Positions 1 to 64,000 of a DNA stretch of 64,000 nt are shown in pieces (the first letter of the stretch is position 1; each line of letters opens with the position of its first letter). The notes beneath the pieces are model-generated. The model saw nothing but the letters and a program-made list of their open reading frames with translations. It had not been told where the DNA came from and searched no databases. The translations under genes and the position numbers were made by a program. Source of the DNA: a virus. Its lineage: Duplodnaviria > Caudoviricetes. The stretch lies in IMG/VR virus record IMGVR_UViG_3300011008_000008; one strand, written 5' to 3'.

Positions 1-43
1 GGTTTTATGGCTGTGTAATGTTATTTAGTGTTCCAACATTCAG

Positions 44-847
44 ATGAATATTGAATTTGATTATGGTACGCTATTAAATAGGAAGCCAATCAAGCTGTCA
101 ATTGGCACCCTAAGGAAACCAACTCTAAATGATATTTATGACATTTCATTTAGCAAGTTTGATTATTATGAATTTCTATTAAAGCTTACGCCGGAGTCAT
201 ATTATACAATTATGCTTGGCGATGATGGTAAGCAAAAATGGGATAACTTTTCAGATGAAGAAAAAGGTAATTGCAAGTTATTTGACATAATTTTGAATGA
301 TGAAAATCTTCAAAGTGCATATACTGACCTGCTAAATTTCTTCTTTGTAGAAGATATCATTTTTCTAAATCCATATTTTTTAATTTTAAAAGATGGCATA
401 GCAAGTGATCGAAAGCTTACAACCGATGATATTATTTGTGCTGTAAACGATGAAACATTGCATATAATACTATCTTTAATTCAACAGATTTGTTGCATTT
501 ATGAAAAGCCCACCCCATCCATTGATGATATGAAATTCAAAAATAGTATTGCAAGAAAACTATATGAAAAGATACAAAAAGCGCAAGAAAAGCAGAATAG
601 GCTGAAAAAGAAAAAGGGTAATAAGGACTATATTCTTACAAACCTAATTTCTGCTGTTTCCAATAGACATCCAGATCTCAATCCTATTTCTGTTTGGGAC
701 TTGACTGTTTTTCAACTTATTGATTCGTTCAATCGCTTACAGATTAATGCAGCATATGAGATCAACAAAACAAGGGTGTCAGTATGGGGGGATGAAAAGA
801 AAACTTTTGATCCTGCGCTTTGGTATAAAAACAACAACGATAATTAA
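44..847 (+). CDS. Hypothetical phage tail-region protein (possible tail assembly chaperone)
   Basis: 267-aa ORF directly upstream of the major tail protein; function inferred from position only. Confidence 0.5.
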   Translation: MNIEFDYGTLLNRKPIKLSIGTLRKPTLNDIYDISFSKFDYYEFLLKLTPESYYTIMLGDDGKQKWDNFSDEEKGNCKLFDIILNDENLQSAYTDLLNFFFVEDIIFLNPYFLILKDGIASDRKLTTDDIICAVNDETLHIILSLIQQICCIYEKPTPSIDDMKFKNSIARKLYEKIQKAQEKQNRLKKKKGNKDYILTNLISAVSNRHPDLNPISVWDLTVFQLIDSFNRLQINAAYEINKTRVSVWGDEKKTFDPALWYKNNNDN

Positions 848-864
848 ATAGGAGGAAATTCATT

Positions 865-1638
865 ATGCCTGAACTGAATAAAGCAAATCGCCAAGTATGC
901 GACGTGGATATTCGTATTCTAAAAACTAATGCTCCTTTCCTGTATTTTGAGACTGCGAACACTACAACCGCTGGCATTTCCAGTGATAACGTTTATGCGA
1001 TGGCGAAGGGTACTCGTAGAATTGCATTCCAGAATCCTATTGAGGGTACGATGTCAATTGAGGCCCAGGTCTATCCGTTTAAGTTCTTCTCTCTGTTTTC
1101 CGATGGTGAGATTACCAGCGATGCTGCGTATGCTGTGCGTACTACCGTGAAAGCTACAACTGCTGGTGAGCTGCCCCTGGCCGTTAGTTCTGGCGACTCT
1201 ATTGTGGCTGGTACAGTGTTTGTGTATCCGGTAGGTAGTTTCGGCGATGAGGATGCTCTGATCAAGGGTACTTTTGCCAGCAATAAGTTTACTGCTACTA
1301 CCAACTCTGAGATCGCTGTAGATACTGAATACGAAGTTGGCTTTGTTGTGAATCGTAATTCTGGTGTCAAGCGCATTACTTTCAACAACAAGAAAATCCC
1401 GAAGGATTATAAGATTTACATGAACACTCTGAATAAGGAAGAGGATGGTACTCTTGTCCCTTACCTGATGACTGCTTATAAGGCTACCATTCAGCGTAGT
1501 TTCGAGCTGTCATTTAGTTCCGACGGCGATCCCGCCTCTGTTACCATGAACTTCGATCTGTTGGAAGATAATGACGGTAATGTGCTGGATATGGTTGAAG
1601 TTACAGAAGAGCTGAAGATAAATCCGTCTGGCGACTAA
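865..1638 (+). CDS. Major tail (tube) protein
   Basis: 257 aa, strong AGGAGG RBS, biased codon usage, beta-rich sequence ending in FELSFSSDGDPASVTMNFDLL, as in siphophage tail tube proteins; upstream of TMP. Confidence 0.7.
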   Translation: MPELNKANRQVCDVDIRILKTNAPFLYFETANTTTAGISSDNVYAMAKGTRRIAFQNPIEGTMSIEAQVYPFKFFSLFSDGEITSDAAYAVRTTVKATTAGELPLAVSSGDSIVAGTVFVYPVGSFGDEDALIKGTFASNKFTATTNSEIAVDTEYEVGFVVNRNSGVKRITFNNKKIPKDYKIYMNTLNKEEDGTLVPYLMTAYKATIQRSFELSFSSDGDPASVTMNFDLLEDNDGNVLDMVEVTEELKINPSGD

Positions 1639-1705
1639 TCTTAAATGACATTTAGCGTGGATGATATATTCATTCACGCTATGGTCTTATAAGGAGGACG
1701 AATAT

Positions 1706-1987
1706 ATGATTCAGAAATGTCCAGTTCTTCTAAACAATGAGGCCGTCACAGTAATCAAATATGATAATGTCGAAGTACAAGTTCCATCAATAGAACGAGA
1801 TGCACAGTATGTTAATGTAAGTTTTGAGAATGGAAAATATACTGTTGTTGAAGATAATTATATTGAGGAGCCAATTGTGTTAGAAGAACCAGTGGTAAAA
1901 AATAGCAAGAAGAAAAATAAGAAAACAACTATTGAATATAATGCGATAGCAGAAGATGCGTTCGCAGAAATCGACGAATTAGGATAA
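1706..1987 (+). CDS. Hypothetical protein
   Basis: ORF 1661-1987; AAGGAGG RBS favours the ATG at about 1706. Confidence 0.5.
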   Translation: MIQKCPVLLNNEAVTVIKYDNVEVQVPSIERDAQYVNVSFENGKYTVVEDNYIEEPIVLEEPVVKNSKKKNKKTTIEYNAIAEDAFAEIDELG

Positions 1988-2108
1988 AGGTTGTTATTGT
2001 ATTTAGTTAGGAAAAGATAACACATCTATATCCGCGATGCGTTGTCCTTTCCTATTATTTTGCGCTACATAAAGAGAAATATAATAGAAGTGGGTATGGT
2101 GTATTAAT

Positions 2109-2333
2109 ATGAAAACATTCAAATTTGAATCACTTGAAGAATGTATCAAGTGCTATGGCAGAGAAAACCTTATTGCAATCGATAATTTGTCACAGATTAT
2201 TTTTTATACAAAGTCTGGATTCCAACCTAAATTTGTTTTTGAAAACGAAAATAAACCCGGCAAAATCACATGTTGGTTTTTGAAAACAGAAACTAATTAT
2301 GTATATAAAAAGTGGATGGAAAGCAGACCATAA
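2109..2333 (+). CDS. Hypothetical protein
   Basis: 74-aa ORF in operon orientation. Confidence 0.5.
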   Translation: MKTFKFESLEECIKCYGRENLIAIDNLSQIIFYTKSGFQPKFVFENENKPGKITCWFLKTETNYVYKKWMESRP

Positions 2334-2339
2334 ACATTC

Positions 2340-2855
2340 ATGAATGTTGGCAAGAAGTTTGAGGCAGACTTTGAAAAATCTGTCCCCAATGATATTTTAC
2401 TATACAGGCTCCATGATCCTGCTCAATCATTCGGCAGGGAGAATAGTAATCTTCGATTCAGTTTAAAGAATGAGTTTGATTTTATCCTATACAATCCTGA
2501 AAGCAGAAACCTATATGCGCTTGAATTGAAAACAGTTGAAGGTAATTCTATTTCATTTGAAAGAGACAAATCGCAGAAAGGGCGCATACACTTTCATCAG
2601 ATTGAAGGGTTGAAAAAATGGGATCAGTATAATGGAACCATTTGCGGATTTATTATCGAGTTTCGGAAATCAACTACAACTATATTCATTCCAATTTCCG
2701 ATTTTGAAATACTAATTAATTCTACAACCAAGAAAAGCATTTCGCTGGACGATATTACTACCAGCAATATAAATTACTGTATTATTCCTCAAAGCAAAAT
2801 TAGAACAAGATATAGATACGATATTCAATCGTTTTTAGATAAAACGAGTAATTAG
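2340..2855 (+). CDS. RecU-like Holliday junction resolvase
   Basis: GKKFE, FDF, ALELKT and IHFHQI motifs of the RecU PD-(D/E)XK family. Confidence 0.75.
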   Translation: MNVGKKFEADFEKSVPNDILLYRLHDPAQSFGRENSNLRFSLKNEFDFILYNPESRNLYALELKTVEGNSISFERDKSQKGRIHFHQIEGLKKWDQYNGTICGFIIEFRKSTTTIFIPISDFEILINSTTKKSISLDDITTSNINYCIIPQSKIRTRYRYDIQSFLDKTSN

Positions 2856-2885
2856 TGAATTGCCAATTATTATGGAGGTTTATTT

Positions 2886-3494
2886 ATGAAGAATAATAAG
2901 AACATGATTATCAACACGAAACTTAGTCTAATAGACTACGTAACTTTAGTTGATTTACTTGTGGATGATTACTTTGACATCACAGGAAAATACCAGCCAC
3001 ATTATGGTATGGCTAACGCAATGCGGCTATTCTATAACCTATGTGTAAAAGATAGTCAGTTTGAAAATGAAATCCCACATGATTTTTCTGATATTACTTT
3101 AGTTGAGAAACTTGCTTCCGATATTGATTTTATAGATGAATTTAATCAGGCGATTTATGACGAGAAAGCTGACTTTTCATTTGGTTCTGCTTATCACAAC
3201 GCCTTAGCTATTGTTAATCAGAAGAATAATCCAATGCAGAGTCTTGTGGGCGTTGTTGATCGCTTCCTTTCATCATTTTCTACTGTAATATCAGATGTAA
3301 TGACCCCCGACAATATAAAGATCACACAGAGTATTGCTAATGATATTGCATCTGGAAAAATTGATTTCACAAAACTAATGACTGCATTTTCTCAATCTCC
3401 TGAATTCGAGAAGATTATTTCATCTGGCGAGAAGGACGACCACAAGGATGAGCCAGCTTCTACAGATAATATTACTCCAATTACCGGTAAATAA
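2886..3494 (+). CDS. Hypothetical protein
   Basis: 202-aa ORF with GGAGG RBS. Confidence 0.55.
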   Translation: MKNNKNMIINTKLSLIDYVTLVDLLVDDYFDITGKYQPHYGMANAMRLFYNLCVKDSQFENEIPHDFSDITLVEKLASDIDFIDEFNQAIYDEKADFSFGSAYHNALAIVNQKNNPMQSLVGVVDRFLSSFSTVISDVMTPDNIKITQSIANDIASGKIDFTKLMTAFSQSPEFEKIISSGEKDDHKDEPASTDNITPITGK

Positions 3495-3508
3495 AAGGGT
3501 GATTTTAT

Positions 3509-3970
3509 ATGGCAGTATGTAATAGTCTTGCCGAGCTTCAGCGGGCAATTCTAAAGGAAATGGAGAGCGCCATGAACTCGGCTTCAAAAGAAATCGAAGA
3601 TACGGTGAAGCAGGATGTGCAAAGCTTTTATTCGTCTGGTAGCCCGGTTATGTATGTACGTACAGGCAAGTTGGGCAAAACTCCAAAGACTTCTCCGATT
3701 AGTAATAATGGTGCTTCGGAAATTTCTTTTAAGGCTTATCTTGATCAGAACGGCGGTTATCCATCAATTACTTATACATACCGCGATGGACATCAGACAA
3801 CAAGTAAAGCCCCATCTATGACAGACGTACTTAATCTAACAAACTATGGAACAACTTCCTCAAGCGTAGGCAGATTGCATCCTGCTCTCGGTCAGAGTGG
3901 ATATTGGGAAAAGGCGCTTGGTAAAATGCAAGGTATTTTAGATAAAAATATGGGAAGCCATTTTAGGTAA
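3509..3970 (+). CDS. Hypothetical protein, possibly HK97 gp10-like tail component
   Basis: 153 aa with YVRTGKL motif; tail module context. Confidence 0.4.
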   Translation: MAVCNSLAELQRAILKEMESAMNSASKEIEDTVKQDVQSFYSSGSPVMYVRTGKLGKTPKTSPISNNGASEISFKAYLDQNGGYPSITYTYRDGHQTTSKAPSMTDVLNLTNYGTTSSSVGRLHPALGQSGYWEKALGKMQGILDKNMGSHFR

Positions 3971-3990
3971 CAAATAAAGGAAGTGATTAT

Positions 3991-5049
3991 TTGGGAAAAA
4001 CTAATCTAAACGCTGGTAGGTCAACCGTTTATAATTCAATTACCACACCGGAAAAGTTGAGCGAAGTGAACGAAGATAATATTCAATTAGAAAATGATTT
4101 TCTTGAATATCTTGCTTCCACCGACAAATCCAAAGAGACAATTAAACAATATCGTTCCAACCTCCACATTTTCTGGTGCTGGAATTTGGAGAACAACAAG
4201 AATAAATTCTTTGTTGATCTAACGAAGCGTGAGCTTACAAAGTTTCAAAATCACGCTTTGAATGGTTGGGGCTGGTCGCCACGAAGAATTAGAACAGTAA
4301 AAGCCACTTTATCATCTTTAAGTAATTATATTGAAAACATACTTGATGATGAATATGAAGGATATAAATCAATTATTGGTAAGATTGAATCGCCAATTGA
4401 CAGAGCGGTACGCGAGAAAACAGTTTTTCAAGAAAGCGATTTAATGCCTCTACTTGATTACCTCGTTGAAAATAAACAATATATGAAAGCTTGTGCTTTA
4501 TCTCTTGCCATGAACGGCGGTAGGCGTAAGGCGGAATTGCCAAGATTTAAGGTTGGTTATTTCAGGCCAGAGTTTACTATATGCAATGGTGCATTATATA
4601 AAACCCCGGAAAAAGTGCAGACGAAAGGCAGAGGGTTTGAGGGTAAACCCTTGGAGCTGTATACTATTGTCTCGCCATTTCAACCATATTTGGATTTATG
4701 GATGGAAGAAAGACAGAGGCTTGGGATTAATAGTCAATGGTTATTCCCGAAAAAGAAAGATGGGAAATGGGTTGATGAACCGATCCAGACAACAACTCTT
4801 GATTCATGGGCGCGTTCATTTAGTATATTCCTTGGGAAGCCTTTCTATTGGCATAGTTTAAGACATTACTTTACGACAAAGCTTGTGTCGTATGATATAC
4901 CATCCGCAGTAATTCAAGATATCGTTGGTTGGGAATCCGCAGATATGGTTAATCGTTATGACGATACTGAAAAGGATGAACGCTTTGAAAAATACTTTGG
5001 TGCAGATGGAATTAATAAGGTTAAAGCTACAAGACTTGAAGAACTATAA
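3991..5049 (+). CDS. Tyrosine recombinase (XerC/D-like)
   Basis: Catalytic motifs GRRKAEL (R), KGRG (K), HSLRHY (HxxR), GW and RY (Tyr) all present. Confidence 0.85.
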   Translation: MGKTNLNAGRSTVYNSITTPEKLSEVNEDNIQLENDFLEYLASTDKSKETIKQYRSNLHIFWCWNLENNKNKFFVDLTKRELTKFQNHALNGWGWSPRRIRTVKATLSSLSNYIENILDDEYEGYKSIIGKIESPIDRAVREKTVFQESDLMPLLDYLVENKQYMKACALSLAMNGGRRKAELPRFKVGYFRPEFTICNGALYKTPEKVQTKGRGFEGKPLELYTIVSPFQPYLDLWMEERQRLGINSQWLFPKKKDGKWVDEPIQTTTLDSWARSFSIFLGKPFYWHSLRHYFTTKLVSYDIPSAVIQDIVGWESADMVNRYDDTEKDERFEKYFGADGINKVKATRLEEL

Positions 5050-5108
5050 CTCGGCAATCTATTACATAGGCGAGAGCCATTTATTGATTGCCTGAAAGGA
5101 TGATGTAA

Positions 5109-7289
5109 ATGGCTGACTTTGAGGCAAGAGTACTTGCCAAATTAGATTTATCAGAGTTAAATGGTGAGCTGTCAAGGCTATCAAGCTCAAATAATAGGAT
5201 GACAATCCAGCCGCGATTAGATACAAGCGCAATAACAAGGCAGATTGATAATATTGAACAAAGGCTTCGCGCACTTGGAAATATTAGAATTAATCTTGGC
5301 GGAAACACCCGTCAGAATTACAATGGTGCTGATTCATTGCGTGCAATGCAGGAAATGCAGAGCATTATCCGTCAGATCAATTCGACGGAGCTTAAACTAT
5401 CCGGGTTGGATATGGGCAAGAATGCATCACAGATTACTGAATTAAATAACCAACTAAATGTTTTGCAACAGCGCCTTACCAGCGTAATGACATCTCAATC
5501 AAATAATTTAACGGCTGGCCAGTTTGATCAGTTGAATCAATCAGCGCAAGAAGCACAAAATAGGTTGGCTGAAGTTGATGCAAAACTTGCTGATACAAGA
5601 AATCAAATGGCACAGAAAATACAGATGGATATTGATACCGGCAAGATCGATACATCTATTACTTCTGTGACAGAAAAGTATAGCAAATTAAGTAATACTG
5701 GACACTCCAGCTTATCTGCAATTAAAGCAGATATTGAAGAACTCGGAAATCTTCAAGCGGATCTGAACAATGCCACATCGAACGAGCAACTAATCAGCAC
5801 ATACGAGCGTTTCCAGCAAACGCTATCTAAGGTCAAGAATAGCCTATCTACTGTAAGTTCAGAATCAAAAATGATGGCGACATCTTTACAAATTGGCCAG
5901 CTTGATAATAAAATGTCGCAATGGCTATCCAACAATTCAAAGGCTACTAAAGAATATGGTGCTGCCATTAACGCATTGAGATCACGTTTGTCTGAACTTG
6001 CTTCTTCTGGCACTGCGACAACAGCAGACCTACAAGCTCTCGACAACGAGTTTAAACAGATTGTAGTTGATGCAACCGCTGCAGGATTGACAGGCAAATC
6101 CTTTGGTGACATCATTAAGAGCACGGCTCAACAGATGGTTGGGTTTGTTTCCATAGCATCTGTAATGTCAACAGCAATTCGACTATTTAAGGATATGTCG
6201 AAGGAAGTTCTATCTGTTGATACAGCAATGACCGGCTTATATCGTGTTACAGATTTATCGTCCGACCAATATAAGCAGATGTATAGCGAGATGGTAACAT
6301 CTGCAAAAAGCTATGGTTCTACTCTAACCGATATTATCAATGGTACAACGACATGGGTTAAGCTTGGTTTTTCACCGGAAGAAGCGCAAGGCTTATCTGA
6401 TATTACTGCAATATACCAGCATGTTACTGATCTTGATACAGAAACAGCAGTCAAGAATCTTGTAACTGCCTATAAAGGCTATGAGGAACAGCTATTAGCA
6501 TTGACCAATGGCGATTCTGTAAAAGCCACTGAATACATAGCAGATATCTTTGATAAACTTGGTAACGAGTTTGCAGTCAGTGCAGCGGATGTCGGCGCTG
6601 GCCTGGTAAATTCCGCATCTGCTTTAAACGTTGCTGGTAACTCTTTGCAGCAGTCGGCGGCTATGATCACCGGTATTACCGAAGTTACTCAAAATGCTTC
6701 AAAGGCCGGTAATGCTGTACGTACTCTTTCTATGAGATTAAGAGGCGCTACTGCGGAAGATCTGCAAGAGCTTGGCGAGGATACAGATGGTTTGATTACA
6801 TCTGTATCAAAATTGCAAGGAGTAATCAAAGGTCTGACCGGGGTAGATATTACAGACGTTAATGGCCAGATACGTTCTACATTTGATATTATGGACGATC
6901 TTGCGGGAGTGTTCAATGATTTAAAAACAAACGATCAATCATTCCTGCTTGAAACAATCGCCGGTAAAGCGCGTGGTTCTGATATCGCAGCTCTATTGAA
7001 GAATTGGGATCAGGTTAAAGCTGCATATGAAGCAGCGAATAACGCTTGGGGTACAGCTTCAAACGAGCAAGCGGTTTATATGGAATCTCTACAAGGTAAG
7101 ATAAATCAGTTTAAAGCATCCTGGCAATCTTTAGCGAATACAGTACTTTCTTCTGATTTCTTGAAAGGCGCTGTCGATACTGCGACAACATTACTTTCCT
7201 TACTTGATTCTATTGTTGGAAAACTTGGGACAATTCCAACTATAGTAGGCGCTATAACCGCCGCAACATCCCTTAAAAACGGCGCAGGT
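5109..7289 (+). CDS. Tape measure protein, exon 1 (TP901-type core)
   Basis: 727-aa helical Ala/Ser/Gln-rich ORF with TMP motifs (KAGNAVRTLSMRLRG, ETIAGK); the TGA at 7290-7292 is the first three nucleotides of a group I intron. Confidence 0.9.
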
Positions 7290-7747
7290 TGAACAGATCA
7301 ATCAGTTCACACATCCAATTATACTACGGAGAATATGCCTGCGAAGCTCTCTAATGGCAACATGAACGAGACTGTCTTATAATTCGCTTGACAGTCAAGA
7401 GGGGCTAAGACATCGAGTGTACTTTTGCCACATGCAAAGGTCTACTCGATAATGGGTTAAACTGGTAGGGGTGATTACCTACCACATAAGACTGGGACGA
7501 ACCGTGGATGAACCTACATACAATAATCCACGGAACTATCAGCAGCCATATCCCGATGCGAATACGGGAAGGTTCAGAGACTATAAACTCACACGGTTGT
7601 TAATCGTGAATGTATAGGCCAAACTGTACTCGGCAGTAGGAATAGCCGAGGTAAAAGATCGACCTGGTAAGCCAGCCAGGGTATAGGAATTGGCGGGTGT
7701 CCCCTACCCCGTTGTGCTTGAGACGAAAAGAGGAAATATGGTATTAC

Positions 7748-7996
7748 CTACCATTTATAGCCGCAATTTTTGCACTCGAATTGTGCCCTTGCTGTAGGAT
7801 TGGTAATACCAAAAGCAAAAGCATTTAGTGAGCGTCGAGTATTAGACACTCTGTTTATATTTGTCGAATGACAAGTTGGGCATTCAATAGTATCTGGCAA
7901 GGCTGTTGCTAACTTACCGCCGCAAATCATACATTTATTTCCGTTATAATCATTCAGTCTAATACCGCATTTTGTACAATATTTTTTCTGCCCCAT
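7748..7996 (-). CDS. Intron-borne zinc-ribbon protein (4 CxxC), antisense to the host gene
   Basis: 82 aa, CTKC/CMIC/CPTC/CKNC, GAGGTG RBS and its own promoter; no LAGLIDADG, GIY-YIG or HNH motif. Confidence 0.8.
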   Translation of the reverse strand: MGQKKYCTKCGIRLNDYNGNKCMICGGKLATALPDTIECPTCHSTNINRVSNTRRSLNAFAFGITNPTARAQFECKNCGYKW

Positions 7997-8015
7997 TTAT
8001 TATCACCTCTTCATT

Positions 8016-8044
8016 ATTATACCATTACTTTACCTGCATGTCAA
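8016..8044 (-). promoter_or_regulatory. Consensus sigma-A promoter for the intron cargo gene
   Basis: TTGACA (8044-8039), 17 bp, TATAAT (8021-8016), with extended -10 TG. Confidence 0.85.
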
Positions 8045-8080
8045 TTAATTTGTGTATAAGCAGCACATTTAGACAGTTTG

Positions 8081-11000
8081 CTATTCTCTTCATTTGCAGA
8101 TAAAGACGGAAATAATAAAGTTACTTTCTTAGGTAAAACTCTTTCCGATATTAAGGGCGGAAAACTATTTACTAATGATAAAAAAGCATTGTCAGAATAT
8201 ATTAAGGCGCTACAATCCGGGCAATCCCAACAGGAAGCATTTGATTCTACAATGTCTGGTGCGAGTGAAAAGGCACAGATATTTGCAAAGAGTATTGATA
8301 CAAGTAGTGAGTCATTACAAAAATATTCAACTGAAGTCCAGAATATATCTGCGGGATCAAAACTATTAAAAGTAGGGCTTGCTGCTTTAAATTCTATTGC
8401 AGTTTCACTGCTTGCGTCTTTTGCTCAATGGGCTATTTCAAAAGTTATAGATAATGTAGTTAATCGTGTTGAAAACGCTTATAACAAAGCCAAGAAAATA
8501 GCAGATGAAACAGCGACAACAGCTACGAAGTCAACTGAAGATAGTAAAACTCTCGACGAGCTAATAAATAAATATAAAGAGCTTAGAAGTAGTGAAAACT
8601 ATGGAGCGTCTGAAAGATCGCAAGTTGCTACAATACAGCAACAGATTGTTTCTTTAGTTGGTGAGGAAGCGGCTGGTCTTGATCTTGTTAATGGGAATCT
8701 TGAAACACAACTCGGTATTTTAAAGCAAATCTCCGCTGAAAAACTACAAAATGCAATTAGGGATCAAAAGATAGCTACGGATGCCGCAATTGAAGCCGCA
8801 AATGCAACTCCATCTTTGAATAAAACATTGATGGCGCATAACGCATATAAGGGCAATAGGAATGACGAAGCAGCGGCGGCGCTAACAAAGCATGGTATTT
8901 ATAACGTTGGTGGGCCATTTAGCTTTGTCAATGATTTTATTAACGGTTTTCGGATTGACGATGGTACTGACAATGGCGCAACGTTAATGACGCGCTTGAA
9001 CTTTTTAAAACGAGTTCGCTCAGCATTAGAAAGTGAAATCACAGATTTTCAAAGCAATGATGTCTGGGTTGGAGTATCTAAACAGATTAGTGCTTACGAT
9101 GCAGAATTGTCAAAAGTTACTACCGAAGTAAATAAGCAGATGCAATTGCTTACTATGGAAGCAATGCAAAGTAATGGCGATCTGGAAAGTATTGCAAAAG
9201 ATACTGCAGATGGATTTGAGCAATATGTAGATATAATAGTAAGTCAAGTATCAAAAAGTGGATGGTTTGATGATTACATAGACCAAGGATTTATTGATCT
9301 TGATTCAATTCGAGATTATGTAATTACTCAACTATCTTCTATAGAAGACTTCTCTGCTGGTAGAGATAAGTGGAATAAAGAAAATCGAAAAAATGACATT
9401 CTTGATTCAATATTCGGCGCTGGTAGTTTAGGCAGAGCTAAATCCCAGACTGTTGGTGAAATCTCTAAGTTTATAGATTCATTACCAGATGAAGATTTAG
9501 AGATAGCTTATACAGTTGCATTAGATAAACAATCTGAAATAGAAACTGTCGATCAATTTAAAGAGCTTATAGATAAAGCTAAAGAAGATGCTCTAAATGC
9601 CGATTCAATTTCGTTTAATGAGTTTGTTTCAAGCGATACAATCAAAAATGATCTTGAACCAATACTAAAAGAGTATCAAGAAATTGCTGCCGCCAGGAAG
9701 AAATTACAATCTGGTGAAGCCACCGAATCAGATTTGATTTATGAGCATCCTTCTTGGGCTAAATATGCTGGCAATCTTGAAGCTGGATTAATCGATCATG
9801 CTGAAGAATTAAAGAAAAAGGCTGAAACAGAAATTGGTAAAATAGTTATCACCCCTGAAATAGATGAAGATGGCACAGACAATATTGCTGCTTTTGAAAC
9901 ATGGAGAGATTCTTTCTTAAAACAGTTTGAGGAAGAAGGAGTAATAACACTTCCAATAGACATTGATGCTGAAACAACTGGCATGAACAATGTAATGAGT
10001 GCTATTAAATCCTCAGTTTCAGAAACAGGTCTTGCAGCAGACCAAGTTGAAAAGCTAAAAGAAAGATACAAAGGTCTAACTGATGCTGGTGACAGCCTGA
10101 ATAATCTTTTTGACAGAACTACAAGCGGTATCCACCTAAACACAGATGCACTTCGCGAACTTGAAGATGCCTACCAGAAACAATTAACAGATAAGGTTTC
10201 TGTCGATCTTGAAAAGCAACGTAGGCTTTATCAAGAACTGACAGAGAGCATAAATAATGCTGGCGATGCTGATACAAGTGGTCTTGAAGCTCAACGTGCC
10301 GCTGCCGCAAATGCAATACGTGAACTTGAAAGCCTGTCCGCCCAGCTTGCGGGTGTTACATCAAAGTACAACAAGTGGAAGCAAGCAAGAAGCGGTGGCG
10401 AAGAGGGCGATGCCTATGTTGACACCACATCACAGCTAAAGGATCTACAAGAGCAGCGCAAAAAAGGTCTTGTAGGAACAAATGAATTCCGTTCCGCCGT
10501 AGAGTTTATGGCTGGCGGTGTTGAAGATGTAGATTTGTCAACTGCATCAGTTGATCAGTTGGTAGCTGCTTATGATAAGGCATATCCTAAGATGCAGCGG
10601 TATTTCACCGAGAGCAATAAGGGCACTCAGAACTTCCTGAAAGATTTGGAAAAGGCGGGCAAAGCTTCCAAAGATGCCGAAGGCGTATGGTCGTTTGACT
10701 TTGGCGAGGATGGTATGCAAGGCGTCGTTGATGATCTTGGAATTAGTGCCGAGGCAATATATCAGATACTTGGTCGGTTAAAAGATTATGGCGCTGAAGT
10801 TCATCTTGAATCTTTATTTCCAGATATTGATTTACAAGCGGATAATATAGCGGACGCCATTACAGAAGTCGATGAAAAGATTCAACAGGTAAAACAGGAT
10901 ATTGCAGACGGTAAAGTTTCTGAAGAGGCTGGAAATGAACAGATAGAAAAGTATAATGAAGCAAAAGAAGCTTTACAGAATATGGACGTTGGTGCAGAAG

Positions 11001-14000
11001 TAAATACTCTTTCATTAGATGAAGCTTTGGCCAAAATCCAAGAACTTGAAGGAGCTATTACTACACTAACCTCAGCTGGTATTGAAATTCCTGTTAGTAT
11101 TGCTGGGCAATATGATGAGCTTCAGACATTTGTTCAAGAATATAGCGAGAAGAAAAATATTGACGTTGAAGTCAAGGTTAATGTTAGCGGAGATGCGCAA
11201 GAAAAGATTGAAGCTATCAGTAAATCCATCGACGATCTTGGCAAGAAAAAAACTACACTGGAGATTAATGCAACAGATAAGGTATCTACTGTTGTCGATG
11301 GAGCCAAGGAAAAGCTTGACAATACCGCTGAAGGCCTATACAATGCTACTGTTTCTGCTCAAACTGATAGTACGGTAGCGGCAGTTGCGAAAGCGCTCGA
11401 TGAAGCTGCCGAGGATAGAACAGCTACTATTACTACAAAATATGTCGAAGCGCCCGTAACTGGCGATGAACCAGATTATGTTGACAATACTCACATAAAT
11501 GAGGATGGCGTAACAGTCGGTTATAGTGGTGTTCTACCCTATAAAACCCGTGAGCCAGACAAAGGTAAAGACGCTGAAATAGTGCCTATTGAGCAAACGT
11601 GGCAAAATTCGCCCGCCCCGAAAAACCTTGATGTTGAAGTCGAGGCAAGCGAGGATTCCGGCGAAAAAATTGTTGAGCAAGTTCAGGACGATATAGACGA
11701 ACAGCCACCTATTGAAGAAAAGATTATAAACAATAGTGATGGAATGATCATGTTCCCTGGTGACGAGGGGTATGATATTGATGTTGATGTTAATGCATCA
11801 GATCCATCAAAACCTATTGAACAGGTTAAAGAAGCTGCCTCATCTAATCCGATTGAAATCGAGCTTACTAAAAACGACACTAATGATGCCGTTGAAGCTG
11901 CGAATAGTCTTATTGGCAAAGCTGATGAACTTGGTGTGGGTGACATGGAGGGTGGCCCAGAGTTAATCAGCAATCTAACGACTGCATATAACGAGCTTTA
12001 CCAGGCAGAAGTAAAAGCTGCGGAAGTAGCTAAGACTGGCGATAGTTCTGGTGCAACAGAAGCCGCAAGCGAATTACAGTCGGCAGCGCAATCGTATATG
12101 GATGCGTATAATTCCTTATCCGATGTATTATCGTCTGGAATAGAGCCATTAGAAGTTGATGCAGACACAGAGACGGTGTTAAGCAAAATCCAGGCTTTGG
12201 CAGATATAGACCCAACATTAGTTGTTGGTGTAAATGATGTAGCAGTCAAAGCATACCAATCTGAGAATATTGATAAGGATGCTAAGGTTAATTACGCTCT
12301 TGGTAAAACTCCTGACTATAATCCGCAAGATATAGACAGAAATCTTACTTATCACATTAAAACGGTTGGTTCGGTTTCTGGAGGTGCTGGTGCAACTGGT
12401 ACAGCTCACGCTCGTGGCACAGCGTTTAAGTCAGGAAGATGGGGAGTCCGTGGTGAAGGTGACGCATTAGGTGGTGAGACCGGCGAGGAGCTGGTGGTAA
12501 GAGATGGTAGGTTCTTTACTATAGGCACTAATGGCGCAGAATTCTTTCACTATAAAGATGGCGATATTATTTTTAATGCCTCACAGACTAAAGAACTCCT
12601 CGAAAGAGGAAAGATCATTTCTGGCAAGTCTCGTGGAAGGGTATTTGGAAGTGGCTCCGCTTATGCTGAAGGTTTGGCATTTGATGAACCTTCAATATAT
12701 GGTTCAACTAAAGATTATTCCGATAACTCTGGCAGTAGTAGCGGTAAGAAAACCTCCAAGAAGTCAAGTAGTAAAAAGTCCAGTAAATCCAGTAGCAAGA
12801 AAAAGAGTAGCAAGAGCAGCAAAGACTCCAACGACATGATGGATTGGATCGAGGTTGCCATTGACCGTGTTGAACTTGCAATCAAGAAACTTGCAAGAGT
12901 AGCCGACAGCACGTTCAAAGGACTTGCAACCCGACTATCTGCTACCAACGATGAAATAGGCGAAATCTCGAAAAAGATTTCCATTGAGCAACAGGGCTAT
13001 GATCGCTATATGCAGCAAGCGAACAGCGTTAAGCTGACCGATGCTACAAAGCAAAAGATCATGGACGGAACCATTGATATTACTCAATACTCCGATAGTC
13101 AAAAGAAGCGTATTGACGAATTCAAGAAATGGTACGACAAAGCCCAGGATTGTGCCGATGCTGTTGAAGAATTAAATGAAAATCTTGCAACGCTTTATAA
13201 CAACAAATTCGGTGCGATTTCAAAGGATGCTGACAATCAGATTAAGCTGCTGGAGCATCTGACCAACTCATTCAACGATGGCTTAGACTTGATAGAGGAG
13301 CGCGGCTATAAAGGCGGTGCTACCCTGTATGCGTCAATGCAGAATGTTGAGCGTCAGAATATCGCAGTATTCCAGAAAGAGCTTGCCGATCTAACACAAG
13401 TCATGAACGAAGCCGTCAATTCCGGCAAGATTCAGGAAGGTTCCGAAGCATGGTATGACATGCAGCAACAGATCAATTCTGTCAAAGAATCAATCCAAGA
13501 ATCCGAAACAGCCATTGTCAAATACGGCAATGCCATTCGCCAGGTCAAATGGGATTTATTTGATTACACGCAGGATAGAATTGCTACACTTACATCCGAA
13601 GCGCAATTCATGTTTGACCTAATGGAAAGATCTAAGCTGTATGACGATAACGGCAACTTCACCAGCACAGGTAAAGTGCAGGTAGGTATGACCGCGCAGA
13701 ACTATAACGTCTATATGGCACAGGCCGACATGTATGGCGATGAGGTCAAAAACATCACTGCCGAGCTTGCCAACGATCCTAATAACACCAAGCTCATTGA
13801 CCGGCGTGAAGAATTGTTGAAGCTCCAGCAAGAATCAATTTCATCCGCCGAGGATGAAAAACGCGCAATGGCTGATTTGGTTGAGGAAGGTATCAACGCG
13901 CAACTTGACGCCCTGAAGGATTTGATTGATGCCTATGAGGAGTCCCTTAGTAACGCGAAAGATTTATACGACTATCAGAAGAAGGTTAAGAATCAGACAA

Positions 14001-15178
14001 AGGAAATTGCTTCGATACAGAAACAATTATCTGCCTATCAAGGTGATACGTCCGAAGAAAACCAGGCGCGTTTACAGAAGTTGAAAGTTGATCTTTCTGA
14101 TGCAGTCGAAGATTTGCAGGACACCCAATACGACCAATATATTAAGGATCAGAAGAAACTATTGGACGGTCTGTATAGCGATTATGAGGAATTGCTGAAC
14201 AATCGTTTGGATGATATCGACGCGCTAATGCTTGAAATGATTGATTACGCAAACGCGAACGCAGTTGAGATTGGTCAAACCATTTACGATGAAGCCGCCC
14301 AAGTTGGATATACCATTACAGACAATATGAACGAAATCTGGAATAGCTACAATACAGATAATGTATTAGAGAAATATGGTGAATCTATTCTTGGACAGTT
14401 TGGGTCTGTGACCAACGTTATCAACGGAATAGTCAATCAGGTTGCTGCAATAAACAACGCTGCGAATGCAATTGCCGCGCAGGTTCAAGCGAAGGTAGCC
14501 GCGAGTGCTGCAGCTTCAACTGGTGGTAGCGCCGCCGCGATAGTATCATCACCTTCGGTAGCTGCCGCTGCATCAGGTGGACAAAAGGTTACAGTCGCAA
14601 ACGGACAATGGTGGCTGTACAAGAATGGCCCAAAGAGTGGACAGACATCTGATATTGTTCATACCGGTGAGAAGTATGAATATCTTGGTGAGGATAAAGC
14701 CTCTAACGGCGAGAAGTATACCAAGATCAGCTACAAGGGTAAAGTGCGCTGGTTCAATTCTAAAGGTAAGGGCAAGCTGGGCTATTCCCAGGGTGGCTTT
14801 ATCGCAGATCTCCAGAAGATTGCTTATCAGAACGGCGATGATATGTTGACCTTCAATACGCTAAAGCGTGGCGAAGCAGTATTGACGCCGGAGCAATCTA
14901 TACAGTTCAAGAATCTGACAGATCATTTGCCACAGTTGCAAGGCATTATAGATATGTCTGGCCATATGCAACAAATCAGATCGGGTAGCAATGCCTCCAG
15001 CGGAGAAATCAGAATCGATGTCGGAGGAATTACTACCACGGTTGAGAATGTGCAGGACTACAATGACTTCCTGCGGCAAATGAGAGACGATAAGAATTTC
15101 GAGCGCATGATCGATGCGATGACACTTGATCGCTTGGTTGGTAAATCCAGTTTGGCGAAAAAGAAGTATTTCAGTTAG
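8081..15178 (+). CDS. Tape measure protein, exon 2 (spliced product about 3092 aa)
   Basis: 2365 codons of coiled-coil TMP-like sequence, GETGEELVV motif, Ser/Lys low-complexity tract near 12.72-12.83 kb, SH3b-like segment near the C-terminus; no good RBS before the nominal TTG start. Confidence 0.88.
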   Translation, partial: LFSSFADKDGNNKVTFLGKTLSDIKGGKLFTNDKKALSEYIKALQSGQSQQEAFDSTMSGASEKAQIFAKSIDTSSESLQKYSTEVQNISAGSKLLKVGLAALNSIAVSLLASFAQWAISKVIDNVVNRVENAYNKAKKIADETATTATKSTEDSKTLDELINKYKELRSSENYGASERSQVATIQQQIVSLVGEEAAGLDLVNGNLETQLGILKQISAEKLQNAIRDQKIATDAAIEAANATPSLNKTLMAHNAYKGNRNDEAAAALTKHGIYNVGGPFSFVNDFINGFRIDDGTDNGATLMTRLNFLKRVRSALESEITDFQSNDVWVGVSKQISAYDAELSKVTTEVNKQMQLLTMEAMQSNGDLESIAKDTADGFEQYVDIIVSQVSKSGWFDDYIDQGFIDLDSIRDYVITQLSSIEDFSAGRDKWNKENRKNDILDSIFGAGSLGRAKSQTVGEISKFIDSLPDEDLEIAYTVALDKQSEIETVDQFKELIDKAKEDALNADSISFNEFVSSDTIKNDLEPILKEYQEIAAARKKLQSGEATESDLIYEHPSWAKYAGNLEAGLIDHAEELKKKAETEIGKIVITPEIDEDGTDNIAAFETWRDSFLKQFEEEGVITLPIDIDAETTGMNNVMSAIKSSVSETGLAADQVEKLKERYKGLTDAGDSLNNLFDRTTSGIHLNTDALRELEDAYQKQLTDKVSVDLEKQRRLYQELTESINNAGDADTSGLEAQRAAAANAIRELESLSAQLAGVTSKYNKWKQARSGGEEGDAYVDTTSQLKDLQEQRKKGLVGTNEFRSAVEFMAGGVEDVDLSTASVDQLVAAYDKAYPKMQRYFTESNKGTQNFLKDLEKAGKASKDAEGVWSFDFGEDGMQGVVDDLGISAEAIYQILGRLKDYGAEVHLESLFPDIDLQADNIADAITEVDEKIQQVKQDIADGKVSEEAGNEQIEKYNEAKEALQNMDVGAEVNTLSLDEALAKIQELEGAITTLTSAGIEIPVSIAGQYDELQTFVQEYSEKKNIDVEVKVNVSGDAQEKIEAISKSIDDLGKKKTTLEINATDKVSTVVDGAKEKLDNTAEGLYNATVSAQTDSTVAAVAKALDEAAEDRTATITTKYVEAPVTGDEPDYVDNTHINEDGVTVGYSGVLPYKTREPDKGKDAEIVPIEQTWQNSPAPKNLDVEVEASEDSGEKIVEQVQDDIDEQPPIEEKIINNSDGMIMFPGDEGYDIDVDVNASDPSKPIEQVKEAASSNPIEIELTKNDTNDAVEAANSLIGKADELGVGDMEGGPELISNLTTAYNELYQAEVKAAEVAKTGDSSGATEAASELQSAAQSYMDAYNSLSDVLSSGIEPLEVDADTETVLSKIQALADIDPTLVVGVNDVAVKAYQSENIDKDAKVNYALGKTPDYNPQDIDRNLTYHIKTVGSVSGGAGATGTAHARGTAFKSGRWGVRGEGDALGGETGEELVVRDGRFFTIGTNGAEFFHYKDGDIIFNASQTKELLERGKIISGKSRGRVFGSGSAYAEGLAFDEPSIYGSTKDYSDNSGSSSGKKTSKKSSSKKSSKSSSKKKSSKSSKDSNDMMDWIEVAIDRVELAIKKLARVADSTFKGLATRLSATNDEIGEISKKISIEQQGYDRYMQQANSVKLTDATKQKIMDGTIDITQYSDSQKKRIDEFKKWYDKAQDCADAVEELNENLATLYNNKFGAISKDADNQIKLLEHLTNSFNDGLDLIEERGYKGGATLYASMQNVERQNIAVFQKELADLTQVMNEAVNSGKIQEGSEAWYDMQQQINSVKESIQESETAIVKYGNAIRQVKWDLFDYTQDRIATLTSEAQFMFDLMERSKLYDDNGNFTSTGKVQVGMTAQNYNVYMAQADMYGDEVKNITAELANDPNNTKLIDRREELLKLQQESISSAEDEKRAMADLVEEGINAQLDALKDLIDAYEESLSNAKDLYDYQKKVKNQTKEIASIQKQLSAYQGDTSEENQARLQKLKVDLSDAVEDLQDTQYDQYIKDQKKLLDGLYSDYEELLNNRLDDIDALMLEMIDYANANAVEIGQTIYDEAAQVGYTITDNMNEIWNSYNTDNVLEKYGESILGQFGSVTNVINGIVNQVAAINNAANAIAAQVQAKVAASAAASTGGSAAAIVSSPSVAAAASGGQKVTVANGQWWLYKNGPKSGQTSDIVHTGEKYEYLGEDKASNGEKYTKISYKGKVRWFNSKGKGKLGYSQGGFIADLQKIAYQNGDDMLTFNTLKRGEAVLTPEQSIQFKNLTDHLPQLQGIIDMSGHMQQIRSGSNASSGEIRIDVGGITTTVENVQDYNDFLRQMRDDKNFERMIDAMTLDRLVGKSSLAKKKYFS

Positions 15179-15208
15179 TGTGGAGGGAGATAATCTCTCC
15201 ACACTTTA
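15177..15208 (+). terminator. Hairpin after TMP, possible terminator
   Basis: AGTGTGGAG-GGAGA..TCTC-TCCACACT stem followed by a short T run. Confidence 0.4.
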
Positions 15209-15220
15209 GGATGTGAAAAG

Positions 15221-15511
15221 ATGTTTAATACGAAACCAGAACGACGCCTTGAATTATTACAAAGGCGATATGATAAGCTTGCTTCAAAACATGAAGTATT
15301 GAAAAAAGAGAAAAAGGAATTAGAGAATGAGCTTGCTATTTATAAAGAAAAACTTGAAAGCTCTGAAAATACCTATGAGGAATTAAAGGCGGCAATTCAA
15401 GAAGCCAGACAGATTCAGGCAGAATATAAGAAAGCCTATGATGATCTTGTTGCAACAAAAAATAAATATACCTCAGAGGTAAAGGCATTGATTAAAGAAA
15501 TTAAGCATTGA
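15221..15511 (+). CDS. Hypothetical coiled-coil protein
   Basis: 96-aa Lys/Glu-rich ORF. Confidence 0.55.
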   Translation: MFNTKPERRLELLQRRYDKLASKHEVLKKEKKELENELAIYKEKLESSENTYEELKAAIQEARQIQAEYKKAYDDLVATKNKYTSEVKALIKEIKH

Positions 15512-15575
15512 ATTGTTCGCATAATATGATTCAATGATGCAAATACAATTATATTATGAAAAGGAACGATGATAA

Positions 15576-16385
15576 ATGTATGCATTAGATTTTGAATATG
15601 ATGGCCAGTTGTTAAGCAACTTCGGATTTATGATATGTGAGTTTGACGGATCATATGGTGTTGATATGCTGGAAACAGGATTTAATATCACATTCGACAA
15701 AGCATCTCGCAACAACGGCAAAAAGAATAGCTTGATAAGTTCGCATTACGATGAATGTTATACTACGTCATTTCACATTTGCAAAGACCCAAACAAGTAT
15801 GATGATTTAAAAATATCGAGTGACGAATATAGAGAATTGGTTCGTTGGTTAGGGCGTAGTGAGTTTTTGAAATTCAGGATTATCAATGAAGATGATATTG
15901 GCTGTGCGCCATGTTATTATAACGCCAGTTTCAATTTTCAAAAGATAACCATCAACGACATTCTATATGGGCTTGCATTAACAATGCAGACAGACGCTCC
16001 ATTTGGTTATGGCGATCCTTACGAGAATACTTGGGAGGTCGAAGCCGGAGCAACGATTAAGTTTGACGATCAATCAGATGAAATAGGATTGATTAATCCA
16101 GAAATCACAGTAGTTTGTAAAGCAACTGGCGACCTGGTAATTACCAACACAAGTTTTGCAAGTTCTATGATAATCAATAATTGCAGCGTTGGAGAAGTAA
16201 TTAGCATAAGCGGTGATGCGCAAATAATCACAACCAGCTTTCCATCTCATAAGATATTCAATGATTTCAACTATGAATTTCTCGCCATTGGCAATAATTA
16301 TGATAACAGAACTAACGTTATTAGTTTTTCACAACCATGTACTTTTACTATAAAATACAATCCTATTATTACAGGAATAATATAG
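15576..16385 (+). CDS. Distal tail protein (Dit-like)
   Basis: 269 aa after TMP; N-terminal DFEYDGQLLSNFG and later TDAPFGYG pattern typical of Dit. Confidence 0.7.
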   Translation: MYALDFEYDGQLLSNFGFMICEFDGSYGVDMLETGFNITFDKASRNNGKKNSLISSHYDECYTTSFHICKDPNKYDDLKISSDEYRELVRWLGRSEFLKFRIINEDDIGCAPCYYNASFNFQKITINDILYGLALTMQTDAPFGYGDPYENTWEVEAGATIKFDDQSDEIGLINPEITVVCKATGDLVITNTSFASSMIINNCSVGEVISISGDAQIITTSFPSHKIFNDFNYEFLAIGNNYDNRTNVISFSQPCTFTIKYNPIITGII

Positions 16386-16410
16386 ATTCTAAGAAGAAGG
16401 TGAATTATGT

Positions 16411-19400
16411 TTGGCCGTAAAAATTAAATTTGACAATAATCGCATCCCGCTACAACCAACATTTGTATTGGCAAATAAAAACGGGAATAAGCTTGGCTGT
16501 ATCCCTGCAAAGAACATAAGTTTTGCGGACAAGTTTAATAGCGCCTCCGAGTTGCAGTTTAAAGTATACAAAGAGGAAAGCGGCGTTGTTTGTCCTCTTT
16601 GGGATGAGATTATTGACTTTAAATTGGTTTGGTGTCCTGAATGGGATGAATGGTTTGAAATTCATGTTGAAGTAAATGAAAGCAACAGTATAGTTAAAAA
16701 TGTTTCTGCCATGTCGGTTGGAGAATCAGAGCTATCCCAAATCAACCTTTATAATATTGAGATTAACACAGAAACAGACATTTCGAGAGATGATTATGTC
16801 GTAACTGTTCTTTATGATGATGAAAACCCCAAAGCTTCATTATTGAACAGGATCACAGAGAAAGCACCACATTATGGAATAGGGCATATAGATAGTACCA
16901 TCGCCGATATACAGCGCACGTTTACCTTTGATGAAGTAAGCATTCTGGACGCGCTTTATCAAATCGGTGAGGAAATTGGCTGCATCTTTATTATTGATTC
17001 TGGCACGTCTGCCGATGGCAAGATTGCCCGAACAATAAATGTATACGACCTGCAATCCTATTGCTATGACTGCGGATACAGGAATGTGTTTACCGGCGCT
17101 TGTCCGAAGTGTGGGAGTGATAACGTTTCCTATGGATACGGGCAGGATACAAACGTATATATTTCAAGGGAAAATCTGACGGATGAAATCACATATACAT
17201 CCGATACAGATTCAGTCAAGAATTGCTTCCGCCTGGTTGGTGGTGACGATCTTATGACCGCCACGATTGCGAATTGTAATCCCAATGGCGGAGGTTATTT
17301 GTGGTATTTTTCAGATGAAATGAAAGAGGATATGTCCGATGAGCTTCGAGCAAAGATAGAGGAATATGACAAAGAATACCAGGAATATGTCAATAACCGC
17401 GAGTATGTTTTTCCCGCCGAGTTGGTTACAAAATATAACGAGCTGGCGAGCAATGAATTGTATAAAACAGTTAAGCCCACTCTAAAGACGATATCCAATC
17501 CTATCGTTGGCTATTCTGGCTTGATGCAAATCTATTATGACACCATTGATTTTGAAATGCTGTTGAGATATGATTTGATGCCGTCCATAGAACTATCTGG
17601 AACGACTGCCCAACAGGAGCTTGCGAAGCTGACGAGCGAAGCCCTCTCCCCCGTCGCCGTTGCGAATCTGTTAACGTGCTCATCTTCGACGGCAACAAGC
17701 GCTGTATTAAATGTTGCGAAGCAAATTGTCAGATCAGATTACCAAGTAAAGGTTGAATCAAGTTCGTTTAGCGGCGAAATATGGAACGGAAAGTTTATAG
17801 TTACAAACTATTCCGATGATGAAGATACCGCTACTAATGATGAAAATATCACAGTTACTATTTCTGGCGATCAGCGCGAATATCTTGAACAGCGAATGGA
17901 AAAGGTGTTAGCGGGTAAAAGAGAGGATATAAATGATATTGTCAGTATCTTTAAACTGAACTCTGATGATTTTAGAAATGAAGAAGTCAAGAAATATAGT
18001 CTTTCTTGTTTGGAATCTATGAGAGATAGTTGTCAATCCTGTTTAGATATACTTATTGAGAATGGCATCGCTGACAGTCAATCGCAAGATGATCCATCAA
18101 TATCCCGATTATATAATTCATTATATTTGCCATACTTTGAAAAGCTGAATATTTTAATTGAAGAAGTTGCTATACGCGAAAGTGAGCTGGCGACAATTGT
18201 TGGAGAGTATGACGAGAATGGCGGTATATTAACCGAGGGTATGCAAACCGCTATTCAGGATATCAATTCAGAAGTACAATCTTATCTTGATTTTGAAAAA
18301 TATCTCGGTCATGATTTTGTTTCTGAACTTGCCGCATATCGCAGAGAAGATAAATACCAAAACGATAACTTCATTTCAGACGGCCTTGACAACCAGGAAA
18401 TATTTTCAAGAGCGCTTGAGTTTATCGAACTTGCAAAGACGGAGATATATAAGTCGGCAACATTGCAGCATTCCATATCATCCACGCTAAAGAATCTTCT
18501 TGTTATGAAGGAGTTTACACCCATCGTAGATACCTTTGAGGTTGGAAACTGGTTGACTATTCGCGTTGGCGATAAGTCATATAGGCTTAGACTTACATCT
18601 TATGAAATAGATTTTGAGGATTTGACAACGCTTAATGTCGAGTTTTCGGATGTAGTGGAAACAGTATTTGGCGCAAGCGATGTAGAAAGCATTTTAAAAA
18701 GAGCTTCATCTATGTCCTCTGCATTTGGTTATGTGAAGCGTCAAGCGCATCGTGGCGAACAGTCACATGAACAGCTTTCCGATTATATGGAAAAGGGATT
18801 GGCACTAACTCAAATGAAGATCGTGAGCAATCCAGAAAATCAAAATGTCACTATGGATCACCACGGTTTGTTATGCAGAGAAAAATCAGAATACGAGGAT
18901 GAATACGACGAACGCCAATTAAAGATTATCAATAAGGGATTGTATTTGACAGATGATGGATGGAGAACCGCTAAATCCGGTATAGGTCAATTCATTTATT
19001 ACGACCCTAACGATGAAGAAAATCATTATAAGGTCAAATATGGCGTGATTGCAGATGTGCTGATTGCCCCACTAATTTTGTCGGAAGATGTTGGAGTTTA
19101 TAATCTCAACAATACTATAAGACTAAATAATAACGGTTTGACGATTATATCCAAGAATGACGATGATACTTCAAAGCAGACTGTTTTTAAATTACAAAAA
19201 GCAAAAACGGTTGATGGCGAAGAAGTCATTACAGATGTTATATTCTTTGATGATAATGGTAACGCCCATTTTGAAGGATTACTGGATGCATCGAATATAC
19301 AAAGCGGAGATTTGCTGGCGGATAGAATTAAAGGTGGTATATTATCGCTTGGTGGAGTAGATAATGATAATGGCATTATTTATATGTTTGATTCTGCTAA

Positions 19401-20352
19401 AAAGTTAATTGGTATTTGGGATAATAATGGCATTAGATTTGGATTAAATGGCATTGATTTGAGAGAAGATAATTGCCAATATGCTCAGTTTAATTCTTCT
19501 GGCTTTAAGCTTTCATTAGAAAATGGCGAAGTTGCAACTGGTTTATATGGAATTGGCAATACAGAATACTCATGTCTTTTGGTGCAAAACAGTTATGATC
19601 GATCAGTCATTCTTCCTCAATTAATGCGTGTTGAATCACGATCAAGAGAAACAGGTTCATATGCGGGTGTTTACTTTGAGGCAAATAACGATGATTGTGT
19701 ATTGGATTGTTCTATTACAGATGATTGGAGCGAAGAAATACACGCCTTTAGAATGTGGAAAAGTGATCCGGATGGAAATGTACCAGATGGTTCGATCACA
19801 TATAGTGGCAGACGGGGTGTACATGATACAAAAAGTGGCGGAGTAGTTATGACAGTATCTGATGACGGATTACATTTGTCTGGTTCGTTTTATGTTGATG
19901 GTGGGAACATTAATAAATATCGTGTCATGTCAACAGAACAATATTCAAAACGTCTTTTGTCAGCTTATGAAACACCAACCCCGATGTTCGGAGATGTTGG
20001 TGAAGCGACTATTGGCGAAGATGGAAGGTGCTATGTTTGGTTGGATGCTATTTTTGCGCAGATGATTTCTACAGATCAATATCAAGTCTTTTTGCAGAGA
20101 TACGGAGATGGAGATTGCTATGTCACTGATCGTAACCCCAATTATTTTGTAGTCGCCGGAAGTCCTGGGCTACAATTTGGATGGGAAATTAAGGCTAAAC
20201 AACGAGACTTTGATCAAAAACGTCTCGAAAAATATGAAAAGCAATTTAAGGTTAGTCCACAAACATACGATATACAAGCGATAAAACATATCGAGGAATT
20301 GAAGGAAGGAAGAATAGAATATGAAAGTGATAACGAGTGTAACAATATTTAA
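16411..20352 (+). CDS. Tail spike / Tal-like baseplate hub protein
   Basis: 1313 aa after Dit; internal zinc-finger (CYDC..CPKC); C-terminal YETPTPMFGDVG..WEIKAKQ domain seen at the end of phage tail proteins. Confidence 0.7.
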   Translation: MAVKIKFDNNRIPLQPTFVLANKNGNKLGCIPAKNISFADKFNSASELQFKVYKEESGVVCPLWDEIIDFKLVWCPEWDEWFEIHVEVNESNSIVKNVSAMSVGESELSQINLYNIEINTETDISRDDYVVTVLYDDENPKASLLNRITEKAPHYGIGHIDSTIADIQRTFTFDEVSILDALYQIGEEIGCIFIIDSGTSADGKIARTINVYDLQSYCYDCGYRNVFTGACPKCGSDNVSYGYGQDTNVYISRENLTDEITYTSDTDSVKNCFRLVGGDDLMTATIANCNPNGGGYLWYFSDEMKEDMSDELRAKIEEYDKEYQEYVNNREYVFPAELVTKYNELASNELYKTVKPTLKTISNPIVGYSGLMQIYYDTIDFEMLLRYDLMPSIELSGTTAQQELAKLTSEALSPVAVANLLTCSSSTATSAVLNVAKQIVRSDYQVKVESSSFSGEIWNGKFIVTNYSDDEDTATNDENITVTISGDQREYLEQRMEKVLAGKREDINDIVSIFKLNSDDFRNEEVKKYSLSCLESMRDSCQSCLDILIENGIADSQSQDDPSISRLYNSLYLPYFEKLNILIEEVAIRESELATIVGEYDENGGILTEGMQTAIQDINSEVQSYLDFEKYLGHDFVSELAAYRREDKYQNDNFISDGLDNQEIFSRALEFIELAKTEIYKSATLQHSISSTLKNLLVMKEFTPIVDTFEVGNWLTIRVGDKSYRLRLTSYEIDFEDLTTLNVEFSDVVETVFGASDVESILKRASSMSSAFGYVKRQAHRGEQSHEQLSDYMEKGLALTQMKIVSNPENQNVTMDHHGLLCREKSEYEDEYDERQLKIINKGLYLTDDGWRTAKSGIGQFIYYDPNDEENHYKVKYGVIADVLIAPLILSEDVGVYNLNNTIRLNNNGLTIISKNDDDTSKQTVFKLQKAKTVDGEEVITDVIFFDDNGNAHFEGLLDASNIQSGDLLADRIKGGILSLGGVDNDNGIIYMFDSAKKLIGIWDNNGIRFGLNGIDLREDNCQYAQFNSSGFKLSLENGEVATGLYGIGNTEYSCLLVQNSYDRSVILPQLMRVESRSRETGSYAGVYFEANNDDCVLDCSITDDWSEEIHAFRMWKSDPDGNVPDGSITYSGRRGVHDTKSGGVVMTVSDDGLHLSGSFYVDGGNINKYRVMSTEQYSKRLLSAYETPTPMFGDVGEATIGEDGRCYVWLDAIFAQMISTDQYQVFLQRYGDGDCYVTDRNPNYFVVAGSPGLQFGWEIKAKQRDFDQKRLEKYEKQFKVSPQTYDIQAIKHIEELKEGRIEYESDNECNNI

Positions 20353-20515
20353 TGACGCTATTGGCATGAGGATGTCAGCGACCTATTCAGAAATTGATGA
20401 TTCAACTGGTCGCGTGATTAGTGACAACAATCGTTTTGACAGAGTTGTTACCGATAAGACCGCCAAGGAAAATGGAAACGCATTGCTGGAATATGCAGGA
20501 ACATCCCTTGACTAA
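20321..20515 (+). CDS. Hypothetical small tail-associated protein
   Basis: 64-aa ORF overlapping the end of Tal, AGGAAG RBS. Confidence 0.55.
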   Translation: MKVITSVTIFNDAIGMRMSATYSEIDDSTGRVISDNNRFDRVVTDKTAKENGNALLEYAGTSLD

Positions 20516-20585
20516 AGGATAGTGAGATTTTGCGAACAAAACGCGCAAAAGATAACGCACAGTTATATTTACACAGGAGGCTACT

Positions 20586-20984
20586 ATGAACATTTTAATA
20601 GGCATTAATCGGTTTTTGAATATTATCAATGAGAACTGGACTACCATCGTTGTGATGATTGGACTGGTTGTAGGGATTTATCAGAAGATTCGTTCTTACT
20701 TGCAGTACAGCAAGGAAGAGCGCGTTGCAATTGCCAAGGCTCAGATCCGCGAAAGCATACTAAGCATGATTACCAAGGCCGAACTTGATTTCGCTGATTG
20801 GAATCAGGCTGGCAGCATCAAGCGTTCGCAGGTCATTCAGCAAATCTATACCGAGTATCCGATACTGTCCAAGGTCATTGACCAGAATGCCCTTATCGGT
20901 TGGATAGATGATGAAATCAATCAGTCTCTAAAGACATTGGTTGAAGTTACTGCAAATAATGAAGATAAAGCGGCTCTTGAATAA
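20586..20984 (+). CDS. Holin-like membrane protein
   Basis: Single N-terminal TM helix, GSIKRSQV motif resembling LL-H-type holins, AGGAGG RBS. Confidence 0.5.
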   Translation: MNILIGINRFLNIINENWTTIVVMIGLVVGIYQKIRSYLQYSKEERVAIAKAQIRESILSMITKAELDFADWNQAGSIKRSQVIQQIYTEYPILSKVIDQNALIGWIDDEINQSLKTLVEVTANNEDKAALE

Positions 20985-20998
20985 AAGAGCTGCTTTAT

Positions 20999-23900
20999 TT
21001 GCATGGAGGGATGTTAATGAGTAAAATTAACGTCAATGTTACAAATCAAAAAATATATTTAGTTTCTACAATGGGCGGCTTTGTATCGGGTTCGCAGAAG
21101 TTTGTCCAGTTCCATTTCAACATGGATTCTGGTTGGGACGATCTACGAGTATTCGCGCAATTCGGGCAAAACGGCACATTCTATAATAACTACTTAGACG
21201 AAAACAACGATACATATCTGCCCCCGGAAATTGGCCCCGGTACATTTACACTCATGCTTTATGGTAGTGATGAGGACGTAATTGCTACTACGAATTATCT
21301 AACGATTTCCGTTGACGAAAGCATGTTCGTTGGCGATGCCAGCAGTACCGAGATCTCCGAAACACTTTATACCCAATTGGTGACTAAGGTCAATGCTCTG
21401 GAACGTGAACTTCAATCGCAGAGTGATTCCAGGGTTTCTGAATTGACTACGAGGATAAATACGCTGGACACTTGGGCGCATCAAAAAGCTGCTGATTTAG
21501 AAAGTGCTGATAGGTATTTAACTGGACAAGTCGCAAATAAAGCTGACATGGCAGCTCTTAATAGTGAGGTCAGTCGAGCCATATCAGTTGAACAGTCCAT
21601 CATGAATACCTTGAGTCTAAAGGCCAGCCAGTCAGAGGTTGACGAGCTGACATTAAAGGTCACAGAGCTTGAGAACAACGAATACGTTGCCTCGCTGATT
21701 GAGAATGCTGTCCAATCTGAATTAGCAGAATATCTTGAAAGCGGCCAGCTCGCCAACATGACCATAACTGACGGCAGCGTTTCAAGGGATAAGGTCGATG
21801 CAGACTTTGAAGCAACCTTAGTCAAAGCAGATACCGCAATGCAAAAGTCCGTGTACGACCCGCAGAATTTAGGGGTTGACGTATTCTCCTATGCGGCGGC
21901 TCATGCCGATACTGTTCAACACAATCTTGACAACGTAACTGCCGAGATCAGAGATGCTTATTCTCTTACGGATACATTAAAGTATACTACTCTGGGCGAT
22001 GCCGTTCGCGGCGCGGTTACTCTGTCAAGAAATTATACCCAGGCGTTGCTTGCCGACTATAAGGCATTTACCATTGTGATTATGGATGAACTGCCCAATG
22101 CTGGTGATCCAATGACATTCTATCTTGTGCCCAATAAGAGCAATTCAGGATATGATAAGTATTGGTGGATTACAGATAATGACGGTGTTTCAAAATGGGA
22201 TGCTTTCGGTAGTTCCTCTACGCTCGTTGTAACCGAACTGCCAGAAACCGGTGACGAAGATGTTGACTACGTTTTGAAGTCACCTTCAGGATGCCTCTAT
22301 TATAAGTGGATTGACGGCTATTGGCAGGTTGTCGCGGGTTCTATCGCGTCTGTTTCATCAACGCTTCCGGAAACCGGCAACGAGTTTACCGATTACTATA
22401 TCCTCAATGATTCTGGCGTTTATGTACATTATCGGTATATCAACGGCGCTTTCCACAGCATCGGCACAGAGACTTATACCAGCGATGAACTTGACGCATT
22501 ACTGGCTTCAATCAGAGAGAACGTCGAGCGCAATGCGCAGGATATTGAAAGCATCAATGCAAACATTACGGCGTTGAGCAGAACCATTGAAAGGGTTTCC
22601 CAGGATTTGGCCAGCCTTGATGTCGAGGGGTATCAATATGAGGCTACGCTATCTCAAAGCGACGGCAATTATATTTTCACGCTTTATGAAATCAAGGATG
22701 ATGTGAGTACGGTCAAGAGCCAGTTCACATTGCCGAGTGGTGGCGGCAGTGGCCCTTCTTCGACAACAAACCTGGTCGTTGAGAAGATTACCCCTTCCCC
22801 GCTGATTGTGACTTCAACAGGTTCAGTTGTCATAGAAATCGACTATTCTTCTACAGATAATGACGGAGAAGAAATCGACGGTACATACACTTGGAAGCTG
22901 GGCAACACCACAATTCTGACTGGTTCGCTGGTGCAAGGAAGAAACTCTTTTGATCTGACGGAATTCTGTTCAATCGGAACGCAGAAGTTTACTCTGACTG
23001 TCGTTGACGAGGGTGGTTCTACCAACGTGAAGTCATGGACTGTACAGGTTGTCGATGTCAGAATTGAATCTACCTTCAATGACAGAAACACCTTTGATGT
23101 CAGCAGGTCTGTCAACTTCACCTACACCCCATACGGCTCTGTGTCCAAGACGATTCACTTCATATTGGATGGCGTCGAACTTGATCCCGTTGTTACCTCT
23201 GCATCCGGTACATTGCAGTCATATACCCTGGCTCCGCAGACGCATGGAGCGCACTTGCTTGAATGCTATATTACTGCCACAATCAACAATATGAGCATTG
23301 AAACCGATCATATCTTCAAGGACATCATTTGGTTTGACAGCACATCCAACGTGCCAGTTATAGGCTGTATCTATAGATATGACCATTATGGCAAGGTTGC
23401 TGCGAGGCAGTATAACACCACGAATATCCCCTATGTTGTGTATGACCCAAGCACAAGCTATCCTACGGTAACGCTGAGTATAGATGGCGAGTTGAACAGC
23501 ACATTGCGGTTGACGAGCGCTACAAACTCTTGGTCATACAAATCTGATGAAGTGGCCGAGCATGTTTTGACGATTGCTTGCGGGGAAACTTCGGTGGATA
23601 TTCACATGGACATTCAAGAGCTTGGCTATGACATTTCGCCCGTAACTGCAAACCTTGAGTTCGATTTTAACCCGACTGGCATTTCCAACAGCAGCGAAAA
23701 TAAGCTCTGGAAGTATTCAGCCAATCCCGCAATCCAGCTAAGTGTTTCCGATAACTTTGACTGGAATAACGGTGGCTATCAGGTTGACGAAAACGGCAAT
23801 CAGTATTTCTGCGTCAAGTCTGGCACACGCGCCTATTTCAGCTACAATTTGTTTGGCACTGATCCGAAACAAAATGGTTCAACGTTTGAATGCATCTTTA

Positions 23901-26900
23901 AAACAGAGAATGTGCGTGACAATGAAACAACGTTTTTATCGTGTATTCCGGACGAGGATACGGTAAAAGTTGGTCTGCAAATGCAAGCTCATGACGCTTT
24001 TATTTATAGCTCAACTTCTACTTTGCAATTCTCTTATAGTGAGGAAGATATTATTGAGTATGAATATATCATCAATCCTCTTGACACAGAGAATCCAGAT
24101 TCAACCGCGTACATTATGACGTATGAAGATGGTGTTGCTGCGCGTCCGATGATATTCGATGATTCACATAGATTGTATCAGTATACACCTGTTCCCATTA
24201 CCATAGGATCAGACGATTGCGATGTCCATATCTATAGAATGAAAGCGTATTCTGCTGCGCTGTCAAGTTCGGACGTTTTGAAAAACTTCTATGCTGACGC
24301 GCTTGATTCCGAAACCATGATCGCAAGGTATGAGCGCAATCAAATTTATGACGAGAACAATACCCTCACACCTGAATCTGTTGCGGCAGCTTGCCCTAAT
24401 CTAAAGGTGATTAAGATCGATGCACCTTATTTCACGAATGATAAAAAGAATTATGTGAAGTATACCAATGTCGAGTGTATTCACAAGAATGGTGATCCTG
24501 CCCTGGATAACTGGAAGTTCACGAATGGCTATCATGCCGGACAGGGTACAACTTCAAACGAATACGGTTTTGCCGGAAGAAACATCGATATCATTTTCGG
24601 ATTTGATGGACAGCATCAGGTGACGAGCAAGATCCCGCTTGAGGCAGATTACATTTCTGAGTTGACACTTGGAGATGGAACCAAGTATTCTGACGGCAGC
24701 GGCAAAGTTGCTTTGACACGAACCTCAGTTCCTAATACATGGTTCAATATCAAGGTCAATATTGCTTCATCCGAGAACACCAATAATGCTTTGCTGCAAA
24801 AGCGCTATAACGATTATATCCCCTATCAGACTCCCGGCATGCGTAGAAATCCATTTGTTAAAAACTCAATGGAGTTCTATAACTGTGTTATCTTCATTCG
24901 AGAGAATAATACGGACTTGTCAACACATAGAGAGTTTGCTGATACCCAATGGCACTTCTATGGCATTGGAAATTTGGGAGATTCCAAGAAAACAGATAAC
25001 ACCCGCGTAAACGACCCAACGGATATGAAGGAATTTGTGGTTGAGGTTTCGGATAACACCTTGCCCAACTCTTGGTTCCAAACTGGCGTCTATAACACGG
25101 TAAACTCTGATGACGAAGAAGAACTTGCAAAAGGAGAAATCACTTTTGACCCAGAGATAGGAAAGAAAGTTGTCTATCCCATCACGAAAGAACAGTGGAA
25201 TGATTCTCGCAATCTAAAGCGCAAATCGCTTTATGAGAATTGGGATGATTCTTTCGAGTTCAGATACGATATGGGCACTAAGGACGGCGAAACTATTTCT
25301 GACGCTGAATTGGAAGCCCAGCAGGAATTGTCCAAACAGGTGTTCCGCGATATGTATGAGTGGGTTATCACTTCAACAGACGAGGAATTTGTTTCTGAGT
25401 TTGGTAATTGGTTTATTACTGAATCACCATTGTATTGGTATCTGTTTACAGAGCGCTATACAATGATCGACAACAGGGCGAAAAACTCATTCTGGCATTG
25501 GGGCAAGACCTATATTACCGAAACTGAAGCTGAGGAAATGGGCGACGATGCTAAGAATTATATCATTGATAACGATGCGGCGGCAATCAACAATGGTTAT
25601 AGATTTGATCTATGGGACTATGATAACGATACTGCCCTTGGTATCAATAACTCCGGTGAGCTTACCATGCCATACGGAAAAGAAGATATTGATTTGAAGA
25701 AAGATGATGATCCTAACTCTGGTTATATCTTCAATGCCGCAGAAAGTGTTTTCTGGCGCAGAATCCGTAAATTGATGCATTCACAGTTACAGACTTTATA
25801 TCTGAATCGTGAAAGTGCGGGCTGTTGGAGTTCTGCTTCACTGATTCAAGAATTTGATGCATGGCAAGAAATGTTCCCAGAAGAATTGTGGAGGCTGGAT
25901 ATTGAAAGAAAGTATATTCGTACTTATGAAGCTGGGACTACTCGCTTCTTGAATGAGATGGCGAATGGCCGAAAGAGATATCAGCGCCGCCAATTCGAGA
26001 GGGATATGGAGGCTTATATCGGGACAAAATATCTCGGCACAACCGTTACGGCTGACCAGATCATGTTTAGATGTAATACTCCGCAATCCGCAGTAGTATC
26101 TCCAGATTATACTTTGAGCATCGTTCCATATTCTGATATGTATATTTCTGTCAAATATGGTAACTCGCCTGATGTAAAACAGGTTAGAGCAAAAGCAGGT
26201 AAACCCTATGTAATTACGACTGAGCTGACGCAGATGGATGATACCGCCATTCTGATCTATTGTGCCTCTCGTATTCAAGCATTGAACGACTTATCCGCAT
26301 GCTATATCCATGATAATGATTTCTCAAAGGCTTCAAAGCTGAAAACGCTGATTATTGGTAATACCACGGAAGGATATCAAAATACATTCCTGACCACTTT
26401 GAACATGGGTAACAATACGTTGCTTGAAACTCTGGATATTAGGAATTGTCCAAACCTTACTGGTTCAATCAATCTAAGTGCTTGTGCAAATCTAATTAGG
26501 CTTTATGCAGAGGGAACAATTATTACATCTGTTCTATTTGCGAATAACGGCAAGATTGTTACCGCGCATTTGCCGAGCACAGTAAACGGTTTGACGCTTA
26601 GAAACCTGAACTATCTGACTGATCTAATTGTCGCGCAAGATAATGGCGTAGACTATCCAAACCTTGAAACCTTTATTTGCGAGTATTCCGTAGTAGATGC
26701 TTTGTCTATTATCAGCAGTGCAATCAGCACTTTGCAGACGATCAGAGCACTCGGAATCAGTTGGGAGTTGGCAGAAACTACACTGCTCAATAATATTCTG
26801 AAAAAGAATAGTTCGCTGTTGAGTGGTTCGGTCTACGTTTCTGGTCAAATCAGAAATAAAGAGCTGGCTGATTATGAATATAACTGGCCTGATCTTGATG

Positions 26901-28822
26901 TTACTTACAACTCCGCAAATATTGTTACTCAGTATGAAGCAACATTCCTCAATGCGGATGGATCGCCGATTACCCGTAAAGATGGTGTAACTCCTTACAC
27001 TCAATATGTTGACCGTGGTGAAGCGCCATATGATCCTATTGAGGCCGGGGATGTCAATACACCTACGCAGGAAAGCGACGATGAATATGACTACACCTTC
27101 TCCCATTGGGATAACATTTCAGAGGAGATGCTTGCCCCAAGAACGATAACGGCGGTATACACAAAGACCGTGCGCGTCTATCGCGTTACATGGTATGCCC
27201 GTGCTGGATTGCCATTAAAGACGGTGTATAAGGAATATGGCTCTGAGGCTGTATACGATGGCGACATTCCGACGAATACCACAGGTGAAAGTTCTTATGT
27301 ATATAACCTTTTCACTGGATGGGATAAGAGCACAGGCTTTATCCGTGGCGATACTGATGTCTACGCAGTCTGGGCAACGGCTGAATTGCCAGCCACAACA
27401 AAGGATTTGTCTGATATGTCAATGGCTGAAATATTCGCCGTGGCTTCATCTGGACGTGCCGCTAACTATTTTGAAGATAAAGATTACTTCGACTTCAACA
27501 TGGGTAATGACTTTAATTTCTCAAATGTTGAAAGTCAGGTGTTATTTACGGATAAGTATTTTAATGGCGCAGAAGCTATTGATACTGGCATAAAGCTGTT
27601 TGGCGACAACCTGAAATCCTTCACTCTTGCAATTGACTTCACATGGAACAGCACCGATACGGATAATACGTTGGTGTCTTGTTTCGAGGAAGATGGATCA
27701 GAGGGATTCAGATTAAGGTATAATTCAGGGCCTAATGTACAATGGGGCAATCGTAATATTGCTGTTGGCAATTATAGCGGTACTACTCATTATCGTGATA
27801 TTGTCGTGCTGCGGTATAACAAGAATGAGAAGGATAAGCTTTATGTCTACCATACGAATAATGCGAGTTCGCCGACTATGTTCAACCCATCTGTTCTGGT
27901 AACAGAACTGGTGAGAACAAGAGAGACGAATACAAATGCTTCGCTGGTCTTTGGCGCTATGAAGTTCCTTGAGGATGGTTACTATGACTATTATGGCAAA
28001 GGAACAATTCATTGGTGTAAAATCTGGTATGACGATCTGGGTGATGCAAATTGCCAGGAACTTGCCGCATGGTGTCATGAGCCGTGTCGTGCGCACTATT
28101 ATGGTGCCGGAAGATATAGGCTTGCCGATTCAAGTCTGCGTTCTAATGCAAGCTTCATTTTCAATAATGAGTTGGCCGGACGTGGATATTATATGAATCC
28201 ATCACCTAATACCAACGCTGGTGGTTGGGATGCGAGCTATAACCGTGCATTCTGTAATGGCAGATTGTTTAATGGTTTCCCCATCGCGCTTCGCAGTATG
28301 ATAAAGACCGTTAGAGTAAGCGCTTCCGCTGGATCGCAGTCAACCGAGATATTAGTGTCACAGGATAAGATTTATCTGGCGGCAACAAAAGAAGCTAATC
28401 CAAATAATACCGATACTACATATAATTCTGAAGTGTCCGCAGGTATCTCTTGGTTTACTTCTAACCTAACGAGGGTTAAGTTTAGAGGCAGGATCATTAA
28501 AGAGGGCGCTCAATACTTTTCCACTAATCAGGAACCTTCTTTAACGTCTACAAACAATGTCAAGCCTGGTGACATCTGGATTAATACTGGAAACGAAAGC
28601 AGAGGATATATGTACGTGACGCAGGATGAAATCGATCAGTTTGGTTTAACTCCTGCATATACCGCAAACATTGGTGGAGGCTGGGTAGCTTCCGCGGGCT
28701 GGTGGTTGCGTTCGCCGGGTGTGTCCAGCTCGACGTCCTTCTGGTTTGTCTACACCTATGGCGACATGAGCACCAACGGCGCGAGCAACGTGTTTGGGGT
28801 TGTGCCCTGCTTCTCTATCTAA
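20999..28822 (+). CDS. Large tail fibre / receptor-binding protein, DGR target
   Basis: 2607 aa; baseplate-anchor-like N-terminus, LRR-like stretch (LETLDIRNCPNL), FTGWD repeats, C-terminal CLec-type WWLRSP..GVVPCF domain encoded by the VR. Confidence 0.85.
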   Translation: MHGGMLMSKINVNVTNQKIYLVSTMGGFVSGSQKFVQFHFNMDSGWDDLRVFAQFGQNGTFYNNYLDENNDTYLPPEIGPGTFTLMLYGSDEDVIATTNYLTISVDESMFVGDASSTEISETLYTQLVTKVNALERELQSQSDSRVSELTTRINTLDTWAHQKAADLESADRYLTGQVANKADMAALNSEVSRAISVEQSIMNTLSLKASQSEVDELTLKVTELENNEYVASLIENAVQSELAEYLESGQLANMTITDGSVSRDKVDADFEATLVKADTAMQKSVYDPQNLGVDVFSYAAAHADTVQHNLDNVTAEIRDAYSLTDTLKYTTLGDAVRGAVTLSRNYTQALLADYKAFTIVIMDELPNAGDPMTFYLVPNKSNSGYDKYWWITDNDGVSKWDAFGSSSTLVVTELPETGDEDVDYVLKSPSGCLYYKWIDGYWQVVAGSIASVSSTLPETGNEFTDYYILNDSGVYVHYRYINGAFHSIGTETYTSDELDALLASIRENVERNAQDIESINANITALSRTIERVSQDLASLDVEGYQYEATLSQSDGNYIFTLYEIKDDVSTVKSQFTLPSGGGSGPSSTTNLVVEKITPSPLIVTSTGSVVIEIDYSSTDNDGEEIDGTYTWKLGNTTILTGSLVQGRNSFDLTEFCSIGTQKFTLTVVDEGGSTNVKSWTVQVVDVRIESTFNDRNTFDVSRSVNFTYTPYGSVSKTIHFILDGVELDPVVTSASGTLQSYTLAPQTHGAHLLECYITATINNMSIETDHIFKDIIWFDSTSNVPVIGCIYRYDHYGKVAARQYNTTNIPYVVYDPSTSYPTVTLSIDGELNSTLRLTSATNSWSYKSDEVAEHVLTIACGETSVDIHMDIQELGYDISPVTANLEFDFNPTGISNSSENKLWKYSANPAIQLSVSDNFDWNNGGYQVDENGNQYFCVKSGTRAYFSYNLFGTDPKQNGSTFECIFKTENVRDNETTFLSCIPDEDTVKVGLQMQAHDAFIYSSTSTLQFSYSEEDIIEYEYIINPLDTENPDSTAYIMTYEDGVAARPMIFDDSHRLYQYTPVPITIGSDDCDVHIYRMKAYSAALSSSDVLKNFYADALDSETMIARYERNQIYDENNTLTPESVAAACPNLKVIKIDAPYFTNDKKNYVKYTNVECIHKNGDPALDNWKFTNGYHAGQGTTSNEYGFAGRNIDIIFGFDGQHQVTSKIPLEADYISELTLGDGTKYSDGSGKVALTRTSVPNTWFNIKVNIASSENTNNALLQKRYNDYIPYQTPGMRRNPFVKNSMEFYNCVIFIRENNTDLSTHREFADTQWHFYGIGNLGDSKKTDNTRVNDPTDMKEFVVEVSDNTLPNSWFQTGVYNTVNSDDEEELAKGEITFDPEIGKKVVYPITKEQWNDSRNLKRKSLYENWDDSFEFRYDMGTKDGETISDAELEAQQELSKQVFRDMYEWVITSTDEEFVSEFGNWFITESPLYWYLFTERYTMIDNRAKNSFWHWGKTYITETEAEEMGDDAKNYIIDNDAAAINNGYRFDLWDYDNDTALGINNSGELTMPYGKEDIDLKKDDDPNSGYIFNAAESVFWRRIRKLMHSQLQTLYLNRESAGCWSSASLIQEFDAWQEMFPEELWRLDIERKYIRTYEAGTTRFLNEMANGRKRYQRRQFERDMEAYIGTKYLGTTVTADQIMFRCNTPQSAVVSPDYTLSIVPYSDMYISVKYGNSPDVKQVRAKAGKPYVITTELTQMDDTAILIYCASRIQALNDLSACYIHDNDFSKASKLKTLIIGNTTEGYQNTFLTTLNMGNNTLLETLDIRNCPNLTGSINLSACANLIRLYAEGTIITSVLFANNGKIVTAHLPSTVNGLTLRNLNYLTDLIVAQDNGVDYPNLETFICEYSVVDALSIISSAISTLQTIRALGISWELAETTLLNNILKKNSSLLSGSVYVSGQIRNKELADYEYNWPDLDVTYNSANIVTQYEATFLNADGSPITRKDGVTPYTQYVDRGEAPYDPIEAGDVNTPTQESDDEYDYTFSHWDNISEEMLAPRTITAVYTKTVRVYRVTWYARAGLPLKTVYKEYGSEAVYDGDIPTNTTGESSYVYNLFTGWDKSTGFIRGDTDVYAVWATAELPATTKDLSDMSMAEIFAVASSGRAANYFEDKDYFDFNMGNDFNFSNVESQVLFTDKYFNGAEAIDTGIKLFGDNLKSFTLAIDFTWNSTDTDNTLVSCFEEDGSEGFRLRYNSGPNVQWGNRNIAVGNYSGTTHYRDIVVLRYNKNEKDKLYVYHTNNASSPTMFNPSVLVTELVRTRETNTNASLVFGAMKFLEDGYYDYYGKGTIHWCKIWYDDLGDANCQELAAWCHEPCRAHYYGAGRYRLADSSLRSNASFIFNNELAGRGYYMNPSPNTNAGGWDASYNRAFCNGRLFNGFPIALRSMIKTVRVSASAGSQSTEILVSQDKIYLAATKEANPNNTDTTYNSEVSAGISWFTSNLTRVKFRGRIIKEGAQYFSTNQEPSLTSTNNVKPGDIWINTGNESRGYMYVTQDEIDQFGLTPAYTANIGGGWVASAGWWLRSPGVSSSTSFWFVYTYGDMSTNGASNVFGVVPCFSI
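28688..28813 (+). repeat. DGR variable repeat (VR)
   Basis: 126 nt colinear with TR 29721-29846; 17 mismatches, 16 of them at TR adenines. Confidence 0.97.
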
Positions 28823-28844
28823 AAATCTAAGGAAAGGGAAATAT

Positions 28845-28883
28845 GGTGGGCAAGAACACAGATTATCTGGCGGCTTGCCCGCC
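28845..28883 (+). promoter_or_regulatory. Inverted repeat downstream of VR (DGR target-recognition hairpin candidate)
   Basis: GGTGGGCAAG (28845-28854) / CTTGCCCGCC (28874-28883) with inner CAGA-TTA-TCTG stem, about 20 nt after the target stop codon. Confidence 0.6.
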
Positions 28884-28897
28884 TAATACTGTAAGAA

Positions 28898-29692
28898 ATG
28901 TCTGTTTTGAAAAACGATAGAGTAATCGCGCCTTATGAATACGAAAGGACGTTCGGATTACTCTATCAATTCAGCATGAAAAACACATCTAAAGCATCCA
29001 AGCGCAGAAAACGCTGGATATGTGATGAAATAGATGGTCGAATGAATGCCCTGTTTAATACCATAACAGGGCTATCTACAAATTACTTTGAGCCGTCAAA
29101 TAGGAAAGCATCTATTGCAGAAATTATTAAAGAGGCAATAGAAGGATTATGTCAATTACAAAAACCATTGCTTGCTTTCTGGAATATATCAGAATCAAAA
29201 ATAAGCACAATGGAACAATGGGTAAAATATATCAACAAGGATTTAAAATTACTAAATAATATGTTAGAAGAGAAAGTCGATTACGATCCGTTATTCATTA
29301 TTGATTATGATTCTGTTTCAAAAGCGGAATATGTAAAGAAGATGGCAGAACTACATAAGTATGTTCACGGAAAGATAGTTCATGCGCCGTTGAAATATCA
29401 AAACACCGGTTCAAATCTTATCATCAGTTTGATAGATGATGCATTGTACAATGTAATGAGTGCAAATGTACGGATTCCTAAAACTGCTGAACAATACAAG
29501 AAACGGCGTAAGAAAATATCAAAAGCTATTTCAGATTTGAACAAGCTTCAAAGACCGCTTTCAGTATATTTTGTAATGCTTGAATACAGCGAGAAGGAAA
29601 TAGCAAAACTATCTTCTTTGATTCGTGAGGAATTAAAATTATTATACGGAATCAATAGATCGGATAAAGATCGTTTTTCAAATCTCAAATAG
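28898..29692 (+). CDS. avd: DGR accessory variability determinant, tandem two-domain Avd-like protein
   Basis: Basic helical protein between VR and TR; MSVLK..R start and SDKDRF end typical of Avd-like proteins; 264 aa with two internally similar halves. Confidence 0.75.
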   Translation: MSVLKNDRVIAPYEYERTFGLLYQFSMKNTSKASKRRKRWICDEIDGRMNALFNTITGLSTNYFEPSNRKASIAEIIKEAIEGLCQLQKPLLAFWNISESKISTMEQWVKYINKDLKLLNNMLEEKVDYDPLFIIDYDSVSKAEYVKKMAELHKYVHGKIVHAPLKYQNTGSNLIISLIDDALYNVMSANVRIPKTAEQYKKRRKKISKAISDLNKLQRPLSVYFVMLEYSEKEIAKLSSLIREELKLLYGINRSDKDRFSNLK

Positions 29693-29720
29693 TTTTATAT
29701 AGGTTATATTCTGATATCGT

Positions 29721-29846
29721 GCTTCCGCGAACTGGTGGTTGCGTTCGCCGGGTTTGTCCAGCTCGACGAACTTCTGGAATGTCAACACCAATGGCAACAT
29801 GAACAACAACAACGCGAGCAACGTGAATGGGGTTGTGCCCTGATTC
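29721..29846 (+). repeat. DGR template repeat (TR)
   Basis: Non-coding copy of VR with 12 AAY codons (30 adenines), between avd and RT. Confidence 0.97.
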
Positions 29847-30159
29847 CCACTTGTAAAGTAGCAGTTTATTTATAATCTGTGAAGCCAAAAACAAATGTGT
29901 TTTAACAAATGAGAAGGAGAATATGACCTTCTGTGTTACGTAAGTGAGCACAGCAAATGTTATTCTGGTCTGCTTTAAGATCAGAGCGCGACGGGCAGCG
30001 TTTCCTTGTACCTACAGTTGAAGCTTCTTGCATGGGTCAATTTTGATTATTGGATTGACTTTCATACTGACAGGTCGAGCAATCCACAGACAATAATCCA
30101 TAGAACTGATTGCCGGGAAGTACAGTCTCACTATTAATTGAAATAAAGAGGATTCTCGC

Positions 30160-31452
30160 TTGAATAACGAAGAACGTATTAAAGCACGTATTGAACGTGA
30201 TAAACTTAGACGGCAACAAAAGAAACAGGAAAAATATAAGCAATTCGACAACTTTGAAAATGTAATCAACTATACCAATTATTATTCTGCATTGAAGAAA
30301 TGTATAAAGGGTGTGGGCTGGAAGGGAAGCGTTCAAAGATATGTCCAGAATAGTGTGATTGAAATTGATAAGACGATTCAAAGCTTATATCAAGGTCAGC
30401 TTCCCAAATTTACAAGTACAAAATCAATTGTTATTCGGGAGCGCGGAAAGGCGCGGAAGATTGTGCCGGTTACGATCAGCGATAGAATGACACAAAGAGT
30501 GTTATGTGATTTCGCAATGACACCGGTTATCTATGATTCTCTGATTTATGATAATGGTGCAAGCATGCCAAATAAAGGCGTTGAATTTGCCAGAAAGAGA
30601 ATTGAGCATCATCTGCACCAGGCGATTAACGAATATGGCAATGATTTCTATGCTCTGGTTTTCGATTTTAAAAGCTACTTTGAAAGCATTCCGCATAAGC
30701 AATGCTTGAAAATATTGAAGAAGCATTTTATAGATAAGAGAATCGTCGGTTTGATTATGGCGATTATCAGATCATATGCAGTCCCTTCCATTAAGAAAAT
30801 AGAGGACGAAGAAACGCGCACGCAAATGTTGAAGGAACTGAGGCAGCACAAGTTCAACGGCATTTGTTTGGGTAGTCAAATATCGCAGGTTATGGCATTG
30901 GCCGTTCCGAATGAATTGGATCATTATATAAAGGATAAATGCGGATTCAAGCATTATATCAGATATATGGACGATGGCGTGGTTATCGCCAAATCGAAAG
31001 ATGAGCTTGTCAAACTGTATGCCGCATTGAAGGACATTGCTACCTCTATTGGCTTAAAGTTCAATGAGAATAAAAGTCATATCGTCAGTATCCATAAGGG
31101 ATTTACATTCCTGAAAGTTCGGTATTTCATTGGCCGCAAGAATAAGTTGGCTAAGGTTCTTGTGCGTAGCGGTGTTACGCGCATGAGAAGGAAGCTATTT
31201 AAATTTAGGAAGAAAGTTGATAGCGGCAAGATGTCCCTTGACGATGTTTATAATTCGTTGCAATCGTGGGTATCGCACAGTAAAATAGCATCTTCATATC
31301 ATACAAGGCGCAGGATGTTGTATTTGTATAATAAGTTGTTTGACGGTTATAGGATTAATGATTTAAAGAAAAAACAGACAAGGAGGAGATCTGGTGAGAT
31401 TCTACAAGATAATAGATGGGAACTCTTTTATTGGGATAGGGTCATCGCTTAG
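30160..31452 (+). CDS. DGR reverse transcriptase
   Basis: 430 aa; ERGKAR, DRMTQR, FDFKSYFESI, GICLGSQISQ, YIRYMDD and GFTFL RT motifs. Confidence 0.97.
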   Translation: MNNEERIKARIERDKLRRQQKKQEKYKQFDNFENVINYTNYYSALKKCIKGVGWKGSVQRYVQNSVIEIDKTIQSLYQGQLPKFTSTKSIVIRERGKARKIVPVTISDRMTQRVLCDFAMTPVIYDSLIYDNGASMPNKGVEFARKRIEHHLHQAINEYGNDFYALVFDFKSYFESIPHKQCLKILKKHFIDKRIVGLIMAIIRSYAVPSIKKIEDEETRTQMLKELRQHKFNGICLGSQISQVMALAVPNELDHYIKDKCGFKHYIRYMDDGVVIAKSKDELVKLYAALKDIATSIGLKFNENKSHIVSIHKGFTFLKVRYFIGRKNKLAKVLVRSGVTRMRRKLFKFRKKVDSGKMSLDDVYNSLQSWVSHSKIASSYHTRRRMLYLYNKLFDGYRINDLKKKQTRRRSGEILQDNRWELFYWDRVIA

Positions 31453-32149
31453 TTTTAGGCGCTACCAAACAAAGCACAAAATACTATTGTGTTGCGATGA
31501 AACAGAGGGCGAATACATTGATTACAAAGAGAAGTTGTACCGCGATAGTTGGCTTGCTCCTCGCAAAACAAATGATATTCCATTTATGTCCGCTGATATT
31601 ATAGAGATTGATTTTGATGAATACAAGGCTCTATATGACGCCATAGAAAGAGACGAAGAAATAATACACGAGCAAACGCAGGATGAAGATTATGAAGAAC
31701 CGCCCGTTATTGAATATGATGATGGTATCACAATCGAAGCTGCAAAGGAAATGAAGAATACAGAAATGAACTATACTTGCCACAAGATTATTGAGGCAGG
31801 ATTTGACATTACTCTATCAGACGGAGAAACACATCATTTTTCATTGACAACACAGGATCAGCTTAATTTGATTACGCTGTCCTCTATGGTTGCTTCAGGC
31901 GCTGATCAAGTCCCCTATCATGCCGATGGAGAATTGTGTCAGTATTATTCTGCGGCTGACATCCAATTGATTGTTAATACTGCGACTGCACTAAAGACAT
32001 ATCATACGACCTATGTAAACGCGCTGAAGATGTATGTGCGCTCATTGGACACGATTGAATCAATCTTATCTATTGAGTACGGCGTAGATTTACCGGAGGA
32101 ATTTCAATCTGACGTTCTTAAAAATATTATCCATGATATCGGCGGGTAA
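31394..32149 (+). CDS. Tail-fibre-associated protein (DUF4376-like)
   Basis: HFSLTTQDQLNL and PYHADGELC motifs, typical downstream of tail fibres. Confidence 0.6.
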   Translation: MRFYKIIDGNSFIGIGSSLSFRRYQTKHKILLCCDETEGEYIDYKEKLYRDSWLAPRKTNDIPFMSADIIEIDFDEYKALYDAIERDEEIIHEQTQDEDYEEPPVIEYDDGITIEAAKEMKNTEMNYTCHKIIEAGFDITLSDGETHHFSLTTQDQLNLITLSSMVASGADQVPYHADGELCQYYSAADIQLIVNTATALKTYHTTYVNALKMYVRSLDTIESILSIEYGVDLPEEFQSDVLKNIIHDIGG

Positions 32150-32155
32150 TCAAAT

Positions 32156-32584
32156 ATGCGTAAATATCTAAAGGAATTATTTCTATTCGTTGTATTTGGT
32201 ACGCTGTATTTTATGATTGAGACTATCTATAAGGGACGTATTACCCATTGGACGATGTTCGTCCTGGCTGGCTTTATTGGCGTCTGCATAGGCAGGATAA
32301 ATGAGGATATTCCGTGGGAAATGTCATTCTGGCGGCAATGTATGATTGGAATGATTATCGCAACATTCGCAGAGGGATTATCTGGAATAGTTCTTAATGT
32401 ATGGCTTCATTTGAATATATGGAATTACAGCAATACACCTTTGAGATTCTTTTTCGGGCAATGCTGTATTCCATTTTGTTTGGCTTGGTATGCGCTTTCT
32501 GGAATATGCATTATATTGGACGATTATTTAAGATGGAGGTTCTTTGGAGAGGAATGCCCAAGGTATAATTTTGATCTATGGTAA
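32156..32584 (+). CDS. Integral membrane protein (putative ABC-permease-like family)
   Basis: 4 hydrophobic segments; HWTMF, IWNYS and GQCC motifs. Confidence 0.6.
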   Translation: MRKYLKELFLFVVFGTLYFMIETIYKGRITHWTMFVLAGFIGVCIGRINEDIPWEMSFWRQCMIGMIIATFAEGLSGIVLNVWLHLNIWNYSNTPLRFFFGQCCIPFCLAWYALSGICIILDDYLRWRFFGEECPRYNFDLW

Positions 32585-32985
32585 AAAGTATAATAGATAA
32601 CGCAATAGAGAAACTTGAAATACAATTAAATAGTGCTTCGCGTGGCGCACAATCACAAGAAGAAACAGCTTATGCCTCTGGGCTGGCTGATGCATTGGAA
32701 ATTCTTTTAGACGAGAAAGCCAGCGCATTAATCATTGGCCGCGAATACTATGTTTTAGTTTGGGACGAAGATTTGAATACAACAATGATTCAAAAGAGAG
32801 TTTTGTCAAAGATAACTACGACATTGACTAAGACGGCTTATTGTTTTTCGCTTGTCGGGAAAAGAGATTTGCGCCCGGTTGTTTTATATAGTAGCGGCGG
32901 TTTGGCAAACAGAGTATTTGAGAATTACGATGATGCTGTCCGCTGGAAGGAACATGTTTATCTAAATCAAAAAGTTCAGTATTGA
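32578..32985 (+). CDS. Hypothetical protein
   Basis: 135-aa ORF coupled to the upstream gene. Confidence 0.55.
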   Translation: MVKSIIDNAIEKLEIQLNSASRGAQSQEETAYASGLADALEILLDEKASALIIGREYYVLVWDEDLNTTMIQKRVLSKITTTLTKTAYCFSLVGKRDLRPVVLYSSGGLANRVFENYDDAVRWKEHVYLNQKVQY

Positions 32986-32987
32986 GT

Positions 32988-33020
32988 TGATTGCCTTATT
33001 GGGCGGTCTTTTTATTTTAT
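32988..33020 (+). terminator. Probable intrinsic terminator
   Basis: GATTGCCTT-ATT-GGGCGGTC stem followed by TTTTTATTTT. Confidence 0.55.
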
Positions 33021-33036
33021 AAGGAGGTACAGCGAT

Positions 33037-33144
33037 ATGAAGATTTGGGATTCTTTAATTGAAAAGATGAAGGATGTCGCTACTGAAAAGCAGGGTGATG
33101 ATAAGCCCAGGGAGATTGTCGTAATTGACGGCAAACAGATTTAG
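33037..33144 (+). CDS. Small hypothetical protein (35 aa; not in ORF track)
   Basis: AAGGAGG RBS, MKIWDSLIEKMKDVATEKQGDDKPREIVVIDGKQI. Confidence 0.45.
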   Translation: MKIWDSLIEKMKDVATEKQGDDKPREIVVIDGKQI

Positions 33145-33162
33145 TAGAAGGAGGAAACAGTT

Positions 33163-33942
33163 ATGTCTTTTACAACATTGAAGAATGGTAGTAAGGGAGA
33201 TATGGTTAAGGCATTGCAGTATATCGTTGGTGTAACAGCCGATGGTAAGTTTGGTTCAAAGACTGAATCAGCGGTTAAGACATTGCAGAAGAAATATGGT
33301 TTAACTGTTGATGGTAAAGCTGGCCAAAAGACATTCCAAGCAATTGTCAATAATGCGCCAACTTTGAAATTCGGATCAACAGGTGCTTATGTTTATGCCA
33401 TAGAGGTATTGCTTTCTACCATGAAGCTTGATGGTATTTTTTCGGCTGATGAAACAGCACATGTAAAAACTTATCAGGCGTCAAAGAATCTAACGGCAGA
33501 TGGACTTGTCGGAAAGAAAACGTATACCGCATTGTTTGGCTTGGATTCAGTAACCACAAGCAATGGGACGAATACAACCCAGCCAGTGAATTATAAGCAA
33601 TATGATAGTCGTTGGGGTTCCGTTGTGTATACAAAGAATAATACTTATAACAAAAATCAGACTATAAAGAGTTCTGGTTGTGGCCCAACAAGCATGGCCG
33701 ACATCGTTGCTACATGGTGGGATAAGAGTATTACACCAAAGGAAATGTGCGCATTGTCTGTGGCTAATGGTTACAGGACAACTAACTCTGGCACGGCCTG
33801 GAACTTCTTCGAGTTCGTAGCAAAGAAGTATAAGGCAAGTAAATTTGTCCAAACTTCTTCATTTACAACAATGCAAAATTGTTTGGCAAGCGGCGGCTAT
33901 GTTGTCGTTTCTTTTAAAGAGTCCAAGTGGACAAACGGAGGT
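33163..33942 (+). CDS. Cell-wall hydrolase exon 1: peptidoglycan-binding repeats plus C39-like cysteine peptidase
   Basis: DGKFG/DGKAG/DGLVG PG-binding repeats; YKQYDSRW..SGCGPTSMA catalytic Cys motif; stops at WTNGG before the catalytic His. Confidence 0.85.
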
Positions 33943-34191
33943 TAACATAATGGCCTCCTAACACGGTGAACTGGTACATGCCAGGTGTCGCTAAATATAG
34001 CGGCTAACGGGGAAAGCTAAACGCAAAAGCGCATGCCAATCCCGTGCCAAGCCTCAATGCGAGGAAGGTGTAACGACTATCTCATATGAGAGTACATTGC
34101 AGGTGAAACTCCTGCTATGGAAGCGCCGTGCATTTGATAATATACCAAATGAAGATATAGTCTGGCCTCATGGAAACATGGTGGGTTAATG
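33943..34191 (+). ncRNA. Group I intron (249 nt, ORF-less) in the lysin gene
   Basis: P1 GGAGGU (33937-33942)/GCCUCC (33953-33958); P10 AUAAUG (33947-33952)/CAUUAU (34192-34197); P CUAACGGGGAAA, Q AAUCCCGUGCC, P7 GACUA (34075-34079)/UAGUC (34158-34162) in AAGAUAUAGUC; terminal G34191. Confidence 0.93.
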
Positions 34192-34329
34192 CATTATTGT
34201 TGCCTTTGGAAAGATGATGGCAAAAACATCTATGTGAATGATCCTGCAAGTGCGAGTTCTTCAAGGGCAAAGGGAACATATTCAGAGGTTAAGGCCGCTG
34301 CAAAGCAATACTTCTGCTTCTGGAAATAG
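34192..34329 (+). CDS. Cell-wall hydrolase exon 2 (45 aa; spliced product 305 aa)
   Basis: HYCCLWKDDGKNIYVNDPAS..YFCFWK restores the GGHY and NDP motifs in frame. Confidence 0.9.
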   Translation, partial: HYCCLWKDDGKNIYVNDPASASSSRAKGTYSEVKAAAKQYFCFWK

Positions 34330-34354
34330 AATAAACTTGTAGGAGGTTTCACGT

Positions 34355-34816
34355 ATGGATACTGCATCAATTTGGGCGATGCTATCAGACATCAAAGTAG
34401 GAAGTTTGATAGCATGGGGGATTGTTATTATTGCTATTATTACAGCGATAGTAAAAGGTGTGATGAAGTTATACACTTTTTTCACCAAATACAAAAATCT
34501 GAAAGAAGAAAATGAGAAGCAATCCGAGCTATTAAAGGGACATGATGAGACGCTTAAAAAGATTAACGAGTGCTTAGAAAAGATGAATAAACGTCTTGAT
34601 GAACAAAGCGAGGTTAATCTAAAACAGATTCGTCATACTATTGTTTACACTTGTTATGATGCAATTGCTGCGGGAGAAATCCAGATCGGGAAGCTAAAGT
34701 CGCTCGAAGAAATGTACGACGAATACACGAATATATTCCACGGAAACGGCTATGTGAAAACACTTGTTGAACGTGTGCGGGAGCAACTTCCAATAGTCGG
34801 AAACTTGGACGAGTGA
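34355..34816 (+). CDS. Holin-like membrane protein
   Basis: N-terminal TM helix, coiled coil, Y...HGNGYV motif; lies between two lysins. Confidence 0.55.
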   Translation: MDTASIWAMLSDIKVGSLIAWGIVIIAIITAIVKGVMKLYTFFTKYKNLKEENEKQSELLKGHDETLKKINECLEKMNKRLDEQSEVNLKQIRHTIVYTCYDAIAAGEIQIGKLKSLEEMYDEYTNIFHGNGYVKTLVERVREQLPIVGNLDE

Positions 34817-34897
34817 TCACAAAACAATTAGGACATAAACACAGATTTTGTAGGAGTATAGCATAAAGCTGTACTCCGAGTTTTTATATTTAGAGAA

Positions 34898-35752
34898 ATG
34901 AAGATTATTGATGTTAGCGAATACCAGGGCAATATTGATTGGGCAAAGGCGGCAAAAGAAGTCGATTTTGTCATAATGAGAGCTTCAATATTACAGAGAA
35001 AAGATAATAAATATCAGCGGAATGTTGACGCATTGGAGCAACTAAACATCCCCTATCATGCCTATCATTATATTAAGGCGACAACGCTGGATGAAGCCAG
35101 AGATGAAGCTAAGGCATTTGCGGAGGCTACGAAGGATAGCAAGCCTGTGTTCTATATCATTGACGCGGAATGGAGTGGAATTGCGGCAAGTATTGCAAAG
35201 GATGTTATCGAAGAATTTGAAGCTGAGCTGCGCAGATCAGTAAAGCACGATATCCGTGTGGCTGTTTATATTGGGCATGACAAGTATAAGTCGTGGGCAC
35301 TAAACTATGACCGGTATGCTTATGTTTGGATTCCACGCTATGGAAAGAATAACGGTACAGTTGAAGGAGCTACTAAGCCGTCGTACACCTGTGATCTATG
35401 GCAGTATACCAGCAAAGGGAAGGTTGACGGTATTAAGGGCAACGTTGATGTTAGTGTATTGAATGGTAATAAACCTTTATCATTCTTCTTGACCGGAGAA
35501 GGAGCATATATGAATAATAACACAATTTTACAGAAAGGGAGCAAAGGCCGTGAAGTGAAACATCTCCAGAGTGTGTTGATGGCTCTGGGTTACGATCTCG
35601 GCAAGTATGGTGCAGATGGTAGTTATGGCAATCTGACCGTGGCGGCAGTAAAGAGCTTCCAGAAGGATCATGGTTTTCAGCAGACCGGGACTGTTACCGA
35701 GCTGCTGTATGATGAAATGTTTGTGGCGCTGGTAAAGAACTGCGCTAAGTAA
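34898..35752 (+). CDS. Endolysin, GH25 muramidase with C-terminal PG-binding domain
   Basis: IIDVSEYQGNIDW, IDAE, LWQYTSKG..VD motifs; GADGSYG..AVKSFQ binding domain. Confidence 0.92.
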   Translation: MKIIDVSEYQGNIDWAKAAKEVDFVIMRASILQRKDNKYQRNVDALEQLNIPYHAYHYIKATTLDEARDEAKAFAEATKDSKPVFYIIDAEWSGIAASIAKDVIEEFEAELRRSVKHDIRVAVYIGHDKYKSWALNYDRYAYVWIPRYGKNNGTVEGATKPSYTCDLWQYTSKGKVDGIKGNVDVSVLNGNKPLSFFLTGEGAYMNNNTILQKGSKGREVKHLQSVLMALGYDLGKYGADGSYGNLTVAAVKSFQKDHGFQQTGTVTELLYDEMFVALVKNCAK

Positions 35753-35766
35753 GGTCGCAAAATTAA

Positions 35767-35803
35767 AGGACTATAAGAACGAATCTTATAGTCCTATTCT
35801 TTT
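35767..35803. terminator. Intrinsic terminator at the convergence of late and early arms
   Basis: Perfect stem AGGACTATAAGA-ACGAA-TCTTATAGTCCT followed by ATTCTTTT. Confidence 0.75.
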
Positions 35804-35940
35804 GCGTTTCAAGGTGTACAATTAAATCTACCATTCTAAACCGTGGATTTAAGTCTATATCTTGAACCGTTATAAGCTCTGACCTCTAACACTTCATTAA
35901 CGTTGTTTTTGTGCAAGTTGTATAGTCAGGTAAAAAGTAG

Positions 35941-35984
35941 TTACGATGTCAACGTAACGCTCTGACCAACTGAGCTATAACCCC
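35941..35984 (-). other. 5' half of tRNA-Val(GAC); putative attP core
   Basis: GGGGTTA-TA-GCTCAGTTGGTCAGAGC-G-TTACG-TTGACAT-CGTAA gives the acceptor 5' strand, D arm and anticodon arm; no T arm or 3' strand follows; about 250 bp downstream of the integrase. Confidence 0.85.
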
Positions 35985-35996
35985 GCAACATTGGAT

Positions 35997-36025
35997 ATTA
36001 TATCACGATGGTATGAGCTTGTCAA
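35997..36025 (-). promoter_or_regulatory. Consensus sigma-A promoter upstream of the tRNA half
   Basis: TTGACA (36025-36020), 17 bp, TATAAT (36002-35997), with extended -10 TG. Confidence 0.85.
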
Positions 36026-36160
36026 CAAGATTTTTGGATTGATTCTAAACCTTGTACACATTGCACAATAGATTTACAATCATTCATTAAATCATAGTTA
36101 TCTCATTGGTCTTTGAGTAGTTGTCATATTGCACAATTTCGGTTAGGCTACTCTTATTCG

Positions 36161-36227
36161 GGTCACAAAACAGGTCACAAATAAAAAGTTTCTACCTATA
36201 TATGTGCAGGTCACAAAGTGGGTCACA
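36161..36227. repeat. Four GGTCACA direct repeats, candidate integrase arm-type sites
   Basis: Copies at 36161, 36173, 36209 and 36221: two pairs with 12-bp period, between the integrase stop and the tRNA fragment. Confidence 0.7.
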
Positions 36228-36232
36228 GTGCC

Positions 36233-37462
36233 CTACCGCGAGACGTATTGAGTCATGGTATTGTTGGCCTTGCGCAGATCATTTTTGTCAACATGGGTAT
36301 ATGTCCTTAACAGCATGCGCTCGTCCTTATGCCCCATGATTTCCATTGCCGTCCTTATCGGCACACCGGCATTTGACATATTCGTTGCATAAGTGTGTCT
36401 ACCAACATAGGGCGTCATTCCATATACATCAATTGTCTTTTTAATTCTGTTCCACATGTTCCGGGTAACAGATTCAGACGTGACATGTTCCCCATCATTG
36501 CCAATAATATATCCAACACTCTTGAACCGTTCGAGATATTCATTGAGCCTTGGGTCTATAGGAACTTGCCTTAAACTTTCTTCTGTCTTGGTTTCACCAA
36601 CGTCCGGCATTCCATTAACGAATACGAGATCACGGCGTACATGAATCATCTTTTCATCGAAATCAATATCCTCCCATTTCAATCCATATATCTCACATGG
36701 GCGCAGACAAGTGAACATCAAGAACGCCATTAGTAATATAGCATTGTCCTCCGTTAGATCAGGGATATGATCTATAATGTCAACCTGTTCGTCATGCGTC
36801 AACGGCTTTCGTTCTTCAATTTCTTTCTGTGACGGATTGCAGATGCGGTCTGAATCCATCGGGTTTCTGTCGATATGTCTGTCCTCATATGCAGATGCAA
36901 AAATCGCTTTAAGCATCCACATTATATCACGCACCTGTGATTTGCAATAATGCGCCTTTGTCGAAAGATAATTCTGGATGTCAGTTGTCGTTATATCAGA
37001 AATATCTTTTCCTTCAAAAGCTGGCCTGATGTGGTTCCTAAATAACGATGAATCCTTTACCATCGTCTTAGGCCGCAGATTTGGCTTGTGGAACACGTCA
37101 AACCAGGTCTGGGCACAATCTTCCCACAAGTGCGGTTCGTGGGATGACAGAGCCTTTTCTGGGCTTCTGGCGGTGTTCAGAATTGCTGCAATGGAGTTGT
37201 GCAATTCTTCTTTACTATTCCCTACCGCCCAGGCAAATACAGGAGCGCCACTTTCATTCATTCCAACTCTTACACGTTCCCTAAATTTAGATGCCATGTT
37301 TTCTTCTCCTTTCTCATCGGAGAAATCAGAGCTTATAACGTTTTCAAGGTTCGATAGACTTTCATCCTTTGTATATTGTAACACATTTTCATTTAAGGAT
37401 GCAAGCATATTATGTATCTCTTGAACTTGGCTTAATAATTTTTCGTTATCTATACTATTCAT
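36233..37462 (-). CDS. int: Tyrosine integrase
   Basis: TCLRPCEIYGLKWEDID, KT, TPYVGRHTYAT, MGH and TY motifs; alternative start at 37297 with AAGGAG RBS. Confidence 0.93.
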   Translation of the reverse strand: MNSIDNEKLLSQVQEIHNMLASLNENVLQYTKDESLSNLENVISSDFSDEKGEENMASKFRERVRVGMNESGAPVFAWAVGNSKEELHNSIAAILNTARSPEKALSSHEPHLWEDCAQTWFDVFHKPNLRPKTMVKDSSLFRNHIRPAFEGKDISDITTTDIQNYLSTKAHYCKSQVRDIMWMLKAIFASAYEDRHIDRNPMDSDRICNPSQKEIEERKPLTHDEQVDIIDHIPDLTEDNAILLMAFLMFTCLRPCEIYGLKWEDIDFDEKMIHVRRDLVFVNGMPDVGETKTEESLRQVPIDPRLNEYLERFKSVGYIIGNDGEHVTSESVTRNMWNRIKKTIDVYGMTPYVGRHTYATNMSNAGVPIRTAMEIMGHKDERMLLRTYTHVDKNDLRKANNTMTQYVSR

Positions 37463-37500
37463 TTTTTAAATTAGCCCCAACCGCCCATCCCATTTACCAA

Positions 37501-38001
37501 TTACTTACTTGTACTTCCAAATCCTCTTGTGCGAATCCCGCTTGCATCATCGCCGGTTACAATACCAAACGGCACAAATACACCCTGGACAATTGCGTCG
37601 CCAGCCCTTACAATTAAAAGCTTGTCGCCGTCATTGGTCAGCTTGATAAAGATATGCCCCTCATTCAGAGCGTTATAATAATCAGAATCAATAATGCCAA
37701 CCGTGTTATTAAGCTGCAACTTATAATTGAAGCCAAGGCCACTGCGCGGGAACATCATGAGCACCCAACCTTCATCAATTCTGGCGCGAATGCCCGTGGG
37801 GAACTTGATCATTTCACCAGGTGCAAGCGCGAAGTCAATCGGTGAATAAAAATCATATCCGGCAGAACCAATGGTTGCACGTTGAGGAATCTTAATTTCA
37901 TCATATGGCATGACATTATCCTTCAACTTGCCAAAGCAATTGTTCCAATCTTTGTTAAACTGTTCTACGCTTACTTTCTTAAATTCTGCAATCGCGTTCA
38001 T
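37501..38001 (-). CDS. dut: dUTPase (trimeric)
   Basis: SAGYDF, PRSGLG, GIIDSDYY and RGFGST motifs. Confidence 0.95.
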   Translation of the reverse strand: MNAIAEFKKVSVEQFNKDWNNCFGKLKDNVMPYDEIKIPQRATIGSAGYDFYSPIDFALAPGEMIKFPTGIRARIDEGWVLMMFPRSGLGFNYKLQLNNTVGIIDSDYYNALNEGHIFIKLTNDGDKLLIVRAGDAIVQGVFVPFGIVTGDDASGIRTRGFGSTSK

Positions 38002-38504
38002 TGTTTGTTTTCCTCCTGATACATGTTAATACTGCTAATCCTGTTCTTAATTGGTTCATTATTATATATAACTATCATAGTTGGAAATGGTGCTGGGGAA
38101 ATTTTGAAATTACCATCCGGTCTCCAAGATGGGAATGTTCTGTTTTCAAATTTAAGTCTCCCCTTTACAAAACGAATTTCTGTTGCCTTGTCCATTATGT
38201 ATTTATGAAACCAATCTGTGTCTGTCCTACTTGGAATTAGCATAACAATGGTTGTGCCGTTTTCATTATGTTCATTCCAGCATTTTTCCACCCACTGTTT
38301 AATTGATCTGCCATAAGGCGGATTACAAAATACAGTTTCATTTTTCCAACTTTGTTTTAATCCATCTTCCGTCTTTGTATAATGCTTTTCGCATTTGTTG
38401 TTGTATTCCTGACTACATGGGTCAAGCGTGAAATTAAATTCATTATTTAGCAAATCAAATAATTCTTGTGGTGTTTCCCACTCATCTGATTTGCTACTTG
38501 CCAT
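37998..38504 (-). CDS. Phage DNA N6-adenine methyltransferase
   Basis: EWETP, FTLDP, FCNPPY, LIPSRTDT and GRLKF motifs. Confidence 0.9.
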   Translation of the reverse strand: MASSKSDEWETPQELFDLLNNEFNFTLDPCSQEYNNKCEKHYTKTEDGLKQSWKNETVFCNPPYGRSIKQWVEKCWNEHNENGTTIVMLIPSRTDTDWFHKYIMDKATEIRFVKGRLKFENRTFPSWRPDGNFKISPAPFPTMIVIYNNEPIKNRISSINMYQEENKQ

Positions 38505-38535
38505 AACGCCTATTCCTATAGTATCATCTCCTGCA

Positions 38536-38934
38536 TTATTCTATAATCTTTAACTCTAATTTGATATCGTCTGGTATGTTATCCCGCCAAATAAATCTAT
38601 TCTTTAGGATATAGTTGTTATAAACACTCGCCGTCTTATTTGCACGGTTTTTCGCTTGCATAGCCCAGGACAATTGGTTTTCATTCTCGCTATCCTTATA
38701 TTGTTCATAGGACAGCCTATCACTTTCATAACTTGAGATCATTGCACGAGCTGTATCTTCAACTTCTTTCAGTGTTGAATAATTCGTTCGATCATCAACT
38801 CTTTGTACGAAATAATCATTTAGATTAATCATGCCTCTGCCAATCGGCGAACAAGCATATGAGAATACGAGCACAAATACAACAATGATAAACAAGAATG
38901 TTATCTTGATTATTAGATCAACTTTCTTCTGCAT
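38536..38934 (-). CDS. Hypothetical membrane-anchored protein
   Basis: N-terminal TM helix. Confidence 0.6.
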   Translation of the reverse strand: MQKKVDLIIKITFLFIIVVFVLVFSYACSPIGRGMINLNDYFVQRVDDRTNYSTLKEVEDTARAMISSYESDRLSYEQYKDSENENQLSWAMQAKNRANKTASVYNNYILKNRFIWRDNIPDDIKLELKIIE

Positions 38935-38939
38935 ATGGC

Positions 38940-39563
38940 TTAACTCCCTTGATAAGTTATAACAGGATTGCCAATCTCAAACGGAATATCGCTAAATAGG
39001 TATGTGCCATTCCATTCCATGTACTTTCCATCTGGTGTGAAGAAGAAAATACCGCTATCATTCTCGCCATAAGAACCGTCTACGTCCGCAATCCACTTAT
39101 TATACTTCGTCCAATCTCCACCATAGATAACTTCAAAATACTCGCTATCTGGTGTAAGGAAACTATTCAGCGAACTGACTTTCCCATCAACTTCAAACCT
39201 GCCAACTACACCGCCACCCTCGGTAAGAAGAATAACATAACCCATTGGAATGTCAGCAATTGGGCAAGGAACTGTATTGGCCTTATCACGCATGCCGTTT
39301 ACCCAATATGCACGGCGAATCAGGTTGTACCTCTCTAAGCTGTAAGAGATATCCGTAGGGGTTGGCTGCTTGGATGCCAATTTCGATCCTACATCCAATG
39401 TGTTTGAAACATCCTCCTGAGTGCTTTGCGCATTCGGTGAATATGTTGCGCTGCAACCGCAAAGAATCATTGCAAGTAAAGAGGTAATCGTAAGTGCAAT
39501 AATTAATTTCACTACTCTGTTCATTCTCATTCTCTCCTTTGATCTTGTTAGGCTGTTCATCAA
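38940..39563 (-). CDS. Putative lipoprotein
   Basis: Signal peptide with lipobox-like LCGC; real start is probably a downstream Met. Confidence 0.6.
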   Translation of the reverse strand: MMNSLTRSKERMRMNRVVKLIIALTITSLLAMILCGCSATYSPNAQSTQEDVSNTLDVGSKLASKQPTPTDISYSLERYNLIRRAYWVNGMRDKANTVPCPIADIPMGYVILLTEGGGVVGRFEVDGKVSSLNSFLTPDSEYFEVIYGGDWTKYNKWIADVDGSYGENDSGIFFFTPDGKYMEWNGTYLFSDIPFEIGNPVITYQGS

Positions 39564-39569
39564 TCATTA

Positions 39570-39650
39570 AATAAGACAATTAGCTATTTGTCTTATTTGC
39601 TTATATTATATAATATAAATAGCGTCTTGTCAATACCTTTTTGTCTTATT
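39570..39650 (-). promoter_or_regulatory. Consensus promoter with AATAAGACAA boxes
   Basis: TTGACA (39633-39628), 17 bp, TATAAT (39610-39605); boxes at 39641-39650, 39588-39597 and inverted at 39570-39579. Confidence 0.8.
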
Positions 39651-39719
39651 ACTTGAATAAAATTGTGTTTTTATTTACTGCGAAACCCTCTAAGTAAGAG
39701 AGTTTTGAAATGCTACTTT

Positions 39720-39902
39720 TTAGCAAAACTCTATATCGCTTCTGCTCACAATATAAGACAAGTTATGGTATCGTATTTCAACGATGCTAACTTCGTTTTC
39801 TGGCGAACATATGTTTTCATCTGCTACCTCGACAAGTGTACCAGCGGGTATTATTGTATTACTTTCCGTCGTTATGTCTTTCAACATTACTGCGTTTTTC
39901 AT
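39720..39902 (-). CDS. Hypothetical protein
   Basis: 60-aa ORF with AAGGAG RBS. Confidence 0.5.
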   Translation of the reverse strand: MKNAVMLKDITTESNTIIPAGTLVEVADENICSPENEVSIVEIRYHNLSYIVSRSDIEFC

Positions 39903-40152
39903 CTTTGTTCTCCTTCTGAATATTAACTATGATCTCTTGAGGATCGCCGATGTCGAACTTTTTACAACCATCGATATGCCAGGGCGTAATGTAGTCGCCA
40001 GTCAATTCACATTTGTAACTTACCGAACCATTATCTACCCCATCATGGAGATAGTGTGTTCTGATCATATTTTTACATCGGTAACAGTTTTCAAGCCAAT
40101 AGTCAATGCCCGATTTCTTTCTTCTTGGCATTCTTTCTCTTATCTCCCGCAA
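39859..40152 (-). CDS. Hypothetical Cys-containing protein
   Basis: CYRC..C..C pattern; real start probably MPRRKK. Confidence 0.45.
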   Translation of the reverse strand: MREIRERMPRRKKSGIDYWLENCYRCKNMIRTHYLHDGVDNGSVSYKCELTGDYITPWHIDGCKKFDIGDPQEIIVNIQKENKDEKRSNVERHNDGK

Positions 40153-40390
40153 TTATAAAAATCATAAAGATACCGAATATTGCAGACAGTATGATTTCAA
40201 CCACAAATGGAATTATGATTGGAAGCAACACTGTTATCCACGAACAGTGAATCTCGCCAAGTAACTGCAATATGACAAGCAGTACTCCAATGAAAATGCT
40301 TGCATAAGCAGATAAACCTACTATAGCAATAATCGCTTTACCCCAGCGATATTCATTATCCGCATTCATAAAGAACCTTTCTATTATCAT
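40103..40390 (-). CDS. Small membrane protein
   Basis: 2-3 TM segments, LLGEIHCSWITVLLP motif. Confidence 0.55.
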   Translation of the reverse strand: MIIERFFMNADNEYRWGKAIIAIVGLSAYASIFIGVLLVILQLLGEIHCSWITVLLPIIIPFVVEIILSAIFGIFMIFIIAGDKRKNAKKKEIGH

Positions 40391-40820
40391 CGTCTACTTT
40401 TTTCTGTAGATAATATCCTTCAAGCTCCCAAATTTTGTCCTTAATCTTCTTTAGGCAAATCTTGTAGCCAATATTTTCGCTATATCGTTCTGGTGATACA
40501 CAAGCAGATGATTCCGTAATAATGAATCCGTTTGGCAGCTTTACATAAACAACTGTGCATTTATCGAATACTGTTTCGATATTTATTTCGCTGTTGGCCA
40601 GCAAATCCTCGATCATTTCCTCAGTCACAGTCGGCGCATCTTTCTTCAATGTAAAGTATTTTGCAAATTCATCTTCGGACATGCAGCCAAGGTGAAGCCC
40701 ATTGCCAAACTTAAATGAAATTATATCGTCGTTGACAGCAACAACTTCGCAGACTTCGCCTATGTTCTTAAAAGCGCCCATTTCTTTCTTCAAAACTATC
40801 TTGTCTCCGACTTTAACCAT
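40356..40820 (-). CDS. Phage protein with N4 Gp49/Sf6 Gp66-like C-terminal domain
   Basis: LPNGFIITESSACVSP..IG..IC..KIWELEGY motif. Confidence 0.7.
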   Translation of the reverse strand: MVKVGDKIVLKKEMGAFKNIGEVCEVVAVNDDIISFKFGNGLHLGCMSEDEFAKYFTLKKDAPTVTEEMIEDLLANSEINIETVFDKCTVVYVKLPNGFIITESSACVSPERYSENIGYKICLKKIKDKIWELEGYYLQKKVDDDNRKVLYECG

Positions 40821-40823
40821 GCT

Positions 40824-41072
40824 TCAATCCTCCTTATTAATCTCATAGAAGAAGTTGATCATATAACCTTCGTCTGCACGATTCATGCAGAAAATTTCCC
40901 ACTCATCGCCATGTGCTTTACATAGCTCTCCAATAGCCACATATTGAGAAAGCTTGCTCTTTAGATTGAATTCTTCGCTTCCATCAGTAGAGCGCAGGAG
41001 CACATCGCCCCTGCACTTATTTACAGCATCAATTAGTGTTTCAACGTCTTTTGCATTCTTCAATAGCATCAT
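40824..41072 (-). CDS. HPr-fold-like small protein
   Basis: AVNKCRGDVLL..NLKS pattern resembling HPr, without the His15 region. Confidence 0.45.
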   Translation of the reverse strand: MMLLKNAKDVETLIDAVNKCRGDVLLRSTDGSEEFNLKSKLSQYVAIGELCKAHGDEWEIFCMNRADEGYMINFFYEINKED

Positions 41073-41134
41073 ATTCTATATCTCCTTTATCCTTTTATAT
41101 GGAGGGTATACCGAATACCCTCCGCGTTTTACTA

Positions 41135-43420
41135 TCACTGACACTTAGACCATCCACAAGATGGGCATCTATCACACCCACCTTCGTGGATTAATACTTC
41201 TCCACATTCTGGGCATTTCATACCATCATCAATTGTTGTTTTTGTAATATTAGGAACTGTCGTGCTGGCTGAGATTGTTCCAATATCCGCGTCTGCGTCG
41301 GAATAGCTAATATCTTCCTGCATTTCTCGCCACATATCTTTTAATGCATTACCGATAGCAACTGGGCAACAGCTTCCGCGTGAAGTATCGTGCTTTGTCG
41401 CTGAACGAGCCGCATAGCTTGGGCATGTACCAGAACTTGATAACTGATCAATAATGGAATCTATTCCTACACCACCCCTGGCAGCAAGTGAAATCATTCT
41501 TGAAAGACCAATCATGAAATTATTACATCCACCCGTTGAACCTTTGCTCAAGTATGTTTCCATCAGATCTCCAGTAACCGGATCAAAGAACGCAAGGCAA
41601 TGGAGGCTTCCACAGCCTGTGGTTAGTTTACGCTTTTTGCCTACCAAGTCATTGCTGGACTCAATAATAAATCCGCGATTTGATATTGAATTAGCCTTTG
41701 TTTCTTCTTTAGGTTTATCCTCTTTCTTTGTGTCTGTTGATAAAATACCTGCGCGTCTGCATCCATTTCTAAATACCGTAATCCCCTTTAGGCCATACTT
41801 TGCAGCATTTAGATAGATTTCTTCGACATCTTCAACTTTTGCTTCGTTTGGCAGGTTGATCGTAGATGATATAGAAGCATCGATATACTTTTGCCAAACG
41901 CTCTGCATTTTAATCCTATTAATAGGTTTGATATCAGAGGAAGTCACAAAGTACTCCGGAAGTTCTGCATCATCTTTTAAATGATAATGTTCCATATACT
42001 TTTTTACAATCGGTGTGTATACCTTAAACTCCTTGTCTTTACCAAAAAGACTTTCGGTTTTCCTGGTATAGTAATTTGCAAAGATAGGTTCAATTCCGCC
42101 AGAAATACCGAGCATAGTTGATAGTGTACCCGTAGGAGCAATTGTAAGTAATTGACTATTATAAAGCCCGTGCTCCCTTATATACTTTTTATTATCATCG
42201 GAGATATTTTCTTGGTAGAATGTTGATCTACATAGTTTCTCATAATCATATTTATGGAATGTAGTCTCATTAATTGCCGCCAAATTCGCAGAAGCATATA
42301 TTGCAGAATTGAGGATACAATACGCTATATTAGAACAAATGTTAATGGATTCATCGCTACCATACGTTACGCCCATACGAATGAGCATATCAGCAATACC
42401 CATTACGCCTAAGCCTATCTGTCTCCAATCGCGCACGCTATCACGTTGTTCCTGCAGCGGATGAAGCGGCAAACCTTCATCAAGGATTTCATTTAGGGCA
42501 ACTGTAGCAGTGAATACAGTCTCCCCTAATTCTTCAAAATCAAAATTGCCATCTTGGTCTACAAATTCAGCAAGATTAATACTCCCAAGCAAACACGACC
42601 CACCAGCCGGAAGCGGTTCCTCCGCGCATGGATTGACACCAGCATAAGAAAAATCTTCATAGCCACTATTTAAATTCCAACCTGAAATTCGATCCCAAAA
42701 TAGCATCCCAGGTTCACCCATGTCCCAATTATTATAGGCAATCTTATGGAATAACTCTTTAGCCTTTATTGTTTTGTGAACTACTTCTCCTGTTTCTTCT
42801 CTGGTAAAACTTAGTTCATAATCATCGTCATTTATAATAGCGTCAATGAAATCTTGCTTAATTCTAATTGATGTATTAGCCTTGGTTACACGCTCCAAAT
42901 CTTCCTTAATATTAATGAAATCCTCAATATCTGGATGATTCACGTCAATAGATAACATCAAGGCTCCGCGCCTACCGTTCTGAGAAATTAGACCAGTAAC
43001 CATAGAATACAAATCCATGAACGATACTGCGCCAGACGATTCCTTAGCAGCATTTCTAACCCTTGCTCCTTTAGGTGCAAGATGAGATAAATCAACACCG
43101 CACCCACCCCCATATGAATATGTCCTGGCGAGTTTTTTTGCACAGTCAAAAATGCTTTCAAGGTTATCTTTTGGCGGACTAATAACATAACAGTTTGAGT
43201 ATGTAATTTTCTTTCCTTCTGTTCCACCAAGGCCACGGCTTGCAAGTATTCTGCCTCCTGGCAAAAATTTCTTTTCTATAATTAGTTTCTTAACTTTTTC
43301 GTTTCCTCCACTAATTCGATCAAGCCACTCATCAAATGTTTCATTGCCATTTCTATACTTTCTTTCGTAAATAGAAATGCCTATCTTATTATCTTCACCA
43401 AGCCATTCTTCAACTCTCAT
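41135..43420 (-). CDS. nrdJ: Class II (adenosylcobalamin-dependent) ribonucleotide reductase
   Basis: FLPGGR, SNCY, GRRGALM, NPCAE, IAPTGT and ISSTIN motifs; C-terminal TSCPD-like and zinc-ribbon domains. Confidence 0.92.
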   Translation of the reverse strand: MRVEEWLGEDNKIGISIYERKYRNGNETFDEWLDRISGGNEKVKKLIIEKKFLPGGRILASRGLGGTEGKKITYSNCYVISPPKDNLESIFDCAKKLARTYSYGGGCGVDLSHLAPKGARVRNAAKESSGAVSFMDLYSMVTGLISQNGRRGALMLSIDVNHPDIEDFINIKEDLERVTKANTSIRIKQDFIDAIINDDDYELSFTREETGEVVHKTIKAKELFHKIAYNNWDMGEPGMLFWDRISGWNLNSGYEDFSYAGVNPCAEEPLPAGGSCLLGSINLAEFVDQDGNFDFEELGETVFTATVALNEILDEGLPLHPLQEQRDSVRDWRQIGLGVMGIADMLIRMGVTYGSDESINICSNIAYCILNSAIYASANLAAINETTFHKYDYEKLCRSTFYQENISDDNKKYIREHGLYNSQLLTIAPTGTLSTMLGISGGIEPIFANYYTRKTESLFGKDKEFKVYTPIVKKYMEHYHLKDDAELPEYFVTSSDIKPINRIKMQSVWQKYIDASISSTINLPNEAKVEDVEEIYLNAAKYGLKGITVFRNGCRRAGILSTDTKKEDKPKEETKANSISNRGFIIESSNDLVGKKRKLTTGCGSLHCLAFFDPVTGDLMETYLSKGSTGGCNNFMIGLSRMISLAARGGVGIDSIIDQLSSSGTCPSYAARSATKHDTSRGSCCPVAIGNALKDMWREMQEDISYSDADADIGTISASTTVPNITKTTIDDGMKCPECGEVLIHEGGCDRCPSCGWSKCQ

Positions 43421-43433
43421 TATCTCGCTCCTT

Positions 43434-43874
43434 CTAAATCAACAAGTATTCAATGATATATTGACAAGCTGAATTTAGATCAGGCTCTTGTCTAAACAAA
43501 CTCAACTTAATCCAAGGGTGTATGTTTTCTTCTTCTCCAATCCCTACTACAAATATATGTTTATCGCCAAACATATTCATTGCATTTACAAAGGCAAGTT
43601 CAAAGTGTGTGCCCACAGATGTATCAATTTCTTTTAGGTTCACAATCACAATATCGCATTTTCTAAGTTGGTTCAATTCCCACTCTTTAATTTCTGCTTC
43701 GGTTTTATGGTTAATATAATCATAGTTATAGTATAGTGGCGGATGGATAAAAGAAATTTCGCAATCTGAATACTGTTTCAATTTGTATTCAAATTCTTCT
43801 CTCCATTTCATTTGTTCTTCAAATGGTATGCCACTCATTTTACCTGCGGTATATATTTTAATTGCCATCTTCAC
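43434..43874 (-). CDS. Nucleoside 2-deoxyribosyltransferase-like protein
   Basis: IYTAGKM, WR, CDIVIV and SVGTHFEL motifs. Confidence 0.75.
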   Translation of the reverse strand: MKMAIKIYTAGKMSGIPFEEQMKWREEFEYKLKQYSDCEISFIHPPLYYNYDYINHKTEAEIKEWELNQLRKCDIVIVNLKEIDTSVGTHFELAFVNAMNMFGDKHIFVVGIGEEENIHPWIKLSLFRQEPDLNSACQYIIEYLLI

Positions 43875-44433
43875 TTACCTCATTAATCGCTTTGATTATT
43901 TCTTCAAGACACAATACAGCTTGATTAATCGACATTTTATACTGTGTATTATCAATTATAAAATCTGCTTCGTCAAGCAGCCCATCGAATTGACCGACAT
44001 CCGATAGACTTCTGCGATACGCTTCTTCAATATCGTCGCCTCGTTTAAGGATGTTGATCAGCCTTGAACGCCTATCAACATATAAATACACAGCGTAAGC
44101 AATTATGCCAGCCCGTATAATAGCTCTATATCCCGCTGGTGTAAGAATAGCTACAGTGTCATTATCAGAGCTACAATCCTGAAGCGCCGTCCCATAATAC
44201 CAACCTCTATAAACATTGTATTCTACAAAGAAATCTTCTTCGATAAGTTTATCAAATTCTTCTTTTGTAACAAAATGATAGTCGGAGTCAGCCTTTTCAC
44301 CTTTCCTCATAGGTCGTGTTGTATAAGTAATTACTTTTTTATATTCCTTGTTCTTTTCCATGAAAGCTTTTACCAGGGTTGACTTTCCACTTCCAGATTC
44401 ACCAATGATTACAATCATATTTTGTCCTTTCAA
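43858..44433 (-). CDS. gmk: Guanylate kinase-like nucleotide kinase
   Basis: GESGSGKS, TTRPMRKGE..DYHF and YYGT motifs. Confidence 0.88.
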   Translation of the reverse strand: MKGQNMIVIIGESGSGKSTLVKAFMEKNKEYKKVITYTTRPMRKGEKADSDYHFVTKEEFDKLIEEDFFVEYNVYRGWYYGTALQDCSSDNDTVAILTPAGYRAIIRAGIIAYAVYLYVDRRSRLINILKRGDDIEEAYRRSLSDVGQFDGLLDEADFIIDNTQYKMSINQAVLCLEEIIKAINEVSEDGN

Positions 44434-44675
44434 TCAATTCTATTACAGTTTAAATCCAACAATTCGGCCTTTTCTTCAACTGAACTTATATCGTGAAATA
44501 ATTCATCAAGATATTTATTGGCACATTCTTCACAGTAATCCATATTTTCTATGTGGTATTTTGCTTCGTCACTCCCGCATTCATCACAATAAATGCATTG
44601 TACATGAAGTAAACTACATCCAGAGCCTAATGTACATGTTTCGCAACCGACGCATTGATTTTCAATTTCAATCAT
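44430..44675 (-). CDS. Small Cys-rich hypothetical protein
   Basis: Several CxxC pairs; start probably MIEIENQC overlapping the thyX stop. Confidence 0.5.
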   Translation of the reverse strand: MIEIENQCVGCETCTLGSGCSLLHVQCIYCDECGSDEAKYHIENMDYCEECANKYLDELFHDISSVEEKAELLDLNCNRID

Positions 44676-45366
44676 TGTTTTGTATCCCGGAATAGAAATA
44701 CTGGTTATATAGATCATACCTGGTTTGAATATCTGTCATCCAGTTTTCAGGAATGTCTTTTTGTTCTTTTGTCCACTTGATGAATCTCTGGATATAAGCA
44801 CAGCAATGGAATTCAGGACAACCCATTCTATATATGCAATTGGGTACTAATACATCAGATTCTATTGGATGTGTTTCATGGAGTTTAATCTTAAAATCTT
44901 CTGCAAGCTGCCTCGCTTCATCTGTCGCCGTATGGCACAAACGCTTTCTCCATGCATCAATGCAGTTTTGCATATTGGCATGTCCATCAAAATTCACGAG
45001 AGCTTCTTGAAGTTTCTTCCCTCGCGGGAGACTGCCATGTTCTTTTATGTAATCTTCTACTATGTCCCAATAGTCCGTCCAGTCTGTGGCTTGCACCGGC
45101 ATTCCGTTTGTCCGATCATCTCTTTGCGTTGATATAAACTTCTCAAACTTGTGCCTACTCCATTCAGTAGATAGCCAATAGTATATTCCCTTCCAAGACC
45201 AGTCAAACATAAGCAATCTGATCGGCGAATGTTCTGAAATCAAAAGCTTTTTCTTGAATGTGTCTGTTGCTTCTTTTTCGGTAAAATCCTTATTGTCAGT
45301 AGTTCTACAATGGTTCTTGACCATTCTCCAATCATCGCAAATCCAATTAAATACTGTCTTTAGCAA
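44668..45366 (-). CDS. thyX: FAD-dependent thymidylate synthase-like protein
   Basis: EHSPIR, SRH..STQR and KRLC motifs (divergent ThyX). Confidence 0.7.
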   Translation of the reverse strand: MLKTVFNWICDDWRMVKNHCRTTDNKDFTEKEATDTFKKKLLISEHSPIRLLMFDWSWKGIYYWLSTEWSRHKFEKFISTQRDDRTNGMPVQATDWTDYWDIVEDYIKEHGSLPRGKKLQEALVNFDGHANMQNCIDAWRKRLCHTATDEARQLAEDFKIKLHETHPIESDVLVPNCIYRMGCPEFHCCAYIQRFIKWTKEQKDIPENWMTDIQTRYDLYNQYFYSGIQNND

Positions 45367-45401
45367 ATAACATCACCTTTCATCATAATAACCATGATAA
45401 T

Positions 45402-45447
45402 ATTATATCACTTTTATCCTGTATTGTCAATACTTTTTTGCCTTATT
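45402..45447 (-). promoter_or_regulatory. Consensus promoter with AATAAGGCAAAAAAGTA box
   Basis: TTGACA (45430-45425), 17 bp, TATAAT (45407-45402). Confidence 0.8.
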
Positions 45448-45459
45448 ATATAAATTATT

Positions 45460-45786
45460 CTATGAATTATTTGAAAGCATGTCCCATAGGTCTCTAATCG
45501 ATTTTAATTTGATAATATTGCCATTTACATCAATTACCATACCATCTTCATATTTTGCCCCGCAATTCAGTTCATATACCCAATATGAAATCCAGTCTCC
45601 CTGGTCATTTGCTGCCTTGGCCAGTAGCTCAATGACATCATCTATCATTGTTGGAAACATGATTTCGAGATCTAAATTATCGCTGTATGCATTTCTGCAT
45701 ACAGCATGTATAGATTCATCTAAGCGAATTTGTTTTTCTATACGCTTTAGATATTTTTCAAAATCAGAGTATTCTATATTCATCAT
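45460..45786 (-). CDS. Hypothetical protein
   Basis: 108 aa, DWISYWVYELNCG motif common in phage proteins. Confidence 0.55.
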   Translation of the reverse strand: MMNIEYSDFEKYLKRIEKQIRLDESIHAVCRNAYSDNLDLEIMFPTMIDDVIELLAKAANDQGDWISYWVYELNCGAKYEDGMVIDVNGNIIKLKSIRDLWDMLSNNS

Positions 45787-48700
45787 AGGTTATCCACCTT
45801 CTTATAGTCAGTGATCCAACGTTCAAATTGACCTGGCACTTCCTCATAGTCTCCATTGTCGGTTTTACGTACTTTGTTTCGCATGGGAGATTTGATAACT
45901 CGAATGATGTCCCCCGCCTTCAGCTTATTCTTATTAAATGTTCTTCGATCTATTTTACAGTCCAGCGTAGTTCCATTTTTGAGCGAATACAGCTTTATTC
46001 TTGGAGCATATTTTGTGTTGATGTCTATAACAGCAGCCATGCCTCCATATTCAGCTCCGGTTATATCAACATAGCCAAGGTGTTTAGTTTGCAAAGCCAC
46101 CTTCTCTTTTAAACTGCGCTTGGATGCTATTATGGTTTTGACATATGCTTTTAGGAATGACTTTATATCAACACCGCCAAACATCTTGTCTGTCTCCTTT
46201 TCTGAATACGGTCTAACTTCTTTGATGTCAATACCGGCTTCTTCAAGCTTTAGCTTCTTGATTTGCCTTTTGCCATAATAAGCATCAAAGAGTTTCACGC
46301 ATTCTATAAGATAGTTTGCATCGCCAAATTCAGAAAAGAAATCCAAGTCAATCAGAATTCCGAGCTGCCTCGAATTGGTTGACGTTTTTTCTTTTAGATC
46401 ATATAGCAAATCAATAAAACTTTCATATTTGTTATCCCTCAATGCATATATTTCATTTGCCACATTTGCATTCATATACTTAATTGATGAAATACCTTTA
46501 AATATTTCGTTGGATTCTTTGTCACAGCTATATTGAGCTATTGAATGCCTAAACTTTATCGGAGAAATATGTAAACCGTTCCTCTTTGCAAAGTCAATAA
46601 TTGCAATGCTCTTTTCTTCTTTGCCCTCAAAGATATTTAAGGCAGTAGTAACGAATTCAAGTGGGTAGTGATATCTCAAATATCCGCAGATATAACCAAT
46701 CCAGGAGTAAGGGTCGGCGTGGTTCTTGGAGAACAGATAATCGCTGGCATCTTCAATTACCTGCAAGAAGCTAACGATGATTCTTTCTGCATCTTCTTTT
46801 TCTACACCATAATCATCTTTCATGGTTTGAATAAAACCCTTGATATAATGGTCGCTCGAACCAGAAAGCTTGCCGCCATCTTTGATGATTGGAATATCCT
46901 TTTCTGTTCCAGTTTTCTTGCTGAAGTGGCGACGTACTATATCTGCCTCCCCCATCGTAAATCCACAGAACTTATGAAGGAATTCGATGATCTGCTCTTG
47001 ATAGACTAAGTATCCAAGCGTTGGGGACAGGAAATTATTAAGAGCTTCATTTCCGTTGTCTCTGTATATTCCCTGCGCAAGCAAATCTCTGTATGATTCA
47101 CCTGCTGGTCGTATTGCTCCATTGCCTATAGAAAGCAAATCCATATATGAGAAGTCTGGATTCTTTTCTTTGATTTTAGAAATCGTTGAATCACTTAGGA
47201 GCTGCTTTAAATATGCCGTGGCCGATTGAGATTCCCATTGGAATATCATTGTTGTATCTTCCTTGATACTATTCCATACGTCTATATCATCTGACGGCGT
47301 ATTGTCTGGTGTCAGAAATGGGATACCGGCAAGATCGCAAGTTTTATAAATTAGTCCGATGTTGTCCAGCCCAAGTATGTCCAACTTTACAAAATTTAGC
47401 GAATCAATCTCCTTCATGTTTAATTGGGATATTGGGTATTCATCTGTAGAAGTTGTAAATGTGCCGAACCATTCATCGACAGGGAACGGTGAAACAACGC
47501 AACCCGCAGGATGATTGCCAACAGAAACAACACATCCATTCACTAAATCCACATATTTAAAAATCTTGGGATACTTCTTTCTTGCTGCCTCCTCGTCTAT
47601 TTCTATCATGTCATTAAGTTGAGAAGAAAAATCATTGTAATCATACGGAACTTCTTTGTGTTTGGCATGTTTTTCAATTTCCTTAATTAAGGCTGGTGGC
47701 AAATCGACATCTTGATTATAGTTATCCTTGACGCTCTTTCTAAACTCGTCTATCTTCTTTTTAATATTGTCTGGCAAACATTCCATGTTCTCCCTGGAAA
47801 AAGCTCTGACAATATCATTCACAGCCCCTTTCATTGCAATTGTATTGAATGTAACAATATCACAGCAATACAGACCATGCTTTGTGTATAGATAGTCCTT
47901 TACTACTTTACGATCTTCTGAAAGCCAATCTGTGTCTACGTCCGCCAAAGATACTCTCTCTTTATTCATAAAGCGCTCATAGTTTAGTTTGAGCTTTACG
48001 CTATCAATCTCTGTGATGCCAAGCAAATAAGCTATGATACTACCAGAAACAGACCCACGAGAATAACCAAATTTAATGTTCTTATTTCGCATTGCGGTTT
48101 TATAGTCTTCTTCTAATAGCATGAAGTCTATAGCGCCATTATGTTTATAAGTGTCGTATTCATAGTGTATTCGGTCTAAATACTCTTTATAATTAGGAAG
48201 TTTATTTATCCCCCTTCGTTTTACACCTTCATTGATTTTCTTCTTGAATACACTCTCAGAATCTTCATACAGCTTTGGGTATTTAGGAGAATAATCAAGC
48301 TTAAATTCTTCAACTCGATCAGCCATAAGATTTGTCTGTTCAATCGCATCCAAGACGATGTTCATCGGCAAAGAATTTTGAATCTCATAAGCCTTTATCA
48401 ACTGCTCATAGGATTTAAAGGTCAGATCCCATTCTTCTTCGTTGGCAAACCTGACACCCTTTGCCTTTTGCAGCATTGCCCTACCATCCATATGTTCATC
48501 GTTCAAGGCATGTGTATCAGTTCCGGCGATCAATGGAATACCCGTGCTTTTAGACAAATCATATAGCAGTTGATTGTATGCGATCTGATCTTGGCAGTTG
48601 TGATGCTGTATCTCCAAATAGCACCTATCTTTGTTTTGATTTAAGAATACGAGCATCTTTTCTTTTGCAGATGGTGTTCCATTATTCAGCACTCCACCAA

Positions 48701-49307
48701 GACATGCCGTTGTGACAATAATATTGTCAGATGTCGCAAATAACTCATCGAATGTGATTCTGGGCATGTAGTAAAAATGTCCATCTTCTCTATTGAAGGA
48801 ATTTGACACAATGCGATTAAGTTCTTTTACTCCGTCGTAGTTTTTTGCGATCAATACACAGTGGTAATTATCTCGTTCCTTCTTAGGCGCAGTTTCAGTT
48901 TTAATACTGTCCGTATTTTCGATAAATCCATATGTTATATTATTGCCAGAGCCAATCTTTGCTATCCATGCTTCATCTTCTCGCTGATAATAGCTATTAA
49001 TAGGGATGTGCTTATGTTCTTTGCCGTCAAGCATTACTACATCAGCGGTTTGAGATATTACAACCGGAGAAATATCCTCAGTCAAATATGCTTCAATCGC
49101 ATGAATATATTTCATTCCTGCGGCTTCAACAGCTTCCTTTTTCTTGACCCATTGGAAAATTGAACCATGTTCACTAAATGCCATTGCTTTCATTCCAAAT
49201 TTTTTAGCAGCATCAATATAATCATGATAATCTGTAATGCTGTCTATATTGGTAATCCCATTACTCAATCTGGAATGAAGATGGTACACCGTATAGTTAT
49301 TACTCAT
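45783..49307 (-). CDS. dnaE: DNA polymerase III alpha subunit (family C)
   Basis: PHP domain (HLH, EHG, DTH), SRGSVSGS, ADVDTD, HPAG, KLDILGL, VYQEQ and FSKNHA motifs. Confidence 0.95.
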   Translation of the reverse strand: MSNNYTVYHLHSRLSNGITNIDSITDYHDYIDAAKKFGMKAMAFSEHGSIFQWVKKKEAVEAAGMKYIHAIEAYLTEDISPVVISQTADVVMLDGKEHKHIPINSYYQREDEAWIAKIGSGNNITYGFIENTDSIKTETAPKKERDNYHCVLIAKNYDGVKELNRIVSNSFNREDGHFYYMPRITFDELFATSDNIIVTTACLGGVLNNGTPSAKEKMLVFLNQNKDRCYLEIQHHNCQDQIAYNQLLYDLSKSTGIPLIAGTDTHALNDEHMDGRAMLQKAKGVRFANEEEWDLTFKSYEQLIKAYEIQNSLPMNIVLDAIEQTNLMADRVEEFKLDYSPKYPKLYEDSESVFKKKINEGVKRRGINKLPNYKEYLDRIHYEYDTYKHNGAIDFMLLEEDYKTAMRNKNIKFGYSRGSVSGSIIAYLLGITEIDSVKLKLNYERFMNKERVSLADVDTDWLSEDRKVVKDYLYTKHGLYCCDIVTFNTIAMKGAVNDIVRAFSRENMECLPDNIKKKIDEFRKSVKDNYNQDVDLPPALIKEIEKHAKHKEVPYDYNDFSSQLNDMIEIDEEAARKKYPKIFKYVDLVNGCVVSVGNHPAGCVVSPFPVDEWFGTFTTSTDEYPISQLNMKEIDSLNFVKLDILGLDNIGLIYKTCDLAGIPFLTPDNTPSDDIDVWNSIKEDTTMIFQWESQSATAYLKQLLSDSTISKIKEKNPDFSYMDLLSIGNGAIRPAGESYRDLLAQGIYRDNGNEALNNFLSPTLGYLVYQEQIIEFLHKFCGFTMGEADIVRRHFSKKTGTEKDIPIIKDGGKLSGSSDHYIKGFIQTMKDDYGVEKEDAERIIVSFLQVIEDASDYLFSKNHADPYSWIGYICGYLRYHYPLEFVTTALNIFEGKEEKSIAIIDFAKRNGLHISPIKFRHSIAQYSCDKESNEIFKGISSIKYMNANVANEIYALRDNKYESFIDLLYDLKEKTSTNSRQLGILIDLDFFSEFGDANYLIECVKLFDAYYGKRQIKKLKLEEAGIDIKEVRPYSEKETDKMFGGVDIKSFLKAYVKTIIASKRSLKEKVALQTKHLGYVDITGAEYGGMAAVIDINTKYAPRIKLYSLKNGTTLDCKIDRRTFNKNKLKAGDIIRVIKSPMRNKVRKTDNGDYEEVPGQFERWITDYKKVDNL

Positions 49308-50106
49308 TCGATTCTCCTATATACTTCTTGTACTCGCAAGAATTTCTAAACTCGCATAGATTATTACAGTAAAAGAAATCTATCGTTGGTTCAAAATCGT
49401 TCTCCTTCTCAATGTCGTGTATGGCATCTATAAACCATCGTATTGCTTCATTATATTCTTTCTCGTTAAAACAAATCTTAACAGCATCATTTTCCTTAAA
49501 GTAATTCCACATAATGTACTTCGGGAATACGCCATATTCTTTCTTTATTGCATTGCAGTAAAGATACATCTGCTTCTTATATTTTTCAAACGATTCTTCC
49601 TGTGCTTTTAAAACTTTATGCGTTCGTTTTGAAAGAGGATATTTCGCAGATTTATGATCAATGACAATATAATCACCAGTATCTTTGTCTTGCAACAAGA
49701 GGTCGATATAGCCGGTAAATTTATAACCTTCTATCTCTATATCAATTTTCTTTTCAACACCACAAACAGCAAATTCATTTAGCCAATCAACTTCCAAATC
49801 AGCAAAGTATTCGGCACACTGCTCGAACGATTTATCCATTTGCTTCTTTTGTATTTCGTAGAAAACGTTCTCATCAAAATGATCTACAAAGTATTGGGAT
49901 GCGTCGTTAACGTCAAGTTGCTTGTTAAAAATCTTTTCAAGTATTTCATGCACATAAGATCCTACCTCTGCATAGAAATTCCCTTCTGGTAAATAAGCTT
50001 CATCGTCACACACAATATATTTCAGATAGAACTGATATTTACATTGGATGTAACTTGTTATCCTTGAAAACGACCAGGTCATCCCATTGATTTTATCAGA
50101 GTACAA
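49300..50106 (-). CDS. PD-(D/E)XK exonuclease (Cas4/AddB-like)
   Basis: SFSR..C, GYID..IDHKS, QMYLY and C..C..C Fe-S pattern. Confidence 0.8.
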   Translation of the reverse strand: MYSDKINGMTWSFSRITSYIQCKYQFYLKYIVCDDEAYLPEGNFYAEVGSYVHEILEKIFNKQLDVNDASQYFVDHFDENVFYEIQKKQMDKSFEQCAEYFADLEVDWLNEFAVCGVEKKIDIEIEGYKFTGYIDLLLQDKDTGDYIVIDHKSAKYPLSKRTHKVLKAQEESFEKYKKQMYLYCNAIKKEYGVFPKYIMWNYFKENDAVKICFNEKEYNEAIRWFIDAIHDIEKENDFEPTIDFFYCNNLCEFRNSCEYKKYIGESNE

Positions 50107-50111
50107 TTAGT

Positions 50112-51098
50112 TTACACCACCTTCTTCTTGGTACTATATAACTCCTTCCATATCTCACTTCCACAATCTGCTGGCGAGTTTTTAGATTCAGCGCCACCGA
50201 GCAATTTTTTAGAGTCATTAATTACAAACACATTGGTTATTACTTTCAACCGTTCAATATTTTGTCTGACATCCTTTTGATAGTAATTAATATCAGAATC
50301 ATATGCGAACACTATATTTACTCTTAATTTTGCAAGGATTAGAATCTGTTCAGGCGTCAATGTATGCTTCTCCGCTGAAACACAGTTCTTAAAACCCCAA
50401 CCATACGCTTTCATTACAGATTTTACCGATTCAAAAATAATTACCTCATTCTGTTTTTTGATATATGGCATCGTCATATTCAATGACTGCAAATAATCCA
50501 TAACCCCTATTTGATAATAGTTTATATATTTGGGTATTCTAAGTTTTTTATAATCTGGAAATCGCGTTCTTGCCTTGATATTAATTAAATTGCCATCTAT
50601 GTCATATACTGGATAAACGATCCTGTTCTGTCTATGATCTACCCTAACATCGAACAAATCCATTACATCTTGTCTTATTCCCTCGTCAAGCCATTCTTGG
50701 ACGATTTCTTTTTTGAATTTATCATATTCACTATATGGAATAATGTCATGCTTAAACGGCTCCCTTGGTCTTTGCGACCATGATTTCAGCTTTTTCAAAA
50801 ACATTATCGTCTCTGATTTGCACATCTTCGATAGATCAACGTCTGCAAGTGCTGCCGCCTTTTCAACGGCTTCATCAAACCGCAGACCTTCATACTCCAT
50901 CAGATACTTTATTATTCCCCCGCCTCGACCACATGAGAAACAATAAAAACTGTTCTTATCCGGAGTAACAGAAAAAGAGGGAGTCTTATCTACGTGTAGC
51001 GGACAATGCCCAAAGTAATCATTCCCTCTTTTCTCTAACTCCATTTGTTGGTTTATATATTCATAAAGGTTCACATTATCAGATATTTCTTTGAGCAT
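50112..51098 (-). CDS. DNA primase (CHC2 zinc finger plus TOPRIM)
   Basis: CPLH..TPSF..CFSC, FES and YDSD motifs. Confidence 0.88.
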   Translation of the reverse strand: MLKEISDNVNLYEYINQQMELEKRGNDYFGHCPLHVDKTPSFSVTPDKNSFYCFSCGRGGGIIKYLMEYEGLRFDEAVEKAAALADVDLSKMCKSETIMFLKKLKSWSQRPREPFKHDIIPYSEYDKFKKEIVQEWLDEGIRQDVMDLFDVRVDHRQNRIVYPVYDIDGNLINIKARTRFPDYKKLRIPKYINYYQIGVMDYLQSLNMTMPYIKKQNEVIIFESVKSVMKAYGWGFKNCVSAEKHTLTPEQILILAKLRVNIVFAYDSDINYYQKDVRQNIERLKVITNVFVINDSKKLLGGAESKNSPADCGSEIWKELYSTKKKVV

Positions 51099-51142
51099 AT
51101 CATCATCATATTGTTTAATTACTGAAATATGCTCTCACCCCT

Positions 51143-52489
51143 TTAGAACGTATCGCTCTTTTTGTGTTGTACAGCTTCCTTTATTGTCATATTCGATCCA
51201 GAGAAAACAAAATCAATATATTCATCTTCATCGTCAAGTTGCTGCGATTCCCCGATTCTGTTTAGATATATCTTCGCATACATATTGCCACATTCCAATC
51301 CATCTTTTGCAATCATTTCTTGAGTTTTAAAGCCCCATTTAACGGCGACAGACAAATAGTTATTGATCTTCATGCTGTCCGCCACTTCGCCACTTCTGTT
51401 GAGCTGGGCAGCAGTAACCACTGATAATTCAAGTTCACCAGCGATTTTGTTTTTCAAGAAATCGCACATTGCGCCCAATACATTATAGTTATCACCTGTG
51501 GATTTCTCATTGCTTTTAATATAATCATATACAACAAAAGCAAGTCCAATCTGACGCTTCAGCATCTTGCAGGTTGAGTAAAGCTTTTGCATGGTCATAT
51601 CCGGATCATAGATATATACAAATGGCTGCTTCTTAATCCAAGCCAACCACTTTCGGATTTGCTGTCCTTCTTCCTCACTATATGTGCCTCGCTTTATTCT
51701 GTTTACATCTATACCAGTTAAATGGGATAACAGCCTACTGACATATGTTGATTTCCGCATTTCCGTATCTACAACAAGCGTTGGAATTTGGTTCTTTAAT
51801 TTATGAACCGTTTCATTTAATAAGAACGCTGATTTGCCCTCTTTCCTATTTGCTTGCAAAACAATCAATTCGCCAGTTTCATATGTAAAGTAGTTTGACA
51901 GAATTTCAAATTTTGATGGTATGCCATAAGTACCATCTTCATTTCTCCTGCTTACTATTTCATCCCAGATGTCATCAATTTCTTCTCCAAGCGTATGGAC
52001 TTCATTCTGAAATATATATTTCTCTGTCAGCTTATCAAGTTCCTTATAAACCGCATCATTTAATTGTTCGAGGTCTACTTCTGGATTGTAACAGTCAACC
52101 TGCATCGTATTAAGGGATTTAACCATATCTCTTTTGAATGCAAGAGTTACAATATTATTGACAAGCATTTTATATTCTTCAAGAGTGTTTCTAACTGCTT
52201 CTTTGTATAAATCAATTAGCTCTTGTACTGAAGGCATATTATACTTTTCCAACGTCTTCTGTACACCGGCATGACTTTGAAGCTTATTGGAAATATTAAA
52301 AGCATCAATATTTGTAACACCCTCATTTGACAATTCTCGTATCGCCCAATATATACAGCCATTTTCTACTCCATAGAAATAGTTTGGCTGTAGGTATTCA
52401 GTATGCAATATATATTCAGGATGATATATCAAAGTACCAATGACACCACTCTCGGACTGGATGTCCGACAGTTCAGATATATCCTTCAT
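51143..52489 (-). CDS. Replicative DnaB-like helicase
   Basis: Walker A-like ANRKEGKS, DTEM, VYDYIK and AAQLNR motifs. Confidence 0.88.
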   Translation of the reverse strand: MKDISELSDIQSESGVIGTLIYHPEYILHTEYLQPNYFYGVENGCIYWAIRELSNEGVTNIDAFNISNKLQSHAGVQKTLEKYNMPSVQELIDLYKEAVRNTLEEYKMLVNNIVTLAFKRDMVKSLNTMQVDCYNPEVDLEQLNDAVYKELDKLTEKYIFQNEVHTLGEEIDDIWDEIVSRRNEDGTYGIPSKFEILSNYFTYETGELIVLQANRKEGKSAFLLNETVHKLKNQIPTLVVDTEMRKSTYVSRLLSHLTGIDVNRIKRGTYSEEEGQQIRKWLAWIKKQPFVYIYDPDMTMQKLYSTCKMLKRQIGLAFVVYDYIKSNEKSTGDNYNVLGAMCDFLKNKIAGELELSVVTAAQLNRSGEVADSMKINNYLSVAVKWGFKTQEMIAKDGLECGNMYAKIYLNRIGESQQLDDEDEYIDFVFSGSNMTIKEAVQHKKSDTF

Positions 52490-53004
52490 ATCTTACTCCT
52501 CAAGATACTGCCAAATCCGGTAGACTTTTTCGGTACAGAAAACTTTTTTCCCTGATCTTCTTCCTGCGATTCGACAACCGTGAAAGCGTCACGCGGAATA
52601 TCTGGCATCATTTTCTTTTTATACTCTGCTTTAATATTTGCATCGTCGATGTAGTATTTAAAGCCGAACGGATGGTTAAGTTTACAATGATGAGAAATCA
52701 CATATTGCAAAACAAACACCAGATAATCCGAGCTTACACCACGATCAAGATACTCTCTCACTACCTTAAACAATAGTGAGATTACAACGGTTTGGTTGAT
52801 ATTTTCAATCCACAGATTCTTTATAAGCTGCATATCTGCACTGATGTTTTTCTCTCTTTCTTCTATGGCAATCTTTGTCTTATAGCAATCCTCATGATAA
52901 AAGGCTCTGCCCACATTTATAAACTTTTCTTTGCTTATATCAATTTCCTTACTTGCATGCTTACAATTACTATATCTGCATGTTTTAATATCAACCTTAG
53001 CCAT
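52486..53004 (-). CDS. Hypothetical replication-module protein
   Basis: 172 aa with N-terminal C..C..H..C. Confidence 0.5.
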   Translation of the reverse strand: MAKVDIKTCRYSNCKHASKEIDISKEKFINVGRAFYHEDCYKTKIAIEEREKNISADMQLIKNLWIENINQTVVISLLFKVVREYLDRGVSSDYLVFVLQYVISHHCKLNHPFGFKYYIDDANIKAEYKKKMMPDIPRDAFTVVESQEEDQGKKFSVPKKSTGFGSILRSKI

Positions 53005-53006
53005 CG

Positions 53007-53630
53007 CTATTCCTCCTCTTCAAGCAAATAAGTCGCTTCCAAATCTGCCTCATGCATGGCAAGAATAATAGGATACTTCTTAATAGCCGCACTTAGAGTA
53101 TTCCAATATTCCTTCGGTTCCGTAAAGCCCATATGCCAACGAATAGCATAACGTTCAACCGGATTAAGCTTAATAAACTGTTCAATCATCATGACTGACT
53201 TCTCGCCGTGGCCATACGGAAACTTATCATCTATTGTGTAGCCAGGAACAGATTCCCAATCAAACCTACCATTACTGTCGCACTTCTTTCCGTGCTCGCT
53301 GTAAACCTTTTTATTCTTCATTTCAACAACGTAGAAATTAGTCTTGCATAGATCATGCAATAATGCGATTAGAATAATGCTTGCCTGATTGACACTCTCA
53401 TCGACTTTCTTCTCTTTCCAAACTGCCTGTTCCAATATATTTTGTAGGCAGTTGAGGACGTTCATACTGTGCTCCAGTAGACCGCCCTCATGACATGAAT
53501 GAAAACGAGTACTTGCAGGGGCAGAGTAAAAATCTGATTTGCGTAAATACGCAATCAGATTGTCAATACCCTCCCTGCCAGTAGACTGCAATAGAGATTC
53601 AAACTTTTCAATCATTGTTTTATCTGCCAT
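53007..53630 (-). CDS. HD-domain phosphohydrolase
   Basis: APAS..H..GGLLEHS, LLHDLCK, GHGEKS, WHMG and EAD motifs. Confidence 0.88.
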   Translation of the reverse strand: MADKTMIEKFESLLQSTGREGIDNLIAYLRKSDFYSAPASTRFHSCHEGGLLEHSMNVLNCLQNILEQAVWKEKKVDESVNQASIILIALLHDLCKTNFYVVEMKNKKVYSEHGKKCDSNGRFDWESVPGYTIDDKFPYGHGEKSVMMIEQFIKLNPVERYAIRWHMGFTEPKEYWNTLSAAIKKYPIILAMHEADLEATYLLEEEE

Positions 53631-53642
53631 TTTTTATTCTCC

Positions 53643-54158
53643 TTAAAACGGAAGTTCCTCATCGTCCATATCGACCTCGGTATCATCAACTGGCGGCGCG
53701 GGCTTCTTCGCGCTTTTGGCTGGCTTTTGATCTGCATCTCCACCATTTGAACCGCCATTTGAATCTGCCAGTTCAAAGTCCCAAATGGTAATATACTTTT
53801 CGTTGGCTCTCGAACGAATAAAGTTGATTAATTCTTCATTGCCGTTAGCGGCATCTATCAGCTTCTTATACGTTTCTTTATTATAGTAACTTGAAATGTC
53901 CGGCGATCTTGTGATTTTAATACTCCTGCTAATCGGATTATCCCTATCTGACTTTTCTGGCAATCCCAGAACAGCAACCTTTTTAGCGGCATCTCCACTA
54001 AAATTCACAAACCCGCTAAACTCCTGCTTATACTCGCCAGTTTCCTTATCCTTCCTGCTCACACTGATATTGCAAGAGTAAATCTTTTTGTTCGGTTTCG
54101 CGCTCCAAATCTTTGCATAACATCCGTCTCTAAGTGCCATAAATCTATCTTCCTCCAA
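53643..54158 (-). CDS. Single-stranded DNA-binding protein
   Basis: OB-like N-terminus, acidic tail ending DDEELPF. Confidence 0.75.
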   Translation of the reverse strand: MEEDRFMALRDGCYAKIWSAKPNKKIYSCNISVSRKDKETGEYKQEFSGFVNFSGDAAKKVAVLGLPEKSDRDNPISRSIKITRSPDISSYYNKETYKKLIDAANGNEELINFIRSRANEKYITIWDFELADSNGGSNGGDADQKPAKSAKKPAPPVDDTEVDMDDEELPF

Positions 54159-54794
54159 TTACTTTCTAACAGCCATGAGCTGTCTCTTTAGCTTTTCAAG
54201 CATGTCTATATCGTCAATGTTCTTTGGGTTGCCGGTGATCTCGGAATCATCGAAATGAGGATTCGCTTCTCGTTCCGCTGCCTTGCAGAGTTCGCTTACC
54301 TTCTCTTTAGCGTTATCTGAAAGCGCGACCTTCTTCTTAATAAGGCTCATGATTTCATTCTGCGTATCAACTACCCTGCTAATCTCTTCGGGTAATTCTT
54401 CACCCATAAAAATATGTATGGACAGTCCTTGCTCAGCAAGAGCCTTTACCAAACAACGCTTCAAGCTCTTGTTCGCGTCAACGCTGGTAATCTGGTCTGC
54501 GGGGATACTCTTGTTCCTAAAATCCATGATTGCAAGATTCTCAATCACTTCATGATCCTGAATGGTTACGCCGACTTCAACCCATCCAGTGCGGCCATCA
54601 TCATGCCAGAATCTTGTATTCCCATATTCGTCCATAATCTGCTTGTAAATCGTGAACGTGGCATCCGGATAAATCTTCTTAACTTCCGACCAGGCTGCTG
54701 CCCACGGAAGGTAATTAAGTCCATTCTTTGCCTTAATCTTATCTGTGACATCCAGTGCGCTTAAAACGCTAAACACACTCTTTTCTTGGTTCAT
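54159..54794 (-). CDS. Sak-like (DUF1071) single-strand annealing protein
   Basis: LNYLPWAAAW, IMDFRNKSI, KRCLVKA and GEELP motifs. Confidence 0.8.
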   Translation of the reverse strand: MNQEKSVFSVLSALDVTDKIKAKNGLNYLPWAAAWSEVKKIYPDATFTIYKQIMDEYGNTRFWHDDGRTGWVEVGVTIQDHEVIENLAIMDFRNKSIPADQITSVDANKSLKRCLVKALAEQGLSIHIFMGEELPEEISRVVDTQNEIMSLIKKKVALSDNAKEKVSELCKAAEREANPHFDDSEITGNPKNIDDIDMLEKLKRQLMAVRK

Positions 54795-54821
54795 TCATTA
54801 TCCTCCATAAATCTAATATAT

Positions 54822-55796
54822 CTAATGTGCAGAAACATCCGCATCATGTAGAGCCATAATACTATTAAATAGTTCTTCGCCAATCAACAACTTATCTTTG
54901 TTCATAGCCTTTTCCGACTGTTTCCAAGAGCAATAAGGATGCATATGATAATAAATCATATTCAGTATATCCACTTGATCTTCGATGCTATAACTTCCAT
55001 CAAGCAAATAGAAAGCAGCCATATAAGCACCAACACAATGATGCTGATAGTAATGGCAATTGCCATCATCTATCCCTCTGCTATTGATACGAACCTTTGT
55101 TTCAAGCTTTCCTATGTCATGCAAAAAAGCAGCAGTATAAAGGTTTCGATTTGCAGGAAAAACACTGTGACATCTTTCACTTGCCATCCTGCAATGAGCA
55201 CCAAGGGTTTGAGTATGATGCTCGTTTTCTTGATCAAACTCGTCCATTGCTTTTACCAATTCATTGAATGAACGCATTGCGATTCTATTCGACGAATTAC
55301 ATAAAAAGGCAAAATGGATCTCATCAAAGCCTTCGTGGAAATGCGGAGGTTGCCAGTTCTTGTACATCTTCCGAATTACTTTTTCGGGAACTTTGCGCTC
55401 TCTGGCCTGATTGTTTTCAATGCAGACTTTATATGGGGTCATCACTGCAATACAAACCTTTTTGCATGCAATGTTTTTAAGCTCATTCAGGAAACTAACA
55501 CGCAGCTTCTTGTTTATATTAGTTGCATCGTAAATCACATGTTTACCGTTTCTCAAATCATCTTTGATCCTACGATGCAGTTCAACAAACAATTCGTTGT
55601 TATGTTCCTGGTTAGTCGCATCGCCGTACAGCTCTTTGCGCAGATCATCCGACGAATGGACTTTTGGAATATCACTTTCATTGGCCTCTTCGTGAACGAC
55701 AATATTATCGTTTTCAATATAAATATGCTTTGCCAGAGTTGATTTCCCGCTGCCACTAATTCCCATCATCATAATCATGTACGGCGTATTGCTCAT
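54822..55796 (-). CDS. Polynucleotide kinase (AAA_33) fused to an HD domain
   Basis: GISGSGKST, SSDDLR, YDATN; HH..TL..H, LHDIGK, HM and DAD motifs. Confidence 0.85.
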   Translation of the reverse strand: MSNTPYMIMMMGISGSGKSTLAKHIYIENDNIVVHEEANESDIPKVHSSDDLRKELYGDATNQEHNNELFVELHRRIKDDLRNGKHVIYDATNINKKLRVSFLNELKNIACKKVCIAVMTPYKVCIENNQARERKVPEKVIRKMYKNWQPPHFHEGFDEIHFAFLCNSSNRIAMRSFNELVKAMDEFDQENEHHTQTLGAHCRMASERCHSVFPANRNLYTAAFLHDIGKLETKVRINSRGIDDGNCHYYQHHCVGAYMAAFYLLDGSYSIEDQVDILNMIYYHMHPYCSWKQSEKAMNKDKLLIGEELFNSIMALHDADVSAH

Positions 55797-55883
55797 TCGT
55801 CTGTTTCCTCATTTCATAAAGTCGATTGCTTATTCTTATGTTTCACTCAATAAAAAAGTAGTTTTATTGATTTTAAAGTCCTC

Positions 55884-56075
55884 TTACTTAGGGGGTTTTC
55901 GAGGTTCATTTTGTCTCATATTCTGCAATTCTTTATTCCTTAATGCTAATTCTTCTCTCAGCTCCTTAACTGTTGCTGCATATTCGCAGTTTTCATTACA
56001 GTATGATTCTTTATACTGCCTACCGAGCCTTAGATAGCAATATTCATAGCACGGATTGAACATTAATTTCATCAA
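55884..56075 (-). CDS. Small hypothetical protein
   Basis: 63 aa, Cys-containing, overlaps the ligase end. Confidence 0.4.
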   Translation of the reverse strand: MMKLMFNPCYEYCYLRLGRQYKESYCNENCEYAATVKELREELALRNKELQNMRQNEPRKPPK

Positions 56076-57402
56076 CTATCAACTCCTCTGCTTCTTCAAT
56101 ATCTGGAGCATCGGAGCTATCCTTGATAATACCTTCAAGGCATTTGAAACTAAAGTTCTTATGTTTGTAAGCCGTGAAAGAAGGTTTGTTGTCAATCCTT
56201 ACTACAACACCCTCGCGCACATGAGTTTTGCCAACCGGATCAGCGCCATCATAATACGTTTCAACGCGCTCCATCAAATCATCCCATGTAGTAAAAATGA
56301 ACTTGTCAAATTCAGGAACATGCTTAACGCCCATCTTTTCACATTCCATTTTTACCTGCTCCCAAGGAAGCTCTACCATGTATCCATCTTCATTCATCAT
56401 GGTCATGCGATAGACATAGCAATCGTTTTGTCCCCTATCACATCCATAAGAGAAGATTGTTTCATCTCCGTACTGCTTCGAGAATGCCTTATCCTTAACT
56501 AAGCTGTTTTTGCACCTACCCATAATGGTCGTATTATCATCGACCCAGCCGACGATCTCATAAAAAACTTCCATTCCCTTGGGAAGTCTTTCTTTGAACA
56601 GGTTATGATACTTTTCTCGGAATGCGTTGTTGCCATAGTATCCGCCATCATAATTCTTGAGTGTAGTCCTGCGCGTTCCACTAATAAACTTATATGTACG
56701 CTTCTCTGCTGGGCTGATTCTAAAAATCTTCTGAAGGATATTGCGCTTCGGCTTTATAACTTCAATTGTATTAGCTGTCCTTGCACTTGTACCATGCATC
56801 TTCAGCGTTATATAACAGGTGTCTCCTGGCTTAAAAGCACCCTCGTTATACGCGAGCTGGGCAGTATCAATATGTTCAATGAAGAATGGATAACTTTCCT
56901 TTGCCTCATCCTTGCGCTTCCGGGTTTTGCTTACATCATTATCGGTATGTCGCGCATTGTTGCGCTTGGGAATATACTTCCTACAAATCTCATGGCCGTT
57001 AAGCTCTGTGATCTGCATCCCATCTTCAAGCTTATCAATATCCGTGTATTTTGCGAGATATTCAATGGGTAGCGCCAGGCCATCGCTCTTTTCTCCGCGA
57101 AGTTTCAGGGCAATGATATTACGCTTATTAGGATCGAGATAGCCGCCTACATTGTTGCCATTTTCATCCTTCTTGCGCACAAGATTATTGTCGTTGGCAA
57201 ATTCCTCACTGAGTTGGCCATCAACCGGAAAATAAATAATGCGCTGTCCAATATGATAGCTCATGTCAACAATTACATTATTGCCAAATATTGTTGCACA
57301 TTGCAGCCTATCCGCGTTGCTATGTTTATGTATTTCTCTTATTGTGGTGATGTACGCGCTGTACATTCTTTGGCCTCCTTCGCTTTGTCTTTGTAACATC
57401 AT
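56044..57402 (-). CDS. ATP-dependent RNA ligase (DRB0094/Rnl-like)
   Basis: N-terminal OB domain (H.NADRL, KLRGEKSDG), motif I TLKMHGTS, FYEIVG, REGVVVR and YKHK. Confidence 0.8.
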   Translation of the reverse strand: MMLQRQSEGGQRMYSAYITTIREIHKHSNADRLQCATIFGNNVIVDMSYHIGQRIIYFPVDGQLSEEFANDNNLVRKKDENGNNVGGYLDPNKRNIIALKLRGEKSDGLALPIEYLAKYTDIDKLEDGMQITELNGHEICRKYIPKRNNARHTDNDVSKTRKRKDEAKESYPFFIEHIDTAQLAYNEGAFKPGDTCYITLKMHGTSARTANTIEVIKPKRNILQKIFRISPAEKRTYKFISGTRRTTLKNYDGGYYGNNAFREKYHNLFKERLPKGMEVFYEIVGWVDDNTTIMGRCKNSLVKDKAFSKQYGDETIFSYGCDRGQNDCYVYRMTMMNEDGYMVELPWEQVKMECEKMGVKHVPEFDKFIFTTWDDLMERVETYYDGADPVGKTHVREGVVVRIDNKPSFTAYKHKNFSFKCLEGIIKDSSDAPDIEEAEELIVDEINVQSVL

Positions 57403-57571
57403 TACTTTTTTGTCTTATTTTATCAGGCAAAGAATAAAGAATAGGTTTACTCTCAAAATAACAACAAGGGCATCGATATAGTTCATAGTTCCTTCCATTC
57501 ATAAACCTAAGCACATGATGCATGGGCAAATCGCATTTCTTGCAGAACATAATCACGATCTCCTTTGTCAA
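57326..57571 (-). CDS. Small zinc-ribbon protein
   Basis: CKKC..CPCC; first gene after the promoter. Confidence 0.45.
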   Translation of the reverse strand: MTKEIVIMFCKKCDLPMHHVLRFMNGRNYELYRCPCCYFESKPILYSLPDKIRQKSNDVTKTKRRRPKNVQRVHHHNKRNT

Positions 57572-57582
57572 TTTACAGATTG

Positions 57583-57628
57583 ATTATACCACATAATATA
57601 GGTAATGTCAATACTTTTTTGTCTTATT
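57583..57628 (-). promoter_or_regulatory. Consensus promoter with AATAAGACAAAAAAGTA box
   Basis: TTGACA (57611-57606), 17 bp, TATAAT (57588-57583); a further copy of the box at 57403-57419. Confidence 0.8.
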
Positions 57629-57983
57629 ATCTACGAAAATTTTTCTGTTCCTCTACAAACTCTACTCCACATTTAGGACAATAGCATGCGTTGATGAGAT
57701 CAAACTGTCCATATGGCTTTTCTGCATTGGATGAATATAACAGGCAATTACATTTTTCACACCTAATACTGGTGACATTGCCATATTTAATCACTCGCTT
57801 TATTGCTCTCCCTCGAATATCATTCTTCCCTATCAAAAGCTGGTATGCTTCTCTGATTTCTCCCTTGCGAGTCAGCCATTGTAACCAGGCATTACAATCA
57901 GAGCAATACAGCCCGGTTCTGGTTCCGGACTGCTGTACTCTTAAATGATTGCTGCCACATTTATCGCAACTTGTTTTAATCAT
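57627..57983 (-). CDS. Double zinc-ribbon hypothetical protein
   Basis: Four CxxC pairs in 118 aa. Confidence 0.6.
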   Translation of the reverse strand: MIKTSCDKCGSNHLRVQQSGTRTGLYCSDCNAWLQWLTRKGEIREAYQLLIGKNDIRGRAIKRVIKYGNVTSIRCEKCNCLLYSSNAEKPYGQFDLINACYCPKCGVEFVEEQKNFRR

Positions 57984-59067
57984 TGCTTTCCCTCATTGTT
58001 TGTCTCCATTTTTCAAATGACAATTCATTGTCTTTGATATTAGTTCCATTTGAACAGATGTAATCATTAACCTGGTAAACAAGGCGTTCTACTAATTCCA
58101 TACAAGGCGATTCTGGCAAATCTGTATGTTGTTTAGAATATTCAAGCTTGTTTTCAAAAGAACTAACCATTTCATAAAACGCTTGAATTGGCTGGTCATT
58201 ATCATCAAGATATTTACCATTCCTTATATCCATTAACAGTTCATGATCTTTTTCTCGATATGTGACAATTTCGCCATTGTCTAAAATATCAAAACACATT
58301 AAGTATAATCTAACCAAATGCATCATGTGCTTTGCAATCTTATTGTGCTCTATTGCGTTTTCATTTCTTCGCCCCATTGTCTTATACGACCTAATAATGG
58401 ATTGCATCTCCGAGATCATATCTTTATAATCTCTAAGAGGATAATGCCTAAGAACAACATCCATAAAGATTTCAGTGTTATATCCTTCATGAACAGCCTG
58501 ATCTATATATAATCTAATAGCATCTTCCGGCATGTCGAAATATCTACGCCTAAAATCTATCTGCGCACTTTGAATACTTCTCAGAATAAACTGTTCTTCT
58601 CTTTCTTGACTTGCTGTTCTTGATGCTTTATTTTCAAGCCTACGCAGTTGAGAATTTGCATAACCGCCAAATGAATTAATTGCTTTCTTTGATAAAAAGA
58701 TATGACTATTATCAATAATCATTTTACCAATATCATTGAGATAAAGATAATGTTCAGGTTTCAATCCAAGTAATTCAATCGTATTTGGATTACATGAACA
58801 AAACAACTTGACAATCTTTTCAAAAGAACAAATCGCCGTATCCGTTTCCAGATCAACTGATTGCTCAAACTGATTGCCCGTAATTATTTTATCCTTTGTA
58901 TTCGTGGCAATCCCTCTGATGTCAAGGTCACTTGTTTCTATATCGGTTCCATAGGCATGACTTCCGCCTACACTGAGCAACACAATGTTGTTGCCGAGTT
59001 CTGGCCGAGTTGATAAGAAGTCATATGGCTCCGATGCTACCGAACGCAGGATTTGATCTGTATTCAT
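57976..59067 (-). CDS. Predicted nucleotidyltransferase (RlaP/YcgL-like, pol-beta fold)
   Basis: GGSHAYGT..SDLDIRG, NPNTIE and KHMMHLVRL motifs; start likely MNTDQ at 59067. Confidence 0.8.
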   Translation of the reverse strand: MNTDQILRSVASEPYDFLSTRPELGNNIVLLSVGGSHAYGTDIETSDLDIRGIATNTKDKIITGNQFEQSVDLETDTAICSFEKIVKLFCSCNPNTIELLGLKPEHYLYLNDIGKMIIDNSHIFLSKKAINSFGGYANSQLRRLENKASRTASQEREEQFILRSIQSAQIDFRRRYFDMPEDAIRLYIDQAVHEGYNTEIFMDVVLRHYPLRDYKDMISEMQSIIRSYKTMGRRNENAIEHNKIAKHMMHLVRLYLMCFDILDNGEIVTYREKDHELLMDIRNGKYLDDNDQPIQAFYEMVSSFENKLEYSKQHTDLPESPCMELVERLVYQVNDYICSNGTNIKDNELSFEKWRQTMRESND

Positions 59068-59068
59068 G

Positions 59069-59353
59069 TTAGTCACTCTCCTTCGATTTATAGAGCCGTT
59101 CAAGGGCCATTTCAAAAGCCCCGATACCAGAGAAACAACTACATACTTTCAGGTTATCAAATAAATAAGGCATAGCATCATATAGATTCTCAAATATCTT
59201 TTCAAGCACACCAACACAGATTGAGTTTCCCGCTTGTTTATATAGTTGGCTGTTGCTTACCCCAGCATTCTTTGCCCTATCAAATGCCCAATCCGGGAAA
59301 TCCATCAATCTCCAACATTCCCGTGGGGTAAGTTTCCTAATTCTGTATTCCAT
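59069..59353 (-). CDS. C5 cytosine methyltransferase small subunit (motifs IX-X-I)
   Basis: RKLTPRECWRLMDF (IX), QLYKQAGNSI (X), then FSGIGAFE (motif I) at the C-terminus. Confidence 0.85.
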   Translation of the reverse strand: MEYRIRKLTPRECWRLMDFPDWAFDRAKNAGVSNSQLYKQAGNSICVGVLEKIFENLYDAMPYLFDNLKVCSCFSGIGAFEMALERLYKSKESD

Positions 59354-60350
59354 TATTGCAACTCGCACCTTTCTCAAATATGCAATTAATAATTATAATT
59401 GGTTGCCTTGCTCCGCCCGCTGGATTTGAAACTAAGGTCGGTGATAGTCCATTAGGATCATAAACCCTATATGCAGTAGGACTGTCCCATACTTTTGACT
59501 TAGCTATATTACCTATTTCCATTATTGTCTTTTCTACTTTTACATTTCTCATACACAACAATCAGCGGCAATCTGCCCCCCCCCGCCACAGGTATTCAAC
59601 GTTGGAGAAACACCCTGGTCATTATACACTCTGTTTACAGATGGATTGTCCCAAGCGCTTTTCTTTGCCAAACTTCCAATCTGTATTACTTTACTAATAC
59701 CGTTCAATTACTAATTGTCTCCTGTGCTTTTTTATGTATTCTTCAAAGCTGGTTCCTTTTGCGTAGTTTGCATCAATACAGTAGGAGGTTTTATTACATA
59801 ACTCATATCTATAATCATGATATTGGTCTTTACTCCCAGCGATGCTGTCAGAGTAGGAGCCACTCCCCCCCCCACTCGCAGAATACACTACATTGGATTG
59901 ATGCTTGCCAGTTCCTTTATCAATGAATCCAATTTCATTTACCGATTTCATCTAAGACTCCATCATCTAATATTTCAAGTATTAAGTTGTCTTTCGTAAC
60001 AGTTGTCAAAGAATTTGTGTACCCCCCCCCTAATATTCCCTGGTTCTAATCGCTGGCGATTATCTTCTCCTCGCCCGCGCATGGCAACGCATATTTGCTT
60101 TAGCAAAACGATCATATTATTATTCATATCCGGTTTCAATTACTCCGTTCATTGGTTGATTTCCAAATCCTTTATAATCTCTTGCAAGACAAGTATTTGC
60201 AATATTTGAAACCCCATTAAATCTACCACACTGTTCAGAAAATAAACCAGTTACTTGCTTTCTATCAAGGTGTCCCATCTGTGATTTACATCCAGGCTTC
60301 CTCGCCCCCCCCGCGAACGGTGTGCGAGGTTTCGTTTTCAAGCTTGCCAC
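59337..60350 (-). other. Array of overlapping TRD-like mini-ORFs of the C5 methyltransferase, four with G8/G9 tracts
   Basis: Modules such as RVY..G.SPTL..GGG, ANTCLARDYKG, TNSLTTVTKDN and SYCIDANYAKG in staggered frames; + strand C runs at 59576-59584, 59865-59873, 60022-60030 and 60305-60312. Confidence 0.7.
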
Positions 60351-61056
60351 TCAAAACAAGTTCTTCGATTAGCTCTTTTGCCCTTGGAGTATTAATATAA
60401 TACTTCTCGTCAACGCTATTCTCAAGAACGTCACTCATTCGCACGTCGCTTTCAATCGGCTCCGGAAACTTGAATAATCCATTGTCAATATCTTTGCGAA
60501 TAATAATCACATAAACGCGCTCTCTGTTTTGAGGAATCTCATAATCTTTTGCATTGAGCACTTTATAATATGTATTATATCCATATTCATTTAGTTCATC
60601 TATAAACATTTGGAATGTTTGTTTGAACTTCTTGCCTACAATGTTTTTCACATTCTCATAGATTGCCCATTTGGGCTTGTTGGCACGAATCAAGCGCAGC
60701 CATTCTACAAGTAACGAACTTCGTGTTTTATCAAGAGACCCGTTGCTACACTTAGGACAACGATCTCTTTGATCAAAATGAACAGTCAAAGGATTATACT
60801 CATAACCGCATTTTCTACACACCCATCTGCTACCGCTTTGTTTACCGGCAATTGAAAAGTCCTGACATGGTGAACCTCCACAAATCATATTAAAGTAATT
60901 CATATTGTCAGCATTGACTTTTGTGATATCACCTAAGTTCTTATCCGGAGATTCATCATATATTGCGCAATAACTCTTTGTCGCAAACTTATCAAGTTCG
61001 CAAAAATTTACCAGTTCAAATCCTCTGTTTTTTGAATCGAAACTTTTATTTTCCAA
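60286..61056 (-). CDS. C5 cytosine methyltransferase catalytic subunit (motifs II-VIII, lacks motif I)
   Basis: FCELDK, GDITKV, GGSPCQDFS, YENVKN and PQNRERVY; zinc-ribbon insert CRKC..CPKC. Confidence 0.9.
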   Translation of the reverse strand: MENKSFDSKNRGFELVNFCELDKFATKSYCAIYDESPDKNLGDITKVNADNMNYFNMICGGSPCQDFSIAGKQSGSRWVCRKCGYEYNPLTVHFDQRDRCPKCSNGSLDKTRSSLLVEWLRLIRANKPKWAIYENVKNIVGKKFKQTFQMFIDELNEYGYNTYYKVLNAKDYEIPQNRERVYVIIIRKDIDNGLFKFPEPIESDVRMSDVLENSVDEKYYINTPRAKELIEELVLSGKLENETSHTVRGGGEEAWM

Positions 61057-61112
61057 AGTTAGTATTCCTTCCTAAAATACAGCGTATTTAAAAACACAAT
61101 CTTTATGATTTG

Positions 61113-61169
61113 AACTTTTATCATTCTGGAAGCCCTCTATTTTAGATTGTTTTTAGAATGATAAAAGTT
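61113..61169. repeat. 15-bp perfect inverted repeat upstream of the methyltransferase
   Basis: AACTTTTATCATTCT (61113-61127) / AGAATGATAAAAGTT (61155-61169). Confidence 0.8.
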
Positions 61170-61174
61170 TCGTT

Positions 61175-62374
61175 TTATTCATACCTATATAGCCCAGGCA
61201 TGATCTCATTACACATGTCAAAGACTTTGCCCATGCCTAAACCTTCCTTGCTTGGAACCCAGATTTTCTTCGGATTCCAATTAATCCATCCCATTTCATC
61301 CGGCTCCATACTTGCCGTTGGATCGTAAGCAGGATTATCTACCCATTGTCCACCACCAATACAATACTCATATTGTCTCGGATGTGTTCTTGCAAGCATT
61401 TGGAATCTTGTTTCTCCCTTTTCAAGATGAAAACCAAATCCACAATACACACATCCTGTCCTTTGACATCCACTGCATTTCCATTTACAACCATTCGGCA
61501 TTCCTGCGCCATTGGGTATAACAATTTCACCCTGCTTATTGACAATATTAATCGTGCCATATGGTTCAGCGATCTCTATATTTTTTAGCTTGATATACGT
61601 TAGAATATCCTGCTCTGTCCAAAATGACATCGGTTGACTTGTGGCATCATTACTATTAAAAGCATTGCATCCGTGCTTTATCCACGCCTGTTTTCTCATG
61701 CGACTTTCTTCTGCCAATGTTCCAATATATGGTCTTGCTCCAGTATCCTTCTGATACCTTTTAACAACATTCTTCTTCATAATATTGCAACAATAATGAG
61801 AAATCATTACGGGCAATTCGCGGGCGATAGGTAGCCATTTTTCTTTGTTGAATATTGTATTCTCGCCTAATTGCTCTTTTACATTGCATAAACAAGCTCT
61901 GCGCCAGTTATGCCACTTTCCTTTCGAGGCTTGATCGCCCCCCCCGCCGTTATGTGTGACTGGTTTAATTCTTCGTGCATAGTAAATACACTCAGCTGTT
62001 TCTTTACTGATCAGCGGATAACCATACTCAGAGAGTGTTTGCTTGAAATTTTTCTTAGGATATAGCGTAATTACATTATCAAATTTCTTTACAAACCTCT
62101 GCAATGCTGGAAATTCAAGACCGGTATTTGAAAATACTGCAGGAACACCGGGAAACAACGATCTCACAAGATATAATAAAACCGTACTATCTTTCCCTCC
62201 AGAAAAACTAACATATACATTCCCATTGTAATGATGATACCATTCTATTATTCTTGCCGCCGTTATACCGATCTTACGTTCAAGTGGTAATGCTTGTAGT
62301 TCCTTTAATCGCTCTGCATCGTGTATCAATCCATCAGCTGATATCCTATCGACTTGATCATCAGTTAATATCAA
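61175..62374 (-). CDS. PAPS-reductase-family (PP-loop) protein
   Basis: SFSGGKDS, TGLEF, CC..MKK, ES..R and RTGCVYCGFG; start likely TTG at 62374 after GGAGG. Confidence 0.85.
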   Translation of the reverse strand: MILTDDQVDRISADGLIHDAERLKELQALPLERKIGITAARIIEWYHHYNGNVYVSFSGGKDSTVLLYLVRSLFPGVPAVFSNTGLEFPALQRFVKKFDNVITLYPKKNFKQTLSEYGYPLISKETAECIYYARRIKPVTHNGGGGDQASKGKWHNWRRACLCNVKEQLGENTIFNKEKWLPIARELPVMISHYCCNIMKKNVVKRYQKDTGARPYIGTLAEESRMRKQAWIKHGCNAFNSNDATSQPMSFWTEQDILTYIKLKNIEIAEPYGTINIVNKQGEIVIPNGAGMPNGCKWKCSGCQRTGCVYCGFGFHLEKGETRFQMLARTHPRQYEYCIGGGQWVDNPAYDPTASMEPDEMGWINWNPKKIWVPSKEGLGMGKVFDMCNEIMPGLYRYE

Positions 62375-62834
62375 TTTTTGTATTCCCTCCAACTTTATTA
62401 TCTTTATATATAACAACCATACTTGGAAACGGTGCTGAATTGTTACTATTGCCAAACTTCAATCTACCACGTACAAATCTAATTTCTGCTTTACCCAATA
62501 TGTAATCATGAAACCATTTTGTATCTGTTCTCGCTGGCAATAACATAACAATCAACTGCCCACGCAAGCTTTCCTCATATGCCTTTTTTACCCACAAGCC
62601 AATTTCTCTGCCATAGGGAGGATTACAGAATACCCCCCCCGCAGGAACAACCCAGGGCTGAGATAGGCCATCAATCTCTTTTGAATAGTAATTCACACAC
62701 TTATGATTTGTTGAATCTGCCGCAGCATCCAGCGTAAAATGGAACTCTGCATTTAGTTCATCGAAAAAATCTTGTGGTGTAGCCCACTGATCCGTTTTGC
62801 TGGAAAACATCACATCTGTATTTATAGCCATCAC
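62361..62834 (-). CDS. Phage DNA N6-adenine methyltransferase (second paralog)
   Basis: QWATPQ, FTLDAAA, FCNPPY, LLPARTDT and GRLKF motifs. Confidence 0.9.
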   Translation of the reverse strand: MMAINTDVMFSSKTDQWATPQDFFDELNAEFHFTLDAAADSTNHKCVNYYSKEIDGLSQPWVVPAGGVFCNPPYGREIGLWVKKAYEESLRGQLIVMLLPARTDTKWFHDYILGKAEIRFVRGRLKFGNSNNSAPFPSMVVIYKDNKVGGNTKIDIN

Positions 62835-62840
62835 TCCTGA

Positions 62841-63794
62841 TTATTCAACTTTAACACCTATAAACTCCAATGCCTCTTTCATGCCAAGCCCCCCCTGTGA
62901 CCAAGGCCGCATACAATAATCCCATAGTTTCGGATGTGTTTGCTTTAGTCTTTGAAACCTATTTGGTTCTTTTTCTCTATGACAGCCAAATCCGCAGAAA
63001 ACACAGCCCGTCCTATCACATCCAGTAGTACAAAATCTCCCGTCATTGTCTTGAACAATATCCCCATAAACCGAAGCATAATTAAGATTATATCGCTTTA
63101 TATATTCGAGTACGTCTTGCTCAGTCCAGAATGACATAGGTTGTGAAGTTGGCCTAATCCCGTCAAAAGCATTACAACCTTTCTTGCGCCACTCTGTTTT
63201 GCGAAGCTGACTTTCGCAAGCCATAGTTGCAATAATCGGGTGCAAACCTGTTTCTTTTTCAAACTTCTTAGCGGGTTTCTTTTTCATAATATTACAGCAC
63301 TTATGGCTTATTGGAATATCACTGTCCCTTAATTCCTTCCACTTCGCCATAGAAAACCTGTTTTTATACTTCTTGTTATACTCGCTGTTTGGATCAAATC
63401 TGGCAACCGTATATCCATCCGGCTTTTGCCTGGACTCATATATTTTCTGTGCGACCTCTTTGCTGATCAAAGGATAGCCATATGTTTGAATGACTTTCCT
63501 AAAGCTCATTTCCGGGGTTAGCCGTATAACATTTGGAACCGTCTTTACAAACTGCCTTATCTCTGGATATTCAAGCCCGGTATCTATAAAAACTGCCGGA
63601 ATATCTGGATTAATCTTTCTAACAATATCAAGCAGAACTGTACTATCCTTACCTCCACTAAAGCTAACATAGACTTGGTTTTCATATCTTGCACAATATT
63701 CAATAATTCTCGTTTGTGTTCTAAGTATCTTTTGCCCCAATGACCATGACTGCATGATCTTCAAATCTTCGTTCGTAAATTTCACACCGACCAC
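62841..63794 (-). CDS. PAPS-reductase-family (PP-loop) protein (second paralog)
   Basis: SFSGGKDS, DTGLEYP, CC.IMKK and RTGCVFCGFG. Confidence 0.88.
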   Translation of the reverse strand: MVGVKFTNEDLKIMQSWSLGQKILRTQTRIIEYCARYENQVYVSFSGGKDSTVLLDIVRKINPDIPAVFIDTGLEYPEIRQFVKTVPNVIRLTPEMSFRKVIQTYGYPLISKEVAQKIYESRQKPDGYTVARFDPNSEYNKKYKNRFSMAKWKELRDSDIPISHKCCNIMKKKPAKKFEKETGLHPIIATMACESQLRKTEWRKKGCNAFDGIRPTSQPMSFWTEQDVLEYIKRYNLNYASVYGDIVQDNDGRFCTTGCDRTGCVFCGFGCHREKEPNRFQRLKQTHPKLWDYCMRPWSQGGLGMKEALEFIGVKVE

Positions 63795-64000
63795 AAACCA
63801 TACATCGGTTAGCGGTCAACGATTTGATCTCCCCATGCTTTGGCTTCAAAGCCTCTACGCTATACGAAATAGTTTTACACCAAACTTATATCAATCCTTT
63901 GGCAACTCGGCTTCACCGAGATAGGTGTTACTCCTTCCCGTTCGTATTATTCTCCATCTTCATTGTTATCATCGTCGTTGTTTTCATTATCGTTATTTTG

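What the first reader, a model, noticed from the sequence alone, without database searches (positions are those of the whole stretch)
7283..8089. Group I intron in the tape measure gene used as a carrier for a non-nuclease antisense cargo gene
Seen: three independent pairings (P1, P10, P9.0) fix the splice sites at U7289 and G8080. Removing 791 nt gives ...KNGAG|LFSSFADK... in frame, a TMP of about 3092 aa. In the P9 periphery, where group I introns usually hold a sense-strand homing endonuclease, there is an antisense 82-aa four-CxxC protein with its own RBS and promoter. Inference: the ribozyme makes a neutral landing pad inside an essential virion gene for a moron-like accessory gene expressible in the lysogen, for example for exclusion or defence. 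I do not recall this arrangement being characterised.
Basis: partly seen in the sequence, partly recalled or inferred. Interest (0 to 1): 0.85.

Follow-up and report, generated by a model that had tools for sequence, protein, structure and literature searches.

The report
Cargo-carrying intron in phage tail gene
The giant tail tape measure gene of this phage is interrupted by a self-splicing-type (group I) RNA intron that carries a small zinc-ribbon gene reading backwards from its own promoter, and related phages hold other passengers, including known anti-phage toxin-antitoxin systems, in the same slot.

Summary
Window 7290-8080 (791 nt) splits a 3092-codon tape measure (TMP) gene exactly where uninterrupted homologues of about 3110 aa are colinear (GAG|LF).

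The insert has group I intron architecture. P1 has a U.G pair at U7289, P10 and a 6-bp P9.0 are present, G8080 is the omega G, and P2-P9 include the P3/P7 pseudoknot. Across 21 related phage contigs, 96% of pair cells are paired and 58 of 97 pairs show compensatory changes. Rfam RF00028 misses the intron.

The 82-aa four-CxxC gene (7748-7996, minus strand) is under purifying selection. It has a 12/12 consensus sigma-70 promoter, an RBS and a terminator-like hairpin, and shows no nuclease signature.

In relatives the same ribozyme, at the same TMP site, carries other cargo:
- DarT-DarG;
- a TenpIN type III toxin with RNA repeats;
- lipoprotein-like genes.

Introns range from 770 to 2992 nt. Two hairpins with complementary loops flank the cargo.

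Not shown: splicing itself, the function of the zinc-ribbon protein, or any expression in a lysogen.

Group I introns in TMP genes are known. I found no paper describing this cargo-carrier layout. This scan has already noted the same layout in at least 29 other genomes.

The parts
5109..7289 (+). TMP exon 1 (727 codons), ending ..AAC GGC GCA GGU. The in-frame TGA at 7290-7292 is intronic.
   Evidence: PF10145 1.8e-20. phrog_4211 positions 283-946, 1.8e-76.
7290..8080 (+). Group I-type intron, 791 nt.
   Evidence: Colinear junction in intron-less homologues. Covariation-supported structure. Model R1 hit.
7283..7343 (+). P1: exon 7283-7289 pairs with the internal guide 7337-7343, with U7289.G7337. 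The 47-nt loop holds two hairpins (7290-7309 and 7314-7330). The P10 guide GAAUA lies at 7331-7335.
   Evidence: U.G is present in 21/21 sequences. Three P1 pairs and all three pairs of the second loop hairpin show compensatory changes.
7345..7449 (+). P2 domain (7345-7406), including a GNRA-capped hairpin (7354-7363) and an inner 7-bp helix. It is followed by a hairpin found in the window but in few relatives (7410-7449).
   Evidence: All 7 inner P2 pairs are compensatory.
7453..7619 (+). Catalytic core:
- P3: 7453-7458 with 7586-7591.
- Extra hairpin between P3 and P4: 7466-7484.
- P4: 7492-7495 with 7539-7542.
- P5: 7502-7508 with 7527-7533.
- P6: 7544-7555 with 7565-7574.
- P7: 7579-7585 with 7613-7619, including G7579-C7619 and an A7580.G7618 mismatch.
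- P8: 7592-7598 with 7602-7608.
   Evidence: Model R1: 178.6 bits. GGUUCAGAGACUA and GAAUGUAUAG resemble the RF00028 consensus printed.
7621..7725 (+). 3' domain:
- P9.0 strand: 7621-7626.
- P9: 7629-7634 with 7645-7650. Its loop GUAGG (7636-7640) pairs with the L5 CCUAC (7513-7517).
- P9.1: 7663-7667 with 7676-7680.
- P9.2: 7695-7697 with 7707-7709.
- Hairpin 7710-7725, with loop GUGCUUGA.
   Evidence: the L5xL9 pairing is 100% paired and all 5 pairs are compensatory. Hairpins.
7748..7996 (-). Cargo gene: an 82-aa protein with four CxxC motifs (two zinc ribbons).
   Evidence: Codon-position differences are 332/271/1187. The C-terminal domain family has 1834 representatives.
7997..8044 (-). 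Expression signals of the cargo: -35 TTGACA (8044-8039), 17-nt spacer with TG, -10 TATAAT (8021-8016), and the RBS AGAGGTGA upstream of ATG 7996.
   Evidence: 12/12 match. A near-consensus antisense promoter sits at the same place in all 19 relatives examined.
7663..7680 (-). Terminator-like hairpin plus T run for the antisense transcript. It is the complement of P9.1.
8051..8080 (+). 3' terminal module: hairpin 8051-8067, whose loop UAUAAGCAG is complementary to the loop at 7714-7721; P9.0 strand CAGUUU 8074-8079; omega G8080.
   Evidence: In L029 the loop pair changes from UGCUUG/CAAGCA to UGCUUU/AAAGCA.
8081..15178 (+). TMP exon 2 (2365 codons). Its first bases, 8082-8086 UAUUC, form P10.
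   Evidence: phrog_4211 positions 960-2356. Junction alignment.

Best explanation
The insert is a group I-type self-splicing intron in the phage's tape measure gene. It doubles as the housing of an independent, oppositely transcribed gene cassette.

Inferred splicing mechanism:
1. Late tail transcription reads through the intron.
2. The last 7 nt of exon 1 pair with the internal guide (P1, with U7289.G7337). A free guanosine attacks after U7289.
3. P10 and a 6-bp P9.0 bring G8080 into the P7 pocket.
4. The exons are joined to give one 3092-codon TMP reading frame.

The 325-nt cargo lies between two hairpins (7710-7725 and 8051-8067). Their loops are complementary and probably clamp the distant 3' splice site to the core.

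On the other strand, a consensus host-type promoter inside the intron's 3' end drives the 82-aa zinc-ribbon gene. The complement of P9.1 acts as its terminator. The cargo is therefore expressed independently of TMP, and splicing makes the insertion harmless to TMP.

At family level the same ribozyme at the same codon carries exchangeable cargo. This includes the defence toxin-antitoxin systems DarTG and TenpIN, so this intron lineage serves as a protected slot for accessory genes.

The function of the zinc-ribbon protein is not known. My best guess is a small nucleic-acid- or protein-binding factor made early in infection, not a nuclease.
For: Shown:
- The junction is colinear with uninterrupted TMPs and with intron-less allele DNA, AAU GUU GGU|AUC UUU.
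- Among 21 homologous introns, 96.2% of pair cells are paired. This compares with 82% after shuffling and 35-40% with slid partners. 58 of 97 pairs show compensatory changes, and 0/500 shuffles reach any of the measures.
- P1 follows the exon sequence through at least six guide/exon variants.
- The central P7 pairs switch CU/AG to AC/GU in 9 sequences, and the L5xL9 loop pairing has at least four variants.
- A model built without the window scores 178.6 bits on it.
- A promoter, RBS and terminator-like site are present, and the antisense promoter is conserved in all relatives whatever the cargo.
- The cargo gene is under purifying selection.
- Cargo varies: DarT scores PF14487 2.9e-22 and PDLC02991 3.9e-32; DarG scores NF048014 2.3e-82, above its cut-off; TenpIN scores NF047358 7.7e-41, above its cut-off.
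- Intron presence is patchy on the TMP tree, and the intron tree disagrees with the exon tree.

Inferred: catalysis, the clamp role of the loop-loop pairing, and the timing of cargo expression.
Against: - No RNA evidence was obtained.
- RF00028 finds nothing in the window or in eight relatives.
- The core is atypical. A covarying hairpin sits between P3 and P4, where group I introns normally have a 3-nt joiner. P7 also has an A.G mismatch next to its G-C pair.
- P4, P10 and P9.0 are invariant, so they are conserved but not proven by covariation.
- One relative (L001-L003, one study) has A where omega G should be.
- Antisense transcription into the ribozyme could interfere with splicing.
- The zinc-ribbon gene is also found antisense next to the TMP split site with other ribozymes. 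That fits a resident element gene better than a free passenger.
Confidence: 0.78

Rival explanations
1. The zinc-ribbon protein is the element's own mobility or maintenance factor. It could be a new kind of homing or targeting protein, or the remnant of one, rather than an accessory gene. On this view the intron is an ordinary selfish mobile intron that has picked up extra genes in some phages.
For: - It is the commonest cargo and always sits next to the 3' splice site. Extra cargo lies between it and the core.
- Of the 80 best zinc-ribbon loci in IMG/VR, only 4 have this ribozyme. At least 35 lie antisense within 3.5 kb of a TMP exon-1-like sequence.
- L034 has a different core but a P1 at the same TMP codon.
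- L093 has a sub-threshold RF00028 match (28.4 bits) abutting the end of exon 1.
- Intron distribution is patchy and the trees disagree, which points to mobility.
Against: - There is no endonuclease family hit in Pfam, PHROGs, NCBIfam or PADLOC, and none among 150 family representatives.
- The family's nearly invariant residues are Cys, Pro, Thr, Ser, Phe, Gly, Ala, Gln, Tyr, Lys and Trp. No conserved His, Asp or Asn could bind a catalytic metal, and His43 varies among H, N, K and G.
- An 82-aa protein with two zinc sites leaves little room for an active site.
- Family members without the gene keep the same ribozyme and insertion site (L015, L016, L020, L021, L023).
- Its C-terminus is invariant although the flanking exon sequence differs between hosts.
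Confidence: 0.2
2. The antisense unit is regulatory. The protein could act as a splicing cofactor for the ribozyme. Alternatively, the antisense RNA could hold back TMP splicing or expression until late in infection.
For: - The antisense transcript is complementary to the intron's 3' domain, and its terminator is the complement of P9.1.
- There are weak similarities to small zinc-ribbon RNA-binding proteins: HVO_2753 at 3.5e-06 and PRK14890 at 1.2e-04, both far below their cut-offs.
- The antisense promoter is conserved in every member whatever it drives.
Against: - Members with unrelated antisense genes, or none of this family, keep the same ribozyme, so the protein cannot be a required cofactor.
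- The similarities are generic to CxxC spacing.
- Fold searches give only generic zinc ribbons with Z no higher than 2.6.
Confidence: 0.1
3. There is no splicing. The TMP is made as two separate proteins, and the region between them is just an intergenic moron with some RNA structure.
For: - Exon 1 ends in a stop codon, and exon 2 has an in-frame TTG at 8078.
- RF00028 is silent.
Against: - Guide sequences track the exon sequences on the 5' side across many variants.
- The whole group I helix set covaries.
- The break falls within one codon boundary of a continuous, conserved stretch in intron-less homologues.
- I saw no RBS before 8078.
Confidence: 0.03

Closest known systems
Group I introns TMP-IVS1/2/3 in tape measure genes of Bacillus cereus-group prophages (Tourasse and Kolsto 2008, PMC2504315)
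   Same: They are group I introns inserted in phage TMP genes of Firmicutes. They are patchily distributed, and their P1 guides are adapted to the insertion site.
   Different: I found no sequence relationship. The phage collection gave no DNA match. The passages of that paper that I read do not mention antisense cargo or defence genes. The introns here have a conserved antisense promoter module and variable cargo.
Phage group I introns carrying homing endonuclease genes (T4 td/nrdB; SPO1 DNA polymerase; mycobacteriophage LittleE capsid intron, whose endonuclease gene is on the opposite strand, PMC3706429)
   Same: The ribozyme interrupts an essential phage gene, with an ORF housed in a peripheral region. 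An opposite-strand ORF has a precedent in LittleE.
   Different: The ORF here has no endonuclease signature. In relatives the slot holds toxin-antitoxin systems and lipoprotein-like genes.
IStrons (group I intron fused to an IS200/IS605 element in Clostridia; 10.1101/2023.11.20.567912)
   Same: The ribozyme core lies at the 5' end, a long non-ribozyme insert precedes a distant 3' splice site, and the hosts are Firmicutes.
   Different: No tnpA or tnpB was found here. The cargo consists of autonomous expression cassettes, mostly antisense. The insertion site is a single fixed codon of one gene.
Phage morons
   Same: It is a self-contained unit of promoter, gene and terminator that is present in some related phages and absent in others.
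   Different: It lies inside a coding sequence and is tolerated only because a ribozyme removes it from the mRNA. Expression from a prophage was not shown.

Membership tests
Group I intron (structural definition) | P1 is formed by the end of exon 1 and an internal guide, with a U.G pair at the 5' splice site. | tested here: met
   7283-7289 pairs with 7337-7343. U.G is present in 21/21 sequences, and three P1 pairs show compensatory changes.
Group I intron (structural definition) | The intron ends in a guanosine (omega G), with P10 and P9.0 aligning the 3' splice site. | tested here: met
   G8080; P10 8082-8086 with 7331-7335; P9.0 7621-7626 with 8074-8079. These elements are conserved but invariant, so they have no covariation support. 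L001-L003 have A at the omega position.
Group I intron (structural definition) | A P4-P6 domain and a P3-P8 domain are joined by the P3/P7 pseudoknot, in the order P3-P4-P5-P6-P7-P3'-P8-P7'-P9. | tested here: met
   P3, P5, P6, P7, P8 and P9 all have compensatory pairs. P4 is invariant. An extra covarying hairpin between P3 and P4 is atypical.
Group I intron (structural definition) | A guanosine-binding G-C pair in P7. | tested here: inconclusive
   The window has G7579-C7619 at the expected place, next to an A.G mismatch. Columns 321/374 are G-C in only 10 of 21 relatives. The others may use a shifted pair.
Group I intron (structural definition) | Self-splicing with guanosine. | not testable with these tools
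Rfam RF00028 Intron_gpI | The score reaches the family's gathering threshold of 50 bits. | tested here: not met
   No match even at E<10 in 7150-8250, and none in eight relatives. The same search finds the window's other intron at 60.7 bits. This is a limit of the model, not of the structural definition.
Homing endonuclease (LAGLIDADG, GIY-YIG, HNH, His-Cys box, PD-(D/E)xK, EDxHD) - for the 82-aa cargo | A recognisable catalytic domain or motif. | tested here: not met
   Only zinc-ribbon families match. No conserved His, Asp or Asn is present.
Homing endonuclease - for the 82-aa cargo | A nuclease fold. | tested here: inconclusive
   The model has pLDDT 77. The best matches are generic zinc ribbons: Foldseek E at best 0.067, and Z no higher than 2.6.
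Moron | Own promoter and terminator, and presence/absence polymorphism among related phages. | tested here: met
   Intron-less relatives. These are consensus matches only; no transcript mapping was done.
Moron | Expressed from the prophage. | not tested
   The lifestyle of this phage was not established. One relative lies on a 329-kb MAG contig, whose flanks I did not examine.
DarTG toxin-antitoxin (cargo of relative L029) | Adjacent DarT and DarG genes scoring above curated cut-offs. | tested here: met
   DarT: PF14487, 79.8 bits against a cut-off of 22.5. DarG: NF048014, 277 bits against 250. PADLOC: 3.9e-32 and 2.5e-94. Both genes lie within intron positions 697-2365 of a 2992-nt intron.
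TenpIN type III toxin-antitoxin (cargo of relative L009) | A toxin scoring above the cut-off, preceded by tandem RNA repeats. | tested here: met
   NF047358, 139.6 bits against a cut-off of 90. Two tandem copies of about 50 nt lie directly upstream on the same strand and match Rfam RF02925. That these repeats are the antitoxin is inferred.
IStron | IS200/IS605 tnpA/tnpB genes inside the intron. | tested here: not met
   No such ORF or Pfam hit in the window's intron or in the relatives' cargo.

The most novel reading that the evidence does not exclude
A lineage of group I introns fixed at one codon of the tape measure gene of large gut and rumen siphophages may have become a dedicated vehicle for exchangeable expression cassettes. 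Cargo seen so far includes DarTG, TenpIN, lipoprotein-like genes and zinc-ribbon genes.

The RNA appears adapted to this role. Two kissing hairpins bracket the cargo, an L5xL9 loop pairing is present, and an antisense promoter and terminator are built into P9-region helices. Together these could keep splicing insensitive to 0.3-2.5 kb of passenger DNA.

The ubiquitous zinc-ribbon protein would then be the element's own factor, of a kind not yet described, rather than a passenger.
Probability: 0.3. Interest if true: 0.85.

Novelty: new variant of a known kind. Interest (0 to 1): 0.7.

Why it matters
Phage accessory and defence genes are known to cluster in hotspots between genes. Here the hotspot lies inside an essential structural gene and is made harmless by a ribozyme. 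If splicing is confirmed, it adds a new way for phages to carry and exchange defence systems such as DarTG and TenpIN.

It also matters for annotation. Gene callers report two TMP fragments plus stray ORFs, and Rfam misses the ribozyme, so such cargo is invisible to standard pipelines.

The RNA itself is of interest. It offers a natural design for a group I ribozyme that tolerates kilobase inserts, with covariation-supported long-range loop contacts. The zinc-ribbon family (1834 cluster representatives) is a large uncharacterised phage protein family with a striking genomic address.

Tried and rejected
- Rfam RF00028 at permissive thresholds found nothing in the window region or in 8 relatives. 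Twenty further zinc-ribbon loci gave nothing at gathering threshold. A permissive search of 8 of them gave one 28-bit match, in L093.
- The phage DNA collection gave no match, and tblastn of exon 2 against it gave none.
- No whole genome is held for this window.
- The first structure prediction of the cargo, from 13 sequences, was too poor to use (pLDDT 60). The second, from 150 sequences, reached pLDDT 77. It gave only generic zinc-ribbon matches: no Foldseek hit at E<=0.001, and VIA Z no higher than 2.6.
- Early hand models were dropped. These placed P7' at 7685 or 7757, or paired GGUAGGGG (7466-7473) with CCCCUACC (7701-7708) as P3. Relatives keep the local hairpin by compensatory changes but not the long-range pairing.
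- A P10 covariation test failed. L022 and L025 have a changed guide, GAGUGC, but their 3' ends lie outside the fetched DNA and the record is not held. L036, L040 and L069 added no variation.
- nhmmer found no second copy of this intron family in the window.
- PADLOC gave no credible defence hit for the zinc-ribbon protein.

Full report
**Observation**

The window holds two long same-strand ORFs. The first runs 5109-7292 (727 aa, PhageMin_Tail, phrog_4211 positions 283-946). The second runs 8078/8081-15178 (2365 aa, phrog_4211 positions 960-2356).

They are separated by 791 nt. This gap contains an 82-aa ORF on the opposite strand with four CxxC motifs (7748-7996).

A search for longer relatives returned more than 100 uninterrupted tape measure proteins of about 3110 aa, 58-67% identical over the compared stretch. 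A 120-residue query spanning the proposed junction aligns to them with no gap at the junction (for example ..KGKG LFDIIA.. in P0003). The DNA of intron-less alleles reads ..AAU GUU GGU AUC UUU.. where intron-bearing relatives read ..AAC GUG GGU | AUA UUC... The insertion point and the 3092-codon spliced frame are therefore well founded.

**Is it a ribozyme?**

Rfam's group I model finds a different intron in the window (33933-34183, 60.7 bits). It finds nothing at 7150-8250 even at E<10 and nothing in eight relatives.

The evidence instead comes from comparison. Every homologue of the 82-aa protein whose genomic place I fetched lies antisense next to TMP sequence, between the two TMP halves wherever both flanks were in the fetched DNA. 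A conserved-core pattern then retrieved 15 more loci from viral, metagenome and genome collections.

A 21-sequence alignment of the first roughly 430 nt (A2) folds into a group I layout. RNAalifold recovers P1, P2, P3, P4, P5, P6, P8, P9 and P9.1. I added P7 and a loop-loop pairing by hand.

On this structure:
- 96.2% of 2026 pair cells are standard pairs.
- The figure is 82% after shuffling partners and 35-40% when partners are slid by 1-3 columns.
- 58 of 97 pairs show changes on both sides.
- 0 of 500 shuffles reach any measure.

The alignment was not fitted to the structure, but the sequences are related. The slid-partner control is therefore the more telling one.

Further points:
- P1 tracks the exon. 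Pairs seen are GCAGGU/GCCUGC, GCGGGU/GCCCGC, AAGGGU/GCCCUU, CUGGGU/GCCCAG, CGUGGGU/GCUCACG or GCCCACG, and CCGGU/GCCGG. The terminal U.G is present in all 21.
- The three central P7 pairs are always paired. Two of them switch together in 9 sequences.
- The segments GGUUCAGAGACUA and GAAUGUAUAG resemble the consensus printed for RF00028.
- P10 (UAUUC/GAAUA) and a 6-bp P9.0 (AAACUG/CAGUUU), followed by G8080, are conserved but invariant.
- A covariance model built from 20 relatives without the window scores 178.6 bits on 7450-7623 (E 2.9e-40).

I read the element as a group I intron by structure. It is atypical enough that the Rfam model misses it: a covarying hairpin lies between P3 and P4, and an A.G mismatch sits beside the G7579-C7619 pair in P7.

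**RNA features around the cargo**

The L5 loop (CCUAC, 7513-7517) pairs with the L9 loop (GUAGG, 7636-7640). This pairing is kept through at least four different sequence variants and is 100% paired, with all five pairs compensatory.

The core ends in a hairpin (7710-7725) with loop GUGCUUGA. About 15 nt before the 3' splice site lies a second hairpin (8051-8067) with loop UAUAAGCAG. In relatives both stems covary and the loops stay complementary: AUGCUUGA with ACAAGCA, longer in L015 and L016, and UGCUUU with AAAGCA in L029.

The cargo sits between these two hairpins. I infer that the loop-loop contact holds the 3' splice site near the core whatever the cargo length. This is inference.

**The cargo in the window**

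A promoter scan gives a 12/12 match, with an extended -10, on the minus strand at 8044->8016. A terminator-like hairpin plus T run lies at 7680->7663 and is the complement of P9.1. An AGAGGTGA RBS precedes ATG 7996.

Among ten homologues, differences fall 332/271/1187 on codon positions 1/2/3. Synonymous codon differences outnumber non-synonymous ones 890 to 385. It is therefore a real protein under purifying selection.

Thirteen close homologues share an invariant C-terminus..FGI.NPTARAQFECKNCGYKW. The only histidine, H43, varies.

An exhaustive profile search finds 1834 cluster representatives with this C-terminal domain, always at the end of proteins of 70-280 aa. Among 150 of them Pfam sees only zinc-ribbon families. 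The nearly invariant residues include no His, Asp or Asn.

A model from the deep alignment (pLDDT 77) matches only generic zinc ribbons, with no significant score.

I conclude that the protein is very probably not a homing endonuclease of any known kind. Its function remains unknown.

**Cargo in relatives**

With splice sites mapped in 24 loci, introns range from 770 to 2992 nt. Cargo found:
- The zinc-ribbon gene, in short forms of 82-100 aa or long forms of 150-200 aa. When present it is always antisense and next to the 3' splice site.
- An antisense 154-aa protein with a lipoprotein-type leader (L015, L023).
- An antisense membrane and zinc-ribbon protein (L016).
- Other antisense or sense ORFs without matches (L017, L020, L021, L028).
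- In L009, a sense TenpIN type III toxin (NF047358, 7.7e-41, above cut-off), preceded by two tandem repeats that match Rfam RF02925.
- In L029, a Ruminococcus MAG contig, a sense DarT-DarG pair. DarT scores PF14487 2.9e-22. DarG scores NF048014 2.3e-82, above cut-off. PADLOC gives 3.9e-32 and 2.5e-94.

Every member has a near-consensus antisense promoter (10-12 of 12) at the intron's 3' end, followed by an RBS and the start of whatever antisense gene is there. That prediction is met.

**Mobility**

On a tree of the last 250 residues of exon 1, the window groups with the intron-less P0003-P0005. At least three gains or losses are needed.

The ribozyme tree pairs the window with L010 and L001, whose exons lie elsewhere. 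This fits horizontal movement or recombination of the intron, although TMP genes are mosaic and some branches are long.

**A wider association**

IMG/VR holds 394 loci encoding the zinc-ribbon domain. Among the best 80:
- Only 4 carry this ribozyme.
- At least 35 lie antisense within 3.5 kb of a TMP exon-1-like sequence.
- L034 has an unrelated-looking 400-nt core, but a P1 (GUCGGU/GCCGAC) at the same TMP codon and the AUGCUUGA motif.
- L093 has a 28-bit RF00028 match abutting the end of exon 1.

The zinc-ribbon gene thus accompanies several ribozyme lineages at this site. This keeps alive the rival reading that it is the element's own factor.

**What is not shown**

No RNA data could be obtained, so splicing and antisense transcription are inferred. 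Whether this phage lysogenises was not established. The promoter type would work early in lytic infection as well. Notes from this scan on the same genome describe arrays of such promoters on early cassettes; I did not check them.

**Comparison with the literature**

Group I introns in TMP genes are documented in Bacillus cereus-group prophages (PMC2504315). A phage intron with an opposite-strand endonuclease gene is documented in LittleE (PMC3706429). IStrons combine a group I core with a long 3' insert. Five further searches found no paper describing group I introns that carry defence systems or a conserved antisense expression module. The library does not cover all journals.

Other agents of this scan have reported the same layout in at least 29 other genomes. 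Those are unchecked notes, and I do not count them as evidence.

**Verdict**

This is a real feature and a new variant of a known kind. The intron reading is strong (about 0.9). The cargo-slot reading at family level is well supported by sequence. The role of the 82-aa protein is open.

Noticed in passing
window 33933-34194 (+): A second, ORF-less group I intron matches RF00028 at 60.7 bits. It interrupts a putative cell-wall hydrolase gene (ORF 33163-33945). P1 looks like GGAGGU/GCCUCC, and the frame reopens at about 34195 (..HYCCLWKDDG..). It is unrelated in sequence to the TMP intron.
   Followed up: partly
window 3991-5049 (+): A 352-aa tyrosine-recombinase-like gene (PF00589 2.4e-12) lies immediately upstream of the TMP gene. 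It is conserved at that place in every relative seen, including intron-less ones. This is an odd position for an integrase.
   Followed up: no
L009 4823-4921 (-): Two tandem copies of Rfam '6A RNA' (RF02925; 64 and 47 bits) lie directly upstream of a TenpIN toxin gene inside the intron. This Rfam family may be the TenpI antitoxin repeat.
   Followed up: partly
L001-L003, intron 3' end (L001 about 4906): Three contigs from one study have A instead of G at the omega position (..CAGUUUA|AUAUUC), with an otherwise intact intron. Either the intron is inactive or its 3' site is unusual.
   Followed up: no
window 7466-7473 and 7701-7708: GGUAGGGG, the 5' strand of the hairpin between P3 and P4, is also complementary to CCCCUACC in the P9.2 loop. 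Some relatives keep this complementarity (L007, L010) and others do not (L001, L011, L012). It could be an alternative or tertiary pairing.
   Followed up: partly
L088 5404-5487 (-): A 'skipping-rope' RNA (RF02924, 68 bits) lies about 1.8 kb from a zinc-ribbon gene in another large phage contig.
   Followed up: no
L028 3711-4493 (-): This intron cargo includes a 260-aa protein with a GDTHG metallophosphatase-like start. It has no family match apart from a weak PADLOC PDC-S10 hit (6.4e-04).
   Followed up: no
window 33253-33267 (+) and 62944-62958 (-): Two further 12-of-15 matches to the GGUUCAGAGACUAUA motif. The first lies inside the hydrolase exon.
   Followed up: no

Follow-up and report, generated by a model that had tools for sequence, protein, structure and literature searches.

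The window analysed here, a stretch of 64,000 nucleotides, comes from a gut or rumen phage and forms part of a 153-kb contig in a metagenome assembly of short reads (ENA ERZ3810914 NODE_12, 17x). On its minus strand, which carries every feature described below, two open reading frames (ORFs), alpha and beta, hold the motifs of a C5-cytosine methyltransferase (C5-MTase) and flank an array of short modules resembling recognition domains (TRDs). The alpha ORF (60286..61056, TTG start; PF00145, E 2e-45) encodes the C5-MTase core with motifs II-VIII and a Cys4 zinc-ribbon insert. In the present state of the first of four G tracts, a run of eight, alpha ends five codons past the tract and is a 256-residue protein without a TRD. 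The beta ORF (59069..59353; PF00145, E 9e-14, profile positions 273-322) encodes 94 residues comprising motifs IX and X and then, at the C-terminus, motif I; it is conserved in eight relatives. C5-MTase motifs can be read directly in the two proteins as FSGIGAF (motif I), GGSPCQDFS, YENVKN, QNRERVY, RKLTPRECWRLMDF and AGNSI.

A sequence-only reading of this DNA had spoken of two methyltransferase subunits. Two ORFs, each with its own start, are indeed present, but they are not the halves of an ordinary gene. Alignment with the canonical relative L010 matched the beta tail to residues 1-23 and the alpha N-terminus to residues 18-66, that is, past motif I; with the N-terminus of L010 divided in this way between the end of beta and the start of alpha, the enzyme is not only split but also circularly permuted. 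Motif X precedes motif I in gene order, as it does in M.BssHII, M.Alw26I and other permuted C5-MTases. Single-chain forms of the same permutation occur in four related loci (L009, L006, L096 and L164). A structural model of the L009 chain, used as a stand-in for the two chains of the window, reached a pTM of 0.75 with catalytic-domain pLDDT values of 85-98, and its best match in the PDB is M.HhaI (E 3e-19), giving L009 a predicted M.HhaI-like fold. In a 2018 survey, every natural permuted C5-MTase then known breaks in the variable region, whereas here the permutation break falls between motifs I and II, with an additional split before motif IX (PMC5944983 for the survey). Engineered cp62 fragments of M.MpeI, [TRD-IX-X-I-II] and [III-VIII], nevertheless assemble an active enzyme (PMC5944983). 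The arrangement of alpha and beta is accordingly unusual, because natural permutants break elsewhere, and plausible, because the engineered fragments are active. Together, alpha and beta appear to form a two-chain, circularly permuted C5-cytosine methyltransferase. A DNA search of cultured phages returned only short, distant matches to ordinary MTases, and viral, metagenome and genome collections held no relative of the core above 71% identity; the closer relatives of the array, L204-L209, were reached through exact-protein look-ups.

Three-frame translation of the ~1 kb between alpha and beta resolved seven TRD-like modules (0, A, B, C, D, E and F) in staggered frames, belonging to distinct TRD sequence types, in agreement with the roughly seven frame-staggered modules described from sequence alone. 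Tracts of G8-G9 interrupt four of the seven. On the plus strand these are C runs at 59576-59584 (9), 59865-59873 (9), 60022-60030 (9) and 60305-60312 (8), exactly as had been reported. Products of each tract length were obtained by changing the length in silico and translating, and the simulated lengths reproduced every product that had been assigned to them earlier. Repeats of this kind, placed within coding sequence and setting the frame by their length, are one mark of a simple-repeat contingency locus.

Tract 1 (G8; 60305..60312) lies at the junction of core and TRD and is a predicted three-way switch: the core would run into module 0 at G9 or G6 and into module A at G7 or G10, and the present G8 yields neither. 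Module 0 (RGSLDVNHRWDTLIESK; 60254..60304) is a short TRD that shares its DNA, in another frame, with the linker of module A, and it is the first TRD, in frame, of the continuous relatives L007 and L096. Module A (..NTCLARDYKGFGNQPMNGVIE; 60123..60304) is followed by the module B mini-ORF (AMRGR..QRLEP..NSLTTVTKDNLILE; 59935..60127), whose ATG overlaps the stop of A and which is broken by tract 2 (G9; 60022..60030), an on/off switch with G8 as the on state. The module C mini-ORF (59732..59951) begins with GGAG-6 nt-ATG and consists of a head, up to tract 3, and a tail (VAPTLTASLGVKTNIMIID) in another frame. Tract 3 (G9; 59865..59873) gives C at G8, the C head fused to D at the present G9, and neither at other lengths. 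Module D (CIDANYAKG..RRQLVIE; 59694..59807) currently lies within this 85-residue C-head/D fusion ORF (59694..59951). The module E mini-ORF (..VNRVYNDQGVSPTLNTCGGGG then RLPLIVVYE; 59509..59707) is broken by tract 4 (G9; 59576..59584), again an on/off switch that is on at G8. The last mini-ORF, module F (59337..59561, ATG at 59522), is intact; compared with L204, insertions of 19 nt and 22 nt (9 + 13) separate it from E and beta, respectively. At both three-way switches, the module that is not used is read in another frame as the linker to the next.

In the present state of the window, alpha lacks a TRD, B and E are off, and only the C-head/D fusion and F are intact, neither of them joined to alpha or beta. 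Either these two act in trans, or the genome is all-off and makes no working enzyme. Among the modules of the window, a clear Shine-Dalgarno site precedes C only, so for B, E and F the case for separate initiation is built on the position of their ATG or TTG codons and on analogy with relatives. Pfam recognised neither the isolated modules nor the 33-residue motif-I tail. A sequence search of the PDB with module F gave no match, and its profile matched the M.MpeI TRD weakly (E 0.44); the TRD type of F is widespread in canonical MTases. An AlphaFold model of F alone, built on a 41-sequence alignment, reached a pLDDT of 64, too poor for a fold search.

The G tracts are beyond chance, since six G/C runs of at least 8 occur in the 64 kb against ~0.2 expected from base composition. 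All seven runs of at least 7 fall within 3.3 kb (59576-62895), every one with G on the coding strand, and GGG is a rare glycine codon here (9.6% of glycine codons in long ORFs). Three of the seven lie in frame in genes next to the array: a G8 at 61938..61945 in a PAPS-reductase-like gene (61175..62455), a G8 at 62633..62640 just before NPPY in a Dam-like N6-adenine MTase gene, and a G7 at 62889..62895 in a second PAPS-reductase-like gene. In the ENA record for this contig, the tract at 61938..61945 is G9, which splits the gene; this is the sole difference in 9716 nt. Over 11 genomes, 23 G/C runs of at least 7 were found in 21.8 kb of arrays versus 5 in 131.9 kb of flanks.

Comparison of module content and tract lengths among related phages, which had been proposed as a check, showed that near-identical genomes differ almost only in tract length. 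Three loci from three samples of one study (L083, L084 and L085) are separated by four SNPs, and every indel among them lies in four homopolymers of the array: G7/G6/G6, G9/G10/G7 and G6/G7/G8, and a C run one base longer in L083. As a consequence of length, tract 1 flips between alpha-A and alpha-0 in this set. A second set comprises near-identical contigs from six samples (L204-L209) with the module order of the window. Their homologue of tract 3 is G8 in L204 and L207, fusing the C head to D, and G9 in L205, L206, L208 and L209, leaving a truncated, off state; apart from this tract, L204 and L205 differ by two SNPs and one T indel in 1946 nt. Four of the 13 indels between L003 and L089 (93% identical) are in array G tracts. 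Across 13 relatives, tract 1 selects module 0 in three (G6) and module A in five (G7), and is off in five. These states, together with the two sets above, support the earlier proposal that slippage switches modules on, off or into fusions. Length polymorphism among near-identical genomes is therefore present in the relatives and, for the phage of the window itself, at the PAPS-reductase tract only.

Some observations count against a contingency locus, the present state of the window among them. By the author's tally, the share of tracts that are on across genomes is ~40%, not far from the one third that neutral drift would give. In one subgroup, five of eight relatives have a last tract that is not in frame with beta, a state that would silence the whole enzyme. 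Moreover, L002 and L004 have staggered frames with few or no long tracts, which means that part of the stagger cannot be switched.

The design recurs well beyond these genomes. We assembled 140 distinct related loci with a core and motifs IX-X, and scored the stretch from the core to motif IX for G/C runs of at least 7 or repeats of 4-6 nt. Such repeats occur in the TRD region of 68 of the 99 loci in which the gene is broken, versus 2 of the 41 in which it is one ORF (Fisher p 8e-13). Other lineages carry (GACAA)n, (AGAGC)5-15 or (GACA)5-18 at the core-TRD junction, the latter two in human-gut phages, and a 10-nt difference in (GACAA)n changes the frame between L091 and L163. The appearance of different repeat types at the same functional place argues for selection for switching. 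Examples are L182, with seven tracts in a 2-kb array, and L186, from the genome of the cultured Diplocloster hominis CSJ-3 (record NZ_JAWDIY010000002.1), with six G tracts of 7-11 in 1.9 kb.

Taken together, we consider this probably a phage contingency locus that varies the specificity of DNA methylation. The proposed mechanism starts from an operon-like TRD array between the alpha and beta genes, in which the glycine loops of four modules are encoded by G8-G9 runs. Strand slippage during replication would alter the length of these runs. Tract 1 would then decide whether alpha carries TRD 0, TRD A or no TRD at its end, tract 3 would select TRD C, TRD D or nothing, and tracts 2 and 4 would toggle B and E, with unfused modules perhaps acting in trans. 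Progeny with differing sets of active TRDs would presumably methylate different sequences. In this way the phage would probably hedge its bets between two kinds of host, those with restriction enzymes that methylation blocks and those with enzymes that target methylated DNA.

Competing accounts differ in whether the frames are real and at which level they shift. The sequence-only reading had allowed for fixed in-frame tracts altered by homopolymer errors. Sequencing or assembly errors of this kind in one continuous ORF would be a rival account, and there are grounds for the concern: G8-G9 runs are error-prone, the contig has 17x coverage and some relatives come from contigs of 2-7x. However, 6 of the 10 frame changes in the window lie away from homopolymers, so the array cannot be made into one ORF by any combination of tract lengths, and the junctions without tracts reflect real 19- and 22-nt differences from relatives. 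Tract lengths at all four positions are identical in three independent assemblies of one locus (L008, L098 and L097; 42x and 2x coverage), and the same design is found in the isolate genome of L186. Sequencing error is refuted as the cause of the architecture, and we find it hardly credible as an account of the locus. That relatives might encode one continuous ORF holds for 41 of the 140 loci but fails for the other 99. Stop-codon recoding to read the array through was also considered and rejected, the modules being in different frames. Continuous multi-TRD genes among the relatives (L006, L007, L096, L164 and L165) invite the further thought that a once-continuous multispecific methyltransferase gene is falling apart into a pseudogene, and two loci fit such decay: L004 has lost tract 1 and has a stop within module A, and one module of L083 carries a nonsense change. 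The pattern of selection points the other way. Between genomes with saturated synonymous sites (pS 0.65-0.93), pN/pS is 0.26 for the core, 0.24 for beta and 0.16-0.33 for the modules, with heads and tails on both sides of the tracts alike (module A 0.33 over eight relatives, C head 0.30, C tail 0.29); against L204, the values are 0.13 for F, 0.09 for D and 0.12 for beta. Module values like that of the core indicate that every piece has long been translated, each in its own frame, and purifying selection on both sides of the tracts led us to rule out decay. Start codons at module heads are conserved, and the stagger persists across ~30% protein divergence and in 99 loci. A pseudogene is, on this evidence, a very improbable description.

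If the frames are real, slippage could still be programmed at the level of RNA or the ribosome. Every genome would then mix all frames and express all TRDs at a constantly low level while the DNA length drifts neutrally, and the outcome would be constant multispecificity and not bet-hedging. The near-random tract states noted above fit this account, as do the many genomes that are off at tracts that would silence beta, and all four tracts of the window need one G fewer. Against it, DNA lengths differ between near-identical genomes, which is enough for phase variation, and the 4-5-nt repeats found at the same place elsewhere are classic DNA-slippage repeats that are not slippery for ribosomes. 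The junctions without tracts share no slippery motif. Known transcriptional slippage in bacteria, moreover, chiefly involves A/T runs, and the most stable hybrids are those of rG:dC, which also counts against slippage in RNA. We regard programmed slippage as unlikely. The differing lengths in near-identical genomes, and the 4-5-nt repeats that do the same job elsewhere, lead us to favour slippage in the DNA, that is, phase variation, as the process that these sequences suggest.

How the modules would reach the enzyme is a separate matter. Among relatives, TRDs show every degree of linkage, from a continuous gene to a free mini-ORF. Modules 0 and A can be joined to alpha; in L204-L209, E and F are in frame with beta as one 201-residue protein, and L003, L083 and L163 have a last TRD joined to beta. 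In some relatives, a TRD-like module lies past motif I, behind another G run, and is under strong selection (pN/pS 0.17). At the other extreme, L121 and L167 are without repeats: alpha ends before any TRD and is followed by 4-8 intact, ATG-started mini-ORFs of 43-75 residues with ATGA or TAATG overlaps or Shine-Dalgarno sites, and beta has a strong ribosome-binding site of its own. Within the staggered clade, nearly every module begins with an ATG beside or overlapping the previous stop, a feature missing from most modules of continuous genes. Upstream of the L083 core, next to a SAM-synthetase-like gene, are two TRD mini-ORFs, and in L085 this segment is inverted; a search around the core of the window for inverted repeats like those of L083 found nothing convincing.

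We see the chances as evenly balanced that the TRD mini-genes encode free-standing specificity subunits, such that the catalytic alpha/beta pair would accept any one of several TRD proteins of 45-85 residues in trans and each gene would carry its own slippage switch. The repeat-free arrays of intact, ATG-started mini-genes favour TRDs that work in trans. A possible but somewhat doubtful alternative is that only fused modules count: TRDs would work joined to alpha (0 and A) or to beta (E and F in L204), and F, C/D and B in the window would be recent, inactive products of breakage. It is in line with this that the closest relatives make E, F and beta as a single 201-residue protein, that the separation in the window arises from the 19- and 22-nt insertions and that F modelled poorly on its own. 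To our knowledge, no free TRD subunit is known for C5-MTases, which also speaks for fusion. However, fusion sits poorly with the TRD-less alpha and intact mini-ORFs of L121 and L167, with mini-ORFs that precede the core in L083 and lie on the opposite strand in L085, with the strong purifying selection on F and D, and with the near-universal ATG starts of the staggered clade, which most modules of continuous genes lack. If free TRD subunits are correct, the enzyme would be a modular three-component C5-MTase, an organisation undescribed for this enzyme class, and up to 2^n methylomes could be drawn from ~1 kb of DNA. There is a likeness in Type I systems, where HsdS is taken up by its enzyme as a subunit, as the free TRDs would be here.

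Several parts of the design have known counterparts. The Bacillus phage enzymes M.SPRI, M.phi3TI, M.rho11sI and M.H2I have one core with tandem TRDs between motifs VIII and IX, each TRD taken as one specificity, and the continuous relatives L006, L096, L164 and L165 are similar in form. The comparison with SPR and phi3T that had been drawn for the window therefore stands for the tandem TRDs but not for the architecture: the Bacillus enzymes are single polypeptides of constant specificity, whereas here the TRDs occupy separate or switchable frames of a split, permuted enzyme, repeats interrupt them, and no combination of tract lengths makes the array a single ORF. Two polypeptides also complement each other in M.AquI (alpha/beta), which is split in the variable region, and in M.EcoHK31I, in which beta lies inside alpha in another frame. 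Both, however, consist of two fixed pieces in canonical motif order, without a TRD array or repeats. Bacterial phase-variable MTases, which include the Type III mod phasevarions, Type I hsdS genes with repeats or inversions and Campylobacter poly-G genes, likewise use coding repeats to shift the frame and change methylation, and in Type I even specificity. They are host N6-adenine enzymes with one or two switches; in contrast, the present design is a C5-cytosine enzyme of phages with as many as seven switches per array and a three-way choice between TRDs in overlapping frames.

Hypermutable homopolymers and bet-hedging are also features of phage contingency loci, such as the poly-G receptor-binding proteins of Fletchervirus (Sorensen 2021) and loci in T2/T4 (bioRxiv 10.1101/2025.10.21.683753), but those concern receptor binding or single genes and not a modular specificity array. 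The latter work mentions poly-G tracts in a Bordetella phage methylase gene in passing and does not study them further (bioRxiv 10.1101/2025.10.21.683753). Our literature search, whose coverage was incomplete, found no description of arrays whose TRD modules switch individually, of a three-way choice between TRDs read in overlapping frames or of TRDs encoded as free genes. Repeat-switched bacterial MTases, multispecific phage C5-MTases, split or permuted C5-MTases and phage poly-G receptor switches are each already known separately, and a categorically new element would be added if the TRDs act in trans.

Phage methyltransferases are usually viewed as fixed anti-restriction tools, and the enzyme described here seems built for high-frequency change of its target set. 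The design, built on poly-G or repeats of 4-5 nt, is found at some 70 related loci in phages and prophages of gut and rumen. It would therefore represent a common, so far unreported way of hedging between host defences that methylation blocks and host defences that depend on it. For engineering the specificity of methylation, natural TRD cassettes that share one docking core would be of use. The design also makes testable the notion of a C5-MTase recognition domain as a separate, exchangeable subunit, for which the Diplocloster hominis CSJ-3 prophage offers a cultured system.

A G tract in a PAPS-reductase-like gene (61175..62455), at window positions 61938-61945 on the minus strand, is G8 in the window; the ENA record for this contig has G9 there, and this one G is the sole difference between the two in 9.7 kb. 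At G9 the gene is split into products of 155 and 201 aa. The ENA contig measures 153,238 nt and its JGI/IMG twin 153,239 nt. Over 24 nt, the flanks of this tract (61924-61947) are 88% identical to those (60291-60314) of tract 1, the G8 run at the core-TRD junction of the C5-methyltransferase (GC-G8-CGAnnAAGCCTnGA). We would expect less similarity by chance, and the likeness could reflect a shared origin or a tract copied together with its flanks.

In other methyltransferase lineages, the core-TRD junction bears penta- or tetranucleotide repeats, namely (GACAA)n, (AGAGC)5-15 and (GACA)5-18, which read as DKTRQ or SRAEQ repeats and vary in copy number among relatives (L091:3700 and L163; L051, L158 and about 30 human-gut loci). 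A canonical-order methyltransferase (L186, NZ_JAWDIY010000002.1) contains six G tracts (8, 9, 11, 7, 7 and 10) within 1.9 kb; one of these falls in the N-terminal catalytic part. Its source, Diplocloster hominis CSJ-3, is a cultured Lachnospiraceae isolate.

L083, L084 and L085 are near-identical phages related to the window phage. A 1.48-kb segment of L083 (2520-4000), with 18-nt imperfect inverted repeats at both ends, lies in the inverted orientation in L085; it carries two TRD (recognition-domain) mini-ORFs and a SAM-synthetase-like gene, and the right repeat arm falls within the first codons of the methyltransferase core. Because the core begins with ATG in L083 and retains no in-frame ATG, GTG or TTG in L085, alpha, the core ORF, appears to be switched on and off by the inversion. 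Among the four substitutions separating L083, L084 and L085, one (L083:5850) changes an arginine codon to a stop within a TRD mini-ORF of L083 and is a predicted natural knock-out of a single TRD module.

In several relatives, beta, the chain with motifs IX, X and then I, ends in a further TRD-like module behind motif I (L001:6696-6812, L003:1893-2003, L005:6594-6710 and others; ..YDDYNSN.RADQ.T.GT.T...KLIE). The module is strongly conserved (pN/pS 0.17) and is preceded by a G5-G6 run; L003 has it in frame, L089 has it out of frame, and the window lacks it. Regarding the origin of the permuted order, two canonical C5-methyltransferase genes adjoin without a gap in Bacillus phage Deep Blue (L202, NC_031056.1 74203-76485), and the alignment of window beta spans their boundary. 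Such tandem genes are a plausible starting point from which duplication and truncation may have produced the permutation.

Alpha also contains a Cys4 zinc-ribbon-like insert (CRKC...CPKC; window 60730-60850) between core motifs IV and VI, which is kept in the closest relatives and missing from the relative L008 and the single-chain relative L009; its Pfam matches, Zn_ribbon_8 and HypA, are weak. Directly downstream of the methyltransferase locus (window 54822-59067) lie genes for an RlaP-like nucleotidyltransferase, a Lar-like small protein and an RNA ligase, together with a kinase-like gene, which jointly look like an RNA-repair set. As in the window, an RlaP-like gene follows beta in L204, the closest array relative.
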